From: a virus
IMG/VR virus record: IMGVR_UViG_3300046794_000505
Span: 1-64,000 of that record
Direction: 5' to 3' (one strand)
Length of the DNA stretch: 64,000 nucleotides
Part shown: positions 1-64,000 of the stretch, piece after piece
How the letters are laid out: every line of letters begins with the position of its first letter
How positions within the stretch are numbered: the stretch's first letter is position 1
Notes under the pieces: generated by a model
Database searches by the model: none
Told to the model about the DNA's origin: nothing
Seen by the model: only the letters and a program-made list of their open reading frames with translations
Position numbers and translations under genes: made by a program

Positions 1-932
1 ACGTGACCAACGAAGTCGACGCCGCGATCCACGGGTTGCAGGATGGTCTTCGTCGGGTTCAACTTGGCGCCAAGGCTCGGCAGGAATGCTTCGACCTCAG
101 CCTTCCAAGCGTTGAGCTGTTGCGGAGACTCATGCAGGAACACGAAGTCGTCGACGTAGCGGATGTAATGCTTGGCGCCGAGCTGGTGCTTCGCGAACTG
201 GTCCAGCGCGTTCAGGTACACGTTGGCGAAGAACTGCGACGACAGGTTACCGATCGGCAGGCCAAGGTGCGCCGGCTGCGCGGTGAGGCGCTTGTGCTGC
301 GGTACCCGGTTGAACAAATGGGCCGGGCTGCGCACCTCGTAATTCTCGCGAGGGTCGTGCATCAGGATCTGTTCGGCGAGTGCCAACCACCATGGCTCGG
401 TGATCTTCGTGGCCAACTGTCGGCGCAGCACCTCTTTGTCGATCGCGACGAAGAAGTTGGCCAAGTCCAGCTTCAAATAGAAGACCGGCTTCGACCAGTT
501 CTGACTGGCGCTGCGAATCTTCGCCTCAAGGCGCTTTGCGGCGTACAGCGTGCCGCGACCGGGAATGCAGGCGCAACTGTCCGCTATGAAGCTGGCGTAG
601 AAGCGCGGGGCCACACGGTTGTACAGCAGGTGGTGGACGACGCGGTCCCGGAAGGCTGCGGCCCAAACCTCGCGGGCTTTCGGCCGAGTGACCACGAAGC
701 ATATCGATCGGCCTGGCCGGTAGGTGCCGGCGAGCAGGTCGTCGTGTAGACCGATCAGGTTCTTTTCCAGGTCCATTTCGAAAGCCAGCGCGCTGGCGCT
801 GTTGCGCTTCGAGCGCCGGCAGTCGTAGTAGGCCTGGACCAGATCGCTGAACGGGTAGGGACCAACATTCGAATCTGCGGACGGGGCGGACGCGGAGCTC
901 GTTGTACTTGTCGTCGCTGACCTGATAGCCAT
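1..932 (-). CDS. DGR reverse transcriptase (3' end runs off the window)
   Basis: Hand translation of the minus strand (absent from the ORF track because there is no stop in the window): ...FSDLVQAYYDCRRSKR...KAREVWAAAFRDRVVHH...LKLDLANFF...GLPIGNLSSQFFANVYL...YIRYVDDF...GVDFVGH. The GLPIGNLSSQ and YVDD motifs are typical of DGR RTs. First in-frame ATG is at 932-930, inside the TR. Confidence 0.96.
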   Translation of the reverse strand, partial: MAIRSATTSTTSSASAPSADSNVGPYPFSDLVQAYYDCRRSKRNSASALAFEMDLEKNLIGLHDDLLAGTYRPGRSICFVVTRPKAREVWAAAFRDRVVHHLLYNRVAPRFYASFIADSCACIPGRGTLYAAKRLEAKIRSASQNWSKPVFYLKLDLANFFVAIDKEVLRRQLATKITEPWWLALAEQILMHDPRENYEVRSPAHLFNRVPQHKRLTAQPAHLGLPIGNLSSQFFANVYLNALDQFAKHQLGAKHYIRYVDDFVFLHESPQQLNAWKAEVEAFLPSLGAKLNPTKTILQPVDRGVDFVGH

Positions 933-975
933 CAGCGAAGTTCATGTTGAATGCGTTGTTGGCGGAGCGCTGCGA
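872..975 (-). repeat. DGR template repeat (TR)
   Basis: About 104-bp copy of the 3' ends of both target genes, AAC-rich (tcg cag cgc tcc gcc aac aac gca ttc aac atg aac...). Differs from VR2 only at adenines. Lies between avd and RT. Confidence 0.95.
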
Positions 976-1146
976 CCTATCGTGCTATCTACGTCGCCAA
1001 GCCGAAGGCAGAGCCGATCAGCAAGGAAACTGCGCGAGACCAGCACGGACGCTTTAGACCGTCGGTATCTCTGATGCGCATGGCGGTGACCCAGAGGTCA
1101 GCGGCACGACCAGATTCAATTCGCACAGACCTGAAAGCCGTGACTC

Positions 1147-1503
1147 TCAGGTGGCGGGCGCGGTTGGGGTGGAGCGTTTCCAGGCATTGGCCTGCTTGCC
1201 GATTGAGGTGGTGACCTCGATCGCGGTGGCGTGCTGCCCGACACTGATGAACCGACTTTCCTTGAAAAGCCGCATCAGGAACTCGATCACCTGGACCTTC
1301 TCAACCAGCAAGGTCAGATGTGGGTGCTTGTCCCGGGTCGAGTTAGCCCGGGCAATCAACATCAGCACGTCGATGCACTCGTCGATGACGCGCTTCCCGA
1401 GAGACTGCTTGAGATCTCGAGGAATGTTGCGGGTGAGGTTCGTGGACATCTGAAGCAGGCCCAGCGAAGCCTTATAGATCGATAGTTCTGTGTGCATTCC
1501 CAT
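1147..1503 (-). CDS. avd: DGR accessory variability determinant (Avd, four-helix bundle)
   Basis: 118-aa basic helical protein (HTELSIYK...IPRDLKQSLGKRV...IGKQANAWKR) directly upstream of TR/RT. Confidence 0.9.
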   Translation of the reverse strand: MGMHTELSIYKASLGLLQMSTNLTRNIPRDLKQSLGKRVIDECIDVLMLIARANSTRDKHPHLTLLVEKVQVIEFLMRLFKESRFISVGQHATAIEVTTSIGKQANAWKRSTPTAPAT

Positions 1504-1525
1504 TGCAGTGAATCTCCATGAATAG

Positions 1526-1550
1526 CAACCGGCCGCAAGCGACCGGATTG
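1526..1550 (-). other. Hairpin downstream of VR1 (candidate DGR target-recognition stem-loop)
   Basis: Minus strand ccggtcgc-tt-gcggccgg, about 15 nt after the target-1 stop codon. Confidence 0.55.
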
Positions 1551-1560
1551 AATAAATGAA

Positions 1561-2181
1561 TCAATCGAATAATTGGCTGCGGACGGGGCGGACGCGGAGC
1601 TCGACGCACTTGACGCTGAGGCTCTGAAGGCCATCATCGAAGTACATGAAGAATGCGTTGTCGGCGGAGCGCTGCGAACTCGACCAGTACCAGGTGTCTC
1701 GGAAGGCTTCAGCACCACCTTCTTGGAAGGCTTCCAGAGTGGTCTGGGTTGGCGATTTATCGCTGTACAGTAGGCCTACCGGCTCGCTGTTCGGGTTGTC
1801 ACCATCGCGCCAGCCTGCCCAGTTCGTTTCGGTGATCGGCTTGAAGTGGCGATACTGCAGCTCTTGTACGTCGCGCGCCGGGATTGCCCAGTCGCTGAAT
1901 CCGCCGATCACCAAGGCCAGAGTCTTCTGTGCCAGTTCGCTACCAGCAGCGGCCATTGCCTCGGTGTTGCCGCGACTATCAGTGAGGCTATCGGCGCCCT
2001 CGATCTTCACTCCGTACTCGCCGTAGGCACCGGTCAGTTCGTGCGCGGCGCCGGCGGTGATGTTCAGGTAGCGCTTTCCCGTGTCCGGGTCGCGGGTGAT
2101 GCCAGAGAAGAAGCCGCCACCGTAGGGCTGGCCAATTTCAGGGATTGTCATTGCTGGCGCTGCTTTCTCTACTGCGGACAT
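1561..2181 (-). CDS. DGR target protein 1 (DUF1566/CLec-like C-terminus)
   Basis: IGQPYGGGFFSG...DWAIPARDVQEL...YWSSSQRSA...ELRVRPVR. The C-terminus is VR1. GAGG RBS precedes ATG 2181. Confidence 0.9.
   Translation of the reverse strand: MSAVEKAAPAMTIPEIGQPYGGGFFSGITRDPDTGKRYLNITAGAAHELTGAYGEYGVKIEGADSLTDSRGNTEAMAAAGSELAQKTLALVIGGFSDWAIPARDVQELQYRHFKPITETNWAGWRDGDNPNSEPVGLLYSDKSPTQTTLEAFQEGGAEAFRDTWYWSSSQRSADNAFFMYFDDGLQSLSVKCVELRVRPVRSQLFD
1577..1677 (-). repeat. DGR variable repeat VR1
   Basis: Aligns ungapped to TR with 11 mismatches at TR adenines and 6 at non-A positions confined to the TR core. Confidence 0.9.
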
Positions 2182-2257
2182 GGTCTTTCCTCTTTTCGAA
2201 GGCAACAAAAAGGCGCTGCTGTGCCCGGTGCCGGATCAAGAATGGATGAATGAAGGA

Positions 2258-2857
2258 TTAAATAAACAATCTGCGGACGGGGCGGACGCGGAGCTCGTAG
2301 TACTTGCCGTCGCTGACCTGATAGCCATCAGCGAAGTGCATGTAGAATGCGCCGTTGGCGGAGCGCTGCGCACTCGTCCAGTACGCCCCTGTGGTGATCA
2401 GGCCGTTGACCCACACCTGGTGCATATCGGCAGGTGAACCCAAGAAGAAGTCATGGTGACCGTCGGAGGTGTACTTGGCGGCAGCATTGGCGGCAGGATG
2501 ATCACCTTCCGTGAGAAGGATCTCGGTGTTCCTCATGCCGTCCCATTTACTGGTGGCGCCTGACTCGGTTCCGCGACCGCCCCACGCGTGCTCACCGACG
2601 TCTTCAGTGGCGAGGATGAGGTAGTGCGCAGGGATATTGCCGCGAGCCGGAACCGGACCACCGTTGATGCCGCCTTGGCCCGGCCAGTACTCGCCGAGCG
2701 CCGGGATGGAGTAGGGCGCAATCGGTTGCACGTTGGCCGCAGGTGGCAACACCTGAGCAAACACGCTGGCCATGGCCAGTTGCGCGAGGGCAGCTGCTGG
2801 CATCTTGATGGTGGACTGCCCATGCTTAAGGGTGATCATTTCAGATTTCAATTTCAT
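2258..2857 (-). CDS. DGR target protein 2 (DUF1566/CLec-like C-terminus)
   Basis: LGEYWPGQGGINGG...YWTSAQRSA...ELRVRPVRR. The C-terminus is VR2. GGAG RBS precedes ATG 2857. Confidence 0.9.
   Translation of the reverse strand: MKLKSEMITLKHGQSTIKMPAAALAQLAMASVFAQVLPPAANVQPIAPYSIPALGEYWPGQGGINGGPVPARGNIPAHYLILATEDVGEHAWGGRGTESGATSKWDGMRNTEILLTEGDHPAANAAAKYTSDGHHDFFLGSPADMHQVWVNGLITTGAYWTSAQRSANGAFYMHFADGYQVSDGKYYELRVRPVRRLFI
2268..2370 (-). repeat. DGR variable repeat VR2
   Basis: Six mismatches to TR, all at TR adenines (AAC>GGC, AAC>TAC, AAC>CAC, GAC>GGC, AAC>TAC). Confidence 0.95.
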
Positions 2858-2903
2858 GCCATAACTCCCTGAGTAATTAATCGCGTTTTGTGTGTGCTGA
2901 TGC

Positions 2904-2932
2904 ATTATTCAGTAGTTACGACATTAAAGCAA
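2904..2932 (-). promoter_or_regulatory. sigma70-like promoter for the DGR operon
   Basis: TTGCTT-17-AATAAT about 45 nt upstream of target 2. Confidence 0.55.
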
Positions 2933-3098
2933 GATGGCTGACTGCTCATGCTGTCGACCAACCGGCGCCTTCACGGCAATCCAAAACTCTCCCTAGGTGA
3001 GGGCCTTCAGGAAGATGAGGTGATGCGTGATATTTTCAGTCATGGCCGCATGATGCGGTCAAAACGGACAGTCAATCGTGGAAATGGTATGAGATAGG

Positions 3099-5768
3099 CT
3101 AGGACTGCGATCTGCCCACTTCGCACCATACGCCCGTATAAATCTGACGCAGCACTAGCACCGAGTGCGATGAGGTAGGCGTGAAGCTAGCGCCTCCGTT
3201 TAAAAAGATAGTTGAGGCATTGTGTTGGATCGTCGTATTAGTATTACTGAAAGTGACTGTCAGCAATTGCCCGATTCGACCACCTAGAATGGCGGTAACA
3301 GTCACCGCACTTGCCTGGTTAAAGTTCAGGATATCGGCTGAAGCCAGTCCGGTTGTCGAGCCCAGTCCTATGGATGGCGTACCTCCTAAGGTGGCGTAAG
3401 AGATTCGTCGGATATTCCGCTCCCAAAGACCCATAACGGCGCCCGCATCAGGCCCGGCATTGTTACTAAAATTCTGGTCAAAATGAGAGTCTTCGAGATG
3501 GATACGGTTCTGCGCCGTATAGCCCCCCGTATAGTTAAATCCGTAACCAGAGGCCGCACCGTACGTCGACACGGTTCGGAAATAGGGGCGGCGCACGTGT
3601 AGATCTACAGCACTGGCAGCGTTAAAGAAATAGCCGCTGTTAGAGGTATTATGCAAACACATATCGAATTCGATGCCTGCGCCATCATTGACGTACACGT
3701 CGAATTGATTCGTGGATCCGTCCGCTATCTTGCCATTGTTCGTAAAATAATTATTGACGAACTTACAATTTCTAGGCAGATCATTCCCGCCTGCTGAGTT
3801 CACGTGGACCGCGTTATACCGGGCCTGCTCAACTTGGAATCCGATGAATTGGGTATTATAGACACCAGCTCCTAGCGTCACACCATGATCACTTGAATAA
3901 CTCACCTGCCCGCCGATAAACACTAGTGGTCCAAATGTGCCCTGGGTCACGCCATTGCGACCCAGGTAGATCCCGTTAGCTTTATAGACGTCCAGATTGG
4001 TGACGACCCACATATTGATCTGGCCGCCGCTCGTATCACTATGCAGGTACAGCCCCTTGCCGGTCCAGGTTCCATCGGATGGGTCGTCACCGCGAATCTG
4101 GACGTTATCGACGCGCACACCCCAATCGTTCTCGCTGTTCCACCCATAACCAGCGCCGTTGCGCTGCCGGATGAACATGTTATTCAGGCTAACCAGCTCT
4201 GTGCAATCCTGCGTGTGCAGCACGCTGGCCGAGGTTGTCGCCCCTACCAGGTTTACCCGCTCAAGGGTGACGCACATGGCCGTACCGCCAGGAGACGACA
4301 CACTAAAGACCCCCAAGATTCCCAGCAAAGTACCGGTAGATCCTGCCGCATGCACCAAGGCCGAGCCTTGGGGCTCCTGCGCTCCGGTCGCAATGCCGGC
4401 TGCATTCCCCATAATATGAATACGACCTGGTTTTGCAGCATACCCTGGGTTTAAAGTTGCGTCGTAGTAGCCGTAAAGGTCTCCAGTACGGTATTTCGCT
4501 CCAGCTTTAAGGCGGATAGATCGCCCTGCAATTGAGGCAAAATTGAGCATGTTCTGAAGTGCAACGGTATTTAAGGTTCCAGTACCTGTGGTGTAATTGT
4601 AATCACCGACTGCTCCAAAATCCTCTGGTGACAAAGGCATATCAAGCAATTTTCCCAGAAAGCTGCGGGCAACCGCCCCCGTTCCAGATTGGATAAATCC
4701 AAGAAAAGCACTTGTGACAAATGTTGCTATATTAGCGAGTGTCGTTTGCAGAAGCCCGACACCGCGGCTGGCCGGCAACGATTCCGAGCCAGTCAGCGTC
4801 CCTACATCTGGCGCAGTGTTCAATCCTTGCAGAAATGCCGCAAGAACGCGAGACCCACTGAAGTACAGATTAGTGGCCCCCTCGGTTACCGCATCCGTAG
4901 ACCCTGGCGAAGCAATGATCGGTGCATAGGCCGATCCAGCCCAGCGGAACTGAGAACTGGTTACGCCGCCAGATGTGTAAGGAGTGTCAGTGACGTAAAT
5001 CTTGCCTGACTCGCCGGTCACCGGCAGGGATGCGAAATCGGCGAACTCCAGGACGTCGTCAACATAGGACGGCAGCTGCGAAGACGGCACGACCCCGCCG
5101 ACCAAGCTGGCGATTGATACGCCGACGGCCGTCGGTTGAACTGCGGTGTCAGCCTTTACGCCTTGGGCCGCCGTGGCAGCGCCAATGTCGGATGGGGCGG
5201 ACGGGATAGAAGGCTTGCTCAACAGATCGCTGTAGGAACCGGAGGTGGCAACTATAGCTAGAGCGCCAGGCTGTACAGCTGTGTCGGCCTTGGCACCCTG
5301 CGCAGCTGTCGCGGCTCCGATATCAGATGGAACCGAAGGGATCGCCGGTTTATTCGACAAATCGACATAGGAACCAGACGTCGCGACGACGGATAGGTCG
5401 CTTGGCTGAACCGCGGAATCTGCCTTACTCCCCTGCGCCGCAGTAGCCTTCCCATCCAGCGCCGATTGCAACCCGGACACAGTATCAATCGCCTGCGTCC
5501 CGGTATGGTTCGAGCGCGCCCGAAGAAACACATCTGTCGAGTTAGCTGTCGCGCCGATCTCGATTGTGGCTAGTTTCTCATTGATGGCGGTCAGGTCTTG
5601 GATAGGACCCGGCGGCCCACGCAGCTGACTCTCGATCGTCCTGATGCCGAAGCCCTGAATGGATGAGGCGTCCACCGTCTGGATGGTGAACTTCAGGTTT
5701 GTGCCGGCCAGGAGCATTTCACCCGTTGCAGTGATAGTGCCCAGGCGACTGACCGTAGCAATGATCAT
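3099..5768 (-). CDS. Tailspike / depolymerase-like receptor-binding protein
   Basis: N-terminal (DIGA)ATAAQGxKADxAVQP repeats, tailspike junction motif QSGTGAVARS...SPEDFGAVGD, then an Asn/Gly-rich beta-helix-like body. Confidence 0.75.
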   Translation of the reverse strand: MIIATVSRLGTITATGEMLLAGTNLKFTIQTVDASSIQGFGIRTIESQLRGPPGPIQDLTAINEKLATIEIGATANSTDVFLRARSNHTGTQAIDTVSGLQSALDGKATAAQGSKADSAVQPSDLSVVATSGSYVDLSNKPAIPSVPSDIGAATAAQGAKADTAVQPGALAIVATSGSYSDLLSKPSIPSAPSDIGAATAAQGVKADTAVQPTAVGVSIASLVGGVVPSSQLPSYVDDVLEFADFASLPVTGESGKIYVTDTPYTSGGVTSSQFRWAGSAYAPIIASPGSTDAVTEGATNLYFSGSRVLAAFLQGLNTAPDVGTLTGSESLPASRGVGLLQTTLANIATFVTSAFLGFIQSGTGAVARSFLGKLLDMPLSPEDFGAVGDYNYTTGTGTLNTVALQNMLNFASIAGRSIRLKAGAKYRTGDLYGYYDATLNPGYAAKPGRIHIMGNAAGIATGAQEPQGSALVHAAGSTGTLLGILGVFSVSSPGGTAMCVTLERVNLVGATTSASVLHTQDCTELVSLNNMFIRQRNGAGYGWNSENDWGVRVDNVQIRGDDPSDGTWTGKGLYLHSDTSGGQINMWVVTNLDVYKANGIYLGRNGVTQGTFGPLVFIGGQVSYSSDHGVTLGAGVYNTQFIGFQVEQARYNAVHVNSAGGNDLPRNCKFVNNYFTNNGKIADGSTNQFDVYVNDGAGIEFDMCLHNTSNSGYFFNAASAVDLHVRRPYFRTVSTYGAASGYGFNYTGGYTAQNRIHLEDSHFDQNFSNNAGPDAGAVMGLWERNIRRISYATLGGTPSIGLGSTTGLASADILNFNQASAVTVTAILGGRIGQLLTVTFSNTNTTIQHNASTIFLNGGASFTPTSSHSVLVLRQIYTGVWCEVGRSQS

Positions 5769-6076
5769 GGAGCCACCCCTGGCGGGGTTACGGGCTTGAT
5801 CACCTGAATTTCTTCAGACGCAGTAGTGGTCACCTGATCGGAATCGGTAGTGTATCGGATGTCGAAGTAATATGTCCCTTGGGGCCACAACGTCGAATCA
5901 CCTTTCAGCAAGATTTTCCCGCCGGCGCGATCCGTGTATTCAATGACCAGTTCAGCGATGACTCCTGAGCTATTCCCTACGCACGAGCGAATAGACCACA
6001 GCGTCAAGTCTTGTGAATGCCCGTCCACGGTAATATGTAGTGGCAGGAGAAAGCTGTCGCCTTGTTTGATGATCAT
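5765..6076 (-). CDS. Virion accessory protein (BppU N-terminal-like adaptor)
   Basis: IKQGDSF...DLT...GTYYFDIRYT pattern; coupled to the tailspike; late motif upstream. Confidence 0.55.
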   Translation of the reverse strand: MIIKQGDSFLLPLHITVDGHSQDLTLWSIRSCVGNSSGVIAELVIEYTDRAGGKILLKGDSTLWPQGTYYFDIRYTTDSDQVTTTASEEIQVIKPVTPPGVAP

Positions 6077-6110
6077 CGGTTCTGGCCCGCGAAACTGAAT
6101 GCTATGGGCG

Positions 6111-6126
6111 CATCATGCCGTCACGA
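6111..6126 (-). promoter_or_regulatory. Putative late promoter (TCGTGAC-N2-YANNNT)
   Basis: TCGTGAC GG CATGAT upstream of the 6076/tailspike operon. Confidence 0.65.
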
Positions 6127-6137
6127 TTTGCGGGCAT

Positions 6138-6161
6138 AAAAACCCGCACATGGCGGGTTTT
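6138..6161. terminator. Intrinsic terminator (possibly bidirectional)
   Basis: aaaaacccgc-acatg-gcgggtttt. Confidence 0.7.
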
Positions 6162-6375
6162 AGATTCAGGTTTGTTTTTTTGGCGGGACAGTCGCTGCCA
6201 AATCAGTTAATGCCCCGATGAATAAGCGCCAGACCCAATGGAAAGGCCGATCAGCCTCGCAGTGATATCTTGGGCGCGAACCTTGATTCCAATAACAGGA
6301 TTCTGGCCTGATCGGCAGATTCAGCACCCAAGAAAGCATCAAAATAAATAGGGTCATTTCAAAATCCTTGGCTTT

Positions 6376-6402
6376 AAAAAACCCGGGCTGTTTAGGCCCG
6401 GG
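6376..6402 (-). terminator. Intrinsic terminator ending the tRNA cluster
   Basis: Minus strand cccgggc-ctaaaca-gcccggg-tttttt. Confidence 0.75.
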
Positions 6403-6440
6403 CAAGCCTGAGTTTGCTGCATGACGGGGATACCACCATA

Positions 6441-6549
6441 TCTCCATCGGGAACCTGACTCGGAGGGATTCGAACCCTCGTCTGTACATGACAGCCAGTT
6501 GCTACTGGACTTTAAACCGCTCAGCCACGAGACAGGTTCCCGATGGAGA
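6441..6549 (-). ncRNA. tRNA-like (class II, Ser/Leu-type) element inside a 17-bp stem; non-canonical anticodon arm, no CCA
   Basis: D arm tggctgagcggtttaaag, shortened anticodon arm ccagt-agca-actgg, variable arm ctgt-catgt-acag, T arm gaggg-ttcgaat-ccctc. Flanked by perfect inverted repeat 6441-6457/6533-6549. Confidence 0.65.
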
Positions 6550-6676
6550 CTTTCCGCATCTGCGGGCTGACTACCTTCCCAGTTATTCCTGGCGGGTCTG
6601 TCGGTCAGTATCACCGAAGATTTGAGCGTCGTACGACGAATCGTAGAGAGGCTTATCGGTTTTGGCGCTGGTTGTA

Positions 6677-6752
6677 TGGCGACGAGGCAAGGACTCGAAC
6701 CTTGATCGCACGGCTTTGGAGGCCGGCATGCTGCCAATTGCACCACCTGGTC
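6677..6752 (-). tRNA. tRNA-Trp(CCA)
   Basis: Cloverleaf with anticodon arm cggc-ctCCAaa-gccg, T arm caagg-ttcgagt-ccttg, encoded 3' CCA. Confidence 0.9.
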
Positions 6753-6759
6753 AGGGTAT

Positions 6760-7038
6760 TCAAATGCGATTCAGCGCAGCTTTCAAATTAGATCCAGCGT
6801 CGAACTTCGGAATCTTGGCCGCCGCGATCTGAAGCGGATTGCCATTCTGCGGATTGCGACCAACACGGGCTACGCGATCAGTGGACCGGAAGGTACCGAA
6901 GCCGATCAACCGTACTTCTTGGCCGTCAGCCAGTGCGATCTGCACCGTTTCGAGAAGAGAGTTAATCACGTCGCGGGCCACCACTTTACTGACGGCTGAG
7001 CCGCGGGCGACTTCGTCGATGAGCTCTTGTTTGTTCAT
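6760..7038 (-). CDS. HU-family DNA-binding protein
   Basis: MNKQELIDEVA...VRLIGFGTF...ARVGRNPQNG...PKF. Confidence 0.95.
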   Translation of the reverse strand: MNKQELIDEVARGSAVSKVVARDVINSLLETVQIALADGQEVRLIGFGTFRSTDRVARVGRNPQNGNPLQIAAAKIPKFDAGSNLKAALNRI

Positions 7039-7065
7039 TTGATACCATCCGTTTTGGTTGAATTT

Positions 7066-7193
7066 TGGTGCAGATGGCTGGCGCTGAACTCCAGCATTCG
7101 TAACGTTCTAGTGGCTGATCGCTCTATCCACGTTCCGCTATGTACTGGATTTAAAATCCAGCTCTTGCGTATCAGTCTACGCATTTATCTGCA
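7066..7193 (-). ncRNA. tRNA-like structured RNA ending in CCA
   Basis: Closing stem tgcagat/atctgca followed by CCA; arms tgcgta-gactga-tacgca, ctggat-tttaa-atccag, a long variable arm, and gctgg-agttcagcg-ccagc. Confidence 0.6.
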
Positions 7194-7286
7194 TCGGTAA
7201 CCGCTCCAATCCCGCTGACGCCTTGAGCCAATCGTTTTACGGTGGCCTGTACTTGCGGTTTTGTGCGCTGAGCGGTTACCGATGCA
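7190..7286 (-). repeat. 17-bp perfect inverted repeat (CATCGG stem module)
   Basis: tgcatcggtaaccgctc (7190-7206) / gagcggttaccgatgca (7270-7286). Confidence 0.85.
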
Positions 7287-7407
7287 ACCTCTTTCGAGGT
7301 AATCGGGATACAGAAGACCTTGAGCTATTCAACCACTACCGGGCAAGGGCCCCTGGTCCGTGATGACCGGACTCAAGTTCGTCTACTCGACGCAGCGCTC
7401 TCTCTTT

Positions 7408-7522
7408 CTGCATCGGAGTTTGATCTGTGACTACTGCTGACGTCTGCTTGCGGCTACCGGTGCCACCCGGAAATTTGTGCGCTCGGTCACAGCGTTTTCA
7501 TTCAGATCAAACTCCGATGCAG
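7408..7522 (-). repeat. 20-bp perfect inverted repeat (CATCGG stem module)
   Basis: ctgcatcggagtttgatctg (7408-7427) / cagatcaaactccgatgcag (7503-7522). Confidence 0.85.
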
Positions 7523-7704
7523 CCTGGTCACCCAGGTCATATCGGTGCAGTGATTCTGTATCCGAAGTAGGTCGGATCGGGATGCAAGCCCATTATGCCA
7601 GTCAGCCACCTATCGGCCTGTGTCACCCCCTCATGACGCGTTCGGGGTCTTACGCGGCGATCCAGACTTATTGAAAAAGATTCCAGGGTCGCATCTCTCT
7701 TTTA

Positions 7705-7779
7705 TGGCTGGCAATGGAGGATTCGAACCTCCGACTTCCCGGTTAACAGCCGGGCGTTCTACCGCTGAACTAATCGCCA
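7705..7779 (-). tRNA. tRNA-Asn(GTT)
   Basis: Anticodon arm cccgg-ctGTTaa-ccggg, T arm ggagg-ttcgaat-cctcc, 3' CCA. Confidence 0.92.
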
Positions 7780-7782
7780 ATT

Positions 7783-7857
7783 TGGTTGCGAGGGCTGGAA
7801 TTGCACCAGCGACCTTCGGGTTATGAGCCCGACGAGATACTACTTCTCCACCACGCA
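7783..7857 (-). tRNA. tRNA-Met(CAT), initiator type
   Basis: Anticodon arm tcggg-ctCATaa-cccga with the three G-C pairs of tRNA-fMet; 3' ACCA. Confidence 0.88.
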
Positions 7858-8224
7858 ATAACTTTGTATTCGTGTGATCCCTGACCTGACGAGTGCATCA
7901 GGACGAGTGAGTTCTTCAACCAAGCCAAGAACCACGCGAATAAAAAGTGTGCCTGTCTTTCCAAGCTGCCAGCGACCCCTACTTACTGATCCCGCCATCC
8001 CACCACAGCAGGTCTATCAGTGTTCAAGGACGGTTCCCCGGGCGGAACACAATGAGATTGAACCCAGTACCGTACTGCGTGGGATTTTTAGCCGCCCTCT
8101 CCACGCCCTGACGTCCAGCTACCTAACTCTTCGTGGAAACAACACTTTGGGTCAGCCCTGCTGGCCGGGGTACTACCCTCAACTCTCAATCAGTGAGTGC
8201 ACAATAAAACAACGCGAGGATGAA

Positions 8225-9292
8225 TTACAACCCCGCGTCGTTATCAAATACCGTTATTTTTTCATCGGTGGATCCGATAACCGTATTCCGGCCGTATTCC
8301 TCGGCGGCGGCCGTTATGGCAGCGTCCACTGTCTCATGGGATGGCATAGCGGCCACGGCGGCCAGATCGACATAGGACCCAAGAATCGGCACTTGATCTT
8401 GATCATAGAATTTCTTCAGAAATTCTTTGATGAAAAACCAGTACGCACCAAAATTCCGGTATGCCTGAGGGTCTTGGACCAACAATGCTCGAATGTTTTC
8501 TGCATATTTTGGGGGCGTCGCGATCTTGTGGACTATCTGTTCTTCCATGAGCTGATCAGTCTGCTCTGACAGCTGAACTTCGGCTGGTGGTTCAGTTTCT
8601 ACGATTGGCTCGACTGCCACCACTGGCTGCTCAATCGCTGGCTCAGGCTCGGTGCTGACTTCGTGCACAATCGGAGCAGCAGCGACCGGTTCAGCAGCTA
8701 GCAACGGCTCCTGCTTCTTCACCCCACGAATATGCCTGGCGATCACGGTCCCGTCCTTGCGGACATGCGGGGCTATCAGTTTATGGCTGATCAGGAGCGC
8801 CTTGATCATCTGCGGATCATTCTTGGTGGCCCGGACCTTCACCCGAAACTCTTCGATCGGCATGGCGATAATGCCGCCGAAGAAACGCGGATCATCGTAG
8901 TGGTTCAGGTAGGCCTGTTTCGCCTCTTCCATGCTGCCAAATCCTAGGAAGATTTTATCCTCATCGAAGACGTCCCAGTCTTTGCGCTTCATCTGGCGGA
9001 CGATATAGACCTCTGGCGCGGATTCGTCCGGGCCGACGTAAACGTCCACTGGATCACCGTCGACACCCAGGCTGCCGGTAATTTCCCCGTAGGCGTGGGC
9101 GAATTCGGTCCGCCATGGTTTGCCGGTTTCGTCGACGCCTTCGCGGATGGTCCCGGCCGGGTTTTCGATCACCAGATTGAAGCCGGCGAACTTCAGGTTT
9201 GTGGTATCGCCTTCGACTTGGACGCTGCCGCCAGTGGAGCTCAGGGTCTCCAGCGGCAGCGACTTGATCAGCAAATAAAGTGGCTCAGTCAT
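8225..9292 (-). CDS. Inorganic-pyrophosphatase-like (InPase) domain protein, probably head-associated
   Basis: IENPAGTIREG...AYGEI...GVDGDPVDVYVG...FDEDKIFLGF; translationally coupled to MuF. Confidence 0.75.
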   Translation of the reverse strand: MTEPLYLLIKSLPLETLSSTGGSVQVEGDTTNLKFAGFNLVIENPAGTIREGVDETGKPWRTEFAHAYGEITGSLGVDGDPVDVYVGPDESAPEVYIVRQMKRKDWDVFDEDKIFLGFGSMEEAKQAYLNHYDDPRFFGGIIAMPIEEFRVKVRATKNDPQMIKALLISHKLIAPHVRKDGTVIARHIRGVKKQEPLLAAEPVAAAPIVHEVSTEPEPAIEQPVVAVEPIVETEPPAEVQLSEQTDQLMEEQIVHKIATPPKYAENIRALLVQDPQAYRNFGAYWFFIKEFLKKFYDQDQVPILGSYVDLAAVAAMPSHETVDAAITAAAEEYGRNTVIGSTDEKITVFDNDAGL

Positions 9293-10454
9293 GCTTCGGG
9301 CGCTCCGGTGCTTTCAGTTTGTCGTCGAGCCACGCGCTGAATTTCGCGTCGCCGGCCTTCTCGCGTTGTTTGATGGTTAGCCAGATTCCCCTGCATGAGG
9401 GATGTTGTACGCCTGCGGCTGGCCAGTACATCTCATCTGGTGTCCGCGGCATCATCACTCCGCTGACCCGCTTCATTGGTGCAGCCGACCGCCCAATGTT
9501 CGTTTTTCCCGGCCAAATCTGAGTGTCCGGATTCTTGATCTTCTGCGCCGGATCCACCACGGTGAATTCCTGTCCGTCGATCTTGCGGCAGAACGCGCAC
9601 GCACCTTGATAGCGTTCCTGGCGCCGAACCATGGTCCCAGGGTCCAACGACGCGATAAACCCTTGGTTCGAGTTCTCCGATGCTTCGGTCATGGCGATGC
9701 GGCGCCAGTCGCGATTCAGGGTACCGAATTCGTCGAGCAGTTGAGTCTGCAAGCTGGAAGCGGTCGCCGCCGTATCGCCGATGAATTCGGCCTCTTGATG
9801 CGCCAGAATCACCCGCTTGATCCGGTGACGTAGACTATCGGTCAGACCGACGATGTTCTCCGCGCAGCGCGCCTGACCGAACTCCATGATTGCCCGCTGC
9901 GTGCGGTTGATGCCGAACATAGCCTCGCAGGCTGCCGGCGTCTCAGGGATCTGCGGCAGCAGCTTGGCAACGGCCGGGGCCTCCAGTTCAAGCTTGGCCT
10001 CTTGCACCTTGCCCATGATCGTCGACTTGGTCGCCATCCATTCAGAGGCAGTGCGGGCGAACTCCGGCGGCAGGTAGCGCTGGGCAATGTAGTCGACCAG
10101 CAGCGACCAGTCGTCAATGCCGAACTGGGCCGGGGGAATCGATTCCAGGTAGAGTTTCGCCAGGCGCAGCTCGTCGGGCGTCCACTTCAGGACCCCGCCA
10201 GCGAACGCGGCCGGCACCTCAGCCCCTGGCCGGAAGTGCTCACCCTTGATCCACTCGTCCAGCTCGGTCTGCACACCGTGAATCTGCAACAGGCCGCGTT
10301 GGGTGAAGCGCTCGATCAGTTCACGGACAAATGGGGATTCGTGCGGGCGCGTGGTGCCGTCGTCGCCCCCTTCGCCAATCGCCTTGTACATCGCCTCGAT
10401 GCCCTGGTCGAAGGCATGGTCTGGAACGCTTGAAACGTCGATAAACTGTGACAT
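9285..10454 (-). CDS. Head morphogenesis protein (MuF/SPP1 gp7-like)
   Basis: NRDWRRIAMTEA...ACAFC...QHPSCRG; late motif just upstream of ATG 10454. Confidence 0.75.
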   Translation of the reverse strand: MSQFIDVSSVPDHAFDQGIEAMYKAIGEGGDDGTTRPHESPFVRELIERFTQRGLLQIHGVQTELDEWIKGEHFRPGAEVPAAFAGGVLKWTPDELRLAKLYLESIPPAQFGIDDWSLLVDYIAQRYLPPEFARTASEWMATKSTIMGKVQEAKLELEAPAVAKLLPQIPETPAACEAMFGINRTQRAIMEFGQARCAENIVGLTDSLRHRIKRVILAHQEAEFIGDTAATASSLQTQLLDEFGTLNRDWRRIAMTEASENSNQGFIASLDPGTMVRRQERYQGACAFCRKIDGQEFTVVDPAQKIKNPDTQIWPGKTNIGRSAAPMKRVSGVMMPRTPDEMYWPAAGVQHPSCRGIWLTIKQREKAGDAKFSAWLDDKLKAPERPKHD

Positions 10455-10480
10455 ACAGGTGTCCTTTGAGTTCTCAAGGC

Positions 10481-10495
10481 ACCTTGGGGTCACGA
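10481..10495 (-). promoter_or_regulatory. Putative late promoter
   Basis: TCGTGAC CC CAAGGT upstream of MuF. Confidence 0.65.
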
Positions 10496-10508
10496 CACAT
10501 CAAACAGT

Positions 10509-10537
10509 TGCATTGATGTTGCGAGTGCAATATATTG
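10509..10537 (+). promoter_or_regulatory. sigma70-like promoter for accessory operon 10.5-15.2 kb
   Basis: TTGCAT-17-TATATT followed by an AAGGA RBS. Confidence 0.65.
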
Positions 10538-10565
10538 GAGTCATAGACAGAAAAAGGAACGCATC

Positions 10566-11153
10566 ATGATTGTTTACCACAGAGACAACATCGTTGAAAA
10601 CGCGATGATCCTCGCGGCCAATGCCCACCGGGGTGAGTTCCGGAAACAGAGCAACACCCCTTACATTCTCCATCCGATGCAGGTCGCCACCTTGGTGATG
10701 CAGCACGGCGGTTCGATTGAACAAATCGCTGGTGCCTGGATGCACGACGTGATCGAGGACTGCGGTGCCGATTATGAGTTAGCGATCCAGTTCGCCTGCG
10801 GCAAGCACGTCCTTCGGTTGGTGCAGGCCTGCAGCGATTGCGCGCCAGCCACCGGCGAGGTCAAAGCACCCTGGCAAGATCGGAAGAACTTCTACATCGA
10901 CGGGATCAAGAATCACCCAGGTGATGCGCTGCTGATCATCGCCTGCGACAAGCTGGCCAACATCACCGACAGCGTCGAAGGCCTGAAGCGGGGCGAGGAC
11001 GTCATGAGCCTGTTCAACTGCACCCGGGACCAGACGCTCTGGTATTACTGCGCCGTGTTCAAGCAGCTGGAGCTGTATGGCGATGCTAGGGTTCAGAAAG
11101 TCGCCAAGCTGATCGACGCACAAATTCTGATGCTGGACGCACTGAGCGCATGA
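10566..11153 (+). CDS. HD-domain small alarmone hydrolase (SpoT/Mesh1-like)
   Basis: AHRGEFRKQSNTPYILHPMQVA...AWMHDVIED...IACDKLANI. Confidence 0.85.
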   Translation: MIVYHRDNIVENAMILAANAHRGEFRKQSNTPYILHPMQVATLVMQHGGSIEQIAGAWMHDVIEDCGADYELAIQFACGKHVLRLVQACSDCAPATGEVKAPWQDRKNFYIDGIKNHPGDALLIIACDKLANITDSVEGLKRGEDVMSLFNCTRDQTLWYYCAVFKQLELYGDARVQKVAKLIDAQILMLDALSA

Positions 11154-11181
11154 TAATCGGGCCGCCACGTAGAGGAATGAT

Positions 11182-11670
11182 ATGAACATCAATCACCCAG
11201 ACCAACCGTTGATACAAGACGAAAATCATGTAACTAGGTTCAAGAAAAACCGTATCGTCGAATACCTCTTGGACAATGGCCCGTTCGACATGAACAAGCT
11301 GGCCATGCTTGAATTCGACGATGAAGACCGCCAGCAGTTCGCCCAACTGATCGGCTACAGCCTTGGCGGCTATGGCGATCTGAGCTATGTCAGTGATGAG
11401 GCTTACGAGCGCGCTACCACGCAGAGTGATGAACGCCGAATCGCCGCCTGCCTCAAGGCTTGCGAAGGCATCAGCACCGAAGTGCTGGAGCTCAATGCTG
11501 AGGCCGGCGGCGTTGCAACACTTGAACGCCAGCGCAACGAAGCACTTGCTGCCCTCAATTCTCTGATCCTGTTCACCAACCCGACCAAGACCAATGCTGT
11601 CGCGCTCAATCACGCATTGCGCGTGGCTGGGCAGTACAAGGCGACTATTGGACAGCAGGCCGAGCAATGA
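11182..11670 (+). CDS. Hypothetical phage protein
   Basis: RBS and ORF in a tightly packed operon (RFKKNRIVEYLLD...QFAQLIGYSLGGY). Confidence 0.7.
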   Translation: MNINHPDQPLIQDENHVTRFKKNRIVEYLLDNGPFDMNKLAMLEFDDEDRQQFAQLIGYSLGGYGDLSYVSDEAYERATTQSDERRIAACLKACEGISTEVLELNAEAGGVATLERQRNEALAALNSLILFTNPTKTNAVALNHALRVAGQYKATIGQQAEQ

Positions 11671-11885
11671 TCCGCTGCTGCCGCGATCGCTGCGAACCTG
11701 GCACGGAGTGCGGTTGCCCGACCTGCTCAGCCAAGAAATACCCGCAATACGCACGGGCCCAGCGCCAGGAAATCGAACAGATGGCCGGGATCTGTCCGGG
11801 CTGCCAGGGGATGCTGGTCTACCGCAACGACATCATGGTCCATTCAAGCCCACGAAGCACTTGCCCGGGAGTTATCAGGCGATGA
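11667..11885 (+). CDS. Small Cys-rich hypothetical protein
   Basis: ATGA overlaps on both sides; CxxC motifs. Confidence 0.55.
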   Translation: MIRCCRDRCEPGTECGCPTCSAKKYPQYARAQRQEIEQMAGICPGCQGMLVYRNDIMVHSSPRSTCPGVIRR

Positions 11886-12604
11886 GTATTTGCGATTGTA
11901 ATCAAGGCCGATTGGCCTGTAGTTGTAAGACTGCGACACCATTAGAAGTGCAGCGCCACCGCTGTCTGATCGGTGCATATCCTAATGCTGCCTGGGCAGA
12001 AATGGTTCGCGCATCCGAATTTGACGCCGCCCAATCCGAACTGGCTACGCTGCGGGAAGAGCTGGACACCTCAAAGCGCAATGAGCATAACTCTGAAGTT
12101 GCGTACAAGGCTGCAATCGAAAAGCAGGAAGAGTTGCGGGAAGACTTCGACATTGTCTCTGAAGAGCGGGACAACGCTAAGCGCAACGCCTCGGCCTTCG
12201 AGGAACGCATGGGCAACCTGCAAGTCGAGAACGGCGAGCTGCAACAGCGCCTGACAGCCGCCGAGCAGCGGAATGCGGAGCTTGAGGCATTGCTTGATAC
12301 GCCGCATACCTCAGATTGGTTCGAAGGCGTGAAGCTCGAAGCTGGCCACCAAATTAAACGCTGGGGTTCGGAGCATGACGCCGGTAAAGGCCCCGCCGAC
12401 TGGTTCTGGTTGATCGGCTACCTTGCGCAGAAGGCCATGGGGGCGCAGATGCTCGGCAATGACGAAAAAGCCAAGCACCACACTATCAGTACCGGGGCCG
12501 CTCTTTTGAACTGGTTCCGCGCAATCGCTGGCGACAGCAATGTGATGCGCCCCGGTATCGACGCAGCCTGTGCCAAACCCACCGAATCGGGAGCAAGCGA
12601 ATGA
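11882..12604 (+). CDS. Hypothetical coiled-coil phage protein (Ead/Ea22-like region)
   Basis: LQQRLTAAEQRNAEL coiled coil plus a C-terminal HDAGKGPADWFWLIGYL domain. Confidence 0.65.
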   Translation: MSICDCNQGRLACSCKTATPLEVQRHRCLIGAYPNAAWAEMVRASEFDAAQSELATLREELDTSKRNEHNSEVAYKAAIEKQEELREDFDIVSEERDNAKRNASAFEERMGNLQVENGELQQRLTAAEQRNAELEALLDTPHTSDWFEGVKLEAGHQIKRWGSEHDAGKGPADWFWLIGYLAQKAMGAQMLGNDEKAKHHTISTGAALLNWFRAIAGDSNVMRPGIDAACAKPTESGASE

Positions 12605-13275
12605 GCAGTAAAATTGAAGTCAAAGTAACTGACAGCGGCGTTAAGTTCGGCGGCGCATGGTTTTCTCATGAGCGCATTACCGGCTATACCGCTGAGCAAC
12701 TGAATTCGGGCAACTGCGCCATAACAGGTCGCGAGTATATGAAGTGGCTCGCAAATGCCTCCGCCCCTGTCGTCGAGCGCCAGCCGGTGGCAATTTATAT
12801 GCACATGGATGAGCTTTCCCTGTTTACGAGTGAGGATGTGTCAGGCGGTGTAGCTGCTGTGAGTAAGCGCCCTGGCGACGGCATGACTGCGCTCTACACC
12901 GCCCCGCCCGAACTCGCCGAACTGCAAGCCACCATCGCACGGCTGACGGCAGATCTTAAGATTCGGGATCGTGAGCTTGAGATAGCCGCAGAACAAGCTG
13001 ATGACCTGCAAGTCGAGATCGAGCGGCTGAAGGGTGGGCAGGGTGAGCCAGTGGCTTATCGATGGAGGATTATCGGCAGCAAAGAATGGGCGCTTTCTAC
13101 CACATATCCATTGGTAAGCGATCAGTTTGAAACTGTACCTCTCTACACCTCGCAGCCCGCGCCGGTATCGGTGGTTCTGCCAGAGCCCCATGGCAAACAA
13201 TCAAACCTGAAGGACACCCAATATGCCATGGGCTGGAACGCCTGCCTCGACACGGTCAAGGAGCTGAATCAATGA
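12601..13275 (+). CDS. Hypothetical mosaic phage protein
   Basis: Repeated QPVA/EPVA...LYT linker modules; ends GWNACLD. Confidence 0.65.
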   Translation: MSSKIEVKVTDSGVKFGGAWFSHERITGYTAEQLNSGNCAITGREYMKWLANASAPVVERQPVAIYMHMDELSLFTSEDVSGGVAAVSKRPGDGMTALYTAPPELAELQATIARLTADLKIRDRELEIAAEQADDLQVEIERLKGGQGEPVAYRWRIIGSKEWALSTTYPLVSDQFETVPLYTSQPAPVSVVLPEPHGKQSNLKDTQYAMGWNACLDTVKELNQ

Positions 13276-13465
13276 ACAACAACCGCAGCGGCACAAGCCA
13301 GCTATCCATGAGCGTTCCCAAATTCCGCGCTGAGCTGCACAAGGCTTATATAGCTGGCGGCTTGGCAGCTCGTGCATGCCCAACCGGTTTCGAGTTTGAT
13401 GAGGAGGCCAAACGCCGAGAGTTCGTCAAGCAGGCAATCATTGATTTGAATTGGAGATAGTCGGG

Positions 13466-14125
13466 ATGAGCGATCTTAGCGAAAAACCAAAACCGAATAA
13501 CGCCCCTACCTACATGTGCTTGTACCCAGGGCTTGCAGAAATTGCACGGGCGAATGGTTACGCACTGGCCGTGCACGGCTCACTTGCACGGGACATGGAC
13601 TTGATAGCGGTGCCGTGGATCGAATCGCCAGAGCCACCCGAGAAAGTTATTGCGGCGATTGAGTCGCAATTTGCCATTAAAAGGATCGGCGAATTAACCG
13701 GAGCCCCGCACGGACGGATGATTCAGACGATAGGCATAAGTTTCGGAGAGTGCTTTATCGACCTTAGCTTCATGCCGGCCACCTCTACAGAATCACCAAA
13801 AGGAAGTGGTTCTCTGGATTTCACCTACAGTTCTACCCAATCTACCAGCTGCGCCGGATGCGGCAAACACAAACACACCCCGTTGCGCGTAGACGCCATG
13901 GGCGGCTATGTCTGTCTGACCTGCATCGATGAGCGCCTGGAAGCACTGCTGATCGAGGAGTCGGCACGTGACGCCGAACCTGACTGGGATGGATGCCGGG
14001 AGATCTCTAATCTGCCTTTGGTTCACGATGACCTGCAAGCCTTCAGCGCCGACCCAACAGAAGATAATGCCATTTCTGTCGTGCAGGCGATCGTCATGGC
14101 TATCACACGGAAACCAGCAGAATGA
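13466..14125 (+). CDS. Hypothetical protein (nucleotidyltransferase-like N-terminus, Zn-ribbon C-terminus)
   Basis: GYALAVHGSLARDMDLIAVPW (GS...DxD); CAGC...CLTC. Confidence 0.55.
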   Translation: MSDLSEKPKPNNAPTYMCLYPGLAEIARANGYALAVHGSLARDMDLIAVPWIESPEPPEKVIAAIESQFAIKRIGELTGAPHGRMIQTIGISFGECFIDLSFMPATSTESPKGSGSLDFTYSSTQSTSCAGCGKHKHTPLRVDAMGGYVCLTCIDERLEALLIEESARDAEPDWDGCREISNLPLVHDDLQAFSADPTEDNAISVVQAIVMAITRKPAE

Positions 14126-14664
14126 TCGACCTCACCTACCTGCGTGCGGAGCTTGTCCGCGCGCAACAAGAGGGGCAGTCGCTGGTGCGCGTCAGTGCCT
14201 CAGAACTCCAATCGGTGATCAATCGGCTGGACCGCCACGAGGAGCATGGCGACAAGGTCCCGAAGCTCTTCGGCTACATAATCTCCAGCGACCTGCGCAA
14301 CCTTCGAGTCGGCTCGCACATGTTCGCCAAGGTGAAACGCAAGGGCACGGGACGGTTCGATTGTCCTGTCTACTTCCTTGATATGCCTGATCAGGAAAAA
14401 CCGCCGGTGCCGGACGGCGTTTATTACGATGCTGATGCCGACTATTTCTACAGCGAACTCAATGGCACCGGGATGGGGATGGCCTTCTGGGAGGCTTGGC
14501 GCAAGCGCAAGGATGATTTCCCTGCCAGGCCGATGACTGCTATGGAACGTCAGGCCCTGGAAGATCTTGATGACTGTATACCGGATTTCAGTCCGGGTTC
14601 CGGAAACAGGGCCCGACGCCGCGCTACATCCCTCGGATTATCTATCCCTGTCGAGAAGACGTGA
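14122..14664 (+). CDS. Hypothetical protein, paralogue of 22515-22790
   Basis: Shared YLxAELxxAQxEG...ELQSxxxRL N-terminus. Confidence 0.6.
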   Translation: MIDLTYLRAELVRAQQEGQSLVRVSASELQSVINRLDRHEEHGDKVPKLFGYIISSDLRNLRVGSHMFAKVKRKGTGRFDCPVYFLDMPDQEKPPVPDGVYYDADADYFYSELNGTGMGMAFWEAWRKRKDDFPARPMTAMERQALEDLDDCIPDFSPGSGNRARRRATSLGLSIPVEKT

Positions 14665-14700
14665 CGCCAAGATGGTCAGACCAAAACGGAGCACTATCTC

Positions 14701-15204
14701 ATGAGTGAAACCATTGATCTGACCGCCCGGATGGCTGCGTTCCTCGCGAAGGGGAAGGCTGTCACGGTTCTTGATTACGCAGGCAATGCCGTCGGCGAGC
14801 ACCGCGATATCGACCTCAGCCAAGAACGTATCTTGGCACTCGATCCAGAGAAAACGCCTCGAGGCGCCACCCCGAAAAACAAACACATCATCTCGGCGCC
14901 ATCACTCGGGCTGCCACGGGAGGGTTCAGTGAGAGCAAAATACTTTGAGCCAGCGGCCCCGCATCAGGCTGAACCGGAACCGGTGCGTCCGGCGGAAATC
15001 CAGGTTCCAAGCGGCTCGCCCTATATGACGATCCCGGATCCGAATCCGGTGAGCATTACGCATACGCTGGTTATCGTTCCAGTGATCAAACCGACTGTAA
15101 CGGCGACCGTCGACGTGCTGTCCGAACTGCGTAAGATCCGCAAAGCAGTCGCCGCCATTGGCGAGACCGTGGACCGCTTCGAACGCATCTGCCGTCGAGC
15201 CTGA
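14701..15204 (+). CDS. Hypothetical protein
   Basis: GGAG RBS; ends just before a terminator. Confidence 0.6.
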   Translation: MSETIDLTARMAAFLAKGKAVTVLDYAGNAVGEHRDIDLSQERILALDPEKTPRGATPKNKHIISAPSLGLPREGSVRAKYFEPAAPHQAEPEPVRPAEIQVPSGSPYMTIPDPNPVSITHTLVIVPVIKPTVTATVDVLSELRKIRKAVAAIGETVDRFERICRRA

Positions 15205-15217
15205 TCCGACGGAAATG

Positions 15218-15243
15218 AAAACCCCGCATCACGCGGGGTTTTC
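15218..15243. terminator. Bidirectional intrinsic terminator
   Basis: aaaaccccgc-atcac-gcggggtttt between convergent genes. Confidence 0.75.
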
Positions 15244-15714
15244 TTCGTCTTGGGTTTGATCCGGAAGGGCCTTGGCCAGCAGTTCTTCAGTGCCTCCACC
15301 GACCAATATAATGATTTTCGCCATCAGTTCCTCCACCGGTTGCATCCGGCGCAGATCGCGAATTATCGACCCGAGTGCCTTGGTCATTTTGGTCGTAGCA
15401 TCATCGTTCTGCTCGACGTTGCCATGCAGATAGAAACGTTTGCCGTCCTCGGTTTCGCAGATCGAACCGTCCTCACCCTGATCGATGATTGATGCCTTGC
15501 GCTCCATACGCTGCTTGTATCCGTGCAGCTCGCCCCAGCGCACTTTGTGGTGCTGACCCTTGTCGCATTTCACCGTGCAGCCGTGCACGCCGGATGCGAG
15601 GACCTTTCCCGACATCGGGCCATGCTCGGCATGAGTGAAGTACACCGAATCCCCCGGATGTGCCCGGCGTCCTTCAATGGGTTCGACTGATTTCGCTGTC
15701 GGCTTCTGATTCAC
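15229..15714 (-). CDS. Hypothetical head-associated protein
   Basis: Coupled to the portal by an ATGA overlap; SH3-like N-terminus. Confidence 0.6.
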   Translation of the reverse strand: MNQKPTAKSVEPIEGRRAHPGDSVYFTHAEHGPMSGKVLASGVHGCTVKCDKGQHHKVRWGELHGYKQRMERKASIIDQGEDGSICETEDGKRFYLHGNVEQNDDATTKMTKALGSIIRDLRRMQPVEELMAKIIILVGGGTEELLAKALPDQTQDEENPA

Positions 15715-17468
15715 GCTTGCACCTCGAACACAATCGCGCCGGTTTGGTTCGGATCGAAGGCCTTGCCGAAATCGCCAAGTTGAGGCTTGCCGAAATCTGG
15801 TTTGCCATCTGGTGGGGGTTTTCCGGCGCTGCTGCCTGCCTGGTCTCCCTGCTGATCATCACCAGCAACTTCATCGGCCGGCACCTGGCCGAAGTCCTCT
15901 TCATCCTGGGCGCCCGGCTCAGCGCCAGCCGCAGCCTGTTGTGCCTGCAACCATGGGCCGATCAGGACAGGGTTGATTGGCGCGTCACCAATCGGTGACT
16001 TATCCGGCTTCTGCCCGTTTGCTGCCCGGAGTTCATTCCAGGTGCTGGACAGCTTGATCCCTTCCCAGTGGCGATCATCACTTTCATCGTCCATGCCGGT
16101 GAAACGGAATACGTACTTGTCACTGAAATCGCGAACCACATAGTCGCTGAACAGCTGCTGGAAATGACTCAGCAGGGGCCGCAGCCCTTTGTCCTTGGAG
16201 TACTCGATCTTCTCTTCGGTGTCGCTACCCGACAGGCTGGATGCGCCGGTGTTGAACGATTCAAAGTTGATCTCATCCGGGGACATACCATAGAGCGCGC
16301 AGATGATCGAGGTGAGGAAGATCATCCATTTGGAGAACATCATCTCGTCGACATCGACGTTGAACTTCTCAAAGGATGCCTGCGATTCCTGGTCTTTGGA
16401 CACCATCACCGGGAGCGCCCAGGTGTTATTCACGCCCTTGACCATGGCGTTCCACATGCGTTTGAAAGCGTCCAGGTCCTGCTGGGTGTAGTTGCCAGAC
16501 AGGTGCAGTAGTCCGCGCGGGATTGCATTGCTGTCGAAGTACTTGGTGTTGTGGGTCATGGCGTTCAGGTAGCCGGTGACCACCTTGATCAGCAGCTCCG
16601 TTTCCGCCAGGCCATAGCCGGCCGCCATGATGTCCGAGCGCGGGTTGCGCGGCTCGTAGATCAGCTCATTGTAATTGTAGAGCGTGCGCACCTGTCCATT
16701 GACCAGCTGCACGGCGTAGATCTCATCATCACCCTCATAGCCGTTCTCGGTGCATAGCTTGATCGTGCCGCCATCGACCGCATACATGCCATCCAAGCCC
16801 AGCTTGCGGTCCTTCTTCATCTCCGTCTCGATTGAGGCAGCATCCAGGGTCAGGCTGTCACGCACGAGTTTGTGCATGAACTGGGGGAAGGTATCGCGCT
16901 TGAGTTGCTTGCGCTTGCGCGGGTCGAACTCCCAGCCGCAGTTGATGAAGAAGTCCTGCAGCAGGTCGATGCTGTCCTGTTCCTGTTTGTTCGGCTTGTG
17001 GTTCTTGTCCTTGTGGCGGACGACGAAGCCCGGCCCGCGCCCTTCCTCTGGCACCTGACAGAAGCGTTGCACCTGACGGCACCGAGTCATGATCACCGCG
17101 TTCAGGATCGGCGTCTGGTCGACCATGGCCCGCAGCATCGCATGATCGATCGCGCCCGGCTTCTCCATCCAGTCGCCATTGATCTGCACTTGGAAATCGT
17201 CGATGTCGACCGAGGCCATACCGCGGCCAGGACGCTGCTTGCCCGGGAACGGGACCATTGTCCGCGTGGCCTTCTGCATCTGCTGTTCTTCGATATCCCG
17301 CAGAATATGGTCAAACACCGGCTGCAAATCCTCGGCTGGGATCAACTCAGACCGCAAGGTCGGCGCGTGCGCCTTGTGCATCTGCGTGTTCGCATCGCGA
17401 CGCTCATCTGGCGGGGCGCCGAGATCGAAAGCAACCTGTGATGGTGTGTCGCGGCGTTTAGAAGACAT
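15711..17468 (-). CDS. Phage portal protein
   Basis: 585 aa; LVRDSLTLDAA, GYGLAETE, YFDSNAIPRGLL, KGLRPLL, TWNELRA motifs. Confidence 0.9.
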   Translation of the reverse strand: MSSKRRDTPSQVAFDLGAPPDERRDANTQMHKAHAPTLRSELIPAEDLQPVFDHILRDIEEQQMQKATRTMVPFPGKQRPGRGMASVDIDDFQVQINGDWMEKPGAIDHAMLRAMVDQTPILNAVIMTRCRQVQRFCQVPEEGRGPGFVVRHKDKNHKPNKQEQDSIDLLQDFFINCGWEFDPRKRKQLKRDTFPQFMHKLVRDSLTLDAASIETEMKKDRKLGLDGMYAVDGGTIKLCTENGYEGDDEIYAVQLVNGQVRTLYNYNELIYEPRNPRSDIMAAGYGLAETELLIKVVTGYLNAMTHNTKYFDSNAIPRGLLHLSGNYTQQDLDAFKRMWNAMVKGVNNTWALPVMVSKDQESQASFEKFNVDVDEMMFSKWMIFLTSIICALYGMSPDEINFESFNTGASSLSGSDTEEKIEYSKDKGLRPLLSHFQQLFSDYVVRDFSDKYVFRFTGMDDESDDRHWEGIKLSSTWNELRAANGQKPDKSPIGDAPINPVLIGPWLQAQQAAAGAEPGAQDEEDFGQVPADEVAGDDQQGDQAGSSAGKPPPDGKPDFGKPQLGDFGKAFDPNQTGAIVFEVQA

Positions 17469-17495
17469 GAGTCGTGACCTGGGAAGTTTGACAGG

Positions 17496-17510
17496 ACGGT
17501 AGTGTCACGA
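17496..17510 (-). promoter_or_regulatory. Putative late promoter
   Basis: TCGTGAC AC TACCGT upstream of the portal gene. Confidence 0.65.
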
Positions 17511-18134
17511 CAGGCTCCCGGCCCCGCCAATACCGTTATTATGGGCCATCTCAAGCTTGAGGCAGCCACAGGATTTGGTTTCTCCATGAGTCAACTGAGT
17601 GCTTCGAACCTCAATCATGGTCCCGCATGAGCAGCTGCATGCCCAGACTACTTTCCCGTTTTTACGCTTCTCGGTTTTCTCGACCGCCGTCAATCGTCCG
17701 AACACTCTTCCTGATAAATTCACTGCTCTGCCGTAAGAACTGACGAGCGCATCGTTCTTTGCACAACCGCACGAGGAGGTGTGCCCAGAGCGAAGCGATG
17801 TACCCCTGACCAGAGTTTCCGAGCCGCAATCACATATACAGCGCCATTTTACTGCGTCCTTTTTATGTGGCGGCAAGCGATCAAGTACCACGAGCTTTCC
17901 AAACCGTTGACCTGCAATGTCTTTGGTCATCTGATCGGAAATGGTTTTTGACCAATCGCGGCGTGCGCACCCGCAGGATCTGATGCACCGGTGTTTGACC
18001 ACCATACTCAATGATGTGCGCAGCTCTGATCCGCAATCGCACCGGAAGACCCCTGTAAACCCTTGGCCGTGCGGCTCAGTGGCCTTCAATGTCAGGCGTC
18101 CAAAGCGCTTACCTATCAGCTCTTGATGTTCCAT
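17505..18134 (-). CDS. Homing-endonuclease-related Cys-repeat protein (no nuclease domain seen)
   Basis: Three GxxFGxL...CxCxCG...SCGC repeats. Confidence 0.7.
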   Translation of the reverse strand: MEHQELIGKRFGRLTLKATEPHGQGFTGVFRCDCGSELRTSLSMVVKHRCIRSCGCARRDWSKTISDQMTKDIAGQRFGKLVVLDRLPPHKKDAVKWRCICDCGSETLVRGTSLRSGHTSSCGCAKNDALVSSYGRAVNLSGRVFGRLTAVEKTEKRKNGKVVWACSCSCGTMIEVRSTQLTHGETKSCGCLKLEMAHNNGIGGAGSLS

Positions 18135-18233
18135 GGCTGTTCCGTATTTGGTTTATGGCAACCATACACCATCCATTGCATATTTCGATGCTTTAAACGC
18201 GACAGATGGCACGGACAATCCTAAATGCCATGC

Positions 18234-18262
18234 TTGCGCCACTGCATCTACAGGTGTAATCT
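18234..18262 (+). promoter_or_regulatory. sigma70-like promoter for accessory operon 18.3-24.6 kb
   Basis: TTGCGC-17-TAATCT. Confidence 0.55.
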
Positions 18263-18440
18263 TCAGTCATCGAATCACCAAACAGGACACAGCCATGAAA
18301 CTCCGTAACCTGCAACGCAAGATGCTGAAGAAAGCGATCAAGGGCGTCAAGAAGGGGGCGTTGCCGTTTGTCCAGAGCCCGTCGACCGGCGAGAAGATCG
18401 AAGGCAGCGAATTCATCCCGGGTAAAAAAGGCGGTGATGA

Positions 18441-18647
18441 ATGAGAAACGAACGAAAGCCCTACGTGCGCGCAGTCGTGGACGAAGAGCAAATGAATCTG
18501 CCCGACGGCAAGACCTGCGGCGACTGCGTTCATTGCCGACGCTGCACGATGATGTTCGGCCATATCCCAGCTGATGAGGTTTGCGATTGGAGTCCATCTA
18601 GATTTCGCGCGGCCGTGCCAGCTAACAATCTGGAGCCAAGCCAGTGA
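18441..18647 (+). CDS. Small Cys-rich phage protein
   Basis: GKTCGDCVHCRRC...CDWSPSRF; overlapping start/stop codons. Confidence 0.6.
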   Translation: MRNERKPYVRAVVDEEQMNLPDGKTCGDCVHCRRCTMMFGHIPADEVCDWSPSRFRAAVPANNLEPSQ

Positions 18648-19162
18648 ACGAACAAACCGAATCCAAATACCGCCCGGTCAAGATGGCTGGGATGGTGTTC
18701 GCCAGGCTCAGCAGCAGAGAGCGGGCCGTCACAGCGGAAGGTCGTCACTTCTTCTGCGTTGGCCGGGACTCGGCTGGCTGGACGTTGTTCGAGCATGACG
18801 GCTCGATCACCGACGAAAAGGCTGTCGCTGGCGGCGTTCGTTCGATTGGCCGCAAATTCGAGCGCTTGGCCGATAGCGAGGAACTGGTCGAGGAGATCCT
18901 GCGCCTGGTGGAGAAGGGCGAGCACCTGCCGAATGACCGCCGTCCACCCTGGGAGATCGACGAGCCGCGCCACGCAGCCAGCCAGATCGCCGTCGCGCGC
19001 CGCCGGATCGACAAGGCCCATGCCAAAGCCCAGGCGAAGATGCTGAAGGAAACCGCCAAGGCTGACCGTGACCTGAAGAAGGCCGGCATCGTTCAGTGCG
19101 AGCATTGTCTCCTGGCCCGCAACATCAAAATTACCCATTGCCCGCATTGCGGCCAACCTTAA
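18644..19162 (+). CDS. Hypothetical protein with C-terminal zinc ribbon
   Basis: CEHC...CPHCG. Confidence 0.6.
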   Translation: MNEQTESKYRPVKMAGMVFARLSSRERAVTAEGRHFFCVGRDSAGWTLFEHDGSITDEKAVAGGVRSIGRKFERLADSEELVEEILRLVEKGEHLPNDRRPPWEIDEPRHAASQIAVARRRIDKAHAKAQAKMLKETAKADRDLKKAGIVQCEHCLLARNIKITHCPHCGQP

Positions 19163-19186
19163 ACCGCCCAGCCCGAGTAACCACCC

Positions 19187-19696
19187 ATGCAGAAAATCTA
19201 CAACTCCCGCAACGCTGACAAATTCGTGGTTCGCCTGCCGGATGGCATGCGCGAGAAGATCGCCGAACGCGCCAAGGTCAACGGACGCAGCATGAATTCC
19301 GAAATGGTCATGATGATGCAGAACCAGCTGAATGGTGGCCAGTCCCTCAGTGACTCGGCCAGCGCCCTGATCGACCTGGTACAGCTTGAACTCGGTGAGC
19401 GTACACAGGAACGCCGTGACCAGGACACCAAGGAAGCGATCAACAACTACCTGTACGGCGCCGGTCTACCATCCAACGCGCTCGAAGTGGTGGTGCGCGG
19501 CCGCACTGGCTTGGGTAAATCGACCGTGCTTCGCGCCATTGGAACCGGCCTCCAAAGCGCATTGCATGCGGAAGGCGTTCCAATCCTGCCCACTATCTAC
19601 ATGACCATGAGCGATTCGACGGTCCGCGGCTTGCAGCAAGTCGCCGACCGTCATGAGCGCGTGGTGTTCCTCACCGATGAACAGGAGTCGCGGTAA
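19187..19696 (+). CDS. Arc-family (RHH) DNA-binding protein with C-terminal P-loop-like motif
   Basis: SRNADKFVVRLPDGMREKIAERAKVNGRSMNSEMV; GRTGLGKST. Confidence 0.85.
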   Translation: MQKIYNSRNADKFVVRLPDGMREKIAERAKVNGRSMNSEMVMMMQNQLNGGQSLSDSASALIDLVQLELGERTQERRDQDTKEAINNYLYGAGLPSNALEVVVRGRTGLGKSTVLRAIGTGLQSALHAEGVPILPTIYMTMSDSTVRGLQQVADRHERVVFLTDEQESR

Positions 19697-20790
19697 TGGA
19701 CCTGATGCCCGATACCCGCTATCAGCTGTCGATGTCCCGCAACTACGTCAGCAGCTGGACCGTGCTGGAGGCGATCCGCGAGTGGATTCAGAACGCCCGC
19801 GACAGCGATTCACCGTTCGAGTACTCGTTTGAAGATGATCGCTTCACCATCACCAGCCGCTACGACACGCTGGACGCGCGAACGCTGATCCTCGGCTCCA
19901 CCACCAAAGCAGACCAGGCCGACAAGGTCGGGCAGTTCGGCGAGGGTTACAAACTGGCGCTGCTGGTGCTGACCCGCGAGGACAAAGAGCCATGCGTCTA
20001 CAACGGCGACAAGTTGTGGACGCCAGTGTTCGAGCACAGCGAGCAGTTCGGCGCGGAGCTGCTGACCATCGTTGAGCAGGACAACCCGTACCCATCCTGC
20101 GGCATCTGTTTCTCGGCCAGCAACCTGACCGATGAGGAACAGGCCGGCATCCGTGAATTGTGCCTGATGATGCAGCCGCCGATGCGTGACGTGATCGGCA
20201 CCGAGACCTGCAGCATCCTGCCGAGTCGCCCGGGCAAGCTGTACGTGGGCGGCCTGTTCGTCTGCGACACAAAGCTGACCTACGGCTACGACTTCCTGCC
20301 CGAATATCTGTCGCTCGAACGCGATCGCCAGACCGTCAGTGACGTGCACCTGAAGTTCCAGGTGAAAGACGCCTGGTTCACCGTCGAGGATCAGGAGTTC
20401 GTCGCCAGCCTGATCGAGCTCGGCATCCCCGACATGGAGTACGCCAACTACGCTACCCCTGAGCCACTGGCCGAACTTCTATTTTCACGCTTCACCGCGA
20501 AATATCCTGATGGTATAGCTGTAAAGTCACAGGCGGAAGCTGATACACTGAAGTCTCAAGGCCACGCACACCGTGGGGTCTATATGAGTTCGGGTTATCA
20601 CGGGGCGCTGAGCGGATCGAGTGGATATCGGGCGTCTGTGGCACCGATCGCCAAGGCTAAGAAACCGGCTGAAATTCTGGATGATTGGTTCAAAGCGAAC
20701 CGCAAGAACCTGAGCCGCGCCGGTCGCGAGTCCTTCCGCGCCCTGATCAAAAAGGCTGATAACTGGGAACCAAAGGGGAGCTACTTTTGA
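19696..20790 (+). CDS. GHKL (HATPase-fold) ATPase
   Basis: EAIREWIQNARD (N box), LGSTTK, GQFGEGYKLA (G box). Confidence 0.75.
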   Translation: MDLMPDTRYQLSMSRNYVSSWTVLEAIREWIQNARDSDSPFEYSFEDDRFTITSRYDTLDARTLILGSTTKADQADKVGQFGEGYKLALLVLTREDKEPCVYNGDKLWTPVFEHSEQFGAELLTIVEQDNPYPSCGICFSASNLTDEEQAGIRELCLMMQPPMRDVIGTETCSILPSRPGKLYVGGLFVCDTKLTYGYDFLPEYLSLERDRQTVSDVHLKFQVKDAWFTVEDQEFVASLIELGIPDMEYANYATPEPLAELLFSRFTAKYPDGIAVKSQAEADTLKSQGHAHRGVYMSSGYHGALSGSSGYRASVAPIAKAKKPAEILDDWFKANRKNLSRAGRESFRALIKKADNWEPKGSYF

Positions 20791-21155
20791 AAGACCTATT
20801 CCGTGCACTACTCAAGGTCGGTTCGTCGATCAACATCGACGGCCGATCGTTCTCCGGGAAGTCGGTCACTATCAACGGCGACCAGGTGTTCGTCGATGGT
20901 GTTCTGCAGGACGGCAAACTGGTCGGGCCGATCAGCATCAGCATCACTGGCGATGTACAAACACTCGACTGCGCGGCTGGCACGGTTGAAATCACCGGCT
21001 CGGCCGGAAAAGTAACCACCATGAGTGGCAGTGTTCAAATCGGCGGGTCGGTAACCGGCGATGTCGAAACCATGAGCGGCAGTGTGACGTGCGGCGATAT
21101 CGGTGGCGACGTTGAAACTATGTCAGGCAGCATTCGCATGGGGAAGCGGTCATGA
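20787..21155 (+). CDS. Beta-solenoid repeat protein
   Basis: GxVxTMSGS repeated three times. Confidence 0.65.
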   Translation: MKDLFRALLKVGSSINIDGRSFSGKSVTINGDQVFVDGVLQDGKLVGPISISITGDVQTLDCAAGTVEITGSAGKVTTMSGSVQIGGSVTGDVETMSGSVTCGDIGGDVETMSGSIRMGKRS

Positions 21156-22147
21156 TACCAGAACAACGCGAACTGTCACTGATCACCTTCAGATATGTAG
21201 ATTCTCACAAGCCCAATATGTTGCCGTGGCATGCCGAATCGCAAAAATTCAAGTACCTGCATCCAGCCAATGGAAGCGAACAATCGCTTTATTTTAGCGC
21301 GAGCGCAGCGACTGAAGAGGAAGCCAGAAGCAAAACTCAAGCTCATATCGACTGGTTTATGGCTGATCGCGGGAATACCATTTTCGAGATCTTGGACTTC
21401 ACGCCTCATCAATTGCAGAGGTCAGCATCATGACACCAGAACAGATCGAACAACTGCGCCCAGGCTTCGAAGCATGGTATGTCGACGCAGCTAATAAAGC
21501 GACCGGCATGGGCATGACCGTTAAAGATATGCCGAGCAAGCGCGGCGTTTCTGGCAACTACCAGGGCTACGATTATCTGCATGGTTGCTGGATAGGTTGG
21601 CTCGGGTCGCGGGAGACGATGGTGGTTGAGTTGCCAAGCGTCCAGTGCATCAACCTCAACGAGTATGGCACTGTCGAAGTGGTTGATGTCTGCAAGGCCG
21701 CAGTCATCGCCGCCGGCGGGACGGTGAAGTCATGACCAAAATTTACAAGCCCGAAGACCTGCGAGGGATTGCCAGCAAGTGCCAAGACGGATCTTGGGTG
21801 GCGACTGCCTACATAGAGACGCCTGACAAGATTCTTGTCATCGCCGTATCACATGGCAAGAAGATGAATTCGACCTTGAATGACGTTATGTCCAAGGCTA
21901 TTCAGCGGGTCGAGGCTGGCGAAGTCAATGAGGTGAAACCATGACCCGCATCAGCGCTGGCGAGCTCCGCGCGATAGGGCTGCCAATCCCCGATGACGTG
22001 CCGGACTGCGCGTGGATTCCACGATCAGCAATGCTCATTGAGGTCACCGAGGTGACTGCTGAAAACGGAATCCTCACCACTCATCTAGTCACCAGGTTCA
22101 GCGAGCCGTTTAAGTGGGTGAGCGTTACGGGTGAGGTGAAGGAATGA
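21152..22147 (+). other. Four small hypothetical ORFs (21152-21433, 21430-21735, 21732-21944, 21941-22147)
   Basis: ATGA-coupled chain of ORFs. Confidence 0.6.
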
Positions 22148-22518
22148 AAATGGTCGAAGTCAAAACTGCCGACCTGATCGGCAAGCAACTGGATTATGCC
22201 GTGGCAGTAGTCGAGGGACATCCGCTGTGTGAGGAGTGCATGTACGGCTCCGACGTGTTGATTATTGGGACCGGGTACGGCGACTTGGAGGGATTCTCGC
22301 CATCCACTCGCTGGATCCAGTGCGGCCCACTGATCGACAAGTATGACGTATGGTTTAACAGCAGGGACCACCACGAGCGAATTGCCGCATGGGCAAACAC
22401 CAATACGCCCAGCGTAAAAATTCTGGGATGCGGTAAAAGCCGACTCACAGCAGCATGCAGAGCCATCGTTCAGGCAAAGCTCGGCCCCATGGTCAGCGTT
22501 CCCGAGGAGGTCGAATGA
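22144..22518 (+). CDS. NinX/DUF2591-family protein
   Basis: VKTADLIGKQLDYAVA...FSPSTRWIQCGPLIDKY...AACRAIVQAKLG. Confidence 0.75.
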   Translation: MKMVEVKTADLIGKQLDYAVAVVEGHPLCEECMYGSDVLIIGTGYGDLEGFSPSTRWIQCGPLIDKYDVWFNSRDHHERIAAWANTNTPSVKILGCGKSRLTAACRAIVQAKLGPMVSVPEEVE

Positions 22519-22790
22519 CGCCCGAAGATATCGCCTACCTTCAGGCCGAACTGTCGATGGCGCAGAAAGAGGGGCTGCCGGCCACCCTGGTCCGGATCCC
22601 TGAGCTGCAATCGCTGCTTGATCGCTTGGCGCGGGCGATCGCCGCCGCACCGCCAGGCGTGAACATCTTCGGCTTCGTCCGCCCGGGCGAGGCCAAGGAT
22701 TTCCGCTCCGGCGCGCTGCCCTCCCTGCGCGTGCGCCGCAGCATCACCGAGTGGCACACCGAACCGCTGTTTATTGGAGTAAAGGCATGA
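22515..22790 (+). CDS. Hypothetical protein, paralogue of 14122-14664
   Basis: GAGG RBS; shared N-terminus. Confidence 0.6.
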   Translation: MTPEDIAYLQAELSMAQKEGLPATLVRIPELQSLLDRLARAIAAAPPGVNIFGFVRPGEAKDFRSGALPSLRVRRSITEWHTEPLFIGVKA

Positions 22791-23107
22791 AACACCAATT
22801 CAAGCCGGGGGATCCGGCGCTGATCCGACCTAATAAAAAAGTACCGCATCTGGTTGGTAAATCTGTTGAGTTGGTATTGGCTGTCGGCCCTGGTGAATCG
22901 GCTACGTATGCCGGATCGCTTTGGCATAACACAGTTGGAATCGAACCATCATGGATAGTCACCGGTGAAGGTCTTGACTGCGACCATTCACACGAAGGTA
23001 TTCGCCGTCGACCTGACGGCTTATCATTTTTCAGGGAAAGTCTGCTGATGCCCTTGCGCGGTGACTTTGCGCCAGAGGACCAGCGTATTGAGGAACTGAC
23101 AGCATGA
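22787..23107 (+). CDS. Hypothetical protein (tandem paralogue A)
   Basis: MKHQFKPGD...LMPLRGD. Confidence 0.65.
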   Translation: MKHQFKPGDPALIRPNKKVPHLVGKSVELVLAVGPGESATYAGSLWHNTVGIEPSWIVTGEGLDCDHSHEGIRRRPDGLSFFRESLLMPLRGDFAPEDQRIEELTA

Positions 23108-23412
23108 ACCATCAATTCAAGTCAGGCGACATGGCGATGATCATCGGCGCCAACTCGCTCACGCAGAACATCGGCAAGCAGTGCGAGTTGCGCGAGTACG
23201 TGACCAAGGGCGATCGCTACATTGCACCGAATGGCGTGGTCTACCAGCATGAGGATGTTCCGTGCTGGACGCTGGTAGGTGATGGCCTGGTGGCGGTCGT
23301 CGAGGATGAGGTCATTGACCTTGGCTTTGGCATTCACGAGCCGCGCCACCTGATGCCGTTGCCACCTGATCGCGCGCCCGAGAAGAATCGCGCCAAGGAG
23401 CTGACATCATGA
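23104..23412 (+). CDS. Hypothetical protein (tandem paralogue B)
   Basis: MNHQFKSGD...LMPLPPD. Confidence 0.65.
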   Translation: MNHQFKSGDMAMIIGANSLTQNIGKQCELREYVTKGDRYIAPNGVVYQHEDVPCWTLVGDGLVAVVEDEVIDLGFGIHEPRHLMPLPPDRAPEKNRAKELTS

Positions 23413-23720
23413 AATTCGAAGAGGCTGAAAACCATGCTAGCTCAATGATCCGCACGCTCGGCGCTGGCTGGGTGATGGACCTGAAGGATGCGCTCGGCTG
23501 GCGGTGCCAGGTGAAGAACGGACCGTGCACCGTGACGTTCAACGAGAACTCCCGCGACTACCAGGCCTTCATCCAGGTAGGCCCGACGTTCAACGCCTAC
23601 AGCACTGGCCCGGTGACCGCGCTGGATGTTGCCGTGGGGAAACTGGACATCTACCTCAATCGAATCACGGCAGAGCGCGAGGCGATCGCCAAGATTGTCG
23701 CGGGCAAGGAGAAGAGCTGA
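23409..23720 (+). CDS. Hypothetical protein
   Basis: Coupled ORF. Confidence 0.6.
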   Translation: MKFEEAENHASSMIRTLGAGWVMDLKDALGWRCQVKNGPCTVTFNENSRDYQAFIQVGPTFNAYSTGPVTALDVAVGKLDIYLNRITAEREAIAKIVAGKEKS

Positions 23721-24196
23721 TGTCGGCCTGCCAGATCGATGGAAAGCAGTGCACGGCGTGCTGTCGGACGATCACGCTGCCGCATTCACGTCGCAAGCTG
23801 ATGGGTATGGTTGGCAAAAAACCACACCTGCGCATTCACGGTGGCGATATCGGTTTTGTCTTGGCCAACTGGAAACCGATCAAGCGGCGCATTGCCAAGA
23901 AGAAGAACCCGCACCAGGTGCTCAACTACGACCGGAGCAAAACCGGCCAGAAGTGGCGTTCGAACTACTGGCAGTGCACCAAGGTGACCGACGCTGGCTG
24001 TTCGGTCTATGACAGCCGGCCACGCGTATGCAGCGACTTTCCCCTGTACGGTCACAACTATGACGACCTGGCGAAGATCTTTGCCGAGCGCAAGGTCGTA
24101 CCCGAATACCACCCACTGTGCACGGAGTACCCGCGCATCCCTGTCACCGATATCACCCCACCCGCCGGGCCCAGCCTGGCAAAGGAGATTCAATGA
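23720..24196 (+). CDS. YkgJ-family cysteine-cluster protein
   Basis: CTACC...CSVYDSRPRVCSDFP. Confidence 0.8.
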   Translation: MSACQIDGKQCTACCRTITLPHSRRKLMGMVGKKPHLRIHGGDIGFVLANWKPIKRRIAKKKNPHQVLNYDRSKTGQKWRSNYWQCTKVTDAGCSVYDSRPRVCSDFPLYGHNYDDLAKIFAERKVVPEYHPLCTEYPRIPVTDITPPAGPSLAKEIQ

Positions 24197-24564
24197 GCGA
24201 CGATCCGAAAGACCCTCAGAGCATCGATCCATCCGAAGTCGGCGACCTGTCGAGCGTGATTGGCAACCTGATGGACCCGATCTCTGTCCCTGAGATGGGC
24301 ATTCCCGTCGACGGGACGCAGAAGAAGACCTACCCCGACAGCACCAACGTGTTCTGTGTGGAATACACGTTCCCGACGCGCGAGCTGCTGGTCGAGTTCG
24401 CCAATGGCGGTGTCTACCGCTACAGCGATGTGCCGGTGGAGATCTGGCGCGGTTTCCAGCGGGCCGACAGTGCTGGGAAGTTCCTGGCTGCTGAAGTCCG
24501 CGGCAAGTTCAAGTCAGCAAAGGTAGAGCTCGCGCCATCCACCACCGACTTCCCCGAGCTCTAA
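24193..24564 (+). CDS. KTSC-domain protein
   Basis: LLVEFANGGVYRYSDVP...ADSAGKFLAAEVRGKF. Confidence 0.85.
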   Translation: MSDDPKDPQSIDPSEVGDLSSVIGNLMDPISVPEMGIPVDGTQKKTYPDSTNVFCVEYTFPTRELLVEFANGGVYRYSDVPVEIWRGFQRADSAGKFLAAEVRGKFKSAKVELAPSTTDFPEL

Positions 24565-24571
24565 CCCCACG

Positions 24572-24586
24572 TCGTGACCCCATGGT
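24572..24586 (+). promoter_or_regulatory. Putative late promoter
   Basis: TCGTGAC CC CATGGT upstream of 24616. Confidence 0.65.
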
Positions 24587-24615
24587 GACCCTAAATCACC
24601 CATAGAGTCGCCACC

Positions 24616-24933
24616 ATGAACGAAACATTCACCACCAGCCCAACCAGCGGGCGACTCAATTACTCGGGGTCGTTCGCGGTTGGCACTTCGGTTGCAGTCA
24701 TCATTCCGAAATCAGCCGGTCGGCAGATTGGCATTTCCCTGCTGCCAACGGGCACCGCGCGCGTCGAATACACCCTCTCTCCTGAGTCCTTCATCGCCGC
24801 CGGCACGGCCACCTGGCAACCATGGGCAAAGGGCGATGTAGCTTCTTATGCCGATGACGTCATGCTGATCCCCGCGACCGCCGTCCGGTGCGTGGTGACC
24901 TCTGCCGCAGCCACGCTGCAGATGGTGCTCTGA
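24616..24933 (+). CDS. Probable small virion protein
   Basis: Beta-rich, follows a late motif. Confidence 0.55.
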   Translation: MNETFTTSPTSGRLNYSGSFAVGTSVAVIIPKSAGRQIGISLLPTGTARVEYTLSPESFIAAGTATWQPWAKGDVASYADDVMLIPATAVRCVVTSAAATLQMVL

Positions 24934-25514
24934 TGAGTATCTGGGGCAGCGATCAGGGCGGGGCAGTTCCGGCCAACACGGACGCACTCAGCGAGGGGGC
25001 GACCAACAAATACTTCACCGCAGCACGAGCGATTGCGGCCGCCTTGACCGGGTTGAACCTGGTGACGTCCGGGGCTATCACGGCAGCGGACACGATCCTG
25101 TCCGCGCTTGGCAAGGTTCAGGTGCAGATCACCGGGCTGCTGAACACCAAGGCAAATCTGGCGAGCCCGACCTTCACTGGCACCGTATCGGGCATCACCG
25201 CGTCGATGATCGGCCTGACCGACACCAATTACGGCTACTCGGCGCCGACGACAGGCCAGACCATCCAGCTCGCGAACGGGATCAACGACTACACCGTGAA
25301 TCCGGCCGGCACTATCGCGGCGCTCACGGTGAACCTGCCGACGACGCCGGTGGACGGGCAAACCATCACCTTGTCATCCACTCAAGTCGTCACGGTGTTC
25401 ACGCTCACCGCACCATCCGGCACCCTGTTCAATGCGCCGGCCGCCATGGCAACCGGCCAAACGATCGAGTACAAGTACCTCGCCACCCAGGGCTTCTGGA
25501 TCCGCAAGCGGTAA
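24933..25514 (+). CDS. Probable virion fibre/decoration protein
   Basis: Thr/Ala-rich; TDALSEGATNKYF module shared with the tailspike; KANLASPTFTGT fibre motif. Confidence 0.65.
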   Translation: MSIWGSDQGGAVPANTDALSEGATNKYFTAARAIAAALTGLNLVTSGAITAADTILSALGKVQVQITGLLNTKANLASPTFTGTVSGITASMIGLTDTNYGYSAPTTGQTIQLANGINDYTVNPAGTIAALTVNLPTTPVDGQTITLSSTQVVTVFTLTAPSGTLFNAPAAMATGQTIEYKYLATQGFWIRKR

Positions 25515-27572
25515 CTACACCTCTCCGTCGTCGTACTCCCGCACCGCGAACATGTCGCACCCTGGATCCTTCTTCTGAACGATGAAGTTTCTCAGGGTGC
25601 AGCGGCCTGTGTCTGGATCGAACGCCGAACACCGTCCACACACACCCTGCGGTAGCGGATCGACCATCGCCACCACATGCGCTGGCAAGCCTGGCATTGC
25701 TTCCACGATTGCCTCCTGACCTGGGGTCTGGGTTTTCTCTTGGGGTAGGATGAACGTTGAGGTTCCGTGCGCACGCGACCAAGCCACATCGCACAGCTGG
25801 TTGGCATAGCTGAAGTGGGGGTCAATGCCGACCTTCTGCACCTTGCGCTTGTACTGGTTGGTCTCTTCGTCCTTTTCGGCGACCAGCGCCGTCTTGGTGA
25901 AGTGATGGAACGCGCGACGCGCAGGTGACGCCGTGATGATGCCTTCCTTGTCGCGGATGTCGTCCTGCACGATCTGGTCAGGATCCGGCCATAGGCAGGT
26001 TGGCGGATCCGAGGTGAATCGCGCCAGGGAGATCTGCATGGTGCGGAACTGATCGGCCTTCACCGTCCAGCGGCTGCGCATTTCGTCATCGGTGCGACGA
26101 TCAGAGGCGTCCACCTTGCCGCGGTCGTGCCATTCGATCAACTCGCCATTTGTCAGAGCTCCGAAGCCGTCACAGATGAACACGCGGCCAGGGTGACGCT
26201 TGGCGAAGGCGTGGGCCTCGTTGAAGTTCGGGTTGCCCTCCACCACGCAGCAGGCGACCCCATAATGGTTCATCAGCTCCGAGCAGCGACCGAACGGATC
26301 CTCACTGTAGATTTCCTCGATATGGACCACCGCCTGGCTGCCATCCTCCAGGCGCTTCTTGATGATCATGGCGTTGAACTGACCCATCTGGTCAATCCCG
26401 GCGAATGTGCCCTTCCCTCCCTTCTCCCACTTCAGCCCACGCTCAACCCCGTAGCGAACGCAGCGGTTCATATGCTCGAGCGTCACCGGGATCTGATCCG
26501 GGTTCAGGTACGGCTTCCCCAGCACCCGGTTGTAGAAGTTCTTCTTGTCGGTCGAGATCTGCCACTTGTACATGATCTCGCCCGGAGTGATCGTCGGCGA
26601 GAGCATCTGCGGGAAGTGGGCCGACAGGATCAGGGCCTTGCTCGGATCGCCGGCGATCCACTCACCGTCTTGCGGATCATCGATCCAGTGACCGGATTCG
26701 CAGACGTAACGGTACAGGCCGGGGATGCCTGTCAGGGAATCCACTGCATAAGGATCCCACTGGATGCACGCCGGGAAATAGTCGTCGAGCGGTTTCATGG
26801 CATCGCAGGTCGGACATCGCGTATGGAACGCGTGCCGGCTGCCCAGCAGGTACATCGCGTGGATGTCCGATTCTGGCCAGTTGGCTGTCGAGCCCATCAG
26901 CACATAACGGTACTGTGAGGCCGACACCCGCTCCATGGTTTTCTCGATCTGGGCCGAGGTCATCTCCTGGACCTCGTCGAAGTTCAAAAAGTCCATCGGG
27001 ACGGATTCTGTTGTGGCGCGGCCGGACGTCCAGGCGAACAGGTACAGCGCATCGCCGATCTGACGGACCGAGACGTTGCCCTCGCCGCTCTTGCGCCCGT
27101 TGCCGTCCATGGCCTCCATGGTCATGCGTTTGTGCGCCTCGGGCACAGTGCGCACGATCGGCATGAAACGGACGCTGGATTTGATCTGCGCCAAGCGCTG
27201 GTCGGGCAGGAACATCCCAATGGTGCACGGCTGGAATTTCAGACCGAGGTAGATCGAGGCGAGGATTTCCATGATGGTGAACCCCACCTGGGCACACTTC
27301 ATCAGTACCAGCTGGCGCCGGTAGCACTCTTTCATGGTCGAGGGGATTTGATCATATAGCCAGGCCATCGCTGGGCGGTCATGGAGCGTGAACGGTTTCC
27401 CGTCGACCTTCAGGCCTTTGCGCCCAAGATCCTCGCACCACTCACGGAACGTGACATCGTCCTCGACAGCCTTGTCCTCAAGCTTGAACCCAGTCTTCTG
27501 CTCGAGCCGGGCCAGCATGTCGGTGAGCCCACCGCGATAATCGATTTTCCCCGTTCCGCTGCCGTATGCCAC
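25515..27572 (-). CDS. Terminase large subunit (GpA-type)
   Basis: MKCAQVGFT (Walker A-like), NFDEVQE (Walker B), CPTC, FYNRVLGKPY, nuclease AGIDQMG. Confidence 0.9.
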   Translation of the reverse strand: MAYGSGTGKIDYRGGLTDMLARLEQKTGFKLEDKAVEDDVTFREWCEDLGRKGLKVDGKPFTLHDRPAMAWLYDQIPSTMKECYRRQLVLMKCAQVGFTIMEILASIYLGLKFQPCTIGMFLPDQRLAQIKSSVRFMPIVRTVPEAHKRMTMEAMDGNGRKSGEGNVSVRQIGDALYLFAWTSGRATTESVPMDFLNFDEVQEMTSAQIEKTMERVSASQYRYVLMGSTANWPESDIHAMYLLGSRHAFHTRCPTCDAMKPLDDYFPACIQWDPYAVDSLTGIPGLYRYVCESGHWIDDPQDGEWIAGDPSKALILSAHFPQMLSPTITPGEIMYKWQISTDKKNFYNRVLGKPYLNPDQIPVTLEHMNRCVRYGVERGLKWEKGGKGTFAGIDQMGQFNAMIIKKRLEDGSQAVVHIEEIYSEDPFGRCSELMNHYGVACCVVEGNPNFNEAHAFAKRHPGRVFICDGFGALTNGELIEWHDRGKVDASDRRTDDEMRSRWTVKADQFRTMQISLARFTSDPPTCLWPDPDQIVQDDIRDKEGIITASPARRAFHHFTKTALVAEKDEETNQYKRKVQKVGIDPHFSYANQLCDVAWSRAHGTSTFILPQEKTQTPGQEAIVEAMPGLPAHVVAMVDPLPQGVCGRCSAFDPDTGRCTLRNFIVQKKDPGCDMFAVREYDDGEV

Positions 27573-27606
27573 TAGATCCGCCTTCCGTGAAGTTTCGCCG
27601 ATTGTA

Positions 27607-27819
27607 TCAGTGAACCACCTCAGCCACGAACCAGTCGATGCGGATGTTTTCAGGTTTCAGAGGGCGGCCGCAGGATGAGCAGACATCGCACTGCGAATAC
27701 TGCCCGTGGATGTCGTAGGCCTTGTCGAAGTAGATGTGCTTTTCGAGGCTGAGGTCATCACCGTAATGAAACGCCACCCGGCCGCATCCGGCCATGTCCA
27801 GCAGTGAATAGAGGGCCAT
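27607..27819 (-). CDS. Small Zn-ribbon protein, similar to 30240-30458
   Basis: GCG...CSSCG. Confidence 0.5.
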   Translation of the reverse strand: MALYSLLDMAGCGRVAFHYGDDLSLEKHIYFDKAYDIHGQYSQCDVCSSCGRPLKPENIRIDWFVAEVVH

Positions 27820-27858
27820 GGCCGTTCTCCGGTGATGCGCCTGATTTGGCGCAGGTGT

Positions 27859-28173
27859 TTATTCGCCGTTGTGCAGGCGACTTTTCAGCTCGTAGCCCAT
27901 CAGCGGCCATAACTCTTGGGTAGCATTTTCGATGGCAATCTTCTCGCCAATCTCGGCATTGTCGTTCGCCGAGGACGCGCTGGCGGATGGTCGTCCGGTG
28001 ACAGCAAAGCCGTTCTGCGTAGTCAGCACTGCCCAGCGCAATACCTGCCCAGACGGGGACACGTGCTTGACGATTTCGATGTGAGCAATGTTCGCCTTCA
28101 GAGTTTCCAGGGTGATACGTGGCGCCGTAAGACCCTTGGCTTGGATTTCGTTTTCGATTTCTTTGTCGCTCAT
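27859..28173 (-). CDS. Phage Gp49/66-family protein (candidate nucleotide-signal sponge)
   Basis: EIQAKGLTAPRIT...VLTTQNGFAVTG..SASSANDNAEIGEKIA..NA...LWPLMGYELK. Confidence 0.75.
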   Translation of the reverse strand: MSDKEIENEIQAKGLTAPRITLETLKANIAHIEIVKHVSPSGQVLRWAVLTTQNGFAVTGRPSASASSANDNAEIGEKIAIENATQELWPLMGYELKSRLHNGE

Positions 28174-28213
28174 GAGAACATTCTCGAATAGGTCGCCATC
28201 CGTGGCGATGGGG

Positions 28214-28978
28214 TCAAGGGTATTGAGGTGTTGGCACTTCTGCGGGGACTTCGGGTGCGACGGCTTCGGTTACCGGCGGTGCTGGTTGATCAGTTGGCGC
28301 AACGGTATCGACAGGCGCCGGTGCTGGCACTTCCGGTTCCGGTGCCGGACTCACATCAGCCGGCAACGACAGGGCTTCAACAACTGTCCATGGAGCAGCC
28401 ATTTCTGGAACCAGGACTGGCGCCGGCTCAGTTGGCGATACAGCTTCCGCCAGAACCGGTGCAGGGGCCGGCTCATCAGTAGGCGATGTACCGTCGAGAG
28501 CCGCTGGTACAGTTTCGGCTACGGTCGGTACACCGATAACCGCCGAAGCAACCGGTTCTGGAACAGCCTCCGGAACCTCGACGGCAGCCGCAGGAACTTG
28601 AACGCCACCGACCGGGGCATCAGCAGGATTCTGGGCGGCTGTCGGAATAGGCGAATGCGGCACCCAGTTTTCGGCGAAGGCCGTGCGCACATGGTCGATT
28701 ACTTCTGCCGCCAACAAATTGCCCATGCCGCTGTACGCCAGGAAGTGCTGAAAATCTTCTTCCATGGTATGGAACAGCGTGGCCGGCGCAGGGTCTGCAG
28801 CCTTGACTGGATCCGCCAGCAATCCGGTAGCTACTTCGGTCAGGCGGCAGATCAAGCCTTCGATCGATTTATGGGCGGCGGATGCCCACGCGATGCCCTC
28901 AAGCGAACTGGCAAGATTTGAAAGTGCATGAACCGTCTGCATTGCTTTGTCATGTTGTGACATCTGGTATTTCCTCAA
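28214..28978 (-). CDS. Hypothetical protein with Pro/Ala/Glu-rich disordered tail
   Basis: EEDFQHFLAYSG core followed by low-complexity PAPV repeats. Confidence 0.6.
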   Translation of the reverse strand: MRKYQMSQHDKAMQTVHALSNLASSLEGIAWASAAHKSIEGLICRLTEVATGLLADPVKAADPAPATLFHTMEEDFQHFLAYSGMGNLLAAEVIDHVRTAFAENWVPHSPIPTAAQNPADAPVGGVQVPAAAVEVPEAVPEPVASAVIGVPTVAETVPAALDGTSPTDEPAPAPVLAEAVSPTEPAPVLVPEMAAPWTVVEALSLPADVSPAPEPEVPAPAPVDTVAPTDQPAPPVTEAVAPEVPAEVPTPQYP

Positions 28979-29008
28979 ATGAGTTACGCCGTCCTTGGCG
29001 CGGAATGG

Positions 29009-29836
29009 TCAGATCTGGAGGCGATGCAGGGCATTCGAAAGGCGCCCAATGTTATGGCCGTTTCTATCCAGCAGTTCGCTGAGGGAGATAGCCAATGGTG
29101 ACGATGGACCACAAGCTTTCAATCCTGCCGCTTCCCCGGCTGCTGGAGACTCGGGAGCAAGAACAGTTGCCAGTCGGTCGAGAATAGCTTGCACCCGATC
29201 GCTCAAATCATCTGCCTGGCGCTCAAGACGAGCCAAATAGTCTGGGACTTCCGCAGCCTTCTGATCAGCATCATGTGATGCGGCCTTCAAATTTCCACTC
29301 ATCAGTATTACCCCTGTTATATGCGCGAGAGTGCGCGGTGCTGCGTGTATTTACCAGAGATCTTCGGAGAAGAGCTCGCGTGGATGCGATGGCTGGATAT
29401 CACGCTCCACAGCAAGTTCTCGCGCTTCGGCCCGATTCAGGAACCGGCCATTCTTGGTCAGGAAACCATGTACCGCACCCGCCTTGAACCCGGATTCATT
29501 GGACTCCCATTTCGCAGAAATCACGTTATGGTGTCGACATGGCTTTGCGCACCAATGGATGATTCCACCTTCGAGGATGGCGGCCGCCATGATCTCGTCA
29601 GCGCCCTCGTTTCGTTTCGCGTTTCGTCTCTCGACCCCGTCCCAGTGCTTCATGGTCTGAAGGACTGGACCTTGGGTATAAGCAGGTGTCGGAGCGTTGG
29701 CAAGTGCAGCATTCAAAGCGGTCATGGCGTGTTCCTTCAGCGACCGAAACGGTGGACGTAGACGTAAGCGAACCAGGCAGATGCGAGCAGCATATTGACG
29801 ACCTCGAAGGGTGTTGCGCCAGTGAGGTCTGATCAT
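29009..29836 (-). other. Two hypothetical ORFs (29009-29302; 29351-about 29725)
   Basis: The second has the common phage motif RHH...GFLT..GRFLNRxEA...LFSEDLW. Confidence 0.6.
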
Positions 29837-30240
29837 TGAGTCACGAGTGAGGTGGGGATCAACATCTCGCCATCTGAGTCCATAGACATCTTGGCGAGGA
29901 CGATGCAGCGGGAGGCGGCGACCATGTGGTCTTGGCCGTCCATTGGGTAGTAGCGGCCGGGGATGCCTGGCTTGGCCACAACAGGTCCTGACTTACCAGC
30001 CGCATCCTTGGTGCCCAGTGTTGCGAAGTTCATTCGCCATTTCAGAATAAGCGGGCCGATATGATTCCAATCGGAAGAGGGGGAGAATCGGCGAAGATCG
30101 CCGATGCCGGTCCCTATCAGGATCATGTCCGTCTGGCAGGCTTCGGCGGTAAGAGGAAGCTCCAGCGCTCTTGCCACAGCCCAGTCGAGCGCTATGCCCG
30201 TGAGCCGTGATATTTTTACAGCGACCATTTCAGCCGACAT
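29833..30240 (-). CDS. NinX/DUF2591-family protein (second copy)
   Basis: LTGIALDWAVA...FSPSSDWNHIGPLI...AASRCIVLAK. Confidence 0.75.
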   Translation of the reverse strand: MSAEMVAVKISRLTGIALDWAVARALELPLTAEACQTDMILIGTGIGDLRRFSPSSDWNHIGPLILKWRMNFATLGTKDAAGKSGPVVAKPGIPGRYYPMDGQDHMVAASRCIVLAKMSMDSDGEMLIPTSLVTQ

Positions 30241-33200
30241 CAGTTTCCCTCCACATCCTCGGTGAAAAATTCAGGGGATAGATCATTCAGACCCAACCCA
30301 TTGCCACAGGTCTCGCAGACAATCGGGTCGTAATCCGAGACCTGCGATCCATCCAAGTGGCGGCATGGTTCTGCAATGACGGGATCTGTCAGTTGCGGCT
30401 GACTCGTTCGTTTGAAACAAGGTCCACCGCATCCGTTTACGTGCATCAGCGTCCACATTATGCCTTGCTCCACTCGTCTGCGGTTGCGCGCGCCCAGCAT
30501 TCGGCCGTCACGATAATGAAGTTCCTGGTTCCGGTCATGACCTTGTGCATCTCGCCGTCAAACTCGATATAGGTGTCGTTTTTACGGTGCTCGGGATGCC
30601 GATCAATCGTATCCAGCAACTTGCCAGGCTTGCCGTCGGCGCGGCGTTCGTGAATGTCGTATTGGCTCATGTTTTGCTCCTTTTTTCCGCAGGTAACCAC
30701 GTTGAAGCCATGTCGGTCGGTCCATGGTCAGTTGGACTCGACGACTGAGAATCAGCACAAACCGGCCTCTGCCCCGGATACGGAACCGGTGCCTTGGCGA
30801 ACAGTTCGCCGAACGCATTGAAGTCTTCGCAGCGGGCATCGCGCCAGATTGTTTCGCCCTCGTCGCGATACCTAAAATCTAACACTTCGGCCTGCAACAC
30901 GAGCTGCCCGAACCAGCCGACGCGGTAGCGGGTGCGTCCGGTTAGATTGCTCATTGCCATTTCTCCAATCGTTCAGCCCAATCTGGCAGGTCAACAGTCT
31001 GACCGGCCAAGGCGTGAGTGCAGTCGCTCAGGAACTGGATGCGGCCGTCAGTGACGAACGAATGACAGATGGTTGGCGGATCACCCGGCTCATCGATAAA
31101 CGTCGGATCGACAGCGGAACCGTGTTTGACCAGAACGCTAGGAGTGAAACTCGGCGCGTCGACATTATTGTTCCAACCCCAACGCGGGCCAACTCCGGCA
31201 CCGATCATGACGGTATGAGGCAAGTTGCACCCAGGACAAAAGAAAGTGATGTGCCCGTCATGGGCTGACGCCAGAACACGGGATACGGCTACGAAGGCAC
31301 TCACCAAACCACCTCCACGCCATCAGGCAGATGATGAGGTTGCGGGATCAATCGCGACCGGTTCAGATAATCCAGAATCTGACGCATCGTATCGCGCTTG
31401 ATACCTGGAAACCTGGCCAAGATGTCATCAAGTGACCAGTCGGCGAAATCCTGAAGTGCCCTGGCCTCGAGGACCTGCTCATCGGTCATGATGGGAGCAC
31501 CTCCTTTCCCGGTCATGGTGTGTCGTGCGCTTTGTTTCATTTCGCCACCTGCTCATGCCGTATCGCGCACGAACCACCACGCGCCTCATCGTTCAGCTGC
31601 ATGACGCCGAGGAGCAGCATCCCCGCGATTAAAATCGTCCACCAGTTCATCAGCGTTGCTCCTTGTTGTTTTTGTGAAAGCAGATGTCGAGGCCGAGCAG
31701 GAAGACGCCCAAGCCGACGGTGATCCCGAGGCCGACATGCATGAGGCCGAATGCGAGGCCGGCGCCAACGGCGGGGATAACGGCGAACAGTAGGCCGGCG
31801 AAAAAGTCGTTCATGGCTAATCCTCGGCGTACAAATTATGCAGTAACTGCCCAACTACTCCTGCCAGCTTGTAAAGCTCGTGGTTATTGCTCCAGCACGA
31901 ATGAACACCATCACCTTCCTCCGTGTATGCCACCGCTACAGATCTGAGCTCACCACTTTTAGCTTTGGCCAGCAGCTCTTCAAGCAAATCGATTGAGTTC
32001 TGAACTGGTTCGCATTGATGATCTGGTGCGCCTGGAAATTTTTGTATATTCGTCATTGTTCACCCTCGCTGCGCAACCGTCGAGCATGCGCGATCAGATG
32101 TTCTCTGATCTGTTTTTTGGTCAGGCCTTGGGGGAGTAAATAGCGCTCGCCAGCCAGAGCCTTTTCCATGCGCTCCATGTCGAAGTTGATGGTTGGCTCG
32201 TGGTGCACCTGATCGGCATCACCCACCATCGCATCACGCCCGCGGGCGCTGATGGCCTGGGATTTCTCGCAGCTGATGTTCATGATGGCGTCCACCATGG
32301 GAGGCGCTGACACGACTCGTTGGTTTTCCTGGCCGAGGGCCATAGCATCCATTTTTGGACACGGAAGTCCTGACATTCCTGGATGGTGACCGCCGCATGC
32401 CAGGCAGCGGTTGCTGATATTGGCGTGCAACTTGAGAGCAGGCGACCTGCTATCGATCAACGCATCAGCTGCACACTCGCAAGCGTCGATATCTGACGAT
32501 TGATCGCGGATTGAGGCCAAGGCTTGGCGCAGGGCTGCGATTTCTGATTTCTGCTCAGCGATGAGCGCTGAGGCCGCACCGGCCAACTCTGCCGCAGAAT
32601 TCCTGGCATCGCGATGACCTAACTTATAGGCCTCCACTTTATTCGCCAACAGGTCATATTCAAGTCCAGCCGGGACTGGAATGCGCATGATCAGGCTTGA
32701 TAGTGATAGAGCGCTCATGACTTCACCTCACCCTTGGCGGGCACGCTATTGGCCATTTTCTGCCGTTTCTCTTCACGCAGCTGCAGATAGATCCAGAGAT
32801 AGGCCAAAGCCATCCCCAGCCATGCGCAAGCCCATCTCCATTTGATCAGCAAGGCGATCATGACTGCGCCTCCTTGCTGATGGACATATCAATCAGCCAG
32901 TCGATTTCTTCCATGCTTTCGGCTGATGAAAAATCAATCTCATCCTTGGAGTTTCGTAGGAACCGATACCGGCGCGCCTCTGCGGCCAGGACCTCAAGAG
33001 CTCTACTTGCGACTTCGGCCTGTCCGCGGAGTTCTTCGACTTCTGCCTTGAGCTGTTCGGTTTCGCCGAACAACTGGTCGCGCTCGGCGATCAGGGCCAG
33101 GAGTTTGGGAAGTGCATTCACCGCAGCAACGGCCAACCAGGAATCGCGCTTATAGCTGAAGTGTGCCCACGGCTCTTCTTTGGTCCACGGCTTACCGATC

Positions 33201-34571
33201 TGGAAGACTTCAATCGGCTCGCAGATGCCACCCATACTTTGCGCAGTCTCGGCCCAATGGCCTGGCTTGTGTTCGGCCTGCTCGATAGCGCGACTCAGCG
33301 CCTCAGCCAGCCTCTTCAGTTCGCTATGGTCGGTCATTTGCATTGCTCTAGCGCTACTGAAAGGCCATCCATTTTCGATATTACCGCTACGCACAAGATC
33401 GTCATTTTCCTAGAGCTTTCAGCAACAACCCAGATTGACCCAAAGACGAAGACGATCAAAAAAATCGCAAATAGAAAATCTTTAACTGATTTCATCATTC
33501 AGATCCTCGCTGCTAATCATGACTTCTGCTCCTCTCGCCGCACCAGTTCGATCAGGCCGTCAGGTGTTTCGGTGATACGAATCCCCTGCGGGAGAACTCG
33601 CCGCAGCTCGGCCATGGTCGAGACCTTACTCGGCTCCGTCGCCAGATAGTTCTGCAGTTCGGCGCGCAGGGCGGCCTCGCGGCTCAGCGCCCGCCAGTAA
33701 CGCCAGATCAGTAACGCCTGAGACACCAAGAGTGGAACCACATACACCATCTGATCATTGCTCATGCTGTTCCCCATGCTGGCCGACGATATCGCCGAGC
33801 TCAAGTTCGAAAGAGATCTTTTCAAGCGAGGTATCCATCGCTTGGATGATGCTGATCACCGGCATCCCGGCCTCGTTGATTTCTACGCTGCAGTCGTAGC
33901 CATCGCGCTTGAGGGCATCGACCAGGTGGATTGCCATGCGGCGAGTTTCGGCGGAACGGTTTTTCGGCGGCGTGATGGCGGTGACGGTCATGATTTCAGC
34001 GCTCGAAGGAAGGCGAAGACCAGGCGATCAGACTCTTTGGGGTCTAGGCCAAGTCCATGCGAGAACTGCTCGTAGTAGGCCTCAAGGATTGCCGAATGTT
34101 TTTCGTTATAAGCACGGACCGTCAGCAGGAACTGATTTTCCAGATGGTAAGTGAAGCTGCCAAGGATCAGGATCCGCTCAATGCCCGGCCCTAAAGCTGG
34201 AGCACCTCCCTGATATGGCGTGTAGTTCGGGTCTCTCGCCACATCGAATTCATACCCGCCGCGCCGATGGAAACAACTCTCGGCATACACACCCACCTCA
34301 ACGATGGCGATCAGCCTGGACCCGTCCGAAGAACTCAGGAGCGCCTTCATTCGGCATGCCCTCCGCTGATCAGCTGATTACCAACAGACACCTTCAGCAG
34401 ATCCAAAACGGCCAGCACGTCAGAAACTCGCATCCCGATGCTGGTGACATAGATCTTCGCGGCCAGCACCCCGCGCAGCTCATCCATCCGCTCCGTTCGC
34501 TCGATCTGCTTCAGCTCCGCATCTTCGCGGGACATCTTCGCTTGGGTGAAACTCAGGACTTGGCTCATCAC
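30240..34571 (-). other. Run of about 15 small coupled hypothetical ORFs, several with transmembrane segments
   Basis: ORFs at 30458, 30667, 31301, 31537, 31650-31814 (hydrophobic), 31817, 32053, 32858 (Ead-like DHSELKRLAEA), 33517, 33755, 33988, 34347. Confidence 0.6.
30951..31307 (-). CDS. Cys/His-rich phage protein (DUF6527-like)
   Basis: FCPGC...WGWN...PSFTPSVL...CHSFVTDGRIQFLSDCTH. Confidence 0.65.
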   Translation of the reverse strand: MVSAFVAVSRVLASAHDGHITFFCPGCNLPHTVMIGAGVGPRWGWNNNVDAPSFTPSVLVKHGSAVDPTFIDEPGDPPTICHSFVTDGRIQFLSDCTHALAGQTVDLPDWAERLEKWQ

Positions 34572-35167
34572 AACCTCGCTTCAAAGGTCATACCGATTTC
34601 GGAGTTGAGTTTTTTCAGGCGTTCCATGATACGCATGGCAACTTCGGGTGATTCTTGAGAAATTTCGGCCAGGACCGAATCGTAAAAGCTTTGCATTCGC
34701 CTCAAATCCCATACTTCCTGCATCGCCTTCAGCGCCGTCTCCAGCAATTTCTGCCGTAGCGAAACCGACTGCGTTAGATATTTCGGCAGCTTGATGCGAC
34801 CCGTCTTGGTATCCATTGAGAATTGTCTCAGTGTCTCAGCGTCAGCGTACAAATCCTCAAGCCGCTGCATGAAATCCATGTTGCCTGAAGCGCGCGGCCG
34901 GCCGACATAATCCGGTGACGGTGCAGCCGGCAAATGCTCGCCAATCTCAAGCGCTATCGCGGCTGACTCGGTCAAGCGCTGGGTTTTTTGGTCGACGTGG
35001 CCAACCAATTCCTTGCAGGAGTGGATCCAGCGATACCAGGACGCAATGGGAACTCCGTGATATTTTTCTCGGAGTTTCTTGAGACCTTTCTCATTTCCTT
35101 CGGCTAAAAGCTTGGCAATCTCAGTAAACGCCTGTAGTCGAAGCTGCTCTCTGTTCGTAACGGCCAT
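34568..35167 (-). CDS. Helical DNA-binding protein, possible terminase small subunit
   Basis: N-terminal HTH-like segment (VPIASWYRWI) and coiled-coil C-terminus; no decisive motif. Confidence 0.35.
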   Translation of the reverse strand: MAVTNREQLRLQAFTEIAKLLAEGNEKGLKKLREKYHGVPIASWYRWIHSCKELVGHVDQKTQRLTESAAIALEIGEHLPAAPSPDYVGRPRASGNMDFMQRLEDLYADAETLRQFSMDTKTGRIKLPKYLTQSVSLRQKLLETALKAMQEVWDLRRMQSFYDSVLAEISQESPEVAMRIMERLKKLNSEIGMTFEARL

Positions 35168-35212
35168 TTATCGCATTCCGGCAGTTGAAATTTACATTAC
35201 CAGATACAACTA

Positions 35213-35746
35213 TCACTCATCAAGAGTGTTATGTCCAGTAGCTGCATCGACAAAAGCCTGGATATCTGACCGATAAGCGCCGTACCTATGCACGGTGGCG
35301 ATAAATTCCTCAACGTCGTGCCCACGGAGTGCCCAGCGCGCTTTGCCCGTTTCCTCGTCCTGCATCGGTTCGCCGTCGGCGTTGAACTTGAGCTGCATGT
35401 GACAGGTTTCGTGATAAATGAGAATTTCTTTCATTAACGGCGTGTAGCTCTCCCACAGCTCGTTGTCGAGCGTCACCAGAAAGTCCGGCACCCTCCCGAA
35501 CATCTCCTCGAGCATCCACACGAAGAAGTTCTTCAGCATCCCTTGGACCTTCGGCAGGTGACATTGCCCCTCGACCATCCGTCCACCCATCACCAGCGAA
35601 TCGGTGCGCATCAGGAACTCGACGTCGACCTCCCAGGTCTTCAGGAATTCAAGCTCCTCACACGAGTTGATCAACCGCTTGAAAATCGCGGCTGGCTGGT
35701 CATCGCCAGGCTCTGGACGCTTGTACATGCCAATGGACTCGCTCAA
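35213..35746 (-). CDS. Putative phage metallopeptidase
   Basis: LIYHETCH (HExxH) and LRGHDVEEF. Confidence 0.8.
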   Translation of the reverse strand: MSESIGMYKRPEPGDDQPAAIFKRLINSCEELEFLKTWEVDVEFLMRTDSLVMGGRMVEGQCHLPKVQGMLKNFFVWMLEEMFGRVPDFLVTLDNELWESYTPLMKEILIYHETCHMQLKFNADGEPMQDEETGKARWALRGHDVEEFIATVHRYGAYRSDIQAFVDAATGHNTLDE

Positions 35747-35994
35747 TTTTGTTCCACCACGATGGTTCCGGGGAAGCTGGCGTCACGTTTGGAATTCACC
35801 ACACAGCGAAGCCTGGCATCCCTTCCTGACTTCATCGTCGCTCCGCAGGCGCACAGATACCGATAACCGTCCTGCGCGTCTCCTGCGCTCTCTGGCGAGC
35901 TTTGACCGCAGTTAGAGCACTCGTACCGTTTCCCGTCGAACAGGATCCGTCCCAAGCAGTTTCGGCAGCAGTGGTCAGTCAGCTGGTAGGTCAT
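35743..35994 (-). CDS. Cys-rich zinc-finger protein
   Basis: CCRNC...CSNCG...CACG. Confidence 0.6.
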   Translation of the reverse strand: MTYQLTDHCCRNCLGRILFDGKRYECSNCGQSSPESAGDAQDGYRYLCACGATMKSGRDARLRCVVNSKRDASFPGTIVVEQN

Positions 35995-35995
35995 G

Positions 35996-36556
35996 TCAGA
36001 ACAGGCTCAGTTGGATGGCTGAAGGGCGAACACGGCCACGAAACCCGACGATGGCTCGGTCCTTGGATCGTTTGGCAGCGGCCAGGATGACTTCGAGCAT
36101 CCCGGTGGCGATGAATTGCTGGAGTTTGGCGCGGCGTTTGCCGTCTCGAACGAGGGCCTGCATGGGGTACACGACGGCGCAGTGGATGGGCTTGGTGCCT
36201 TTGGCGTTTCGGCCCTTGAGGACTTCGTATTCCCGATTTTTGCAGCTGATGCAAACGCTGGCACCGATCAGCCGTCGCCCCGTATTCCCGCATCGGACGC
36301 ACTCGGTCGATTCCTGAAACTTGGTCCTTGGCACGAAGTCATCGATCCCGGCGTGCATGGCACCGGTGGGGCAGTTGCGGCAGTAGTGGCGGGTATCCCG
36401 TTCCTCGTCCTGCCGAGCGTACCGGGCGACGGTGAACTGACTGGCACAGGCGGTCGCAGAGAGGGTGGCATTGCCCGGCATTCGTGGACAGACGAAGTAC
36501 TTCCCTGGTGCCCCGGGGATTTCGATGTACTCGATCGGCTCGCTGGTCTGGGTCAT
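35996..36556 (-). CDS. Cys-rich zinc-finger protein
   Basis: CRNCP, CVRCG, CISC. Confidence 0.65.
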   Translation of the reverse strand: MTQTSEPIEYIEIPGAPGKYFVCPRMPGNATLSATACASQFTVARYARQDEERDTRHYCRNCPTGAMHAGIDDFVPRTKFQESTECVRCGNTGRRLIGASVCISCKNREYEVLKGRNAKGTKPIHCAVVYPMQALVRDGKRRAKLQQFIATGMLEVILAAAKRSKDRAIVGFRGRVRPSAIQLSLF

Positions 36557-36599
36557 GAGGTCTTGTCGTGATTGGATCCGCTGGCGTCGAGTGTAAAGG

Positions 36600-37075
36600 T
36601 TTTGAGCCTAAAAACTAGGGGTTTGCGGGTTAAGGCGTCAAAAATTGGTCCTTGAACGTCAAAAAAAACCGTTATCGCCTCGTTATGCCAAAGTGTTAGC
36701 TATGAAACCCAATGGAATCAGGGCTTTATATAATAATAATAACATTTTTAACTTTATAATAATAATATAGACCATATAGGATTATTCCTCATATGGTGTA
36801 GTGTAGTGTAGGTATACCCATACACACACTACACTACAGTGTATTTTTATATAAAGGGGTCTATCTATCCTTACGCCTGCAATGCGTCTATATCGTTATG
36901 TTCCTATGTAAATCAACAACTTACCAGAAAACATGGGAAAATCACCAAATTCCAAAGCGACCTAAACCCCAATAAATGCTGAGCCTGGAACCCTTCAAGA
37001 TACACACAGTGCTTCCATTGGCTGAGATTTATAGATTTTTAATTATCTGGTTTACTGAGTTTATTTTTTGTGATT
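36600..37075. other. AT-rich intergenic region with inverted and direct repeats (candidate origin or packaging site)
   Basis: (ATA)n tracts, inverted repeat tgtagtgtagtgt/acactacactaca, hairpin accatatagga..tcctcatatggt; sits between divergent units. Confidence 0.5.
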
Positions 37076-37081
37076 TGATGA

Positions 37082-37933
37082 ATGATGCCATCAAAACCGA
37101 AAAAAGGACCAACCATGAGACCTACAGCTTCATCCCTCGCCGAAGCTCCATTTGCAATTCTGAACTGCCCTTTCGACCCCGTTGCCGGAAAGCATTTCAT
37201 GGATCACGTCCCTAAAGGGGACATCCCAGTCCTCGAAATTCAGACAATGCCCCCCATGCGGAGGATGCCAATCAATGGTGATTCGCGCATCGCCGACCGA
37301 ATTCGGAAGACATTTATTGCCGAAGCGGAGAGTTTTGGAGGCGATATTTACCTCCAGACCATGGGGAATATTGAATTCAACGCGCAGCTGATGGTCTATA
37401 AATTACCCCTCGGATCCTACTTCCCAAGGGTCCGCGAATGGCTCTATAACGCCTTTGATTCGATGGATCCGGACAAGGTGTATTTCATTCAATTCACCTC
37501 CTATGACGCCATCCAGCTGGCGTTCAAGTTCGTCACGGACTGGGAGGAAGAACGCGGCGCGATCATGCGCCTGGGAGCCACCTATGAAGGCCGGATCTTG
37601 ACCCTGCGGGCCTTTAAGCCACGAGTAAAAATGAATCAGTACGAAGCTGAGCGCATGATCAAGCTCGAAAGGAAATCAGCGAAAATCGGTGCCGAGAAAG
37701 CCAAGGCGGCCAAGAAGCTGGAGAAGGCGCTGGCTGGCCCCACCGTAAAATCTGGCAAGCCCTACCACACGCTGCAGGCTGGCGAATCAATCACTCTCTA
37801 CCCTGATACCGGGGCCTTCAGTACGATTTTGAACCTGCGGAATGTGGTCTACCGATACGGGACCATGACCTCCAAAAAATTCTCCATCTCCAGGAATGAA
37901 GATGGTTCAGCCACCATAAAGAGGACGCTTTAA
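37082..37933 (+). CDS. Hypothetical protein with C-terminal small basic domain
   Basis: YHTLQAGESI...KKFSI...IKRT domain, repeated in the next gene. Confidence 0.6.
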   Translation: MMPSKPKKGPTMRPTASSLAEAPFAILNCPFDPVAGKHFMDHVPKGDIPVLEIQTMPPMRRMPINGDSRIADRIRKTFIAEAESFGGDIYLQTMGNIEFNAQLMVYKLPLGSYFPRVREWLYNAFDSMDPDKVYFIQFTSYDAIQLAFKFVTDWEEERGAIMRLGATYEGRILTLRAFKPRVKMNQYEAERMIKLERKSAKIGAEKAKAAKKLEKALAGPTVKSGKPYHTLQAGESITLYPDTGAFSTILNLRNVVYRYGTMTSKKFSISRNEDGSATIKRTL

Positions 37934-38317
37934 ATGCCCATTGGAATTGAGGCCGAAAACATCATAGCCACCATGAACATTGGCGAAACGATGACTCTAG
38001 CTATTCCTGATTGGATTCGCCCACTCGGATTTCGCGATGAGGCTATAGCCTACGCATTAAGCCTAGGGAAGAATTTTTCAGCCATAGTGGATAGCTTGGA
38101 CCGCACAATGACGGTAACCCGGCTTACCGACATCGGGCGCCTGAGGAAGCCAAGCTATCACGCATTGAAAGTTGGGGAGCATGCCTATTCTTACCCCGCC
38201 GATTATGGAAGCTTCGCTTCCTTCTCCGAAATCGTCAGCCGCTACGCCAAGCACATGGGTTGGGTCTTGGAGGTATCAACCACCAAAACAGGCGCCAAAG
38301 TCACTCGTATCTCGTAA
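37934..38317 (+). CDS. Hypothetical protein with two copies of the same small domain
   Basis: TMNIGETM...KNFS...VTRL and YHALKVGEH...VTRIS. Confidence 0.6.
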   Translation: MPIGIEAENIIATMNIGETMTLAIPDWIRPLGFRDEAIAYALSLGKNFSAIVDSLDRTMTVTRLTDIGRLRKPSYHALKVGEHAYSYPADYGSFASFSEIVSRYAKHMGWVLEVSTTKTGAKVTRIS

Positions 38318-38343
38318 TGGGAAATGCGTGGCCGACCCAAAAT

Positions 38344-38371
38344 AAAAAAACCGCCTGGGCGAGAGGCGGTT
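38344..38371 (-). terminator. Intrinsic terminator
   Basis: Minus strand accgcct-ctcgccc-aggcgg-ttttttt. Confidence 0.75.
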
Positions 38372-38411
38372 AAGGTACAGCGGGTCCTGGCGTTCCTGCC
38401 AGCGTGGTCAC

Positions 38412-38426
38412 ACCGTAGCGTCACGA
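38412..38426 (-). promoter_or_regulatory. Putative late promoter with no downstream ORF
   Basis: TCGTGAC GC TACGGT. Confidence 0.55.
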
Positions 38427-39135
38427 GGTGGCCACGTCCGGCCCGGGGGTCTGGGGGAGCATCTGAACCCAGTGCTTTTTATTCGTTTCGTCCCGCTCCC
38501 ATCGCCAACCTGCGCCGTGCAGCATTTTCATTTCTGCTTTGATCAGCTCGTGGAACTCTTCGTGGTACCCCTCACGCATCGCGCGCAGCCGGAACACTTT
38601 CTCATTCTTTAGGATGTCCCGCGCGGCCCGCCACACCTTGTCGGCGACCAGACGCCAGGCGGCGCGCTTGCACTCAGGCGGGAAGTCCTTCACTGGCAGA
38701 CGCCCCGCCCAGCACTCATCGGCGACCTTTACCGGATCAGCGACGATCATTGATCACCTCCTTGAGCAGTCGCTGCAGCGTTCTCAGCCTGGCGCGAGCG
38801 ACTTCATCACCAACCTCCTTGATCGCGGCACCCATCAGCGCTTCTGCCTTGGCCAATTGCTTAACGGCCTTTTCATAGGCAGTTTTCGGCCGATAACCAG
38901 TCAGCGGATTGCGCTCAGCCAGGAGGTTCCAGTAATTGTCTTTGCAGTTGTCGCTGCCGCTATTCGAGCAAAACACCGTGTTGTAGCGATTCTTGATGAG
39001 TTTGCTCTGGCAGACAGGGCAGCACACTTCAGCGCCGATCGAAGCCGCCTTGACGACCTCATAGCATGCCCTGGCATCTGCCGCGCTGCGCGGCTCCGTC
39101 TGCATGACATTCGAATCCATGATTGCCTCCATCAC
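38421..39135 (-). other. Two hypothetical ORFs (38421-38750; 38737-39135, Cys-rich)
   Basis: Coupled downstream of phaZ. Confidence 0.6.
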
Positions 39136-40043
39136 TGATTGACGACTGTTGGATTGCGCTCTTCGGTCAGGAATCGCGTGACCAGCGGCCCGACCGTTTT
39201 GGCCTGGGTGACCAGAAATAGATGCCCGTCATTGATGACATGCAGGTCAGCGTTAGGCATGCGCTGGGCCATCCTGCGCATGTTGACCAGCGGAATCAGC
39301 GGGTCATCGTTGCCGGCCAGCACCAGGGTGGGCTGCCTGATCTTGTGCACCCAGTGAATGCTGGTCCACATATACACCGCCATCATCTGGTAGTAATAGC
39401 CGCGGCCGCCGGAGGATTGCATTTTCTCGGCGTAGGCCGCAGCCAAGGCCTTATCGCTCCGGAACACCCCACCATAGATGTACGGGGCGATCTTTGCGCC
39501 GTATGCCGGGCTCGTATAGCGCAGCGGGCTGGACATCAACCACAGGACCTTGAGTGACGGCGGCACCATAAACACACCACAGGATGTCGCCGCGAGGATG
39601 AGCTTTTTGCAGCGCAGTGGATGATCAAAGGCGAACTGCTGGGCAAGGAAACCGCCCCACGACACGCCGATCACATTGACCTGGCCGTAATCCAGATAGT
39701 CCAGCATCTGGGCCACCAGCCGTGCCAGTCCCGAAAACCCATATGGCAGCACTGGCGTTGAGGAGCCCCCCACGCCAGGTACGTCGAAGGCGATCACCTC
39801 CTGTTCACGGTCCAGGGCTTCCATGAACGGGATGACCAATTCCAGACTCGCACCGATACCGTTGAACACCAGCAGCGGGGTCAGGTGCGAACTGCCAGGG
39901 CGAACCAGCGTGCGGATCGACTGCCCATCGATTTCGATGGTACGGATGACCAAGGCTTTAGTCGGAGCACCCCGTCGATTCGTCTTGCGGCGCTCAGGGA
40001 CACCAAGTTTTCCTTCGTCGAACGACTCGTTTAGATTGCTCAT
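39132..40043 (-). CDS. phaZ: Intracellular mcl-poly(3-hydroxyalkanoate) depolymerase
   Basis: Closely follows Pseudomonas PhaZ: DGQSIRTLVRPG..HLTPLLVFNGIGASLEL, IAFDVPGVGGSSTP, lipase box GVSWG, WTSIHW, GNDDPLIPL, DGHLFL. Confidence 0.92.
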   Translation of the reverse strand: MSNLNESFDEGKLGVPERRKTNRRGAPTKALVIRTIEIDGQSIRTLVRPGSSHLTPLLVFNGIGASLELVIPFMEALDREQEVIAFDVPGVGGSSTPVLPYGFSGLARLVAQMLDYLDYGQVNVIGVSWGGFLAQQFAFDHPLRCKKLILAATSCGVFMVPPSLKVLWLMSSPLRYTSPAYGAKIAPYIYGGVFRSDKALAAAYAEKMQSSGGRGYYYQMMAVYMWTSIHWVHKIRQPTLVLAGNDDPLIPLVNMRRMAQRMPNADLHVINDGHLFLVTQAKTVGPLVTRFLTEERNPTVVNQ

Positions 40044-40762
40044 GATAATCCTTTAGATCTAGACACGACCGGAGTGGTCAAGGCTTGATGCAGTGTCATG
40101 CCACGATGGATCCTGGCGCTAATGGTACCGATGGGAATTCCTGCCGCTGCCGCATGATCCGACAGATTGCGCACTGCGCCACGGTGTTCGGCGTGTTTAC
40201 CCTGCTTGCGAAACACTGGGTTCAACCCCTGGGCCACCAGATAGGAGCGCATGGTGGTGACCGAGCAATAACCGAGGAACGAAGCGGCCTGGGTCTGCGA
40301 GTACTTCGACGCGTGCAGATCCAACCATGCGGCGATCGTTATCCCACTGCCCTGCTTGAAGCGCGCGGCCACTGGCAAATAGGTCGTTGCCGACCATGGG
40401 TTATCACCGGGTCGCTTCGCCAAGTAGCGATAAAGTGCCCGGGCGTCGTACTCGAGTCGCTTCGCGGTCGCGTTGATAGACAACCCTTCTGCCTGCAGGT
40501 CGGCCAGCACCTCATCAAACAGCTTGCCGTATTGCATTTCGATGGCCAGTCGCCGCGGCGCGATCAGGATTGACGGGTTATCGCCGCCGGCGCGTTTCGC
40601 ATAGCCGAGTGCTTCTGATAGTTTCCAGCCGCGAGCTTTGCGCGATCGCACAGTCGAAGGGGATAAGCCTTGGCGTGCGGCGTGCTCTGGAATTGTCCCA
40701 ACAAACCCGCCCAGGTCGTAGGAGAAATAATCCATGTCGCGTTTTTTCTTCACTGATTCCAT
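40040..40762 (-). CDS. Multi-HTH DNA-binding protein
   Basis: Two xxHAxxxGxxxxTxxxRxxRGxxLxxAL repeats plus a central HTH. Confidence 0.65.
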   Translation of the reverse strand: MESVKKKRDMDYFSYDLGGFVGTIPEHAARQGLSPSTVRSRKARGWKLSEALGYAKRAGGDNPSILIAPRRLAIEMQYGKLFDEVLADLQAEGLSINATAKRLEYDARALYRYLAKRPGDNPWSATTYLPVAARFKQGSGITIAAWLDLHASKYSQTQAASFLGYCSVTTMRSYLVAQGLNPVFRKQGKHAEHRGAVRNLSDHAAAAGIPIGTISARIHRGMTLHQALTTPVVSRSKGLS

Positions 40763-41010
40763 GGTCCATTCTCAAAAATCGCCCGGTGTCACCCGGGCTT
40801 GATGTCAGAGGTACAGCGGCTGATTGATGTAGCGGGCCAGGCGATTGTCGATTTCACGGATGGCGCTGACCACATGGTGAACAGGGAAAAAGGCGTTTAT
40901 CAGTTCCGTTCTCGTCACCACATAGGACTCGAGCCGCCGCTCATCACCATCTTTGTACAAGCCACAAATCCAATAGTTGTCGTACCGATCGCGCTGCACG
41001 AAGTAGGTGG

Positions 41011-42534
41011 TCAGTTTGGCATGATCTGGGCAACGGTGATCCTGGAGCCCAAGAGGCTCAACGTTCCATTCATGATCCCTTCGCGAATCTGACTCTGCGA
41101 AAACTTGACCTGCTTTGGATTGGTTGACAGGCATTGGTAGATCTCCAGCGAGGCAGCGTCGACCTCCGAAAACGGAATGGCATAGACGTGCTGTTCGGTG
41201 ATGCCGCGCATTTTCAGGTCGCGACGGATACGGTTCAGGTCGGTGATGATGCTCATGCGTCACCTGGTGGAAGTGGTTGCGTGCGGACCCAGGTGCCTTC
41301 TCCGATTTTCCGCCAGCCGCCCGCCTCACGGCAGTTGTCGCGAACATCACGGAAACGATCATTGCAGAGGCTTGGCGACTCGGCATACAGCAACGTCAGT
41401 TCGCTCCAGATCGGTACCAGCGGCGCCCACTGAGGACAGGCCTCTACAACGGCCGGCAGATACTCGTGCAGCTCCGGCACCTGGGACAGCAGGCGAAGGC
41501 AACGACCGAAGTCATCGGCATCATGCGGACAGTCGAATGACACTCGGCCCCCATCATGTTTAATGCCTAGCGCGACACGGGCGATCGTCGACGCTGATAC
41601 ACCGGTGGTCCCGCTCAAAGCCCAGAGGGCGATACGTTTGTTTGCATCAGTTGAGAGATTCACAACTCACCCCTTGGCGCCCGCACCCAGCCAGCGGCGC
41701 GCATGCGCTCCTCATCCAGCACTTCGAGTTCGAGCGGTGACGAAATGCACAAAACCAGCGTGTTCGGCGCGCGGTTGCGTCGGATTGCACGATGGAACTC
41801 GTTCAGCTCAGTATGGTGCTCAGGTTTGAAGTCACCGACCAAGGCCACCGCGACCGAGTCTTCGTGCACCTCGACGATTCGCGCTGACGCGATCGCTTGA
41901 GCCGCGCGCAGACGATTGATCAACTCCAGCACCACCGGCGCGTGCCGCCGCTCCTGTTCCTGCCAGGCCCACAAGCAATGAAGGCGGTAGTTTTCAGTAG
42001 CTGCATCGTCCGAGTAAAACGAACGCATCCACGCGTCCAGCTCATCGTTGGTTTTCACCAGGAACGCAGTACTGCGCGGTCCGTTCACACCTGTATTATC
42101 TTCAGCTGCCGCTTTCGCCGCTGCCTCGAGCGCATCTAAATCCAACACGATAGCGGTGGTCATTGCACACCTCCTTTGCGGGCAGCGAGCATGGCATCGG
42201 CCCAAGCGGCTGGCCACTGGAGTAGACGCTGCTGGTCACGAGCTCTATTCCAAGCTAGGACCGCCGAAGTCATTCCCCACCATAAGCGATCATCAGCGCT
42301 TTCATCATCCATATTCCGCCAGAATTGCCACCAACGTTTTGGTGAAGTCCAAGTCTCAGGAGGCTCAGGATATGGTTCCGAAAACTCAGGCTGAAACCAA
42401 TCCTGCGGCTTAGCCGGGGCATGAGCGATGAAATAATCACGTATGGTTATTCCTTGATTTTCCGGAAGGGTATATTCATTCGGAAACGCCGGACCACTAT
42501 TGTCCAGCACTACTGTTTTTTCGGTCATGATCAT
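41011..42534 (-). other. Hypothetical ORFs (41011-41256, 41253-41663, 41660-about 42163, 42160-42534)
   Basis: Coupled ORFs with phage-like motifs (CPHDADDFGRC; GITIRDYFIAHAP). Confidence 0.6.
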
Positions 42535-42618
42535 TCCTTTCTCAGTTGATTATTGGTTTACGCCAGATCACTCATCGCTAAAAGACGCCCAAGCTGATTT
42601 TTCCGCTGCGCTCAATTC

Positions 42619-43305
42619 TCATGCGACCACCTTGAAATTTACGCACCAGACCCACGGGTTGGCATCCCAGTCGCCGCCGGTGGATTCCCACAACCGCTTG
42701 AACGCGATTTTTGCATCGGTGTAATCACCCGATGGGGTGAGGTAGATTCCGGGGAAACGGTCAGACTCTACGATCCCTTCGGCCACCGCCTGCTCCTCAC
42801 TGATATCCTGCAACCGCTCGACGCGAACATCCGTGATTTCCAGCAGGATCCGGCAAGCCGCCCGAGGCATGTGAATTGATGGCCGCATCTTGCCGACCCA
42901 GTCCGGGACGCAGATGTTGTCTTCGTTGACGTAGGTGCCGGTGTTGTCTTTGGACCGCGAACCACCAGCGGCGTAGTAGGTGGTTAGACCACGGTCATAG
43001 TCGAGGTCACGGGGCTTGATCCCGTCATGAATTTTGCTGACTTGGTAGGACTCACGGATCCACAAGTGATCGCCGACCTTGCCAAACGGACAACGAGCAT
43101 CGAAGCGATGCTCAAACTCTTCGCCATGAGAAAACTCAGCGGTACCAGATTTTTTGCCGACCCCTTCCAGCCTGTAGATGTCAGGCATATTCAGGTTCAG
43201 CTCATCGAGCCCATGAGGGCGCCGCGTCACCGTCTTCCGGCCTTCCAGGATGGCGCGCACCATAGGAGCTGAGAACAGGATCGGGCGTTCGTTGATCTTG
43301 GTCAT
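42619..43305 (-). CDS. ASCH/PUA-like phage protein
   Basis: ERPILFSAPMVRAILEGRKTVTRR...PSIHMPR...ERLQDISEEQAVAEG...NPWVW. Confidence 0.75.
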   Translation of the reverse strand: MTKINERPILFSAPMVRAILEGRKTVTRRPHGLDELNLNMPDIYRLEGVGKKSGTAEFSHGEEFEHRFDARCPFGKVGDHLWIRESYQVSKIHDGIKPRDLDYDRGLTTYYAAGGSRSKDNTGTYVNEDNICVPDWVGKMRPSIHMPRAACRILLEITDVRVERLQDISEEQAVAEGIVESDRFPGIYLTPSGDYTDAKIAFKRLWESTGGDWDANPWVWCVNFKVVA

Positions 43306-43766
43306 GACTTCACCTTCCCTGCCTCGACCCCAGCCTCATAGGCTCCTTCCATCAGTTCTTCAATGCCCAATTCATGCTGCATCCCAGCTTTCCCATGATC
43401 TTCAAACCATTGGCTAAAGTTGGGACTCGGATCATATTGGGCCGGGATAACTTGCGCCCGAAACATCGCCTGCAATTTCTTGGCGATATCGACACCGGCC
43501 AGGTCGTAGTCGCAGTCATCTTCCTCGGCTGACGCCCAAACGACTGCGTGGTACTCGGCCAGCAGGCTATCGAAGTCGAGTGATCCGCTGCCCTTCGGCT
43601 GTTCGAGCAAGTGCTCATCGATAGGCTTGGCAAGAAGGGCACGAATCTCTTCCATCGCTTTCCAGGCATCCACCAGCTGCAACGCATTGGAACCCATGCT
43701 GGCATCGCCTTTTACAACTCGTTGCAGCAACTTCCTTGGAACCCCATCAATCGTTTGGCTGTTCAT
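43302..43766 (-). CDS. Hypothetical protein
   Basis: QTIDGVPR N-terminus; coupled ORF. Confidence 0.6.
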   Translation of the reverse strand: MNSQTIDGVPRKLLQRVVKGDASMGSNALQLVDAWKAMEEIRALLAKPIDEHLLEQPKGSGSLDFDSLLAEYHAVVWASAEEDDCDYDLAGVDIAKKLQAMFRAQVIPAQYDPSPNFSQWFEDHGKAGMQHELGIEELMEGAYEAGVEAGKVKS

Positions 43767-43982
43767 CCTTCACCTTTTCCTTACACGTTGGGCAGCTTGC
43801 GTGGTGCAGCTGCGAATAGTTGGTCTGGCAGACTGCGCAGTACGTCACCCGCATGCGCTGCAATGCTGACACGGCCCTACGGCCTTTTCTGTCGATGATG
43901 ATGCGGCCCATGCTGACGCCTTTTCGTTGTATTGTTGCTGAAGCTTACAGCCATAACACCAAAAAGCAAATACACAGACATG

Positions 43983-44010
43983 AAAAAACCCGGCGCGGAA
44001 CCGGGTTTTT
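43983..44010. terminator. Bidirectional intrinsic terminator
   Basis: aaaaaacccgg-cgcggaa-ccgggttttt. Confidence 0.75.
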
Positions 44011-44789
44011 GTCCTGCTGTCGGCGCTTACAGTTCGCCGACTGGCTCTTCTGCTGCGACTGCCGTCTGCGACTGTTTGCTGAATCCGATCAGAGCCGTGT
44101 CGGCCCAGACTTCAGCCGTTTTCGGCCCAGCAAATTCTGACCTCGATGCCGCCAAGCCGCCCATGTACCCGTCAACGATCAGCTTTCGCACATCGCCGGC
44201 GAGCGCTTCCAGGGCCAGGGCCTGCTCAGCACCACGCAACAGGAAAAACCCCGTTGGCGTTGCCTCGATTACCCCATCCTGCTCTTCGATCATTGCGGCG
44301 ATCTGCACGAGCATCATGCCTTCGGTGATAGCCCCATCCAGGGCGATATTGATCGCGCTGAATACCCGATGAGCCGGGACGGCGGGAGAGTTCACCATTT
44401 GGCCGTCAATTTCACCTTCGACCGCTTCAGCAGCCGGCCGGATCGCGGTATACGGGATGTAGTAGAGATGTTCGCTCAATTTAAAATTTCCTTGTCTTCA
44501 ATCACGCCCGCCGGGAGGTGGGCGCGGTGGGTTCGGCTCTCGATAACATCGTGAACCAGTTCGGATGCGGTGGCCATTGTGGCAGCCGCAGAGGATAAAT
44601 CGGCAAGAGTTTTCTGCATGCGGTTGTGGTCGCACAGCAGCTCGATGATGGCGATGGCGATCGGGCCGATACCGTCACGGATGAGCGCCGCGTGCAGCTC
44701 ACGCTCAAAATTTGAATAAACGTCGGCCGGTTTCATCAGTCGATTCGTCGCCACAAGCAAGCCAGCAAATTTGTTCTTATGATCGATCC

Positions 44790-45722
44790 TCATGCCGCCT
44801 CATCCTCTTCATCCACCGGCGGAACATACCCCAGCAGGTCGCAGATATGCTTGACGGTGGCCACGAATTCCAGCAACTGGATCGCCGCCTCATGACGCCA
44901 GATGTGGGCGATATCCTCCAGTTCGCTAGTGTCATAATCCGGATCACTGGCGAAGCTGATGCTGCTGAACTTGAATTCGTCATTCAGCTTGAAATCCATC
45001 TCGCCATGCTCGAACCGAATGGCATGAACTTCCAGTTTCGATTCCAGCGCCTCGAGCAATCCGGCGCGACCCTCGGCCAGGTCGTCGAGTTGGTAACTGA
45101 CCTTCTGGCTTTTTTGGCCTTTTTTCTTAAGTTCGACCAAGCCGCCCAGGTGCAGATCACCAAACGCGCGCTCCTGATCCTGCAGATGGTTCTTCAGGCG
45201 TGTGGTGAGACCGTTTTTGATGTCGCTGATGTGGATGGTGGTGGTTTTCACTGACCCAACGACGTGCACCAGCACACCAACCAACATGCGGGCCTGCATC
45301 TTGCTGGCAGTCAGTACGATCAGCAGTTTCTCGTCGATATGGTAGAAACAGGTGATGTAGGACGATTCCACCAGCGCCTTCTTGCACATCAGCGCCAGAG
45401 TCTGTTCGGCGATCGCCTGGCGCTCGACCTTTTTCAGCCTGACACCGGACGACTTCTCAGCCGCCTTGATCAGCTTGTTGGCCTCGGCCATCACCAGATT
45501 CATCGGCAACACCTTGCTGTCTTCACGCAGAGTGAACGAGTAGCCACCTTGGAATTCCGTAACCAGCTCGCCGGTGATGGCATTCGGCACGAAGCCAGAC
45601 CGCGACAGCATATTCTCGGGGAGTTCTTCGAACGGATGCTCCAGCAGATGCTTTGCGATATCGGTCGCACCGGGTAACTCGGCGCTGTAGACGATCGCAT
45701 TTTTCAGATGGTTGAATTCCAT
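44790..45722 (-). CDS. rdgC: Recombination-associated protein RdgC (phage type)
   Basis: LKNAIVY...RSGFVP...LREDSKVLP...GSVKTTTIHISDIKNGLTTRL. Confidence 0.85.
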   Translation of the reverse strand: MEFNHLKNAIVYSAELPGATDIAKHLLEHPFEELPENMLSRSGFVPNAITGELVTEFQGGYSFTLREDSKVLPMNLVMAEANKLIKAAEKSSGVRLKKVERQAIAEQTLALMCKKALVESSYITCFYHIDEKLLIVLTASKMQARMLVGVLVHVVGSVKTTTIHISDIKNGLTTRLKNHLQDQERAFGDLHLGGLVELKKKGQKSQKVSYQLDDLAEGRAGLLEALESKLEVHAIRFEHGEMDFKLNDEFKFSSISFASDPDYDTSELEDIAHIWRHEAAIQLLEFVATVKHICDLLGYVPPVDEEDEAA

Positions 45723-45724
45723 AA

Positions 45725-46159
45725 TCAGGCCCCCATCGATGATTTGGAGCGGATGAGCTCGGAGGTATCACGAGCTATGGCCTCTGCCGCCATGGATATC
45801 CAGTAGAACAGCAGCAGGAAGCCAGCGAACCATTCATAACCGGCCGCGGCGATGACAAAGAAACCCACCGTCCAAGCGGTGCGGGCTAGGGCTGAAAGCG
45901 TTTCCCCGTCGCCTGTTCTCGCCGGGAACGCCTTCATGAAGATTGCTAACTTGTCGGCCTTCAACTCACCATTGAGCGCCTTCTTGCTTTCCAAAGTTGC
46001 AAAACAGGTCATCAGTCCCAGCAGGAGTAAAAATAGCCCCAAGACAAAAGATGCCAAGCTCCCCGACCACTCAGACCCAGTGAAATAATGAATCACCGGC
46101 AATGATGCGATCGCCAACACCAACAGGATTTTACGGGTGAATTTCCAAATACTCGCCAT
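45725..46159 (-). CDS. Membrane protein
   Basis: Three to four hydrophobic segments. Confidence 0.6.
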   Translation of the reverse strand: MASIWKFTRKILLVLAIASLPVIHYFTGSEWSGSLASFVLGLFLLLLGLMTCFATLESKKALNGELKADKLAIFMKAFPARTGDGETLSALARTAWTVGFFVIAAAGYEWFAGFLLLFYWISMAAEAIARDTSELIRSKSSMGA

Positions 46160-46192
46160 CGATAGTGCTCCGTTTTATATGGGCTACGCCCG

Positions 46193-46825
46193 TTAAATGG
46201 CCGGTTTCTGGCCTTCTGCCAATTCCCACTTCATCACATGCCCGCAGGAAGAACAGTGTTTTTCATTTTGCGAGCTGAGTAGCACCAGCTGCAATCCGCC
46301 GCACGCATCACAGAATTTTGTGGTGCCCGGTTTATCCGAATTGTTGCCGAGTAGCGCTAGAGCGCCCCGTGCCTCTGTCGACATTTTTTCGAGAAATACG
46401 ACCGCATCGATCAACTCCTCGAAATGGCGCCCCATCACATCCGCGCAGACTTTTCCGGTGGTCTGATCCCGGTAGACCTCCAGCCAGCTTTTGCAGCGCT
46501 CCGACTGGCCGCCGACGTCCGGGAAAAATTCACCATGCGCGGCAATGAATTCGGCTGATCCGATATCTGGCTCACTGGGGCGCATCAACAGCCAGCACTG
46601 ATCAGCCGATAGCCAAGGATCCAAACTGGAGCTGCGAGAGGTGACACACATATCCGCATCAAAACTCACTCGCGAACACTTCACCATATGCGAACCACAT
46701 CGGACGACATTCACCTGTAGCACCGGACCATGCGTATGCTGAATGATGTCGCCTTTCTGAAAAGGTCGATCAGTGTTATCGCCTGAATAGATCCGCATCG
46801 CTGGAACGATTGCCATAACGTGCAC
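46193..46825 (-). CDS. Hypothetical protein with C-terminal zinc ribbon
   Basis: CDACGG...CSSCG. Confidence 0.5.
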   Translation of the reverse strand: MHVMAIVPAMRIYSGDNTDRPFQKGDIIQHTHGPVLQVNVVRCGSHMVKCSRVSFDADMCVTSRSSSLDPWLSADQCWLLMRPSEPDIGSAEFIAAHGEFFPDVGGQSERCKSWLEVYRDQTTGKVCADVMGRHFEELIDAVVFLEKMSTEARGALALLGNNSDKPGTTKFCDACGGLQLVLLSSQNEKHCSSCGHVMKWELAEGQKPAI

Positions 46826-46873
46826 TCCGTTTTCATTATGCTATCGCAAGTGCAAAGATATGCAATAGCTAAA

Positions 46874-49666
46874 TCACCCCATCAGGGCAGTAATTGGAAC
46901 GATCACTGCTCTTGAGACAGCACCAACTCCGAAATATTCGGTCTTGGCTGTTGGGGAAGCGCCCGGAATGCGTTTGATGATCTTGCCCCAGTTGTTAGGC
47001 CATGGGCTGTCACGAAGAATCTTGGCGATCGCGTCATGCTGGTTCGAAATGATCACGCCTTTGCGATCATCCGACAGCTTGACGCCATAACGCAGCAACG
47101 ATTCTTTGGCCGTCTGCGCGTAGACCTCGGGATCCGCCTCCATGCCAGATGCCAGCCCGACGAGCTCGCCCAAGGTCCGATCCAAGTTGCTGCCCTGTGT
47201 GCCTAGCACTTTCACCTGCTGACTCATCAACCTGGCCATCAACGAGAATTCATCGCGTTGTTCATTCAGGCTGTTTTCTTCTTCCCACTCCTGGCCTTCA
47301 ATCCATTTCTGGGCTTCTTCGATGGTGACCACATTGTTTGAATGCAGCGCATAGGCACCGGCGAGCAACGCCCCAATCTGGTCGCCCAAGCGTTGCTGAC
47401 CCAGAACCCGAGCACCAGCCTTAGCGAAAGTCTTCGCGTTCTCACGGATGATGCCGATCATGCGAATGGAGCGGGCGTGCAGGCTCTGCACGAATTTGTC
47501 AGTCAGCGTCCCGAAGGTCAGCGCCTCCAGTTTGGCGAATTGCTCGGCCCTGGATTCTTGGCTCTGCGATTGATCGACACGCAACTGCAGCACTGATACC
47601 CGGGTTTTGTCAGAGTATTGATGCACTGCGACACCAATAGATGAGAACGCGAACATGGAACGAATACGGAACGATTGGTGTTTACCACCAGCGCTGCCTT
47701 TCAGGATTTCACCACCAGACTCACTGGACGCCTGGCGCATCAACTGCATGATGTTCTGGATTCGCTGCTGGGCACCGGCATCCTCACCTTCCGCTTCATC
47801 GAAGATCACTGGACGCGCATCGTGGCCGAGGGCTTGCCGGATACCTGCCTCCGTAGTCGAGGACAATGCATTCAGCGCGAAGCCATCCAAACACCGTGAC
47901 AGAATGTTGGTGATCGCCCACGACTTACCGGTACCACCGCCACCCGTGAGCCAGATATGCGGACGCCAATCGAGAGAGCCGCAGATCGCCGCCAGTACAA
48001 TGAAGCCGGCGAACAGGTAAGCATCGATCGGCTTCTCCCACTGCATCATCTTGCAGATTTCGATCACTTTGTAGGCTTCGCGGGCGCTCAAGGGGTGGTC
48101 GATATCCACCAGCATGCCGCGCGAATGTTCGTAAATATGCCATCCATCCACGTCCCGCAGCTGACAGACAGTGCCATCGACGATCAGGTGCGAACCCAGG
48201 TGCAGCACCGAGCGCCCACTGTCCCACCAAGCGCCGCGCCCGCGGATGCGATCCGGGTCATAGATACCCTCGGCCTCGCACATCCGCATCAGGGCATTGA
48301 CGGCCATGTCCCAAGAAACTCGACTCGTTGCACCAGGATAACGGGCCTCCCAGTGCGAGAGGGGCGCCATGGCCAACAGCGCCTGTTTCGAGTGACCGGA
48401 TGCGGTCAGCTCGTGCACCTGTCGTGAACCCTTGGCCAGATAGAAGAACGACCCGTGGTCATAGCCGAGCGGACGATAGGGGTCATCGTCATCGTCGAAA
48501 ACTTCAAGGTATTCGGCGCTGACCGGCTCTTTGAATTCTTCTTCCTCTTCGAGGCTGACACCATCACCAGCCTCAGATTCATACTGATCCGGCACCTCCT
48601 CATCGTCGGCGTCTGCATGCGGCAGCGGCTCAAGTGCTTTGCCGGCATGCGCCTTGATATAAGCCAGGGTGTGCATGGCATCCCAGCCGTCGATATTGAT
48701 CGCGTCGGCGATGTCCCAGCCCTCGGGCGAGCCATCGGGCGGCTCAACGCACATGATCCCGGCAACACCGACTTCTTGCAGTATCTGGACCAGGCCGTTA
48801 TTCAGCTCGCCGTCACTGTTGAACCAACCGTAAGTCGTCTGATAGCCGGGGATGTCAGCATCGCGCCAGAGAATGATCCGGCGCCCGGCCAACGAACTGA
48901 AATCAACATGACGAATCGCCTTCCCGCCTCCCGGCCATGAGACGATGGGAATCTGATTGATGACTTCGGTGGCGACATCGACGCACTTCTCGCCCTCGAC
49001 CAGGAGCACGGGAACCTTGCTGTCGAACTGCACCAGATTGTCGAGGCCATAGAGCGGACGTGGTTTCGGGAACGAGAGCCAGCGCCAAGCTTCACGGTTG
49101 TCCTCAGTATTGCGCGCCCACACCAACGGCATTGGCTCTTTCTTCCCGGTAACTGGGTGCAAAAACCGCACGACATAGCCGATCAATTGGCTGCCCATGT
49201 CGCGATAGGGGTAAATCTTCTGGATCGGAAACTCTATCCATTCATTTTCGATCATGCGTCGATAAATGAATGTCGGCTCGGGGACGCCGGCCGGTGCCGG
49301 AATGATCGGCTCCCACTCAGGCTGTGCATTCATCTTCACCGAGTCGCGTTGCATCGGCGTCAGATTATTCACTTGGCGCAGATCACCACCAGATAGCACC
49401 TTACAGGCATCGACAAAACTCATCTGCTCGAAGTCGATAACAAACCGAATTGCATCGCCACTCGCACCACAACCGAAGCAGTAATACATCTGCTTGTCCG
49501 GAACCACCTTGAAACTTGGCGACTTTTCTTTGTGGAATGGGCAACAGGCTTCCCACTCCTTGCCGGACTTTTTCAGGTCGACGCCATAACCGGCGATCAC
49601 CTCTTTGATGTCGACCGCGGCCAGGATTTTTTCCCGGTCAATGCGGGGTAGCTCTTTTCTTGCCAT
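46874..49666 (-). CDS. DNA primase-helicase (CHC2 zinc finger, TOPRIM, P-loop helicase)
   Basis: CPFHKEKSPSF..YCFGCG; LVEGEK, WRDAD, WDIAD; GGGGTGKS, IFDEAE. Confidence 0.9.
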   Translation of the reverse strand: MARKELPRIDREKILAAVDIKEVIAGYGVDLKKSGKEWEACCPFHKEKSPSFKVVPDKQMYYCFGCGASGDAIRFVIDFEQMSFVDACKVLSGGDLRQVNNLTPMQRDSVKMNAQPEWEPIIPAPAGVPEPTFIYRRMIENEWIEFPIQKIYPYRDMGSQLIGYVVRFLHPVTGKKEPMPLVWARNTEDNREAWRWLSFPKPRPLYGLDNLVQFDSKVPVLLVEGEKCVDVATEVINQIPIVSWPGGGKAIRHVDFSSLAGRRIILWRDADIPGYQTTYGWFNSDGELNNGLVQILQEVGVAGIMCVEPPDGSPEGWDIADAINIDGWDAMHTLAYIKAHAGKALEPLPHADADDEEVPDQYESEAGDGVSLEEEEEFKEPVSAEYLEVFDDDDDPYRPLGYDHGSFFYLAKGSRQVHELTASGHSKQALLAMAPLSHWEARYPGATSRVSWDMAVNALMRMCEAEGIYDPDRIRGRGAWWDSGRSVLHLGSHLIVDGTVCQLRDVDGWHIYEHSRGMLVDIDHPLSAREAYKVIEICKMMQWEKPIDAYLFAGFIVLAAICGSLDWRPHIWLTGGGGTGKSWAITNILSRCLDGFALNALSSTTEAGIRQALGHDARPVIFDEAEGEDAGAQQRIQNIMQLMRQASSESGGEILKGSAGGKHQSFRIRSMFAFSSIGVAVHQYSDKTRVSVLQLRVDQSQSQESRAEQFAKLEALTFGTLTDKFVQSLHARSIRMIGIIRENAKTFAKAGARVLGQQRLGDQIGALLAGAYALHSNNVVTIEEAQKWIEGQEWEEENSLNEQRDEFSLMARLMSQQVKVLGTQGSNLDRTLGELVGLASGMEADPEVYAQTAKESLLRYGVKLSDDRKGVIISNQHDAIAKILRDSPWPNNWGKIIKRIPGASPTAKTEYFGVGAVSRAVIVPITALMG

Positions 49667-49670
49667 GACG

Positions 49671-50111
49671 CTACTTCCCTTGTTGTTGGTCGTCGTAAGG
49701 CCAGGAGTCAATAACAGCCTGAGCCTGCTCGGGACTTTTGGCGAAGCCTGCGATCCCGCCGTAGAAACGGATTCGCTCCACGAAGGTTTTCTGATGCTTC
49801 TTCGCCACGCCCTTGAGGTCTTTGACCTCGATCACGGTGTAAACAGCGATCTTCCTGCCCATCAACCGCTCGGCCCACTCCGGGGTCATGGTGATGGTGG
49901 TCCATCCGTTGAGGTCGCTGGCGCCGGTCAGCAGCTCACCATCCGACTTGGTCAACCCAGCCCTGAGCGGCCTGAAGGTGGTGCCCACCAGCATGTTTTT
50001 GACACGCTTGAAATTTCCAACCCAGCCCATGCCCGTGGTCAGTTTGAACAGCCGGGTTGCGCCGTTGGAGCAGGCAAGCATGATTTCCTTGACGACATTC
50101 GTTTCACTCAT
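49671..50111 (-). CDS. VRR-NUC-like nuclease
   Basis: GASDLNG...VIEVK...HQKTF...GGIAGF. Confidence 0.75.
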   Translation of the reverse strand: MSETNVVKEIMLACSNGATRLFKLTTGMGWVGNFKRVKNMLVGTTFRPLRAGLTKSDGELLTGASDLNGWTTITMTPEWAERLMGRKIAVYTVIEVKDLKGVAKKHQKTFVERIRFYGGIAGFAKSPEQAQAVIDSWPYDDQQQGK

Positions 50112-51574
50112 GCCTTGGCAGCCTGTTTTGCTTGACGTCCATGGAGGATGTGCCGCGCCCATGCATGCGGATTTTTGTAACGCTTCTGTTTGGCCAGTTC
50201 GACCAGCTCCTCAAGCGTTTTCGCCTGACTCTGTTCGTAGGCACGGTTACGTTTCATCTGCGCCGCCTGCTCGGCCTCCACGCGCTGCAACTCACCATCG
50301 ACCTCGTCAACTACTCGGCCTTTGAATTCGACCGCAGTACCACAGTTCGGACAACTCGGCGCTGGCGCGAAGGTCACCCAGCAGGTATCACACTGGAGCA
50401 CCCGGATATTGATTTCGTTTTTCTTCCCGGTGCGCGTCACTTCACCACTGAGGGACCATTCGCGATCCTCTTCGGGGAGGCCATGCTTGGCACAGTTGCC
50501 AACATGGTCCAGCACGATGGCCCGGTCCTGGCCTTCGAACGGACGCAGGATGCGCCCAACTTGCTGCATGTGCAGGCCAGTACTCTGCGTTGGCCGCAGC
50601 AGGATCCCGCAACCCACTACCGGGATGTCGGTACCTTCGGAAACGATATCACAGCTGCTCAACCCGTCCAGACGCCCAGTGGTCAGGCCATGAATCAGCG
50701 AGCGGCGCTGTGCGCTGTGCATGGTGCCGTCGATTGACTGGAACTTCCAGCCGGCAGAGCGGAAGTCGGCCGCCACGTGTTCGGCATGCGAGACGGACAC
50801 GCAGAAGGCCAATGCCTGAAGGCCTGGGCAGAGCTTGCCATAATGCTTCACGGCGGAACCGGTAATAACGGGTTTGTCGACCGCTTCCACCAGTTCTTTC
50901 TGGATGAAGTCCTTGCCGCCACCGCCATGCCGAACCCCGGTCAGGTCAAGAGCAGTGGGCGGCGCATAGACAGTCGATGGCAGCAAGAACCCCAGTCGAA
51001 TCAGTTCGCTCATTGACGGCCCGACCACCATGTCGTTGAACAGGCCTCCATGGTCTACACCCAGACCTTTACCATCGGAGCGGATCGGCGTCGCCGTCAC
51101 CCCGAGAATTCGCGCTTGATCATAGAACCCGAGGATCTTGCCCCACGTATTGTCCTTCTGACAGTGGTGCGCCTCATCCGGGATGATCAGATCGGGCGAC
51201 CAGGTCGTTGACAGCCGATTGACCAAAGTCCCAACGCTGGCGATCGCGATTTTCGCCGTTTCACTCAGGTACAGGCGACCCAGCTCGCTCAGCTGCTGAT
51301 GCTGGATCTCGCGGATATGGTCGGTCTGAGCGATCAGGTAATGCTTCAGACCCATCTTCGCCAGCGACATCGAGGCCTGCATCAGCAGCTCTTTACGGTG
51401 CACCAGAATCAGGACTTTATTCTGTTTTTTCGTCGCGCCATCGGCTACATAGCTGAACGTAAAAGTCTTACCCCCGCCGGTTGGCAGCACATACAGAACA
51501 GCCCTGTTCTTAGCCTGGAATGAACGCCGTATCGCATCCACCCCGGCCGCTTGATACGGCCTGAGTTGAATCAT
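50108..51574 (-). CDS. SF2 (DEAH) DNA helicase
   Basis: LRPYQ, PTGGGKT, DEAHH, TATP, EGTDIP, QQVGRILR, C-terminal zinc ribbon. Confidence 0.93.
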   Translation of the reverse strand: MIQLRPYQAAGVDAIRRSFQAKNRAVLYVLPTGGGKTFTFSYVADGATKKQNKVLILVHRKELLMQASMSLAKMGLKHYLIAQTDHIREIQHQQLSELGRLYLSETAKIAIASVGTLVNRLSTTWSPDLIIPDEAHHCQKDNTWGKILGFYDQARILGVTATPIRSDGKGLGVDHGGLFNDMVVGPSMSELIRLGFLLPSTVYAPPTALDLTGVRHGGGGKDFIQKELVEAVDKPVITGSAVKHYGKLCPGLQALAFCVSVSHAEHVAADFRSAGWKFQSIDGTMHSAQRRSLIHGLTTGRLDGLSSCDIVSEGTDIPVVGCGILLRPTQSTGLHMQQVGRILRPFEGQDRAIVLDHVGNCAKHGLPEEDREWSLSGEVTRTGKKNEINIRVLQCDTCWVTFAPAPSCPNCGTAVEFKGRVVDEVDGELQRVEAEQAAQMKRNRAYEQSQAKTLEELVELAKQKRYKNPHAWARHILHGRQAKQAAKA

Positions 51575-51888
51575 TCATCGCGCCCCTGTTCCTCCTCAGT
51601 GGCCTCGCGGGCTCTGTTTCGTGCGAGCGCTTCCTCCGTATCTGCGGAATTGATCAGATCGAGATGCACCAGGTGCGCTTCGATCATGTTCTGATTACGT
51701 TGCTGCACCATCTTGATCAGTGCGCAGATCATCAGGTCATAGGTGCGTTGGCTGCACCCGGTTTTTTGCCGGCGTAACACGGCGATTGTAGACGGAGAGA
51801 CACCCGCCAACACACAAACCTCCTTTACGGCAAATCCTGCGCTATCCACTTTCTGCAGGAGGTCAGAAGCTAAGTTCATGATTTTCAC
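51571..51888 (-). CDS. Cro-like HTH regulator
   Basis: VKEVCVLAGVSPSTIAVLRR; first gene of a divergent operon. Confidence 0.6.
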   Translation of the reverse strand: MKIMNLASDLLQKVDSAGFAVKEVCVLAGVSPSTIAVLRRQKTGCSQRTYDLMICALIKMVQQRNQNMIEAHLVHLDLINSADTEEALARNRAREATEEEQGRDE

Positions 51889-51989
51889 CTTGTATTTTCC
51901 AGTTTTGCTCCTGACGGAACACCGTCAAGATTTAATGATTATGGGCCACTGGATTTACAATTTGCAAACGCTAACGTCAAAAAACTAGC

Positions 51990-52018
51990 TTGCAAGGTGC
52001 AAAATTGTTGCCCATAAT
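51990..52018 (+). promoter_or_regulatory. sigma70-like promoter for the recombination operon
   Basis: TTGCAA-17-CATAAT. Confidence 0.65.
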
Positions 52019-52056
52019 CGCGCCAGTCGGGACTAATTTGAATTTCGAGCGCGGAT

Positions 52057-52908
52057 ATGGCCACAGACGAGACGATCATCAGGTGCAGCGGATTGCCTGC
52101 TTATATGGACTGCAATCGCCGGGCGGCGGCCAAGCTGTTTCAGGGTGAGGTAGAGGCCGCTGGCTACGAACTGCGCCAGCTGGCCGCTTCTGTCGGTTCC
52201 GCACTGGGCACCTCTGCGCACTATGGCATTGAGGTGGTGCTGACCAACAAGATCTATAACGGTCAGCTGGGCAGCGTTGATGATGCCTGCAATGCGGCCG
52301 TGGACAAGTTCAGCGAAGAGATCACCGACGGCGTCATCTGGGATGACACCACTCCGAGCTTGAACGCCGCAATTGTTCAGCTACGGCGCCAAGTGCAAGC
52401 CTATATGCCCCTGGCTGCCCTGCTGGACCCGAAGGCCGTGGAAATTTCACTCTCAGCCGATATCGGTGATGGGTTTACACTTGCCGGCCACATCGACATT
52501 TTGGAAAACAACGGCGCGATTCGCGACGAGAAATACGGCGCCCGGGAAGGCCAGTTCTGGCTGCAACTGGGAGGCTATGCCTTGCTGGCGATATCGGCCG
52601 GACATGAGGTCAACAGCCTCAACGTCGACTGGATCCCCCGCGTTGGCAAAACGAAACACCAACCACCGGTTACCACTACCACTTATCCCCTGCAACAGGC
52701 CCAGACCGATGCCTATCAGGTGATTCAGCGGATCAAAATGGACGTTGGGTTATTCCGCCAAGACCCCGACAGGCTGTATCAGTCCTTCCCGGCAAACCCC
52801 ATGAGCATGCTGTGCTCGGACAAGTATTGTCCGGCTCACGGTACTGAGTTCTGTAATGCCTGGAAATATCAGGTCGCCAAACCCAAAGACGAGGAATTCC
52901 CCGTATGA
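52057..52908 (+). CDS. PD-(D/E)XK (Cas4/RecB-like) exonuclease
   Basis: GTSAH, E..LAGHID..IRDEKYG, QLGGY, C-terminal C..YC..C. Confidence 0.8.
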   Translation: MATDETIIRCSGLPAYMDCNRRAAAKLFQGEVEAAGYELRQLAASVGSALGTSAHYGIEVVLTNKIYNGQLGSVDDACNAAVDKFSEEITDGVIWDDTTPSLNAAIVQLRRQVQAYMPLAALLDPKAVEISLSADIGDGFTLAGHIDILENNGAIRDEKYGAREGQFWLQLGGYALLAISAGHEVNSLNVDWIPRVGKTKHQPPVTTTTYPLQQAQTDAYQVIQRIKMDVGLFRQDPDRLYQSFPANPMSMLCSDKYCPAHGTEFCNAWKYQVAKPKDEEFPV

Positions 52909-54059
52909 GCAATGAAGTGGCAAAAACCGGCCAGATGGTCAACCCCTACGCGCTTCAGCAAGGCGGGAAACTGCCGGATAGCGTGAATGCCGGCACCGTA
53001 ACGATCGAAGTGCAACGGGCGATCGCCGAGGTTCAGGCCAAGCTGATGATCGCCAAAGCGATGCCGCGCGATCCGGTCGCCGCCTGGGAGAAGGTCATGA
53101 AAGCATGCGCGTTGCCGGGCATGGCTGAAGCGGCGTTCTACTCTTACAAGCGTGGCGGACAAGAGGTGACCGGCCCATCGATCCGCCTGGCCGAGGCGCT
53201 GGCCAGCGCTTGGGGAAACATCGACTACGGCATGCGCGAGCTGTCGAACAAGGACGGCGTGACCGAACTCGAGGCGTATGCCTGGGATCTGGAAACCAAC
53301 ACTCTGACCACCCAGCGTTTCACCGTCCAGCACAAACGCGACACCAAAGGCGGTGGCTACGCCCTGACCGATCAGCGTGACATCTATGAGCTGGGGGCCA
53401 ACATGGGTGCACGACGCATGCGCGCACGGATCTTGGCCGTATTGCCGGCCGATATCGTCAAGGCAGCTGAAGAGAAATGCCGCCAGACCTTGGCCGGTGG
53501 CGGCGGTGTGCCAATCGAAGAACGCGTGAAAAAGATGCTGACCGCATTCGGAACTCACGGAATTTCGCAGAAGCACATCGAAGCACGCCTGGGTAAAAAA
53601 CTCGCCGACGTGCTGCCGGATGACTTGGTATTGCTGATCGGGATTCACAACTCGATCAAAGACGGAAACGTCACCGCTTCCGAAGCGTTCGAAGCAAAAA
53701 CCGAACAACCCCTGGTTAAAGATCCGACACCGGAAAAACCAACGACAACCACCACATCTCCTGCTGCTACTGGCGAAAACACCGGAGGCGCGATCAAAGA
53801 TCCAGCGCCCGCTCGCGCACGGCAGACCCGCGCAAGACCAGCGGATAAGCCGGCAGATACCACACCGCTGAATGTCGAAAACGCCAATCAGGACCAGCTA
53901 CAGGATCAGGGTCAATTACAGAACCAAGATCAATCCGGCGCCGGTGATCCACCACTTGAAAATCCGGCTGAAGATCTGGGTTCACTGTTCGGCGGCGATG
54001 ACAGTCAATCATCAGACCCTGATCAAGATGCTGAAAACGACGACGATTCACCGTTCTAA
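52905..54059 (+). CDS. Putative recombinase / ssDNA-annealing protein
   Basis: AKAMPRD...GPSIRLAE...WGN...AWDLETN...ARRMRARIL; acidic tail ending DDDSPF; follows the exonuclease. Confidence 0.6.
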   Translation: MSNEVAKTGQMVNPYALQQGGKLPDSVNAGTVTIEVQRAIAEVQAKLMIAKAMPRDPVAAWEKVMKACALPGMAEAAFYSYKRGGQEVTGPSIRLAEALASAWGNIDYGMRELSNKDGVTELEAYAWDLETNTLTTQRFTVQHKRDTKGGGYALTDQRDIYELGANMGARRMRARILAVLPADIVKAAEEKCRQTLAGGGGVPIEERVKKMLTAFGTHGISQKHIEARLGKKLADVLPDDLVLLIGIHNSIKDGNVTASEAFEAKTEQPLVKDPTPEKPTTTTTSPAATGENTGGAIKDPAPARARQTRARPADKPADTTPLNVENANQDQLQDQGQLQNQDQSGAGDPPLENPAEDLGSLFGGDDSQSSDPDQDAENDDDSPF

Positions 54060-54121
54060 CACCACCATCTATCACAAGCACCGCCGGGCACGCTGCCCGG
54101 CTGGCGTAGGGGAGCACCTGA

Positions 54122-55825
54122 ATGTTAGCCAGAATTGAAAACTTCCGAGGGATTCGCCGCGGCGATTTCCAGATCAAAGGCCTGACGCTGATCGGCGCCG
54201 ATAACTATGCGGGCAAATCATCGCTGGCCCAGGCAGTGGGGGCAGCTCTAACTGGTCGCCCGTTACCACTCAAAGGCATGACCAAGGCCATGGCCGGCCT
54301 GCTGGTCCGCAGCGGTGCCACCAAGGCATTTGTCGAAGTGGCTACCGATGACAACGAAAGCATGGTCCGGATCAACTGGCCAAAAGCCGAAGTGTCCACA
54401 GAAGGCCCGCGACCACCGACCGCCACCGAATGGGCGACCGGCCTGATCAGCTTGGCCAACATGGACCCAACCGAGCGCAGCATCGCGCTGACCGACTTCC
54501 TGCAAGCAGTACCTAGCAAAGCCGACCTGGCCGCCGAGCTGAAGAAGGCGGAAATCTCCGAGAAGGCCACCGAACAGTTGTGGGCCATGATCACGGAATT
54601 TGGCTGGGAGGAATCCGAGCGCAAGGCCCGCGACAAAGGCAAGGATTACAAATTCCAATGGAAGAACATCACCGGCGAAAACTGGGGCAGCAAAAAAGGC
54701 GAGAGTTATGTCCCGGCCGACTGGGATTACGAGCTCGACAAGGACGGCACCAGCCTCGAGCAGCTGCAGATCGACGTCGACAATTACAAAGCCGAACTGG
54801 AGTCGGCGATCGCCGCCAGTGCTGTCGACTTCGCGGAGTACTCGCGTCTACAAGAGCTGGCCGACGCCGAAACAGTTCTACATGACGCGCTGGATGAAAT
54901 CGCCAGTCGCTTAAAGGCTGCTCGCGAAGCCGAAGATGTCGCCAACCAGGCGGTAACCGACAACCCGATGCCGTCGGCCCGACCGACCACCGTTGATTGC
55001 CCGCACTGTGCGAAACCGCTCATCGTTCGGGGCGGACAGCTGCACAAGGTGGAGGACACGCTATCGCCGGAGAAATTCGCCGAGATGCAAACCGCCCACA
55101 TGGACGCCCGCAATGCTGCTGCCACCGCCCGCGAGCTATCGCAGACTATCGGTGGTGAGCATAGCGTCGCTCAGTCGAAACTCAACGAAGCCAAAGACGC
55201 GCAGGCCAAGGTTTTTGCCATTGACGAAGCGGCTGAGGCCGGTGCTGACGAGACCAACCAGGTGGACGTCGAAGGTGCCCGCGCTAACTTGTCCAACGCC
55301 GAAAGCCGTTTCAATTCATTCAAGAAGAAACACGATGCCGACCGGATTAACGCGGCGATCGAGAAAAACCAACTGGTGGTCGATATCCTGGCGCCCAGTG
55401 GCCTTCGCCTGAATGTCCTGTACACCGCCGTGCGCAAGTTCTGCGATGAGTGGGTGAAACCATTGATCAAGGCGTCGGGCTTCCCGTCGGTGGCGATCGA
55501 TCGCGAACTGTCGTTGACCTTGGGCGACCGCGTGTACCTGATGCTGTCTGAAGCCGAGAAATACATTGTCCGTGTGGTGCTCCAGACGGCCATGGCGATG
55601 AAGCTCGGCGATACGGTGATGGTGATTGATGCGGCCGACATCCTGATGCGCAGCGGCCGCAACAGCCTGGTGAAAATGCTGGTTCATTCCGCCATTGATA
55701 CCCTGCTGTTCATGTCGCTGGGATCAATCTCTGACCTCCCGGACTTGGCCAAATCCGGCAAAGGCAACTCCTACTGGATCAATGAGGGGGAAGTTGTTGA
55801 ACGGGTTGCCGTCATAGCTGCCTAG
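54122..55825 (+). CDS. Rad50/SbcC-like SMC ATPase
   Basis: IENFRGI, Walker A GADNYAGKSS, central CPHC hook within coiled coil, signature LSEAE, Walker B VMVIDAAD. Confidence 0.75.
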   Translation: MLARIENFRGIRRGDFQIKGLTLIGADNYAGKSSLAQAVGAALTGRPLPLKGMTKAMAGLLVRSGATKAFVEVATDDNESMVRINWPKAEVSTEGPRPPTATEWATGLISLANMDPTERSIALTDFLQAVPSKADLAAELKKAEISEKATEQLWAMITEFGWEESERKARDKGKDYKFQWKNITGENWGSKKGESYVPADWDYELDKDGTSLEQLQIDVDNYKAELESAIAASAVDFAEYSRLQELADAETVLHDALDEIASRLKAAREAEDVANQAVTDNPMPSARPTTVDCPHCAKPLIVRGGQLHKVEDTLSPEKFAEMQTAHMDARNAAATARELSQTIGGEHSVAQSKLNEAKDAQAKVFAIDEAAEAGADETNQVDVEGARANLSNAESRFNSFKKKHDADRINAAIEKNQLVVDILAPSGLRLNVLYTAVRKFCDEWVKPLIKASGFPSVAIDRELSLTLGDRVYLMLSEAEKYIVRVVLQTAMAMKLGDTVMVIDAADILMRSGRNSLVKMLVHSAIDTLLFMSLGSISDLPDLAKSGKGNSYWINEGEVVERVAVIAA

Positions 55826-55935
55826 CAGTCGTTGTTGGGCGCCTAAGTATAGGCGCCCGGCATGCCAATGGAGAAGAGCGCCCGGGCAGTCGTGCCAACA
55901 GAATTGGGTGTCTCTAACAGAGCGAGGGGAACTAC

Positions 55936-56274
55936 GTGGCTCACAGAAAGATAAAAGACTTGGCCGTTAAGGTTGGGGAGTATGAATCACAAGGTGAAAA
56001 AAAGAGCAGATGGCACAATGTCGGGGCACTGATGGATGATGGAAATGGCGGTCAATACCTGATGCTGGATCGCTTCTTTAACCCGGCTGGCGTCCCGAAT
56101 CCTGAGGGTCGTGCCTCATTGCTGATCTCGATGTTTGACCCTAAAGACCAGCGGACAGAAACGCGACCACAAGCAACCCCGCAACGGACACCGGCCCAGC
56201 GCCCGACACCACAGCAACCACGACCACAAGCGCCACCACCCCAGAATAGAAAAGATGATGATGTGCCGTTCTAG
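55936..56274 (+). CDS. Single-stranded DNA-binding protein-like
   Basis: OB-like N-terminus, Pro/Gln linker, DDDVPF tip. Confidence 0.7.
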   Translation: MAHRKIKDLAVKVGEYESQGEKKSRWHNVGALMDDGNGGQYLMLDRFFNPAGVPNPEGRASLLISMFDPKDQRTETRPQATPQRTPAQRPTPQQPRPQAPPPQNRKDDDVPF

Positions 56275-56302
56275 CCATTCACCAGCACAAAGGATGCAGC
56301 AG

Positions 56303-56581
56303 ATGTCGAATGATTTGAGAGACCGGTGCGTCGCCAGCATGACCGCCGCCGGACATACACAGAAAGCCGCGAATCATATCTTCACCGAGATTATGAATGA
56401 TGTGGCCACCACTCTACTCTCCGAAGGAAAAGCGGTGCTGCCAGGCGTGGGCACCCTGAAGAAATATCGCCGCAACGCCCGAAAGGGCTATGACATTCAG
56501 GCTGGCACCATGGGCGAGATCCCTGAAACCAACGCCATCAAGTTCATCCCCGCGAAACAGATTCGCGAAGCTTTGAACTGA
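56303..56581 (+). CDS. HU-family DNA-binding protein (second, divergent)
   Basis: LPGVGTLK...ARKGYDIQAG...IKFIPAKQIREALN. Confidence 0.85.
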   Translation: MSNDLRDRCVASMTAAGHTQKAANHIFTEIMNDVATTLLSEGKAVLPGVGTLKKYRRNARKGYDIQAGTMGEIPETNAIKFIPAKQIREALN

Positions 56582-56595
56582 TCAGTATCATCCAT

Positions 56596-56625
56596 AAAAA
56601 ATGGGCACCTGTTATGGCGCCCATT
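56596..56625 (-). terminator. Intrinsic terminator
   Basis: Minus strand aatgggcgcc-ataac-aggtgcccatttttt between convergent genes. Confidence 0.6.
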
Positions 56626-56651
56626 CGGAATGAAACACTCCCCGCACAACA

Positions 56652-57185
56652 TTATTTTGTCGGCGGCGTGCTCTGTGCAAGCAGGACGTCTTTGGCTTGG
56701 CTTCCATGGCTTGAGCCAAAGTAGAAAGAAAGGATGAGCATCAGGCCGTCACGAAGCGTGGCGATAAGGTCGTTGGCGGTCCCATCCGTTGGTATCCCGA
56801 CGCCGGTCAGCTTCAGTCCAGTGATGATGCAAAACCCCAGTACAAACAGCCATGCGAGCACTGGCAATGTGTAGGACTTGGTGCTGACCTGCATCGACCG
56901 AGCATTGGCGCGGTCCGACACTTCGGCTGAATATTGATCCGTTTCGAATTTCAGCTGTAACCCGAGCATCGTCTCTTGATGCGTCTCTTCGAACTGCTTG
57001 GCCTTGAGCGCAGCGTCTGCGTTAGCCGTCAGTGCATTCAGGATGTCGTTCGGGTCAGCACTCTTGGCGCCCAGTGCCGAAGCCAGGGCCGTTCCGATCG
57101 CTGCACCTCCGGGGATCGGCAGCACCGCGCCGAGCAACGGCAACCCAACGCGGGCGAGTTCACCACCGAGATCTTTCCAGTCCAT
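56652..57185 (-). CDS. Holin-like membrane protein (3TM type)
   Basis: DRANARSMQ, two C-terminal TM segments, FYFGSSHGS; adjacent to the endolysin. Confidence 0.7.
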   Translation of the reverse strand: MDWKDLGGELARVGLPLLGAVLPIPGGAAIGTALASALGAKSADPNDILNALTANADAALKAKQFEETHQETMLGLQLKFETDQYSAEVSDRANARSMQVSTKSYTLPVLAWLFVLGFCIITGLKLTGVGIPTDGTANDLIATLRDGLMLILSFYFGSSHGSQAKDVLLAQSTPPTK

Positions 57186-57730
57186 TATGAAACCCCCAGG
57201 GCTGCTTTCGCCGAGCCCCATAAAACCAGCCGATCTGCGAGACCATTGAGACCTCCATTGATACGACGGGTGATCGTTTCGAACGCCCCAGCATCGGCCA
57301 AGTCGTTCAGATTATGCGCATTCCAGAACCAAGCCGCCGAAAGCGCCGCGTTATCCGGGTCCTCTAACAGCTCCGGATGATCGACCAGAGACAGGTTCAG
57401 CGCCACTGCCGCTGTCGTGTAGTTGGCACGCCCGGTGACCTGGATCAGACCGCGACCGCGATACTTGAAGCCGTCACCGACCGCGATATTGCCGAGGTCG
57501 GCACGGCCCTCATAACCTTTCTGCTGCGCGGTCGGCCCCCACAACTCATGAACGTAGACCAGACGGCCAGACTCATGACCGACCTGCGCAAGGAACGCTG
57601 CTTGGCGTACTGGGGTGTCGATGCTGTATAGCGCCATGGCGGCGCTAAGCGGATCGGCCCAAGTGGTGGCGCGAGCGGGTGGAATACCGAGTGCAACAGC
57701 GAGATCTTCGGGGCTCATTTTCTTACTCAC
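57185..57730 (-). CDS. Endolysin, glycoside hydrolase family 19
   Basis: AAFLAQVGHESG...YRGRGLIQVTGRANY...ITRRINGGLNGLADR. Confidence 0.93.
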   Translation of the reverse strand: MSKKMSPEDLAVALGIPPARATTWADPLSAAMALYSIDTPVRQAAFLAQVGHESGRLVYVHELWGPTAQQKGYEGRADLGNIAVGDGFKYRGRGLIQVTGRANYTTAAVALNLSLVDHPELLEDPDNAALSAAWFWNAHNLNDLADAGAFETITRRINGGLNGLADRLVLWGSAKAALGVS

Positions 57731-57787
57731 TTAAAAATTATGATCGTTTTGCTGGCAGTTTTAAAATTAGGCGCCGGCCCCAACAAA

Positions 57788-58159
57788 TCAGCTGCCACCA
57801 CCCTTTCTGTTCTGCCATTCGTTGAAAAGCCAAATAGTGAAAGCCATGATGGCCGCCAGCGTTGGTGCTTTTTCAATCAGCCAACCCAGCGCACTGCGCA
57901 CGGCTTTTTGGTTGTTATGCGAGGCCATCAGGACATCGAGCATCGACTTCTGTTGACCGAGATGATTCTGCAATTCGACAATTGATTCCAGAGCGTCAGA
58001 AACCTTGGTATCGATTGTCACCATGGACTGGAAGTTATCCGTCAGACGCCTATGGAGATGAACAATTTCCTTGATCAAATTTGCATTGTTGGCCAGCTCC
58101 CGACGCAGCGATTCCATGTCGGTTTTTGCATGCCCTGCCTGATCCTGATCTTCTGGCAC
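57788..58159 (-). CDS. Lysis-associated coiled-coil/TM protein (holin or antiholin-like)
   Basis: GTG start with GAGG RBS; coiled coil and C-terminal TM segment. Confidence 0.55.
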   Translation of the reverse strand: MPEDQDQAGHAKTDMESLRRELANNANLIKEIVHLHRRLTDNFQSMVTIDTKVSDALESIVELQNHLGQQKSMLDVLMASHNNQKAVRSALGWLIEKAPTLAAIMAFTIWLFNEWQNRKGGGS

Positions 58160-58187
58160 TGTCGTGTCCTCACTACGATGTACAACC

Positions 58188-58202
58188 ATGCTAATGGCAC
58201 GA
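58188..58202 (-). promoter_or_regulatory. Putative late promoter variant upstream of the lysis cassette
   Basis: TCGTGCC AT TAGCAT. Confidence 0.5.
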
Positions 58203-58229
58203 CTTTAATCGCATGGTGATGGCTCGGAA

Positions 58230-58427
58230 CTAAGTGGCTGGCATCGCCGACTTATCAGAACTGGAGAATTTTTCAGTCGCGGGATCATAGGTGAATCCTG
58301 GAGAAACATTATCCCCGTCCTTGACTGGAATAAGCGAAATACCATCAGGCTGCGGCCAACCACTCTCACCATCCCAAATGGCAACGTTCTTAACTACTCC
58401 CTTATAAACCATTGCATAAATTCCCAT
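58230..58427 (-). CDS. Tail fibre assembly-like protein
   Basis: YAMVYKGVVKNVAIWDG; directly follows the fibre gene. Confidence 0.65.
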   Translation of the reverse strand: MGIYAMVYKGVVKNVAIWDGESGWPQPDGISLIPVKDGDNVSPGFTYDPATEKFSSSDKSAMPAT

Positions 58428-59953
58428 TATGCATACTCCTCAATAATTACTGCGCCAGCATTACCAGTAACACCTACCTGAGCTGCTACACTTGAGCCAA
58501 CCGCTACACCGCCTGGCCCTGCGCCTGGTCCTGTCCCTGTCAAGTATCCACCGCCTGATACGCTGCCACCTGCACCACCACCGGTTCCAGTTATGGGTGA
58601 TCCACCGCCAGTTCCAGAAACACCAGCGCCGGTCGTGATAAAAATGGCTGGAGTACTTGGTGCTCCCTTGATGTTGATTGTGGAGCCGCCACTGGAATCT
58701 CCACCAACACTAGGCTGCAGAATATAAGCTGCGGCGGATGCTACCCCCGCAAGACCGCCTACGCCACCATTGGCAGTCATTCCTATAAAAGATGAATTTC
58801 CCCCTGTTCCTCCATTCCCCGCTGAGACGCCAGTGCCGCCCGCACCTACAGTCACTGTTGCGGGGAGCGTGCCGATCGCTGCAACGGTCATAGTTCCTTC
58901 GCTATATCCGCCACCCCCACCGCCACCAGCGACAGAATTCTGGGTTGATGATGTAGCAGGGGTACCACCACTTGCACCACTACCACCTATAACTCGGACA
59001 CGTACCGTATTAGTGCTTGCCAATGGAGTAAAACTACCGCTGCTTGTGAAAACCGTGATTTTTAAAAATCTTCCAGTGGCCTGCCCTAATTGCATGGCAT
59101 GGTTACTTTTTGTTGCGGCAGCGACCTGCTCTGCCGAACCGGTACAGAACAGCAGAATGTATGAACCTCCGCCGACAGAAGTATTCCATTGCACCCACGC
59201 GTCACCGTTGGCAACAAGCTCTCCACCTTGAAGAGCAGAATGCGCACCGCCAACCAGAGCCACGACACCCAAGCCATCGTTGAAGGTCGATGCGCCGGTA
59301 TTGGATGTCTTGACCTTGAAGCGCAGCGGCTGCTGTTCACTGCGAGCGGTAATAGCTGGAGTGAAAGCGCAGACGTAAGTATTAGCCGTGCCGGTATCCA
59401 CCGCAGCCGTATTATTGACCACGGCATCCGCCACGAAAGCTGTACTGGCCACCTGCGTCGTCTTTGTGCCCGCTGCGGCTGTTGGTGCAGTTGGAGTTCC
59501 GGTCAGTCCAGGACTTGCCAGTGGCGCTCGAGAAGTATCAATGGGATGAACATGATCTTCGCGGCTAAGGGCTGTTGCTGAACCAGCAGCGGCCGTACCA
59601 TTCATCAATGGGGTGGCTGTAGATATCGCGCCAGCCGCTGCCGTACCTAACTGAACCGTCCAGTTTGCAGGGTTGAATGCACCTGGAGAAATCGCAGTAT
59701 TTGCCTGCCAAATATTCAGCTGATAAATGACCTGCTGACCACCTGTGTATGAGTTCCCGGTACTGAACGCCGGGATGCCAGTCCCTTTAAGCAGGTTGAG
59801 TGCATCTACCTGAGATTTTAACCAGTTGGTCCGATTTGCCAGGCCTTTGGCTTGCAGGTTGGAAATACCATTGACGCCACCAATGACGGCATCGTCCAGT
59901 TCAATCTGGTAAATACCGGCATCATAACTGGTGGATTCTGGAAGGTTAGACAT
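58427..59953 (-). CDS. Tail fibre protein (Gly-rich C-terminus)
   Basis: GIYQIE..D..IGG..GISNLQAKGLANRT, SREDHVHP, LTGTPTAPT, Gly-rich tip ending GAVIIEEYA. Confidence 0.88.
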   Translation of the reverse strand: MSNLPESTSYDAGIYQIELDDAVIGGVNGISNLQAKGLANRTNWLKSQVDALNLLKGTGIPAFSTGNSYTGGQQVIYQLNIWQANTAISPGAFNPANWTVQLGTAAAGAISTATPLMNGTAAAGSATALSREDHVHPIDTSRAPLASPGLTGTPTAPTAAAGTKTTQVASTAFVADAVVNNTAAVDTGTANTYVCAFTPAITARSEQQPLRFKVKTSNTGASTFNDGLGVVALVGGAHSALQGGELVANGDAWVQWNTSVGGGSYILLFCTGSAEQVAAATKSNHAMQLGQATGRFLKITVFTSSGSFTPLASTNTVRVRVIGGSGASGGTPATSSTQNSVAGGGGGGGYSEGTMTVAAIGTLPATVTVGAGGTGVSAGNGGTGGNSSFIGMTANGGVGGLAGVASAAAYILQPSVGGDSSGGSTINIKGAPSTPAIFITTGAGVSGTGGGSPITGTGGGAGGSVSGGGYLTGTGPGAGPGGVAVGSSVAAQVGVTGNAGAVIIEEYA

Positions 59954-59967
59954 TCACCAGCCCCTTT

Positions 59968-60432
59968 CTAAAAGTTGATCTGCCAAGTGCCGGCAAGAGA
60001 AAGATCAGAGTCTTTTACGATGGCCCCCGAGCGAGTTTTTCTGGCGAATAGAACACTACCGGTGGTGAACAGTCCGAACTCCATGATCGATAGACCATTG
60101 GCTTCGGTAGTCCCCAGGGAAAAAGCGTATTGAACTGAATTCGTAGTCGGATAGGTGACAGCGCCGAGGGCATTCGTATAGGCGCCGGTAAGCGATGTAT
60201 TGCCAGCTGCTGGCGCGGTGCCGGAGGTGCCGAAGCCCATAATCGTCAGGGATCGGTTGGTAACATCCCCGCCGATCAACCTGGCCAATTGTTGCTTTGA
60301 AAGATCGACTACCAGGTTTTTATCCTGATAGACCTCAATTAAAAGGCCCTTGTGATAAATATTGAGCGTGAAGATGCCCTGAGGCCGATAGGCAATATCG
60401 CCATTACCGATGGAATCAATGAGTTGAATCAT
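59968..60432 (-). CDS. Tail/baseplate-fibre attachment protein
   Basis: KNLVVD...EANGLSIMEFGLF...LFARK. Confidence 0.7.
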   Translation of the reverse strand: MIQLIDSIGNGDIAYRPQGIFTLNIYHKGLLIEVYQDKNLVVDLSKQQLARLIGGDVTNRSLTIMGFGTSGTAPAAGNTSLTGAYTNALGAVTYPTTNSVQYAFSLGTTEANGLSIMEFGLFTTGSVLFARKTRSGAIVKDSDLSLAGTWQINF

Positions 60433-60459
60433 GGATCGATGCCCTCCTTTAGTGAAAGG

Positions 60460-60474
60460 AGGGTAATGTCACGA
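60460..60474 (-). promoter_or_regulatory. Putative late promoter
   Basis: TCGTGAC AT TACCCT upstream of 60432. Confidence 0.65.
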
Positions 60475-60478
60475 CCAT

Positions 60479-61594
60479 CTACAGCGTTTCAGTGACTACC
60501 GTACCGCTATTGTAATTCACCACGCGCCCGGAACCACCGTAGACATGAACGCCATTGTAGGTGTGGTTGCTTGTCGAATTTATGACGAGATCACCATCAT
60601 TCGGGGCTACGGCTGCATCAGAGAGCGTCAGCGTCGAAGAGATACCCAAGGTATCAGTCTGGCCGCTCACCGCATCCACCAAGGCAAATGACCCCACAAA
60701 AGTCATGGGGTCAGTGAAGCTGTAGACGGCATTATCTGTCATCTGCCCTGAGCGCAGAAGGATCTGACGTAGATGGGTGCCGGCCGCACGAAATTGATCA
60801 ATCAGCCCAATTACTCTGGCCTCAAATGGGGCGATATCCTCGGAGCCCTCAAGGTTGTACATGTATTCAACATCAAACAGATTTCGGACGTACTTGCCGG
60901 TGGGATTGTAGTGGCGAATACCATCAAAATGTATAGATCCGTCATGCAGAGGGCTCATGCTTCCCGGCAGTACAACGTCCACAACCTTCGCTGGTAAACC
61001 ACCCGTAGCTTGGCTGATAGCTATCTCAATGGCCTTGTTGTTGTTCCTGGGGCGGACAACCTCGTAGATGATTCGTGGGCCATAAATATCATCAATCTCG
61101 CCATCTTTTCGTTTTACGTTGTAATAGTCGCCAATCTCATCCAGCCATTGATCTTGGGCGGTAGGCGCACTCATCTGCCGAAGCATTTGATAAATCTGAT
61201 CGCGCGCGAGCTTTAGCTCGGAGGCGGCGGCTTCCAGATAGGCCCATGTCAGCGACGTATAGGCGTACAGGTGATCACCATTTGAAATGGATTGATCACT
61301 ACTCCCATCCATCAAAACTCGAGCGCTTAGGGTGGATGCATCACCTGTGATTTGAAACGGGACTGAATACCCCGGGAGCGCAGCGAAAAAGTTACCGAGC
61401 TGCGCGATATTGTAGTCATCAAGGTCTACAGTCTGACTCGATCCAGGGCCACCAGTAACCGTGGTAGTCAGCACCCCATCTTCAACAGCCCAAACCAAGG
61501 TACCTGCATAATTGATGCGCAGCGCAAGGAACTGAACGGGATCGCGAGAAAAAGCCCGATTCAAATAACCCAGAAGTTTTTGTGTGAGCTTCAT
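60479..61594 (-). CDS. Baseplate wedge protein
   Basis: TAQDQWLDEIGDYYNVKRKDGEIDD motif; follows baseplate J. Confidence 0.7.
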   Translation of the reverse strand: MKLTQKLLGYLNRAFSRDPVQFLALRINYAGTLVWAVEDGVLTTTVTGGPGSSQTVDLDDYNIAQLGNFFAALPGYSVPFQITGDASTLSARVLMDGSSDQSISNGDHLYAYTSLTWAYLEAAASELKLARDQIYQMLRQMSAPTAQDQWLDEIGDYYNVKRKDGEIDDIYGPRIIYEVVRPRNNNKAIEIAISQATGGLPAKVVDVVLPGSMSPLHDGSIHFDGIRHYNPTGKYVRNLFDVEYMYNLEGSEDIAPFEARVIGLIDQFRAAGTHLRQILLRSGQMTDNAVYSFTDPMTFVGSFALVDAVSGQTDTLGISSTLTLSDAAVAPNDGDLVINSTSNHTYNGVHVYGGSGRVVNYNSGTVVTETL

Positions 61595-61604
61595 AAATTC
61601 AGCC

Positions 61605-62732
61605 TCAGGCAGCCGTTAGGGTCACAGTGCCCGGCATGATCTTCTGAGATGCCAGTGATGTGAGATCTGCCGTCGGCGCCGACATGGCGAGATTGTAGAC
61701 TCCAGGCGTCGACATGATGATTTCAATGATCTCGTTTTTGACAGAGGTATTGCCGGGCTTCAATTGCAACTGGTAGGCCCGCACGTTGGTAGTGGCAGCC
61801 GCCAGAACGTCAACACTCTGATAGCCCGGCAGGCAGGTGACTGTACCCGTAACGTTTTGTAGAACCTCAGTCGCCGCAAAACAGTCAACCTCAACCCCAG
61901 CTGCTTTCCAGCCAGGAACAGGGTTTCCAGCCACGTCATACGATCCATCAATAATCGTCTGAGCGTTGGCTACCAACGTCGAGCTCGTGCCCCCTACGCC
62001 ATTGTGAAGATAAACTTGGACATACCCTGGCGCATTGGCAATAGGGTCGACCTCGTAGGGTTCAATGATCCCGATGAATACCACGCGCTCGGTGATGATC
62101 CCGTTCACGTTCACGACAGTCGCCAAACTGGCGCCATAACGAATGGCAGCCAGTGTCCCGCGCTGAAGGGTGCTGATGTAACCCTGGAATCTGAGCTTGC
62201 GCTCATCATCCGTTTCGATGTCGCGGCCGTTTTTAAATGCGGTCAGATTGGCCACGCCCGTGATGTTACTGATATTCCCGACCATTTGCAGGATGGTGTT
62301 GGCATCACAATTGGTATCAGCCCCCACCGCACTCGCGACACCGGCAACGGTTACCTGCGTCACCCCAATACCTACCGTGACGTCGAGAATCGTTTGATAG
62401 ATTTTATTCGTTGTTGGGTTCTTGGCGAGCTGGCCGGCGGCAATCAAAATCGGCGCCGTCTGGGCACCCGTCGCATAAAATGTCAGCGCACCGGTGGCTG
62501 CTGATGCTGGGAGCAGTGGGAATTCAAAGGTGTTGTAAGTCGCGACGGGAATTGCTTCCTTCAAGCCATGGAACATTTCCTGATACAGCTGATCCTGTTC
62601 GGAAGCGACTGCCTCGACCAGGGTGCGCGCCACCGAACCGATATTGAAGTCAGTGATTTTTTTGGTGCTGGCCCGCATGAGGTTGATCATGGAGGCGCAA
62701 ATTGAAGTGAAGTCCTTGATTTGAAACGCCAT
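61605..62732 (-). CDS. Baseplate J/gp47-family protein
   Basis: TDFNIGSVARTLVEAVA...NGRDIETDDERKLRF...RGT. Confidence 0.9.
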   Translation of the reverse strand: MAFQIKDFTSICASMINLMRASTKKITDFNIGSVARTLVEAVASEQDQLYQEMFHGLKEAIPVATYNTFEFPLLPASAATGALTFYATGAQTAPILIAAGQLAKNPTTNKIYQTILDVTVGIGVTQVTVAGVASAVGADTNCDANTILQMVGNISNITGVANLTAFKNGRDIETDDERKLRFQGYISTLQRGTLAAIRYGASLATVVNVNGIITERVVFIGIIEPYEVDPIANAPGYVQVYLHNGVGGTSSTLVANAQTIIDGSYDVAGNPVPGWKAAGVEVDCFAATEVLQNVTGTVTCLPGYQSVDVLAAATTNVRAYQLQLKPGNTSVKNEIIEIIMSTPGVYNLAMSAPTADLTSLASQKIMPGTVTLTAA

Positions 62733-63355
62733 CAGATACCTACCTCGATTTTCAATGAGCGCCCAATGATGGGAATGACATCCGCCACGACGCCGATCTG
62801 ATCGCCAACAACAGTCGAAATTACGCTGGAAATTTCCCGCACACGCGGATCAGCTTTTAGCGTGGCCTCCACATACTTGGATGCCAGGGTGCTCGCAGTC
62901 GGACCATTCGTAGTGCCGATCAAGGCTCGGTGCAGCGACCCATATTCCGGATGCCACAGGAGTTCCCCGCGCTCAACATCCACTCGATGCTCCAAAGCCT
63001 GCTTGAGGTTGTCGCGCCCGTTGAACACCAGAAAATCGCCATTTTCATCGGACGTCAGTTCGCCGTTGGATAGCCCCATATCCAGCTGATAGACCTCATC
63101 CGGATCCGTAGAATCAGAGGCCTCAGATAATTTGCTTTGTGCCGGGACGGTGATCGTTTTCCCTGAGAGAAGCACCCGATCCGAAGAAAGCGAAGCATCA
63201 TCCGTGATGTACGGGGGTAACAGGTTGTTGATGTTGGCCAGGTCAGGCCAGCGATCGGCGTTTCCAAGTTCGCGCGCGGCAACCTTCTGCAGGGTGTCGC
63301 CATACAGCGTATCGACCAGTCGATAGCCGATCAGGGGACGATCAAATTCACTCAT
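62732..63355 (-). CDS. Baseplate protein (LysM-like plus gp25-like)
   Basis: GDTLQKVAARELG..W..LA..N; NLKQAL..R...GEL.WHPEYGS...DPRV. Confidence 0.8.
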   Translation of the reverse strand: MSEFDRPLIGYRLVDTLYGDTLQKVAARELGNADRWPDLANINNLLPPYITDDASLSSDRVLLSGKTITVPAQSKLSEASDSTDPDEVYQLDMGLSNGELTSDENGDFLVFNGRDNLKQALEHRVDVERGELLWHPEYGSLHRALIGTTNGPTASTLASKYVEATLKADPRVREISSVISTVVGDQIGVVADVIPIIGRSLKIEVGI

Positions 63356-64000
63356 GCTGTAGCCCCGACGACGGCAGTCCCGCTGTTAACCGAACGGATA
63401 TTCGATTCCATATCCACACCCGGCACCGTCGACAAGATATCCATGCCGACCAGCTGCTTCATGGAATTGCGAGCTTCGGGCGTTTGAGTGATTGGCGTGC
63501 TGGCGCTGGGCGTCAATTTGTAGAAGGGGTTTTCAAAGCGCAATGGCGAAAGCGGGCGCCCACCGGAAATGGATGAGCAGTTGCTCGCGCCATACCAATC
63601 GGAGTAATCTGCATACTTCTTGCCGCCGCCGAAAGCATTCTTCAGTAGGCAGAAGGCATAGGTGAAAGCTCCCCCCATCTCCATGATCCTGGACTTGACG
63701 AAAGTCCCCAGCGACTGGACAGAGGCCACTGATGCCATGATGTTTCGGCCGGCCTGGGCCAGGTCAGAAGCGACCGATAGTAGTGGTCCAGCGATCTCGT
63801 CGAACGAACCCTTGAGTGAGCTGATCGTTTCGACGGTGACGCTCAGCACATTGGCTGTCAGGTTCATGAATGAGCGCACTGCCGCGCCGATGGTGCCATT
63901 GATGAAGTTGCCAACCGATGTGGCGAAGGTGCGGATTCGACCCAGGATTTCCCGCAGGGTTTTCAGTGCCTCGGGCACCGCGACGCTTCCCGGGAGAATT
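63352..64000 (-). CDS. Tail/baseplate-associated protein (5' end outside the window)
   Basis: Coupled to the baseplate operon; YGASNCSS motif. Confidence 0.55.
   Translation of the reverse strand, partial: ILPGSVAVPEALKTLREILGRIRTFATSVGNFINGTIGAAVRSFMNLTANVLSVTVETISSLKGSFDEIAGPLLSVASDLAQAGRNIMASVASVQSLGTFVKSRIMEMGGAFTYAFCLLKNAFGGGKKYADYSDWYGASNCSSISGGRPLSPLRFENPFYKLTPSASTPITQTPEARNSMKQLVGMDILSTVPGVDMESNIRSVNSGTAVVGATA

What the first reader, a model, noticed from the sequence alone, without database searches (positions are those of the whole stretch)
1..2932. Phage DGR diversifying two tandem non-tail proteins from one template
Seen: promoter - target2(VR2) - target1(VR1) - avd - TR - RT in one minus-strand operon. 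Both VRs share the invariant GC-rich 3' block gagctccgcgtccgccccgtccgcag with TR. The targets are ~200-aa DUF1566/CLec-like proteins with different N-termini and no signal peptide or fibre repeats. They sit behind a sigma70-like promoter, not the late motif. The tailspike (3099-5768) and tail fibre (58427-59953) carry no VR. Known: the model phage DGR (Bordetella BPP-1) diversifies a tail-tip adhesin. Inference: here the hypervariable ligand-binding surfaces probably act inside the cell (for example binding defence proteins or rival-phage proteins), possibly as a two-subunit combinatorial binder.
Basis: partly seen in the sequence, partly recalled or inferred. Interest (0 to 1): 0.85.

Follow-up and report, generated by a model that had tools for sequence, protein, structure and literature searches.

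The report
Mobile phage DGR with two lectin targets
A complete Pseudomonas myovirus carries a working, horizontally acquired hypermutation cassette (a DGR) that rewrites the tips of two small free-standing lectin-type proteins; the cassette family is already common in Pseudomonas prophages, and where its proteins act (in the cell or on the virion) is still open.

Summary
On the minus strand lie target2 (2258-2857), target1 (1561-2181), Avd (1147-1503), RT-15 RNA (973-1163), TR (872-974) and the RT (1-932). The RT is not truncated: the contig is a circle with a 127-nt overlap, and the RT is 387 aa with YVDD.

VR2 differs from TR at 6 sites, all TR adenines. VR1 differs at 17 sites, 6 of them non-A. 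All 6 lie where relatives' TRs have A. So this TR itself lost 7 adenines, VR2 was rewritten afterwards, and VR1 was not.

The 3.07-kb cassette (T2 start to RT stop) is 77-84% identical to cassettes in 44 Pseudomonas phage and prophage loci. There it sits in the early recombination operon. This scan has found that family before on other DNA. Here it lies in an unrelated, integrase-less myovirus, flanked by a duplicated promoter-like element, beside the remnants of a deleted helicase gene.

"Non-tail, intracellular" is only partly supported. The same domain family (phrog_4245) ends tail proteins in other phages. Backbone relatives carry a T1-like gene at the end of the same fibre module. No terminator separates the fibre unit from T2. 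I found no evidence for a T1-T2 complex.

It is a new member of a known kind. The mutated TR is a curiosity.

The parts
1..932 (-). DGR reverse transcriptase, N-terminal 310 codons in the window. The ORF continues across the circular junction to contig base 85418 (387 aa in all). Its start codon lies inside the TR.
   Evidence: Pfam RVT_1 at E 1.4e-16. Joined ORF of 387 aa with YVDD and LGLPIGNLSSQ, 88% identical to the Cruim01 RT.
872..974 (-). Template repeat (TR). It has 24 adenines in the 100-nt core, against 31-32 in relatives.
973..1163 (-). RT-15 structured RNA (Rfam RF03018), ending exactly where the TR begins.
   Evidence: cmscan 183 bits (gathering score 82), E 5.5e-46, full-length model match.
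1147..1503 (-). Avd accessory protein (118 aa).
   Evidence: Pfam bAvd 46.6 bits (cut-off 40). 83-97% identical to the Avd of related loci.
1561..2181 (-). Target 1 (206 aa), a free-standing DUF1566/phrog_4245 domain protein.
   Evidence: more than 1000 relatives, all Pseudomonas where named.
1577..1677 (-). VR1. 17 mismatches to the present TR (11 at A). All 17 fit the A-rich ancestral TR seen in relatives. Not rewritten since the TR changed.
2258..2857 (-). Target 2 (199 aa): a conserved N-terminal beta-hairpin plus hydrophobic helix (residues 7-36), a linker, then a DUF1566/phrog_4245 domain.
2268..2370 (-). VR2. 6 mismatches to the TR, all at TR adenines. It shares all 7 derived TR bases.
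2901..2932 (-). Promoter-like element TTGCTTTAATGTC-N7-CTGAATAATGCA (TTGCTT-N17-AATAAT), copy A. Copy B lies at contig 85320-85289, just after the RT. The two copies form a direct repeat flanking the cassette.
   Evidence: It occurs only twice in the genome. It is single-copy in relatives L077/L078, where it precedes the NDT-like/ParB/PAPS-reductase genes.
2901..3061 (-). Remnants (5' about 100 nt and 3' about 68 nt) of a 1517-1532-aa helicase gene that is intact in backbone relatives. Includes a decayed late-promoter motif at 3074-3060.
   Evidence: blastn to L077/L078. phrog_62 helicase. Motif scan.
3099..5768 (-). 889-aa fibre/spike of an optional accessory fibre module. It carries no VR.
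   Evidence: Its N-terminal 54 aa are shared with the L078 fibre module. The module is absent from the complete relative G001. No TR-like match.
5765..6076 (-). 103-aa first gene of the fibre module, headed by an exact late motif starting at 6126 (minus strand).
   Evidence: 71% identical in L078/L080. Motif scan.

Best explanation
This is a complete and recently active diversity-generating retroelement of the Pseudomonas-phage family T2-T1-Avd-(RT-15 RNA)-TR-RT.

How it works. The RT and Avd copy the TR RNA into cDNA with random substitutions at adenines. The cDNA then replaces the last ~100 nt of two genes, recoding about 15-20 codons of a C-type-lectin-like (DUF1566/phrog_4245) binding surface.

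Origin (shown by comparison). The 3.07-kb cassette was acquired horizontally as one unit from temperate Pseudomonas phages. It entered the accessory island of an integrase-less 85.6-kb myovirus. It landed just downstream of a sigma70-like promoter element, which became duplicated, and an adjacent helicase gene was deleted.

History (inferred). The TR itself took up mutagenised sequence and lost 7 of about 31 adenines. VR2 was afterwards rewritten from the new TR. VR1 was not.

Function (inferred, my lean). The two targets are free-standing receptor-binding-type lectin domains. They work independently of the particular tail: soluble hypervariable binders expressed with accessory rather than core structural genes. 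What they bind, and where, is not shown.

Confidence by part: genuine complete DGR about 0.97; horizontal acquisition as a unit about 0.9; the TR history about 0.75; the functional lean about 0.45.
For: DGR parts:
- All parts are present and intact.
- A-specific mismatches: VR2 6/6; across 35 related loci 1045 at A against 17 elsewhere.

Cassette as a unit:
- Homology to 44 related loci starts at the T2 start codon and ends 17 nt before the RT stop.
- The flanking 32-nt element occurs only twice in the genome and once in backbone relatives.
- Helicase remnants lie upstream of T2.
- No integrase; the record is 100% complete.

TR history:
- 7 of 7 differences from the family consensus are at A (p = 2.8e-4).
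- All 7 are shared with VR2.
- The sites where VR2 and TR agree and disagree interleave, which a single VR2-to-TR conversion tract cannot produce.
- All 6 non-A mismatches of VR1 fall at sites that are A in the SC_8_H2H8_2017 and Cruim01 TRs.

Backbone-independent role:
- The cassette sits in the early-left operon in 44 loci and in Cruim01.
- T1 and T2 N-termini are conserved across siphovirus and myovirus backbones.
- Neither protein has a tail-anchoring N-terminal domain, unlike the phrog_4245 tail proteins.
Against: - The phrog_4245 domain is a tail-protein C-terminus in other phages.
- A T1-like gene ends the fibre module of close backbone relatives, with a start/stop overlap. Another follows the minor tail protein in PMBT3.
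- In the window the cassette lies 240 nt behind a fibre gene on the same strand. No convincing terminator lies between the late promoter at 6126 and contig ~82.13 kb.
- The sigma70-like element is a weak match.
- No expression data, virion proteome or within-population VR data exist for any member.
- The fold was not confirmed structurally: models have pLDDT 61 and 44.
Confidence: 0.55

Rival explanations
1. T1 and T2 are detachable virion receptor-binding proteins. They are free lectin heads that dock non-covalently on a fibre or tail tip, as the small separately encoded adhesins of some phages do. The DGR would then tune host range as in Bordetella phage BPP-1.
For: - The phrog_4245 domain forms the C-terminus of minor tail proteins directly after the tape-measure and distal tail genes (L094, L105).
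- It also stands alone right after fibre or tail genes (L078/L080, L104, PMBT3 gp024).
- The window cassette is co-directional with the fibre unit and unterminated from it.
- T2 has a conserved, confidently modelled N-terminal hairpin-helix that could be a docking element.
- Solved DUF1566 (Lcl) heads are trimeric tips on a stalk (PMC11162425).
Against: - In all 44 temperate relatives the cassette lies in the leftward early operon, more than 10 kb from the tail genes and on the other strand.
- The same N-termini serve siphovirus and myovirus backbones with unrelated fibres.
- Adjacency to the fibre in the window is secondary to a 4.5-kb helicase deletion.
Confidence: 0.3
2. In this genome the cassette is a decaying passenger. 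The TR is eroding and VR1 is frozen, so the element no longer serves the phage.
For: - The TR has lost 7 adenines. The theoretical repertoire falls from about 5e17 to 4e13.
- VR1 is incompatible with the present TR.
- Orphaned targets without RT or TR are common in the family: Medea1, Aurca01 and 9 of the 44 loci.
Against: - All five ORFs and the RT-15 RNA are intact.
- VR2 carries 6 new A-site changes made after the TR changed.
- 24 adenines remain in the TR.
Confidence: 0.08
3. At least T2 is exported or membrane-anchored through its N-terminal hydrophobic helix. The proteins would then act at the cell envelope, for example in superinfection exclusion or receptor masking.
For: - T2 has a conserved hydrophobic stretch at residues 20-36, preceded by a net-positive segment and followed by a (V/M)FA-Q motif.
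- The Lcl N-terminal helix anchors that DUF1566 protein to the cell surface (PMC11162425).
Against: - Hydrophobicity is below the usual transmembrane threshold (1.0-1.56 over 19 residues).
- The 20 residues before the stretch are a conserved hairpin containing acidic residues, and the LPPAANVQP after it is conserved. Both are atypical for a cleaved signal peptide.
- T1 and the third targets of relatives have no such segment.
Confidence: 0.1

Closest known systems
DGR cassettes of temperate Pseudomonas phages (Cruim01 PP179333, SC_8_H2H8_2017 MT121966, and 44 IMG/VR loci); not described as DGRs in the Cruim01 paper (PMC11256456)
   Same: Same five-part cassette, with two tandem DUF1566 targets, the RT-15 RNA upstream of the TR, and the RT start inside the TR. 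77-84% nt identity over 3.07 kb. RT 88% identical.
   Different: The host backbone is an integrase-less myovirus. The cassette sits in the morphogenesis-strand accessory island rather than behind erf/exo. It lacks the conserved 103-aa upstream gene and has no third target. Its TR has lost 7 adenines.
Bordetella phage BPP-1 DGR (mtd-avd-TR-brt)
   Same: Same mechanism class: an RT with Avd, adenine-specific TR-to-VR transfer, a GC-rich block at the VR 3' end, and a lectin-type variable surface at the target's C-terminus (my knowledge of the published system).
   Different: - One trimeric 381-aa tail-fibre tip protein there; two ~200-aa single-domain proteins here.
- The structured RNA lies 5' of the TR here.
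- The TR overlaps the RT start here.
- The target context in the family is the early operon.
phrog_4245 / DUF1566 C-terminal domains of phage tail proteins (L094, L105), and stand-alone copies behind fibre genes (L078, PMBT3 gp024)
   Same: Same domain family (E 1e-26 to 1e-30), including the T1-type insertion.
   Different: Those copies have no TR, VR or RT. Most are fused to a tail-anchoring N-terminal domain, which T1 and T2 lack.
Burkholderia phage Magia DGR (PMC7883833)
   Same: A temperate-phage DGR whose candidate VRs lie in 'relatively short reading frames' of two genes.
   Different: Unrelated sequence. The targets are ten genes apart. Only a genome announcement; no analysis of context or function.
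Legionella collagen-like protein Lcl C-terminal domain (PDB 8q4e/8qk8 family)
   Same: The only solved-structure match by profile (E 0.0012): a DUF1566, C-type-lectin-like domain.
   Different: That protein is a secreted trimeric adhesin on a collagen stalk. It is not DGR-diversified.

Membership tests
Diversity-generating retroelement (DGR) | Reverse transcriptase with the RT catalytic YxDD motif and the (I/L)GxxxSQ motif typical of DGR RTs, full length | tested here: met
   RVT_1 at E 1.4e-16. 387-aa ORF across the circular junction with YVDD and LGLPIGNLSSQ.
Diversity-generating retroelement (DGR) | TR/VR pair whose differences fall at TR adenines | tested here: met
   VR2 6/6 at A. VR1 11/17 at A, and the other 6 are explained by A-loss in the TR. 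Family-wide: 1045 at A against 17 elsewhere.
Diversity-generating retroelement (DGR) | Accessory variability determinant (Avd) | tested here: met
   Pfam bAvd 46.6 bits, above the cut-off of 40.
Diversity-generating retroelement (DGR) | GC-rich IMH-type element at the 3' end of each VR, with a diverged counterpart after the TR | tested here: met
   A 26-nt identical GC-rich block in all three copies. The sequences diverge right after ...CCGCAG(ATT). Its function in homing is not testable here.
Diversity-generating retroelement (DGR) | VR encodes the ligand-binding face of a C-type-lectin-fold target | tested here: inconclusive
   Sequence level only: Lcl_C below the gathering score, phrog_4245 at 1e-26 to 1e-30, PDB profile hit at E 1e-3. 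The AlphaFold models are too poor (pLDDT 61 and 44) and Foldseek found nothing.
Diversity-generating retroelement (DGR) | Ongoing mutagenic homing in this genome | not testable with these tools
   No run holds this phage. No sibling contigs were found. Indirect sign: VR2 was rewritten after the TR changed.
Mtd-type DGR-diversified tail-fibre adhesin | Target encoded in, and assembled with, the tail/fibre module | tested here: inconclusive
   In the early operon in 44 relatives. Here it is adjacent to a fibre gene, but through a deletion. T1-like genes end the fibre modules of backbone relatives.
Mtd-type DGR-diversified tail-fibre adhesin | N-terminal domains that join the protein to the fibre | tested here: not met
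   T1 is the lectin-type domain alone. T2 adds only about 45 residues. No PHROG or Pfam tail domain was found.
Rfam RF03018 RT-15 RNA | Covariance-model score above the gathering threshold, next to an RT | tested here: met
   183.1 bits against 82, model positions 1-192 of 192, at 1163-973.

The most novel reading that the evidence does not exclude
The phage lineage uses a DGR to diversify free, non-virion lectin-type binders that are made from a host-type promoter early in infection. These would be an 'adaptive counter-immunity' or rival-exclusion repertoire aimed at variable host or competitor proteins. The cassette would be portable between unrelated phages precisely because it needs no structural partner.
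Probability: 0.2. Interest if true: 0.85.

Novelty: new member of a known kind. Interest (0 to 1): 0.45.

Why it matters
All experimentally understood phage DGRs retarget a tail adhesin. This Pseudomonas family is abundant: more than 1000 T1 relatives. It places its targets among early accessory genes, and this window shows that the whole cassette can hop into an unrelated virulent-type myovirus. That makes it a tractable case for asking whether DGR targets can work away from the virion.

The window also offers a natural example of a template repeat that has itself been adenine-mutagenised. Such a change erodes the element's coding repertoire and dates which VR was last rewritten.

The scan has met this cassette family repeatedly in prophages, and DGR surveys already list multi-target DUF1566 DGRs in Pseudomonas (PMC6642488). 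So the kind is not new.

Tried and rejected
- Structure: AlphaFold2 with 29- and 31-row alignments gave poor models (T2 pLDDT 60.7, T1 43.5). Foldseek against the PDB gave no match at E <= 0.001. No fold claim is made.
- Complex of T2 with T1: no verdict (score 0.01, controls not run). This is no evidence either way.
Contexts were taken from the search for related loci instead.
- Sequencing runs: no RNA holder is listed. The single wastewater run (5% of words) holds only short contigs of relatives' cassettes and says nothing about this phage.
- Exact-pattern scans for the cassette/backbone junction in viral contigs, and for the mutated TR in metagenome contigs, found nothing.
- Hairpins downstream of the VRs: VR1 has a 7-bp GC stem (1546-1529) and VR2 has none. 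Neither beats shuffles, so no claim is made.
- The protein atlas returned only the protein's own family.
- The papers on Cruim01, Medea1 and PMBT3 contain no virion proteomics and no mention of the DGR.
- I first read the 288-aa ORF after the RT as one ParB gene. Comparison with L077 shows an NDT-like gene followed by the ParB/IbrB-like gene.
- An 11-mer over-representation screen did not find the late motif. A degenerate-pattern search did.
Full report
**What is there**

The window is the first 64 kb of an 85,776-nt IMG/VR virus record. Its first and last 127 nt are identical, so the genome is a circle of 85,649 nt.

The minus strand from 2857 downwards carries, in order:
- T2 (2258-2857). 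The alignment with relatives puts its start at MKLKSEM, not at the upstream ATG at 2905.
- T1 (1561-2181).
- Avd (1147-1503), Pfam bAvd above cut-off.
- A full-length Rfam RT-15 RNA (1163-973), 183 bits.
- The TR (974-872).
- The reverse transcriptase, whose start codon lies inside the TR.

The RT continues across the junction to contig base 85418. It is 387 aa long, carries YVDD and LGLPIGNLSSQ, and is 88% identical to the RT of Pseudomonas phage Cruim01.

**The repeats**

TR, VR1 and VR2 share an identical 26-nt GC-rich 3' block and diverge right after it. These three copies are the only ones in the genome, so neither fibre gene is a target.

VR2 differs from the TR at 6 positions, all TR adenines. 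VR1 differs at 17 positions, 6 of them not adenines. Those 6 fall at sites where the TRs of SC_8_H2H8_2017 and Cruim01, and the consensus of 35 related loci, have A.

Against that consensus the window's TR has 7 changes, all at adenines (p = 2.8e-4). That leaves 24 adenines instead of 31-32. The theoretical repertoire is about 10^4-fold smaller.

VR2 carries all 7 derived bases plus 6 further A-site changes. The sites where VR2 and TR agree and disagree interleave, so one VR2-to-TR conversion tract cannot explain the pattern. The simplest history has three steps:
1. The TR took up adenine-mutagenised sequence.
2. VR2 was then rewritten from the new TR.
3. VR1 has not been rewritten since.

A few relatives' TRs also carry one to three A-site changes.

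**The family**

T1 has more than 1000 relatives. All that carry a name are from Pseudomonas.

In 44 IMG/VR loci the order T2-T1-Avd-TR-RT is conserved:
- 35 loci keep a TR. Their TR-VR mismatches are 1045 at A against 17 elsewhere.
- Ten loci have a third VR in a T2-like gene 2-9 kb upstream.
- Nine loci, and the phages Medea1 and Aurca01, keep the targets but have lost the TR.

In these temperate siphoviruses the cassette follows the TolA-like, erf and exo genes of the leftward early operon, which ends at the integrase. Tail genes are on the other strand, more than 10 kb away.

Earlier notes of this scan describe the same layout in other genomes. DGR surveys already list Pseudomonas as DGR-rich, and multi-VR DUF1566 DGRs as common (PMC6642488).

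**What is different here**

The backbone is a myovirus with tail sheath and baseplate genes. It has no integrase and shows no DNA similarity to known phages.

Homology to the prophage cassettes begins at the T2 start codon (2850) and ends 17 nt before the RT stop. So a 3.07-kb unit was transferred.

The unit is flanked by two copies of a 32-nt element, TTGyTTTAATGTC-N7-CTGAATAATGCA, at 2932-2901 and at contig 85320-85289. The element occurs nowhere else in the genome. In backbone relatives (L077, L078; protease 95-97% identical) it is single-copy. There it precedes the genes for an NDT-like protein, a ParB/IbrB-like protein and a PAPS-reductase-like protein.

Upstream of copy A lie the first ~100 nt and the last ~68 nt of a 1517-1532-aa helicase gene. 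That gene is intact in the relatives. The cassette's closeness to the fibre gene is therefore a by-product of a 4.5-kb deletion.

**Expression**

It matches 3/6 and 5/6 and fails the scan's criteria. Its conservation and duplication still suggest that it matters.

The phage's own motif TCGTGAC-N2-YANNNT has 10 exact copies, most of them ahead of structural units. One starts at 6126 and heads the o103-fibre unit. One starts at 82013, ahead of the protease gene. A two-mismatch relic sits at 3074-3060.

Going down the minus strand from 6126, the first convincing terminator is at contig 82142-82119. Two things are therefore both possible: early transcription from the sigma70-like element, and late read-through from the fibre unit. 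The DNA does not decide between them.

**Function**

For a role that does not depend on the tail:
- The cassette sits in the early operon in every temperate relative.
- The whole cassette is portable between backbones.
- The T1 and T2 N-termini are unchanged across unrelated tails.
- Neither protein has a tail-anchoring domain.

For a virion role:
- The same domain family (phrog_4245) forms the C-terminus of minor tail proteins that follow the tape-measure and distal tail genes (L094, L105).
- It stands alone right behind fibre or tail genes in L104 and in PMBT3 (gp024).
- In the window's own backbone relatives L078/L080, a 213-aa T1-like gene overlaps the stop codon of the last fibre-like gene. 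No RT was found in those records, which CheckV puts at 50-64% complete.

T2's N-terminus is a conserved hairpin plus hydrophobic helix, modelled at pLDDT about 70-83. It could be a docking, oligomerisation or membrane element. Its hydrophobicity is below the usual transmembrane threshold.

I lean towards free, backbone-independent binders (about 0.45), against detachable virion adhesins (about 0.3). Nothing tested here speaks to defence proteins as ligands.

**Verdict**

This is a new member of a known and abundant DGR family in an unusual host genome. Its informative details are a mutated template, one stale VR and a clean insertion footprint.

Noticed in passing
window 872-974 (TR), compared with L002, L001 and L007-L050: The template repeat has itself undergone adenine-specific change: 7 of 7 differences from the family consensus are at A. 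A few relatives' TRs show 1-3 such changes. This looks like occasional cDNA-to-TR (self-homing) transfer in nature.
   Followed up: yes
window 2901-2932 and contig 85289-85320: A 32-nt promoter-like element is duplicated as a direct repeat around the 3.07-kb cassette. It is single-copy in relatives. It is both an insertion footprint and a possible promoter for the cassette and for the downstream DNA-modification genes.
   Followed up: yes
window 2901-3074: 5' and 3' remnants of a ~1520-aa helicase gene (phrog_62), together with a decayed copy of the phage's late motif. The gene is intact in relatives L077 and L078.
   Followed up: yes
window 3099-6126; L078:445-2591; L077: The o103-plus-fibre unit is an optional, swappable module in this myovirus lineage. 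The window has an 889-aa fibre/spike. L078/L080 have 74-, 160- and 161-aa fibre-like genes plus a 213-aa DUF1566 gene. The complete relative G001 has none of these.
   Followed up: partly
L003 (Medea1), L004 (Aurca01), and L014, L021, L023, L024, L027, L043, L045, L046, L049: These loci have no TR. Medea1 and Aurca01 keep both targets, still carrying A-mutagenised VR sequence, but have no Avd, TR or RT. They are decayed cassettes.
   Followed up: partly
L007, L009, L014, L015, L016, L019, L030, L038, L041, L047: A third VR lies in a shorter T2-like gene 2-9 kb upstream in the same operon. Where it could be scored ungapped against a TR (8 of the 10 loci), the mismatches are almost all at A (1 non-A in total). 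The window has no third copy.
   Followed up: partly
contig 82119-85240 (outside the window, after the RT): The NDT-like, ParB/IbrB-like and PAPS-reductase-like genes and two small ORFs between them end at a strong terminator. The ParB-to-PAPS part recurs as a unit in 23 unrelated viral contigs, so it is itself a mobile module.
   Followed up: partly
one search hit list: Many relatives of T1 sit on Logan contigs of about 1.4 kb. That is about twice the ~0.7-kb spacing between neighbouring repeat copies, so assemblies probably break at the VR/TR repeats. DGR loci may be under-assembled in short-read data.
   Followed up: no
window 1529-1546: A 7-bp GC hairpin with a 4-nt loop lies about 30 nt downstream of VR1. 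VR2 has no counterpart. It is not better than shuffled sequence.
   Followed up: yes

What the first reader, a model, noticed from the sequence alone, without database searches (positions are those of the whole stretch)
913..936. The template repeat itself looks mutagenised or overwritten (TR core equals VR2, incompatible with VR1)
Seen: VR2 differs from TR at 6 sites, all adenines. VR1 differs at 11 adenines plus 6 non-A sites (GCT>GAT, TAT>CTT, GTC>AGC, AGC>CTC, GAC>AGC). All six fall in one 8-codon block at codon positions 1-2, exactly where TR is identical to VR2. Standard retrohoming cannot make VR1 from this TR. One ancestral core, GAT GAT GGC AAT CAG AAC AAC AAC, explains TR, VR1 and VR2 using only A-to-N changes. 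Inference: mutagenised sequence has entered the supposedly invariant TR, by self-retrohoming or VR2-to-TR gene conversion. That fixes those residues and shrinks the future repertoire, a possible ratchet or memory mechanism. Alternative: VR1 was written in trans by a second TR elsewhere.
Basis: partly seen in the sequence, partly recalled or inferred. Interest (0 to 1): 0.85.

Follow-up and report, generated by a model that had tools for sequence, protein, structure and literature searches.

The report
DGR template overwritten by mutagenised sequence
In this Pseudomonas-type phage, the master template of a protein-diversifying retroelement, which is supposed never to change, has had seven of its mutable adenines replaced by bases that one of its two target genes also carries, while the other target still records the original template.

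Summary
VR2 differs from TR at 6 sites, all TR adenines. VR1 differs at 11 adenines plus 6 non-adenine sites, all in TR 935..915.

It predicted an ancestral core GAT GAT GGC AAT CAG AAC AAC AAC. About 110 distinct related DGR loci carry an AAC AAC AAC core, and most carry exactly that sequence. These loci come from isolated Pseudomonas phages, IMG/VR contigs, Pseudomonas genomes and metagenomes.

On a tree of the Avd and RT flanks, this phage sits deep inside the intact-template clade, so its TR is the derived state. Seven ancestral adenines changed (window 935, 927, 921, 920, 917, 915, 906), and each now equals VR2. Against the family-consensus TR, both VRs differ only at adenines (15 and 13 sites, no others).

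There is no second TR in the phage. RT, Avd and both targets are intact.

Smaller erosions arose independently in about a dozen relatives, often leaving one VR out of date in the same way.

The route is unresolved. I favour short-patch gene conversion from VR2 into TR (about 45%) over self-homing of the cDNA into TR (about 30%). The phage's own reads were not available, but an assembler mosaic is implausible.

Earlier notes from this scan report the same kind of template erosion on other DNA.

The parts
1..932 (-). DGR reverse transcriptase gene. This is the 5' part; the ORF runs off the window start and continues at the end of the circularly permuted record (388 codons in all).
   Evidence: Pfam RVT_1, E=1.4e-16. 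The full ORF was rebuilt across the 127-nt terminal overlap and carries YVDD and the DGR-type LGxxxSQ motif.
875..974 (-). Template repeat (TR). The adenine-variable part is about 960..902. The GC-rich block 900..875 is identical in TR, VR1 and VR2.
   Evidence: Ungapped alignment with VR1 and VR2. Both TR-specific flanks are conserved in relatives.
906..935 (-). Overwritten block of the TR. Seven ancestral adenines (935, 927, 921, 920, 917, 915, 906) are now C, T, G, T, G, G, T on the coding strand, each equal to VR2.
   Evidence: Comparison with about 110 distinct related TRs. Tree polarity. Environmental contigs differ from the window at exactly these 7 places.
973..1163 (-). RT-15 structured RNA (Rfam RF03018). 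It lies between avd and TR and ends where the TR begins.
   Evidence: cmscan 183 bits, E=5e-46, full-length model match.
1147..1503 (-). Accessory variability determinant (Avd), 118 aa.
   Evidence: Pfam bAvd PF22296, 46.6 bits, above the cut-off of 40.
1561..2208 (-). Target gene 1 (215 aa, lectin-fold C-terminus), intact ORF.
   Evidence: Pfam Lcl_C, E=2.5e-5, below the curated cut-off. PHROG 4245, E=1e-29.
1577..1676 (-). VR1, the 'stale' variable repeat. It differs from the present TR at 11 A and 6 non-A sites, and from the family-consensus TR at 15 A and 0 non-A sites.
2258..2905 (-). Target gene 2 (215 aa, lectin-fold C-terminus), intact ORF.
   Evidence: Pfam Lcl_C, E=0.0015, below the cut-off. 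PHROG 4245, E=1.2e-25.
2271..2370 (-). VR2, which agrees with the present TR (6 A-only differences, the fewest in the family). It differs from the consensus TR at 13 A-only sites.

Best explanation
This is a canonical phage DGR: target2-VR2, target1-VR1, avd, RT-15 RNA, TR, RT. A 30-nt patch of its TR (window 935..906) has been replaced by adenine-mutagenised sequence.

Shown: the ancestral TR had GAT GAT GGC AAT CAG AAC AAC AAC GAC AAG AAC here. The present TR has lost 7 of those adenines and equals VR2 at every one of them. VR1 fits only the ancestral TR, so it is a record of the template before the change.

Inferred route, my preferred one: a short-patch, non-reciprocal homologous exchange (gene conversion) copied the central part of an already diversified VR2 into the TR 1.4 kb away. 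A later short retrohoming event at the 3' end of VR2 then changed VR2 at TR positions 911 and 903. VR1 has not been rewritten through the block since.

Consequence, from the codon tables: six codons are now fixed or restricted in every future cDNA. That cuts the theoretical protein repertoire about 10^4-fold (4^7 at the nucleotide level).

My confidence that the TR is derived and was overwritten by DGR-type mutagenised sequence, by whichever route, is about 0.9. The confidence given in the confidence field is for the gene-conversion route specifically.
For: Polarity and reality of the change:
- Two isolated phages (SC_8_H2H8_2017, Cruim01) have the predicted core.
- So do 68 and 74 IMG/VR loci, 15 Pseudomonas genomes and 22 metagenome contigs (read out).
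- So do 80 loci found through the RT protein, a search blind to TR state.
- On the Avd+RT flank tree of 77 unique loci, the window is nested among intact TRs, and its sister L022 is intact.
- All 7 TR changes fall on adenines (P=2.7e-4 if placed at random). At the family's rate of A-site change, the window's terminal branch should carry 0.1 such changes (Poisson P of 7 or more = 2e-11), or 1.55 even if the sites were neutral.
- With the consensus TR, both VRs differ only at adenines: 15/0 and 13/0.
- Contigs from four unrelated metagenomes differ from the window's TR at exactly these 7 places.

A patch, not a full-length copy: none of the 10 upstream adenines changed. P=1.3e-4 for a full-length mutagenised copy at family per-site frequencies.

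TR and VR2 look identical by descent inside the patch:
- VR2 has 6 differences from the TR, against a family range of 9-19 and a median of 14.
- Only 1 of the mutable adenines retained inside the patch differs, where 3.7 are expected (P of 1 or fewer = 0.028).

Patch-like behaviour elsewhere in the family: erosions that hit several sites are confined to neighbouring codons. L017, L027, L045/47 and L173 changed the last two AAC codons. L150 changed only the first two AAC codons, which a 3'-anchored homing event would not produce.
Against: - One site inside the patch breaks a simple single-tract transfer from the present VR2: TR 911 is A (GAC) while VR2 has G (GGC). This needs a later event in VR2 or patchy repair.
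- The longest uninterrupted TR/VR identity available to initiate recombination is only the roughly 31-nt GC-rich 3' block.
- No single-strand annealing recombinase (RecT, ERF, Rad52 families) was found in the phage record, so host functions would have to act.
- The 0.028 figure uses family-wide frequencies that include selection. With a flat 50% misincorporation rate it is about 0.11.
- Sequence alone cannot tell the direction of transfer.
- The phage's own reads could not be inspected.
Confidence: 0.45

Rival explanations
1. Self-retrohoming. A mutagenised TR cDNA integrated into the TR itself instead of a VR, either anchored at the shared GC-rich 3' block or by IMH-independent annealing. This changed 7 of the 19 adenines in the 3' two-thirds of the TR. 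VR2 was then rewritten from the eroded TR, while VR1 was not.
For: - All 7 changes are at adenines, and 7 of 19 (37%) is a normal mutational density for one homing event.
- The published median is about 50% of available positions (bioRxiv 10.1101/2024.11.15.621889).
- TR and both VRs share an identical 26-nt GC-rich 3' block, so part of the target signal is present at the TR.
- Four independent erosions in relatives hit only the last two AAC codons next to that block, as short 3'-anchored tracts would.
- The TR 911 A versus VR2 G difference needs no extra assumption.
- Recombineering-coupled DGR mutagenesis gives mutations in the middle of the TR with unaltered flanks and needs no IMH (bioRxiv 10.1101/2025.03.24.644984). 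The block seen here has that layout.
Against: - VR2 is more like the TR inside the block than an independent rewrite predicts (P=0.028 at family frequencies, about 0.11 at a flat 50%).
- In the model system, directionality is enforced by IMH and the downstream stem-loop (PMC3240598, PMC5703328).
- The sequence downstream of the TR is the conserved TR-type flank, not a VR-type one.
- L150 changed only the two 5'-most AAC codons, which does not fit 3'-anchored homing.
Confidence: 0.3
2. Ordinary point mutations accumulated one by one at TR adenines. Such changes are tolerated, or even favoured because they fix well-adapted residues. VR2 was later rewritten from the changed TR.
For: - A theoretical preprint predicts loss of TR adenines by point mutation in stable environments (bioRxiv 10.64898/2026.02.18.706561).
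- Single-site TR changes exist in relatives: L044, L013, L097, L075, L185.
- Selection on the scaffold would filter out non-A changes, so A-specificity alone does not prove RT involvement.
Against: - Seven changes lie on a terminal branch of 0.054 substitutions per site. Even the neutral expectation for 29 adenines is 1.55, and the family rate gives 0.1 (P=2e-11).
- All seven lie in 30 nt, while 10 upstream adenines are untouched.
- Multi-site changes in relatives are also confined to adjacent codons.
Confidence: 0.05
3. Assembly or consensus artefact. The true TR is AAC-rich, and the contig's TR is a mosaic with VR2 reads.
For: - The source reads could not be examined. No served run holds more than 10% of the sampled words, and the laid contigs belong to relatives.
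- TR and VRs are near-repeats, which are a known hazard for assemblers.
Against: - A mosaic of an ancestral TR and VR2 would need four crossovers inside identity runs of 6, 3, 4 and 2 nt: between TR 942/935, 915/911, 911/906 and 906/903 (sequence).
- No k-mer or overlap assembler joins on such short runs.
- The TR keeps TR-specific flanks on both sides.
- The 127-nt terminal overlap suggests a final k of 127. That is my inference. A 127-nt word would span the whole TR with both flanks.
Confidence: 0.05
4. The TR is original and VR1 is the odd one. Either VR1 was written in trans by a second TR, or it is an abandoned target that is drifting.
For: The family's GC-rich 3' block is conserved across phages, so a co-resident relative's AAC-rich TR could in principle write VR1.
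Against: - There is no second TR in the complete phage record.
- This TR is the outlier among about 110 relatives and is nested inside them on the tree, so it changed whatever wrote VR1.
- VR1's 15 differences from the consensus TR are all at adenines and at codon positions 1-2. Drift would not give that pattern.
- The target 1 ORF is intact.
Confidence: 0.02

Closest known systems
Bordetella phage BPP-1 DGR (mtd-VR/IMH, avd, TR/IMH*, brt): canonical mutagenic retrohoming
   Same: RT with DGR motifs, bAvd, a TR/VR pair with adenine-specific differences, a GC-rich block at the 3' end of both repeats, and lectin-fold targets diversified at codon positions 1-2 of AAY codons.
   Different: In BPP-1 the TR 'remains unchanged throughout the process', and IMH plus a stem-loop set the direction (PMC3240598, PMC5703328). 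Here the TR itself carries seven adenine substitutions. This element also has two tandem small targets and an RT-15 RNA upstream of the TR, and the RT ORF starts inside the TR.
The Pseudomonas (pro)phage DGR family with two or three small lectin-fold targets (e.g. phages SC_8_H2H8_2017 and Cruim01, many IMG/VR UViGs)
   Same: Same gene order, the same TR flanks and about 79-87% nucleotide identity over the cassette. RT identity reaches 95% at the amino-acid level.
   Different: Their TRs keep the AAC-rich core. This member lost 7 adenines in one block, the largest erosion among about 110 distinct loci examined. The others lost 0-3.
'Noncanonical' non-A-to-N TR/VR differences catalogued by Wu et al. 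2018 (NAR 46:11, PMC5758913)
   Same: They report non-A differences in 23% of DGRs. One example has a target with seven non-A differences while the other target has only A-to-N differences. That is the same pattern as here.
   Different: They attribute such differences to atypical RT incorporation, integration errors or independent mutation, and suggest an added mutagenic capability. Here the comparison with relatives shows that the template changed, not the VR.
Theoretical 'slow TR evolution' model (Amoroso et al., bioRxiv 10.64898/2026.02.18.706561)
   Same: It predicts that TRs can lose adenines and so fix adapted residues.
   Different: The model uses single point mutations at the background rate. 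The event here is a clustered seven-site replacement that matches a VR.

Membership tests
Diversity-generating retroelement (DGR) | Reverse transcriptase of the DGR type (RVT_1 fold, YxDD catalytic motif, I/LGxxxSQ motif) | tested here: met
   RVT_1, E=1.4e-16. YVDD at residue 259 and LGLPIGNLSSQ at 227 of the 387-aa ORF.
Diversity-generating retroelement (DGR) | Accessory variability determinant (Avd) next to the TR | tested here: met
   bAvd PF22296, 46.6 bits, above the cut-off of 40.
Diversity-generating retroelement (DGR) | A TR/VR pair whose differences fall only at TR adenines | tested here: met
   VR2 meets it: 6 of 6 differences are at adenines. VR1 does not meet it with the present TR (11 A + 6 non-A), but does with the family-consensus TR (15 of 15).
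Diversity-generating retroelement (DGR) | TR is invariant (one-way transfer from TR to VR) | tested here: not met
   The TR differs from about 110 distinct related TRs at 7 ancestral adenines and is nested among them on the tree. This is the anomaly itself. It concerns the state of this copy, not the identity of the element.
Diversity-generating retroelement (DGR) | A GC-rich IMH-type element at the 3' end of the VR, with a TR counterpart that differs downstream | tested here: met
   A 26-nt GC-rich block is identical in TR, VR1 and VR2. The sequences diverge right after it (after 3 more shared bases for VR2).
Diversity-generating retroelement (DGR) | An inverted repeat (stem-loop) downstream of the VR | tested here: inconclusive
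   Whole-region DNA folds are no better than shuffles. By eye, a 7-bp stem with a 4-nt loop lies about 35 nt downstream of VR1. I saw nothing equally clear after VR2.
Diversity-generating retroelement (DGR) | Target protein with a C-type-lectin-like variable C-terminus | tested here: inconclusive
   Lcl_C matches cover the VR-bearing C-termini but fall below Pfam's cut-off (25 and 19 bits against 34.9). PHROG 4245 matches at E=1e-29 and 1e-25. No structure was predicted.
Rfam RF03018 (RT-15 RNA) | Covariance-model match above the gathering score, next to an RT gene | tested here: met
   183 bits against a gathering score of 82, full-length match, at 973..1163 on the minus strand.

The most novel reading that the evidence does not exclude
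DGR templates in nature are not strictly one-way. Diversified sequence flows back into the TR at a measurable rate: about one lineage in ten in this family shows it. It happens in short patches, so a phage can 'save' a successful VR solution into its template and pass it to its other targets. This window catches the process mid-way, with TR and VR2 updated and VR1 still carrying the old state. If the feedback is RT-dependent or selected, it would be a heritable memory layer on top of DGR diversification rather than mere decay.
Probability: 0.2. Interest if true: 0.85.

Novelty: new variant of a known kind. Interest (0 to 1): 0.62.

Why it matters
DGR biology and DGR-detection software both assume an invariant TR and treat non-adenine TR/VR mismatches as RT infidelity or noise. 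This locus and its relatives show that at least some of those mismatches are old VRs left behind after the template itself was rewritten.

The result gives three things:
- A natural estimate of how leaky DGR directionality is. In the RT-based sample of 80 loci, roughly 9 lineages have eroded TRs, and about a dozen independent events appear across all loci examined.
- A concrete way for a DGR to lose or narrow its repertoire, here about 10^4-fold.
- A comparative test that sorts 'noncanonical mutagenesis' into template change versus VR change: compare the VRs with the family-consensus TR.

It also provides data for recent theory on slow TR evolution.

Tried and rejected
- **Second TR in the phage:** none. 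Only three repeat copies exist in the 85.6-kb record.
- **Near-identical relatives to date the event:** none retrievable. The best cassette identity is 84-87% and the best RT amino-acid identity is 95%. A window-specific 41-nt flank pattern found nothing in IMG/VR.
- **Read-level check:** no served run holds more than 10% of the sampled words. The contigs laid from four runs belong to relatives and carry the ancestral adenines, so they say nothing about this assembly.
- **Phage-encoded annealing recombinases:** RecT, ERF and Rad52 families were not found. This does not exclude other recombinases or host functions.
- **Whole-region DNA folds downstream of TR and VRs:** not better than shuffles.
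- **Literature:** full-text searches for natural TR mutagenesis, self-homing or gene conversion in DGRs found no description of this phenomenon. The library is incomplete. The original BPP-1 directionality paper (Doulatov et al. 2004) was not readable here. From memory only, it reported that giving the TR an IMH makes the TR itself variable.
- **'VR1 is drifting':** rejected, because all 15 of its differences from the consensus TR are at adenines.
- **'Assembler mosaic':** rejected as unlikely, because it needs four crossovers in identity runs of 2-6 nt.

Full report
**Anatomy**

The window is the first 64 kb of an 85,776-nt IMG/VR virus record with a 127-nt terminal overlap, which gives 85,649 unique bases.

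On the minus strand it encodes, in order:
- target gene 2 (2905..2258) with VR2 (2370..2271)
- target gene 1 (2208..1561) with VR1 (1676..1577)
- Avd (1503..1147)
- an RT-15 structured RNA (Rfam RF03018, 1163..973, 183 bits)
- the TR (974..875)
- the RT (from 932, across the record ends; 387 aa)

The family assignments are as follows:
- The RT matches Pfam RVT_1 and carries YVDD and the DGR-type LGxxxSQ motif.
- Avd matches bAvd above the cut-off.
- Both 215-aa targets match Lcl_C below the cut-off and PHROG 4245 strongly.

All four ORFs are intact.

**The observation**

The three repeats align without gaps.
- VR2 differs from the TR at 6 places, all TR adenines.
- VR1 differs at 11 adenines and at 6 non-adenine places: TR 935, 927, 921, 920, 917 and 915.
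- All six non-adenine places are at codon positions 1-2 in the block 936..913, where TR equals VR2.

For comparison, in 92 unique VRs from relatives with intact TRs, a search that allowed up to 4 non-A differences found none with more than 3.

**The test with relatives**

The two closest isolated phages, Pseudomonas phages SC_8_H2H8_2017 and Cruim01, have the same gene order. Their TRs read exactly that, followed by GAC AAG AAC AAC.

I then collected related TRs in five ways:
- A TR-specific pattern in IMG/VR gave 68 loci.
- A pattern on the adenine-free TR 5' flank gave 74 IMG/VR loci and 15 Pseudomonas genomes.
- A pattern with N at every adenine site gave 22 metagenome contigs, many of them duplicates of IMG/VR contigs.
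- A search with the RT protein, blind to TR state, gave 80 loci.
- In a second TR subfamily the codons before the core differ, but it also keeps AAC AAC AAC.

Apart from two loci with truncated TRs (L076, L081), every TR keeps at least two of the three core AAC codons. Only two relatives (L075, L147) changed one of them. The window alone lost adenines in all three.

The window's TR differs from the consensus at seven places, all ancestral adenines: 935, 927, 921, 920, 917, 915 and 906. At each of them it equals VR2.

With the consensus TR as reference, VR1 has 15 differences and VR2 has 13. All 28 are at adenines.

**Polarity and chance**

On a maximum-likelihood tree of the Avd and RT flanks (TR removed, 77 unique loci, rooted on the second subfamily), the window sits deep inside the intact-TR clade. 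Its sister, L022, is intact.
- The window's terminal branch is 0.054 substitutions per site.
- At the family's rate of adenine-site change, that branch should carry 0.1 changes (Poisson P of 7 or more = 2e-11).
- Even a neutral rate gives only 1.55.

Contigs from four unrelated soil and wastewater metagenomes, laid on the window, differ from its TR at exactly these seven places. They carry T on the plus strand, which is A on the coding strand. These are relatives, not this phage. They confirm the ancestral state, not the assembly.

**Artefact**

The phage's own reads were not available. A mosaic of an AAC-rich TR with VR2 would need four crossovers in identity runs of 6, 3, 4 and 2 nt, which no assembler produces. 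The TR also keeps its own flanks on both sides. The 127-nt overlap suggests a final k of 127, which would span the whole TR. That last point is inference. I give the artefact reading about 5%.

**How the template was changed**

*A patch, not a full-length copy.* None of the 10 upstream adenines changed. P=1.3e-4 for a full-length copy at family per-site frequencies.

*TR and VR2 are closer than an independent rewrite predicts.*
- There are 6 differences, against a family range of 9-19.
- Only 1 of the mutable adenines retained inside the patch differs, where 3.7 are expected (P=0.028, or about 0.11 with a flat 50% rate).
- This favours direct copying between VR2 and TR.
- Because the TR is the derived partner, I favour VR2-to-TR gene conversion (about 0.45).
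- The one discordant site, TR 911 (A in TR, G in VR2), then needs a later short 3' homing event in VR2 or patchy repair.

*The main rival is self-homing (about 0.3).* A mutagenised cDNA would integrate into the TR, and VR2 would then be rewritten from the changed TR.
- It explains site 911 without extra steps.
- It fits the normal mutational density of 7 of 19 adenines.
- It is made thinkable by the 26-nt GC-rich block shared by TR and both VRs.

*In the model system,* direction is set by IMH and a downstream stem-loop (PMC3240598, PMC5703328).

*Stepwise point mutation* is unlikely because of the clustering and the rate (about 0.05).

**The wider pattern**

Smaller TR erosions arose independently in relatives. 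The last two AAC codons, next to the GC-rich block, changed in four lineages:

| Locus | Last two AAC codons now read |
|---|---|
| L017 | ACC CAC |
| L027 | TTC AGC |
| L045/L047 | GAC GAC |
| L173 | AGC CAC |

Other events:
- L150 changed the first two AAC codons to TAC TAC.
- L044, L013, L097, L075 and L185 changed a single site each.
- L147 and L197 changed two sites each.

In L017, L027, L045/47 and L173, at least one VR carries the new bases while another VR fits only the ancestral TR. That is the same mid-way state as in this window.

In L147, L150 and L197 every VR found, and in L185 the single VR found, follows the new TR. So these elements keep working after erosion.

The window is the most extensive case, with 7 sites against 3 or fewer elsewhere.

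**Consequence**

Future cDNAs will fix or restrict six codons: GAT to GCT, AAT to TAT, and AAC to GTC, AGC, GAC and TAC. From the codon tables, this reduces the protein repertoire about 10^4-fold.

**Literature and the scan's earlier notes**

Wu et al. 2018 catalogued non-A differences in 23% of DGRs. One of their examples has seven such differences in one target and none in the other. They explained these by RT infidelity or independent mutation (PMC5758913).

A 2026 preprint models slow loss of TR adenines by point mutation.

I found no description of natural patch-wise TR overwriting, but the library is incomplete.

Earlier notes from this scan report the same kind of template erosion in other, unrelated phage DGRs. 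They are unchecked here and do not count as evidence. They do suggest the phenomenon is recurrent.

**Verdict**

The route is unresolved, and the 'memory' function is speculative.

Noticed in passing
window 973-1163 (-): A full-length RT-15 RNA (Rfam RF03018, 183 bits) lies between avd and the TR and ends exactly where the TR starts. The only in-frame ATG for the RT lies inside the TR (932). So this family's helper RNA lies 5' of the template, unlike the BPP-1 layout.
   Followed up: partly
L017, L027, L045/L047, L173 (last two AAC codons of their TRs): Four independent relatives lost 2-3 adenines in the two AAC codons next to the GC-rich 3' block. In each, one VR matches the new TR and another fits only the ancestral TR. 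This looks like a hot spot for template erosion.
   Followed up: partly
L150, TR at 3379-3485: The TR has TAC TAC in place of the first two AAC codons, and both VRs follow it. This is an erosion at the 5' end only, which does not fit a 3'-anchored homing tract.
   Followed up: partly
L098, TR and the VR about 1386 nt upstream: The TR reads AAC TCC where the family has AAT CAG. One VR keeps a CAG-type sequence and the other follows the TR. So this template change includes non-adenine sites.
   Followed up: no
L056, L065, L133 (TR 3' end): The invariant GAG CTC just before the GC-rich block is replaced by ACC GCG in the TR. In L056 the VRs show no non-A differences, so they follow it. In L065 each VR has one non-A difference, which I did not locate.
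   Followed up: no
L060, the VR about 694 nt upstream of the TR: This VR carries TGA where the TR has TTC (two non-adenine changes). That is an in-frame stop inside the variable region, so the target is probably disabled.
   Followed up: no
L007, L013, L032, L039, L045, L047, L059: These relatives have a third VR 3.3-7.7 kb upstream of the TR, so the number of targets varies from two to three within the family.
   Followed up: no
whole record (G000, 85,776 nt): The record ends in a 127-nt direct overlap, so it assembled as a circle. At 85.6 kb it is much larger than most related DGR-bearing phages, which are 42-60 kb.
   Followed up: no
L076, L081: Two loci keep the TR 5' flank and the first codons, then continue into unrelated sequence with no VR found. 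These may be truncated or replaced templates. L081 also has TAC TAC for the first two AAC codons.
   Followed up: no

What the first reader, a model, noticed from the sequence alone, without database searches (positions are those of the whole stretch)
39132..40043. Phage-borne PHA depolymerase (phaZ) auxiliary metabolic gene
Seen: full-length PhaZ with lipase-box Ser (GVSWG), Asp (GNDDP) and His (DGHLF), embedded by ATGA overlaps in a phage operon. There are no flanking phaC1/phaC2 genes and it has an extra basic N-terminal extension. Known: host phaZ lies between phaC1 and phaC2 and mobilises mcl-PHA granules. Inference: the phage unlocks the host carbon/energy store to fuel replication in nutrient-limited cells; I do not know of this as a well-characterised phage auxiliary gene.
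Basis: partly seen in the sequence, partly recalled or inferred. Interest (0 to 1): 0.8.

Follow-up and report, generated by a model that had tools for sequence, protein, structure and literature searches.

The report
Phage-carried PHA storage-polymer depolymerase gene
A complete 86-kb tailed phage carries an intact, selectively maintained copy of PhaZ, the enzyme Pseudomonas uses to break down its polyester (PHA) carbon store; the copy belongs to a lineage seen so far only in phages, which suggests, but does not show, that the phage taps that store during infection.

Summary
ORF 39132-40043(-) encodes a 303-aa protein that scores 438 bits against the PhaZ equivalog TIGR02240 (cut-off 250.6). 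It has the Ser128/Asp247/His274 triad, the FNGIG loop and a helical lid. It lies in an 85,776-bp viral genome that closes on a 127-bp terminal repeat and has no phaC, phasin or integrase. It is ATGA-coupled to an upstream phage gene.

The gene is not a recent or chimeric host fragment. Its GC resembles the phage's. It falls outside the single clade formed by all sampled chromosomal Pseudomonas PhaZ (70% identity or less). It groups with copies from 37 other viral contigs in about 14 lineages (48-307 kb), all with the triad intact and a median dN/dS of 0.08.

New here: a close sister phage (80 of 119 ORFs shared) has an empty site exactly where this phaZ sits. It carries a 72%-identical phaZ next to its tail genes instead. 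Relocation and double capture could not be told apart.

The function, mobilising host mcl-PHA to fuel replication, is inferred and not shown. The host is probably Pseudomonas-like.

This scan has already reported the same gene type on other DNA (at least 14 other phage genomes). The literature holds only a passing annotation in Ralstonia phages RP12 and RP31.

The parts
39132..40043 (-). phaZ: 303-aa intracellular mcl-PHA depolymerase homologue (alpha/beta hydrolase with a lid)
   Evidence: TIGR02240 at 438 bits against a cut-off of 250.6. Pfam Abhydrolase_1. AlphaFold2 model with an alpha/beta core and a helical cap at about aa 164-227, pLDDT 68.8.
39966..40043 (-). N-terminal extension (aa 1-26), basic and predicted disordered; absent from chromosomal PhaZ and from most phage copies
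   Evidence: Alignment. A similar F-D-x-RR extension occurs only in P0002, P0016 and the L012 jumbo phage. pLDDT is below 30. The start is supported by the SD and the ATGA overlap.
39852..39866 (-). FNGIG loop (aa 60-64), equivalent to the PhaZKT loop 34-38 whose deletion abolishes activity
   Evidence: PMC12504323.
39654..39668 (-). Nucleophile elbow GVSWG with catalytic Ser128 (PhaZKT Ser102)
   Evidence: Ser is invariant in 37 of 37 viral and 70 of 70 chromosomal copies. Numbering from PMC12504323.
39381..39398 (-). Lid hinge YYYQMM (aa 216-221), a variant of the chromosomal YYWQLF hinge
   Evidence: Chromosomal Trp192 (KT numbering) is replaced by Tyr or Leu in the phage copies.
39300..39314 (-). 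GNDDP with catalytic Asp247 (PhaZKT Asp221)
39216..39230 (-). DGHLF with catalytic His274 (PhaZKT His248)
40049..40053 (-). Shine-Dalgarno AAGGA, 5 nt upstream of the phaZ ATG
40040..40762 (-). Upstream phage gene (240 aa, several HTH-like segments), whose stop overlaps the phaZ start (ATGA)
   Evidence: It is 86% identical to its homologue in sister phage G005, where it is ATGA-coupled directly to the Zn-ribbon gene.
38737..39135 (-). Downstream phage gene (Zn-ribbon-like, PHROG 8162); its likely start is the ATG at 39120 behind a GGAGG site
38421..38750 (-). Last gene of the four-gene unit (109 aa, no family match)
   Evidence: a homologue is present in G005.
40781..40798 (-). Terminator-like GC hairpin with a T-run just upstream of the four-gene unit
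   Evidence: a consensus match only.
38349..38371 (-). Terminator-like hairpin with a T-run that closes the four-gene unit
   Evidence: a consensus match only.

Best explanation
The gene is a phage-encoded intracellular mcl-PHA depolymerase acting as an auxiliary metabolic gene. It is co-transcribed with non-structural genes in a four-gene unit (HTH protein, PhaZ, Zn-ribbon protein, 109-aa protein) inside the long minus-strand block that also holds the primase and helicase. It is translationally coupled to the gene upstream. The enzyme would be made inside an infected Pseudomonas-like cell, bind the host's PHA granules and hydrolyse the polyester to (R)-3-hydroxyalkanoic acids. Host acyl-CoA synthetase and beta-oxidation would then turn these into acetyl-CoA, reducing power and ATP for phage DNA synthesis and assembly. 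This would matter most in carbon-rich but nutrient-limited cells that are full of PHA. Shown here: family membership, intact catalytic and lid elements, true phage residence, long residence, purifying selection, recurrence in many unrelated phages, and insertion relative to a sister phage. Inferred: the substrate, expression during infection, the metabolic fate of the products, the benefit to the phage and the host genus.
For: Enzyme identity. The protein scores 438 bits against the TIGR02240 equivalog (cut-off 250.6). It is 64-70% identical to chromosomal Pseudomonas PhaZ. Its triad, Ser128/Asp247/His274, corresponds to Ser102/Asp221/His248 of the characterised P. putida enzyme, and the FNGIG loop and a lid are present (PMC12504323). 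That paper describes the family as highly specific for mcl-PHA.

Phage residence. The genome is 85,776 bp with an exact 127-bp terminal repeat and is rated 100% complete by CheckV. Virion and replication genes are present. The flanking genes match phage-only PHROGs. There is an ATGA overlap with the upstream gene. No PhaC, phasin, acyl-CoA synthetase or integrase was found.

Long residence and selection. phaZ has 59.0% GC and 73.7% GC3, against 56.5 +/- 2.9 and 64.7 +/- 7.6 for the phage's genes and 64.5 and 83.1 for chromosomal phaZ. Across 36 viral loci, phaZ GC tracks flank GC with r = 0.93. Among 170 viral-viral pairs the median dN/dS is 0.08 and the maximum 0.27.

Recurrence. 37 further IMG/VR contigs in about 14 lineages carry a copy. 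Eleven are complete by CheckV (nine with terminal repeats) and span 48-307 kb; some have an integrase and some do not. None has PhaC, and all match TIGR02240.

Phylogeny. All chromosomal copies form one clade (SH-aLRT 98-99). The window's enzyme lies in a group of 21 phage and metagenome sequences (support 93) outside that clade.

Sister phage. G005 shares 80 of 119 ORFs, has an empty site exactly at this position and carries phaZ elsewhere.

Functional precedent. The predator Bdellovibrio gains fitness by depolymerising its prey's mcl-PHA with its own PhaZ (PMC7174725).
Against: There is no direct evidence of expression or activity. The host is not identified; the nearest isolated phages (TerL 52-59% identical) infect P. 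putida and P. syringae but also Escherichia, Yersinia, Enterobacter and Aeromonas. 27 alignment columns separate phage copies from chromosomal ones. Ten of them lie in the lid or hinge, including the YYWQLF hinge, which here reads YYYQMM. Single lid-region changes can switch PhaZKT from depolymerase to plain esterase (PMC12504323), so substrate specificity could have shifted. The phage carries no gene for the downstream steps, so any benefit depends on host enzymes staying active during infection. The structure model is of only moderate confidence (pLDDT 68.8).
Confidence: 0.65

Rival explanations
1. The same fold has a shifted job. The phage-lineage enzyme has drifted from PHA to another ester substrate, such as membrane or lipoprotein lipids, acylated envelope polymers or a signalling ester. 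In that case it would serve lysis, envelope remodelling or host takeover rather than carbon mobilisation.
For: The phage copies differ systematically from chromosomal ones at 27 columns, 10 of them in the lid or hinge. A single lid-hinge mutation (S184F) turns PhaZKT into a better esterase and a poor depolymerase (PMC12504323). The only PHROG match is the generic 'esterase/lipase' family 789. Structural neighbours include lipases and a phospholipase A.
Against: The score against the PhaZ equivalog model is far above its cut-off, and the next family scores only 110 bits. All 38 viral copies match the same model best. Identity to characterised PhaZ is 65-68%, and the triad, the FNGIG loop and the lid length are conserved. 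The gene is not next to the lysis or virion genes. The distribution of the clade mirrors that of mcl-PHA producers, since its nearest cellular relatives are all Pseudomonas in the broad sense.
Confidence: 0.12
2. The enzyme clears granules for non-energetic reasons. It does degrade PHA, but the benefit would be physical or regulatory. Examples are freeing cytoplasmic space, releasing granule-bound proteins, helping clean lysis and virion release from granule-packed cells, or breaking the host's PHA cycle control.
For: The same sequence evidence for PhaZ activity applies. The phage carries no gene to use the monomers. A subset of phage copies, including this one, has a basic disordered N-terminal tail that could target the enzyme or let it evade host control.
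Against: Nothing in the sequence separates this reading from the energy reading. The precedent from Bdellovibrio is nutritional (PMC7174725). Most phage copies lack the N-terminal tail.
Confidence: 0.13
3. The gene is a host-fitness (conversion) gene. It benefits a lysogen or carrier-state host by improving mobilisation of its reserve, and only indirectly benefits the phage.
For: Three PhaZ-carrying viral records (G006, G032, G033) encode a tyrosine integrase. A Gloeobacter prophage depolymerase was interpreted this way (PMC13317609).
Against: This phage, its sister G005, the roughly 48-kb group and the jumbo phages have no integrase. Among 401 sampled Pseudomonadaceae genomes, none showed a second, phage-type copy.
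Confidence: 0.05
4. The gene is an artefact or a passenger: a host fragment joined in by mis-assembly, or a recently captured, functionless piece of host DNA.
For: The contig is a metagenome assembly, and no reads could be laid on it to check the junctions.
Against: The genome closes on a terminal repeat. The GC is phage-like. The gene is ATGA-coupled to a phage gene. The best chromosomal identity is only 70-71%. dN/dS is about 0.08 and the triad is intact in all copies. Related copies occur in 37 independent viral contigs. A sister phage has precise flanks.
Confidence: 0.03

Closest known systems
PhaZKT, the intracellular mcl-PHA depolymerase of Pseudomonas putida KT2440/KT2442 (NCBIfam TIGR02240)
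   Same: Both belong to the same equivalog family. They are about 65% identical (P0100) and share the Ser-Asp-His triad, the FNGIG loop and a lid-bearing alpha/beta hydrolase fold. Neither has a signal peptide (PMC12504323).
   Different: The window's gene is encoded by a phage, with no phaC1/phaC2/phaD or phasin context. It falls outside the chromosomal clade. 27 diagnostic substitutions separate the two groups, 10 of them in the lid or hinge (YYWQLF becomes YYYQMM). The phage protein has 26 extra basic, disordered N-terminal residues and a shorter C-terminal tail.
PhiRP12-ORF269 and PhiRP31-ORF266 of Ralstonia solanacearum jumbo phages
   Same: They are the only isolated phages found here with a homologue. 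The authors listed them as 'a poly(3-hydroxyalkanoate) depolymerase' (PMC5468394). The triad is intact.
   Different: They are only 45% identical. In the rooted tree they fall among distant outgroup families and not in the Pseudomonas-type group. They therefore represent a separate acquisition in a different host clade, and they were never analysed further.
PhaZBd, the mcl-PHA depolymerase of the predator Bdellovibrio bacteriovorus
   Same: Both are a parasite or predator's own depolymerase used on the victim's PHA store. For Bdellovibrio this was shown to benefit the predator (PMC7174725).
   Different: PhaZBd is an extracellular-type enzyme of a cellular predator, acting in the bdelloplast. 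It is not homologous at the family level and is not viral.
Classical phage auxiliary metabolic genes (for example cyanophage psbA, talC, zwf/gnd and CP12; from my own knowledge, not tested here)
   Same: These are host-derived metabolic genes, kept under selection in phage genomes, that redirect host resources to phage production.
   Different: They rewire ongoing photosynthesis or central carbon flux. This gene would instead liquidate a stored polymer reserve. No experimental work exists for it.
[quoted passage not shown]
   Same: It is a viral carrier of a PHA-family depolymerase, proposed as an AMG.
   Different: It is a short-chain PHB depolymerase in a cyanobacterial prophage, interpreted as a benefit to the host, and it is a different enzyme family.

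Membership tests
TIGR02240 poly(3-hydroxyalkanoate) depolymerase (intracellular mcl-PhaZ) | Whole-protein score above the curated equivalog cut-off, with full-length model coverage | tested here: met
   438.2 bits against 250.6, covering model positions 2-272 of 276.
TIGR02240 poly(3-hydroxyalkanoate) depolymerase (intracellular mcl-PhaZ) | Catalytic triad Ser (G-x-S-x-G), Asp and His at the positions of PhaZKT Ser102/Asp221/His248 | tested here: met
   Ser128, Asp247 and His274 align with the P. putida sequence, offset by 26 residues (PMC12504323).
TIGR02240 poly(3-hydroxyalkanoate) depolymerase (intracellular mcl-PhaZ) | Lid domain over the active site, and the FNGIG loop needed for activity | tested here: met
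   FNGIG is at aa 60-64. A helical cap at about aa 164-227 appears in the AlphaFold2 model. The alignment has no gaps in the lid.
TIGR02240 poly(3-hydroxyalkanoate) depolymerase (intracellular mcl-PhaZ) | Hydrophobic hinge YYWQLF of PhaZKT (a feature of the model enzyme, not of the family definition) | tested here: inconclusive
   The segment is present and of the same length but reads YYYQMM. The Trp is replaced by Tyr or Leu in the phage copies. The effect on activity is unknown.
TIGR02240 poly(3-hydroxyalkanoate) depolymerase (intracellular mcl-PhaZ) | Hydrolysis of mcl-PHA granules | not testable with these tools
   This needs an enzyme assay.
Chromosomal pha cluster (phaC1-phaZ-phaC2) | phaZ flanked by two class II PHA synthase genes | tested here: not met
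   80 of 80 chromosomal loci have PhaC_N proteins on both sides. None occurs in this genome or in the 37 other viral records. The gene is therefore a member of the enzyme family but not of the host operon.
Phage auxiliary metabolic gene (AMG) | Encoded inside a bona fide viral genome, with viral genes on both sides | tested here: met
   The genome is complete with terminal repeats. Phage hallmark genes are present. The flanks match PHROGs. A sister phage is syntenic.
Phage auxiliary metabolic gene (AMG) | A host-type metabolic gene maintained by selection in phages | tested here: met
   dN/dS has a median of 0.08, the triad is conserved in 37 of 37 copies, and GC is ameliorated with r = 0.93.
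Phage auxiliary metabolic gene (AMG) | Expressed during infection and changing host metabolism to the phage's benefit | not testable with these tools
   No sequencing run could be listed, and there is no cultured phage-host pair.

The most novel reading that the evidence does not exclude
Phages of mcl-PHA-producing bacteria maintain their own old lineage of PhaZ. Its altered lid or hinge, and in some members (this one included) a basic disordered N-terminal tail, would let it attack phasin-coated granules regardless of the host's control of the PHA cycle. On this reading, raiding the storage polymer is a general infection strategy. It would be traded as a single-gene cassette among unrelated phages of 48 to 307 kb and re-inserted repeatedly within one phage family.
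Probability: 0.35. Interest if true: 0.75.

Novelty: new member of a known kind. Interest (0 to 1): 0.55.

Why it matters
PHA can make up a large share of the dry mass of nutrient-limited Pseudomonas cells, the state most bacteria are in outside the laboratory. If phages carry their own depolymerase to cash in that reserve, several things follow. It would explain how they replicate in starved hosts. It would add a storage-polymer class to the catalogue of auxiliary metabolic genes. It would link phage predation to carbon turnover in soil, rhizosphere and wastewater. It would also provide a pool of naturally diverged, lid-variant mcl-PHA depolymerases of interest for bioplastic recycling. The claim is directly testable with standard P. 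putida genetics. The sister-phage pair described here, with the same backbone and phaZ at two different sites, also gives a natural comparison for how such cassettes move.

Tried and rejected
As a result, the contexts of the closest proteins P0002-P0016, which exist only in metagenomes, could not be read. This includes the 77%-identical P0002 on a 2.6-kb contig.

For sequencing runs, none was listed and no RNA holder was listed. No read-level check of the junctions or of expression was therefore possible, and read laying was not used.

The single-protein scan of viral contigs found nothing; only the alignment-based scan worked. The single-protein scan of metagenome contigs found no relative closer than 59%. 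Cluster look-ups gave no organism names for the nearest proteins or the outgroups.

I first read the sister-phage result as two independent captures. An AU test did not reject a single clade for the two alleles (p = 0.41). PhaZ identity between the two phages (72.1%) sits at the 40th percentile of their shared ORFs (median 75.7%). I therefore withdrew that claim in favour of 'relocation or double capture, unresolved'.

tblastn matches suggesting that the N-terminal extension is homologous to chromosomal upstream DNA turned out to run through stop codons (rows dropped as short) and were discarded.

The search for a partner gene travelling with phaZ found none shared beyond pairs of lineages. 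The shared neighbours are a DNA methylase, a metallophosphoesterase and HTH proteins.

The Foldseek and PDB sequence searches only return generic lid-bearing alpha/beta hydrolases, and no structure of this family is solved. I did not attempt a second, deeper AlphaFold run or a complex prediction, because neither would change the verdict.

A sigma-70 promoter scan found nothing on the minus strand near the unit.
Full report
**1. What is there.** The minus-strand ORF 39132-40043 encodes 303 aa. It matches the NCBIfam equivalog TIGR02240, poly(3-hydroxyalkanoate) depolymerase, at 438.2 bits against a curated cut-off of 250.6, over model positions 2-272 of 276. The next best family, 3-oxoadipate enol-lactonase, reaches only 110 bits. 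Pfam sees Abhydrolase_1. In alignment with P. putida and P. aeruginosa PhaZ they give Ser128, Asp247 and His274, offset by 26 residues from the published PhaZKT triad Ser102/Asp221/His248 (PMC12504323). The FNGIG loop, whose deletion inactivates PhaZKT, is present. The PhaZKT hinge YYWQLF reads YYYQMM here.

An AlphaFold2 model (pLDDT 68.8) shows an alpha/beta core with a helical cap at about residues 164-227 and a disordered tail at residues 1-28. Its structural neighbours are lid-bearing lipid esterases and the Bacillus PHB depolymerase. No structure of this family has been solved.

**2. The carrier is a complete phage.** The window is bases 1-64000 of an 85,776-bp IMG/VR record with direct terminal repeats, rated 100% complete by CheckV. 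I found an exact 127-bp terminal repeat. The genome encodes a portal, large terminase, primase, helicase, baseplate wedge, tail fibre, sheath and tube initiator, plus four tRNAs. No tyrosine integrase was found.

TerL is 52-59% identical to those of 90-95-kb myoviruses infecting P. putida (Jeremy, Dolphis), P. syringae (Touem01), Yersinia, Escherichia, Enterobacter and Aeromonas. None of these gave a PhaZ match. The host is therefore inferred, not shown, to be Pseudomonas-like. The inference rests on the enzyme's nearest cellular relatives all being Pseudomonas in the broad sense and on short nucleotide matches to P. syringae phages.

**3. Local anatomy.** phaZ is the second gene of a four-gene minus-strand unit:
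- 40762-40040: a 240-aa protein with HTH-like segments.
- 40043-39132: phaZ.
- 39120 (or 39135)-38737: a Zn-ribbon-like protein (PHROG 8162).
- 38750-38421: a 109-aa protein.

Terminator-like hairpins at 40798-40781 and 38371-38349 bracket the unit. The phaZ ATG overlaps the upstream stop (ATGA) and follows an AAGGA site at 5 nt. This supports the extended start. The next gene most likely starts 11 nt after the phaZ stop, behind a GGAGG site.

The unit lies in the long minus-strand block that also holds the primase and helicase. The phage's over-represented late-promoter-like motif TCGTGAC-N2-YANNNT has 6 copies against 0.21 expected. It heads virion operons, and none lies upstream of this unit. 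Expression with the non-structural genes is therefore an inference.

**4. Not a host fragment.** The genome has no PhaC_N domain. In 80 of 80 chromosomal Pseudomonas loci, by contrast, phaZ is flanked by PhaC on both sides. The composition figures are:

| Gene set | GC | GC3 |
|---|---|---|
| Window phaZ | 59.0% | 73.7% |
| This phage's genes | 56.5 +/- 2.9% | 64.7 +/- 7.6% |
| Chromosomal phaZ | 64.5% | 83.1% |

The best chromosomal identity is 70-71%. Among 401 sampled Pseudomonadaceae genomes, 226 have PhaZ. With one odd exception each has a single copy, and none is phage-type.

**5. A phage lineage of PhaZ.** An alignment-based scan of IMG/VR found 37 further viral contigs with a homologue. 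For 36 of them identity is 61-74%; the 37th is Ralstonia phage RP12 at 45%. None carries PhaC. Eleven are complete by CheckV (nine with terminal repeats) and span 48-307 kb. Three records have an integrase and the others do not. The complete ones have no phasin or acyl-CoA synthetase. All 38 copies match TIGR02240 and all keep the triad.

Within each viral locus, phaZ GC follows the GC of its flanks (r = 0.93, n = 36). Viral-viral dN/dS has a median of 0.08 and a maximum of 0.27 over 170 pairs. Within +/-4 kb, PhaZ is the only gene shared by the roughly 14 lineages. The few shared neighbours are ordinary phage accessory genes.

In a 116-row tree, all 70 chromosomal copies form one clade (SH-aLRT 99), and all viral copies plus the nearest metagenome proteins lie on the other side. 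A second tree was rooted with 25 distant family members taken from an exhaustive search of 1.84 billion representatives. In it:
- The Pseudomonas-type group is supported at 99.
- The chromosomal clade is supported at 98.
- A group of 21 phage and metagenome sequences that includes the window's enzyme is supported at 93.
- The L030/L033 phage clade stands apart.
- RP12 falls among the outgroups.

These are quick-search trees with long phage branches, so the number of capture events is uncertain. 27 columns separate phage copies from chromosomal ones, 10 of them in the lid or hinge. The basic N-terminal tail is shared only with P0002, P0016 and the 307-kb phage behind L012.

**6. The sister phage, the new element for this window.** G005 is a complete 90,791-bp genome with terminal repeats. 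It shares 80 of 119 ORFs with this phage in collinear order, with a median identity of 75.7%. At the window's phaZ position, G005's HTH gene (86% identical) is ATGA-coupled directly to the Zn-ribbon gene. DNA homology runs up to window position 40068 and resumes inside the Zn-ribbon gene.

G005's own phaZ is 72% identical to the window's. It lies next to the tail-tube-initiator and baseplate region, where this genome has no phaZ. The two alleles fall in different sub-groups of the tree. However, an AU test does not reject a single clade (p = 0.41), and their divergence is typical of the two genomes as a whole (40th percentile). Either the ancestor had phaZ and it moved, or it was captured twice. 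In both cases the gene was inserted at least twice and kept.

**7. Function.** The best-supported reading (confidence 0.65) is that the phage makes a working intracellular mcl-PHA depolymerase. The enzyme would liquidate the host's granules, and host beta-oxidation would turn the monomers into energy and carbon for phage production. This is an inference from family membership and selection. The closest functional precedent is the predator Bdellovibrio, which benefits from depolymerising its prey's PHA (PMC7174725). The rivals are listed with their tests: a shifted ester substrate, granule clearance for physical or regulatory reasons, a benefit to lysogens, and an artefact or passenger gene.

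**8. Novelty.** The held literature has a one-line annotation in phages RP12 and RP31 (PMC5468394) and a PHB-depolymerase candidate in a Gloeobacter prophage (PMC13317609). Four other searches found nothing on phage mcl-PhaZ. This scan has already reported the same gene type in at least 14 other phage genomes, with the same general reading. I reached the lineage, selection and context results independently here. I rate it a new member of a known kind: an auxiliary metabolic gene that encodes a known enzyme family. Interest is moderate to high because the claim is recurrent, unstudied and directly testable.

Noticed in passing
window 6112-6126, 10481-10495, 17496-17510, 24572-24586, 38412-38426, 60460-60474: The motif TCGTGAC-N2-YANNNT occurs 6 times, against 0.21 expected by shuffling. 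Five copies precede virion operons. The copy at 38412-38426(-) lies at the 3' end of the phaZ unit, just before a terminator-like hairpin, which is an odd place for a promoter.
   Followed up: partly
window 6454-7857: A cluster of four tRNA genes on the minus strand: Ser(ACT), Trp, Asn and Met. The Ser tRNA has an unusual ACT anticodon call and may be a mis-call or a structured element.
   Followed up: no
G000 82254-83462 (L120:2254-3462, beyond the window): A 402-aa protein with PAPS_reduct and DUF3440 domains.
   Followed up: no
L025:2100-2711: One viral PhaZ copy, in the roughly 48-kb phage group, ends after about 204 aa. This could be a truncated or frameshifted allele, or an assembly error.
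   Followed up: no
L012:10001-10843, P0002, P0016: A basic N-terminal 'F-D-x-RR' extension like the window's occurs in a 307-kb jumbo phage and in two proteins known only from metagenomes. These lie in different sub-groups of the tree. This hints that the tail is either ancestral and often lost, or gained repeatedly.
   Followed up: partly
L002, L004 (7-10-kb viral contigs): In these fragments phaZ lies beside homologues of window genes 1147-2905, the region that another note of this scan reads as diversity-generating retroelement targets. That would be a third phaZ position in relatives of this phage.
   Followed up: no
G284 (a Pseudomonadaceae genome): This is the only sampled genome with two PhaZ matches, both weak (best E = 7e-73). 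It may hold a split or decayed phaZ.
   Followed up: no
window 43221-43317: This is the only stretch of the 36-44 kb region with nucleotide-level similarity to isolated phages. It is 84-90% identical over about 95 nt to P. syringae phages such as phiPSA1, psageK9, Medea1 and Cruim01, inside the PHROG 874 gene.
   Followed up: no
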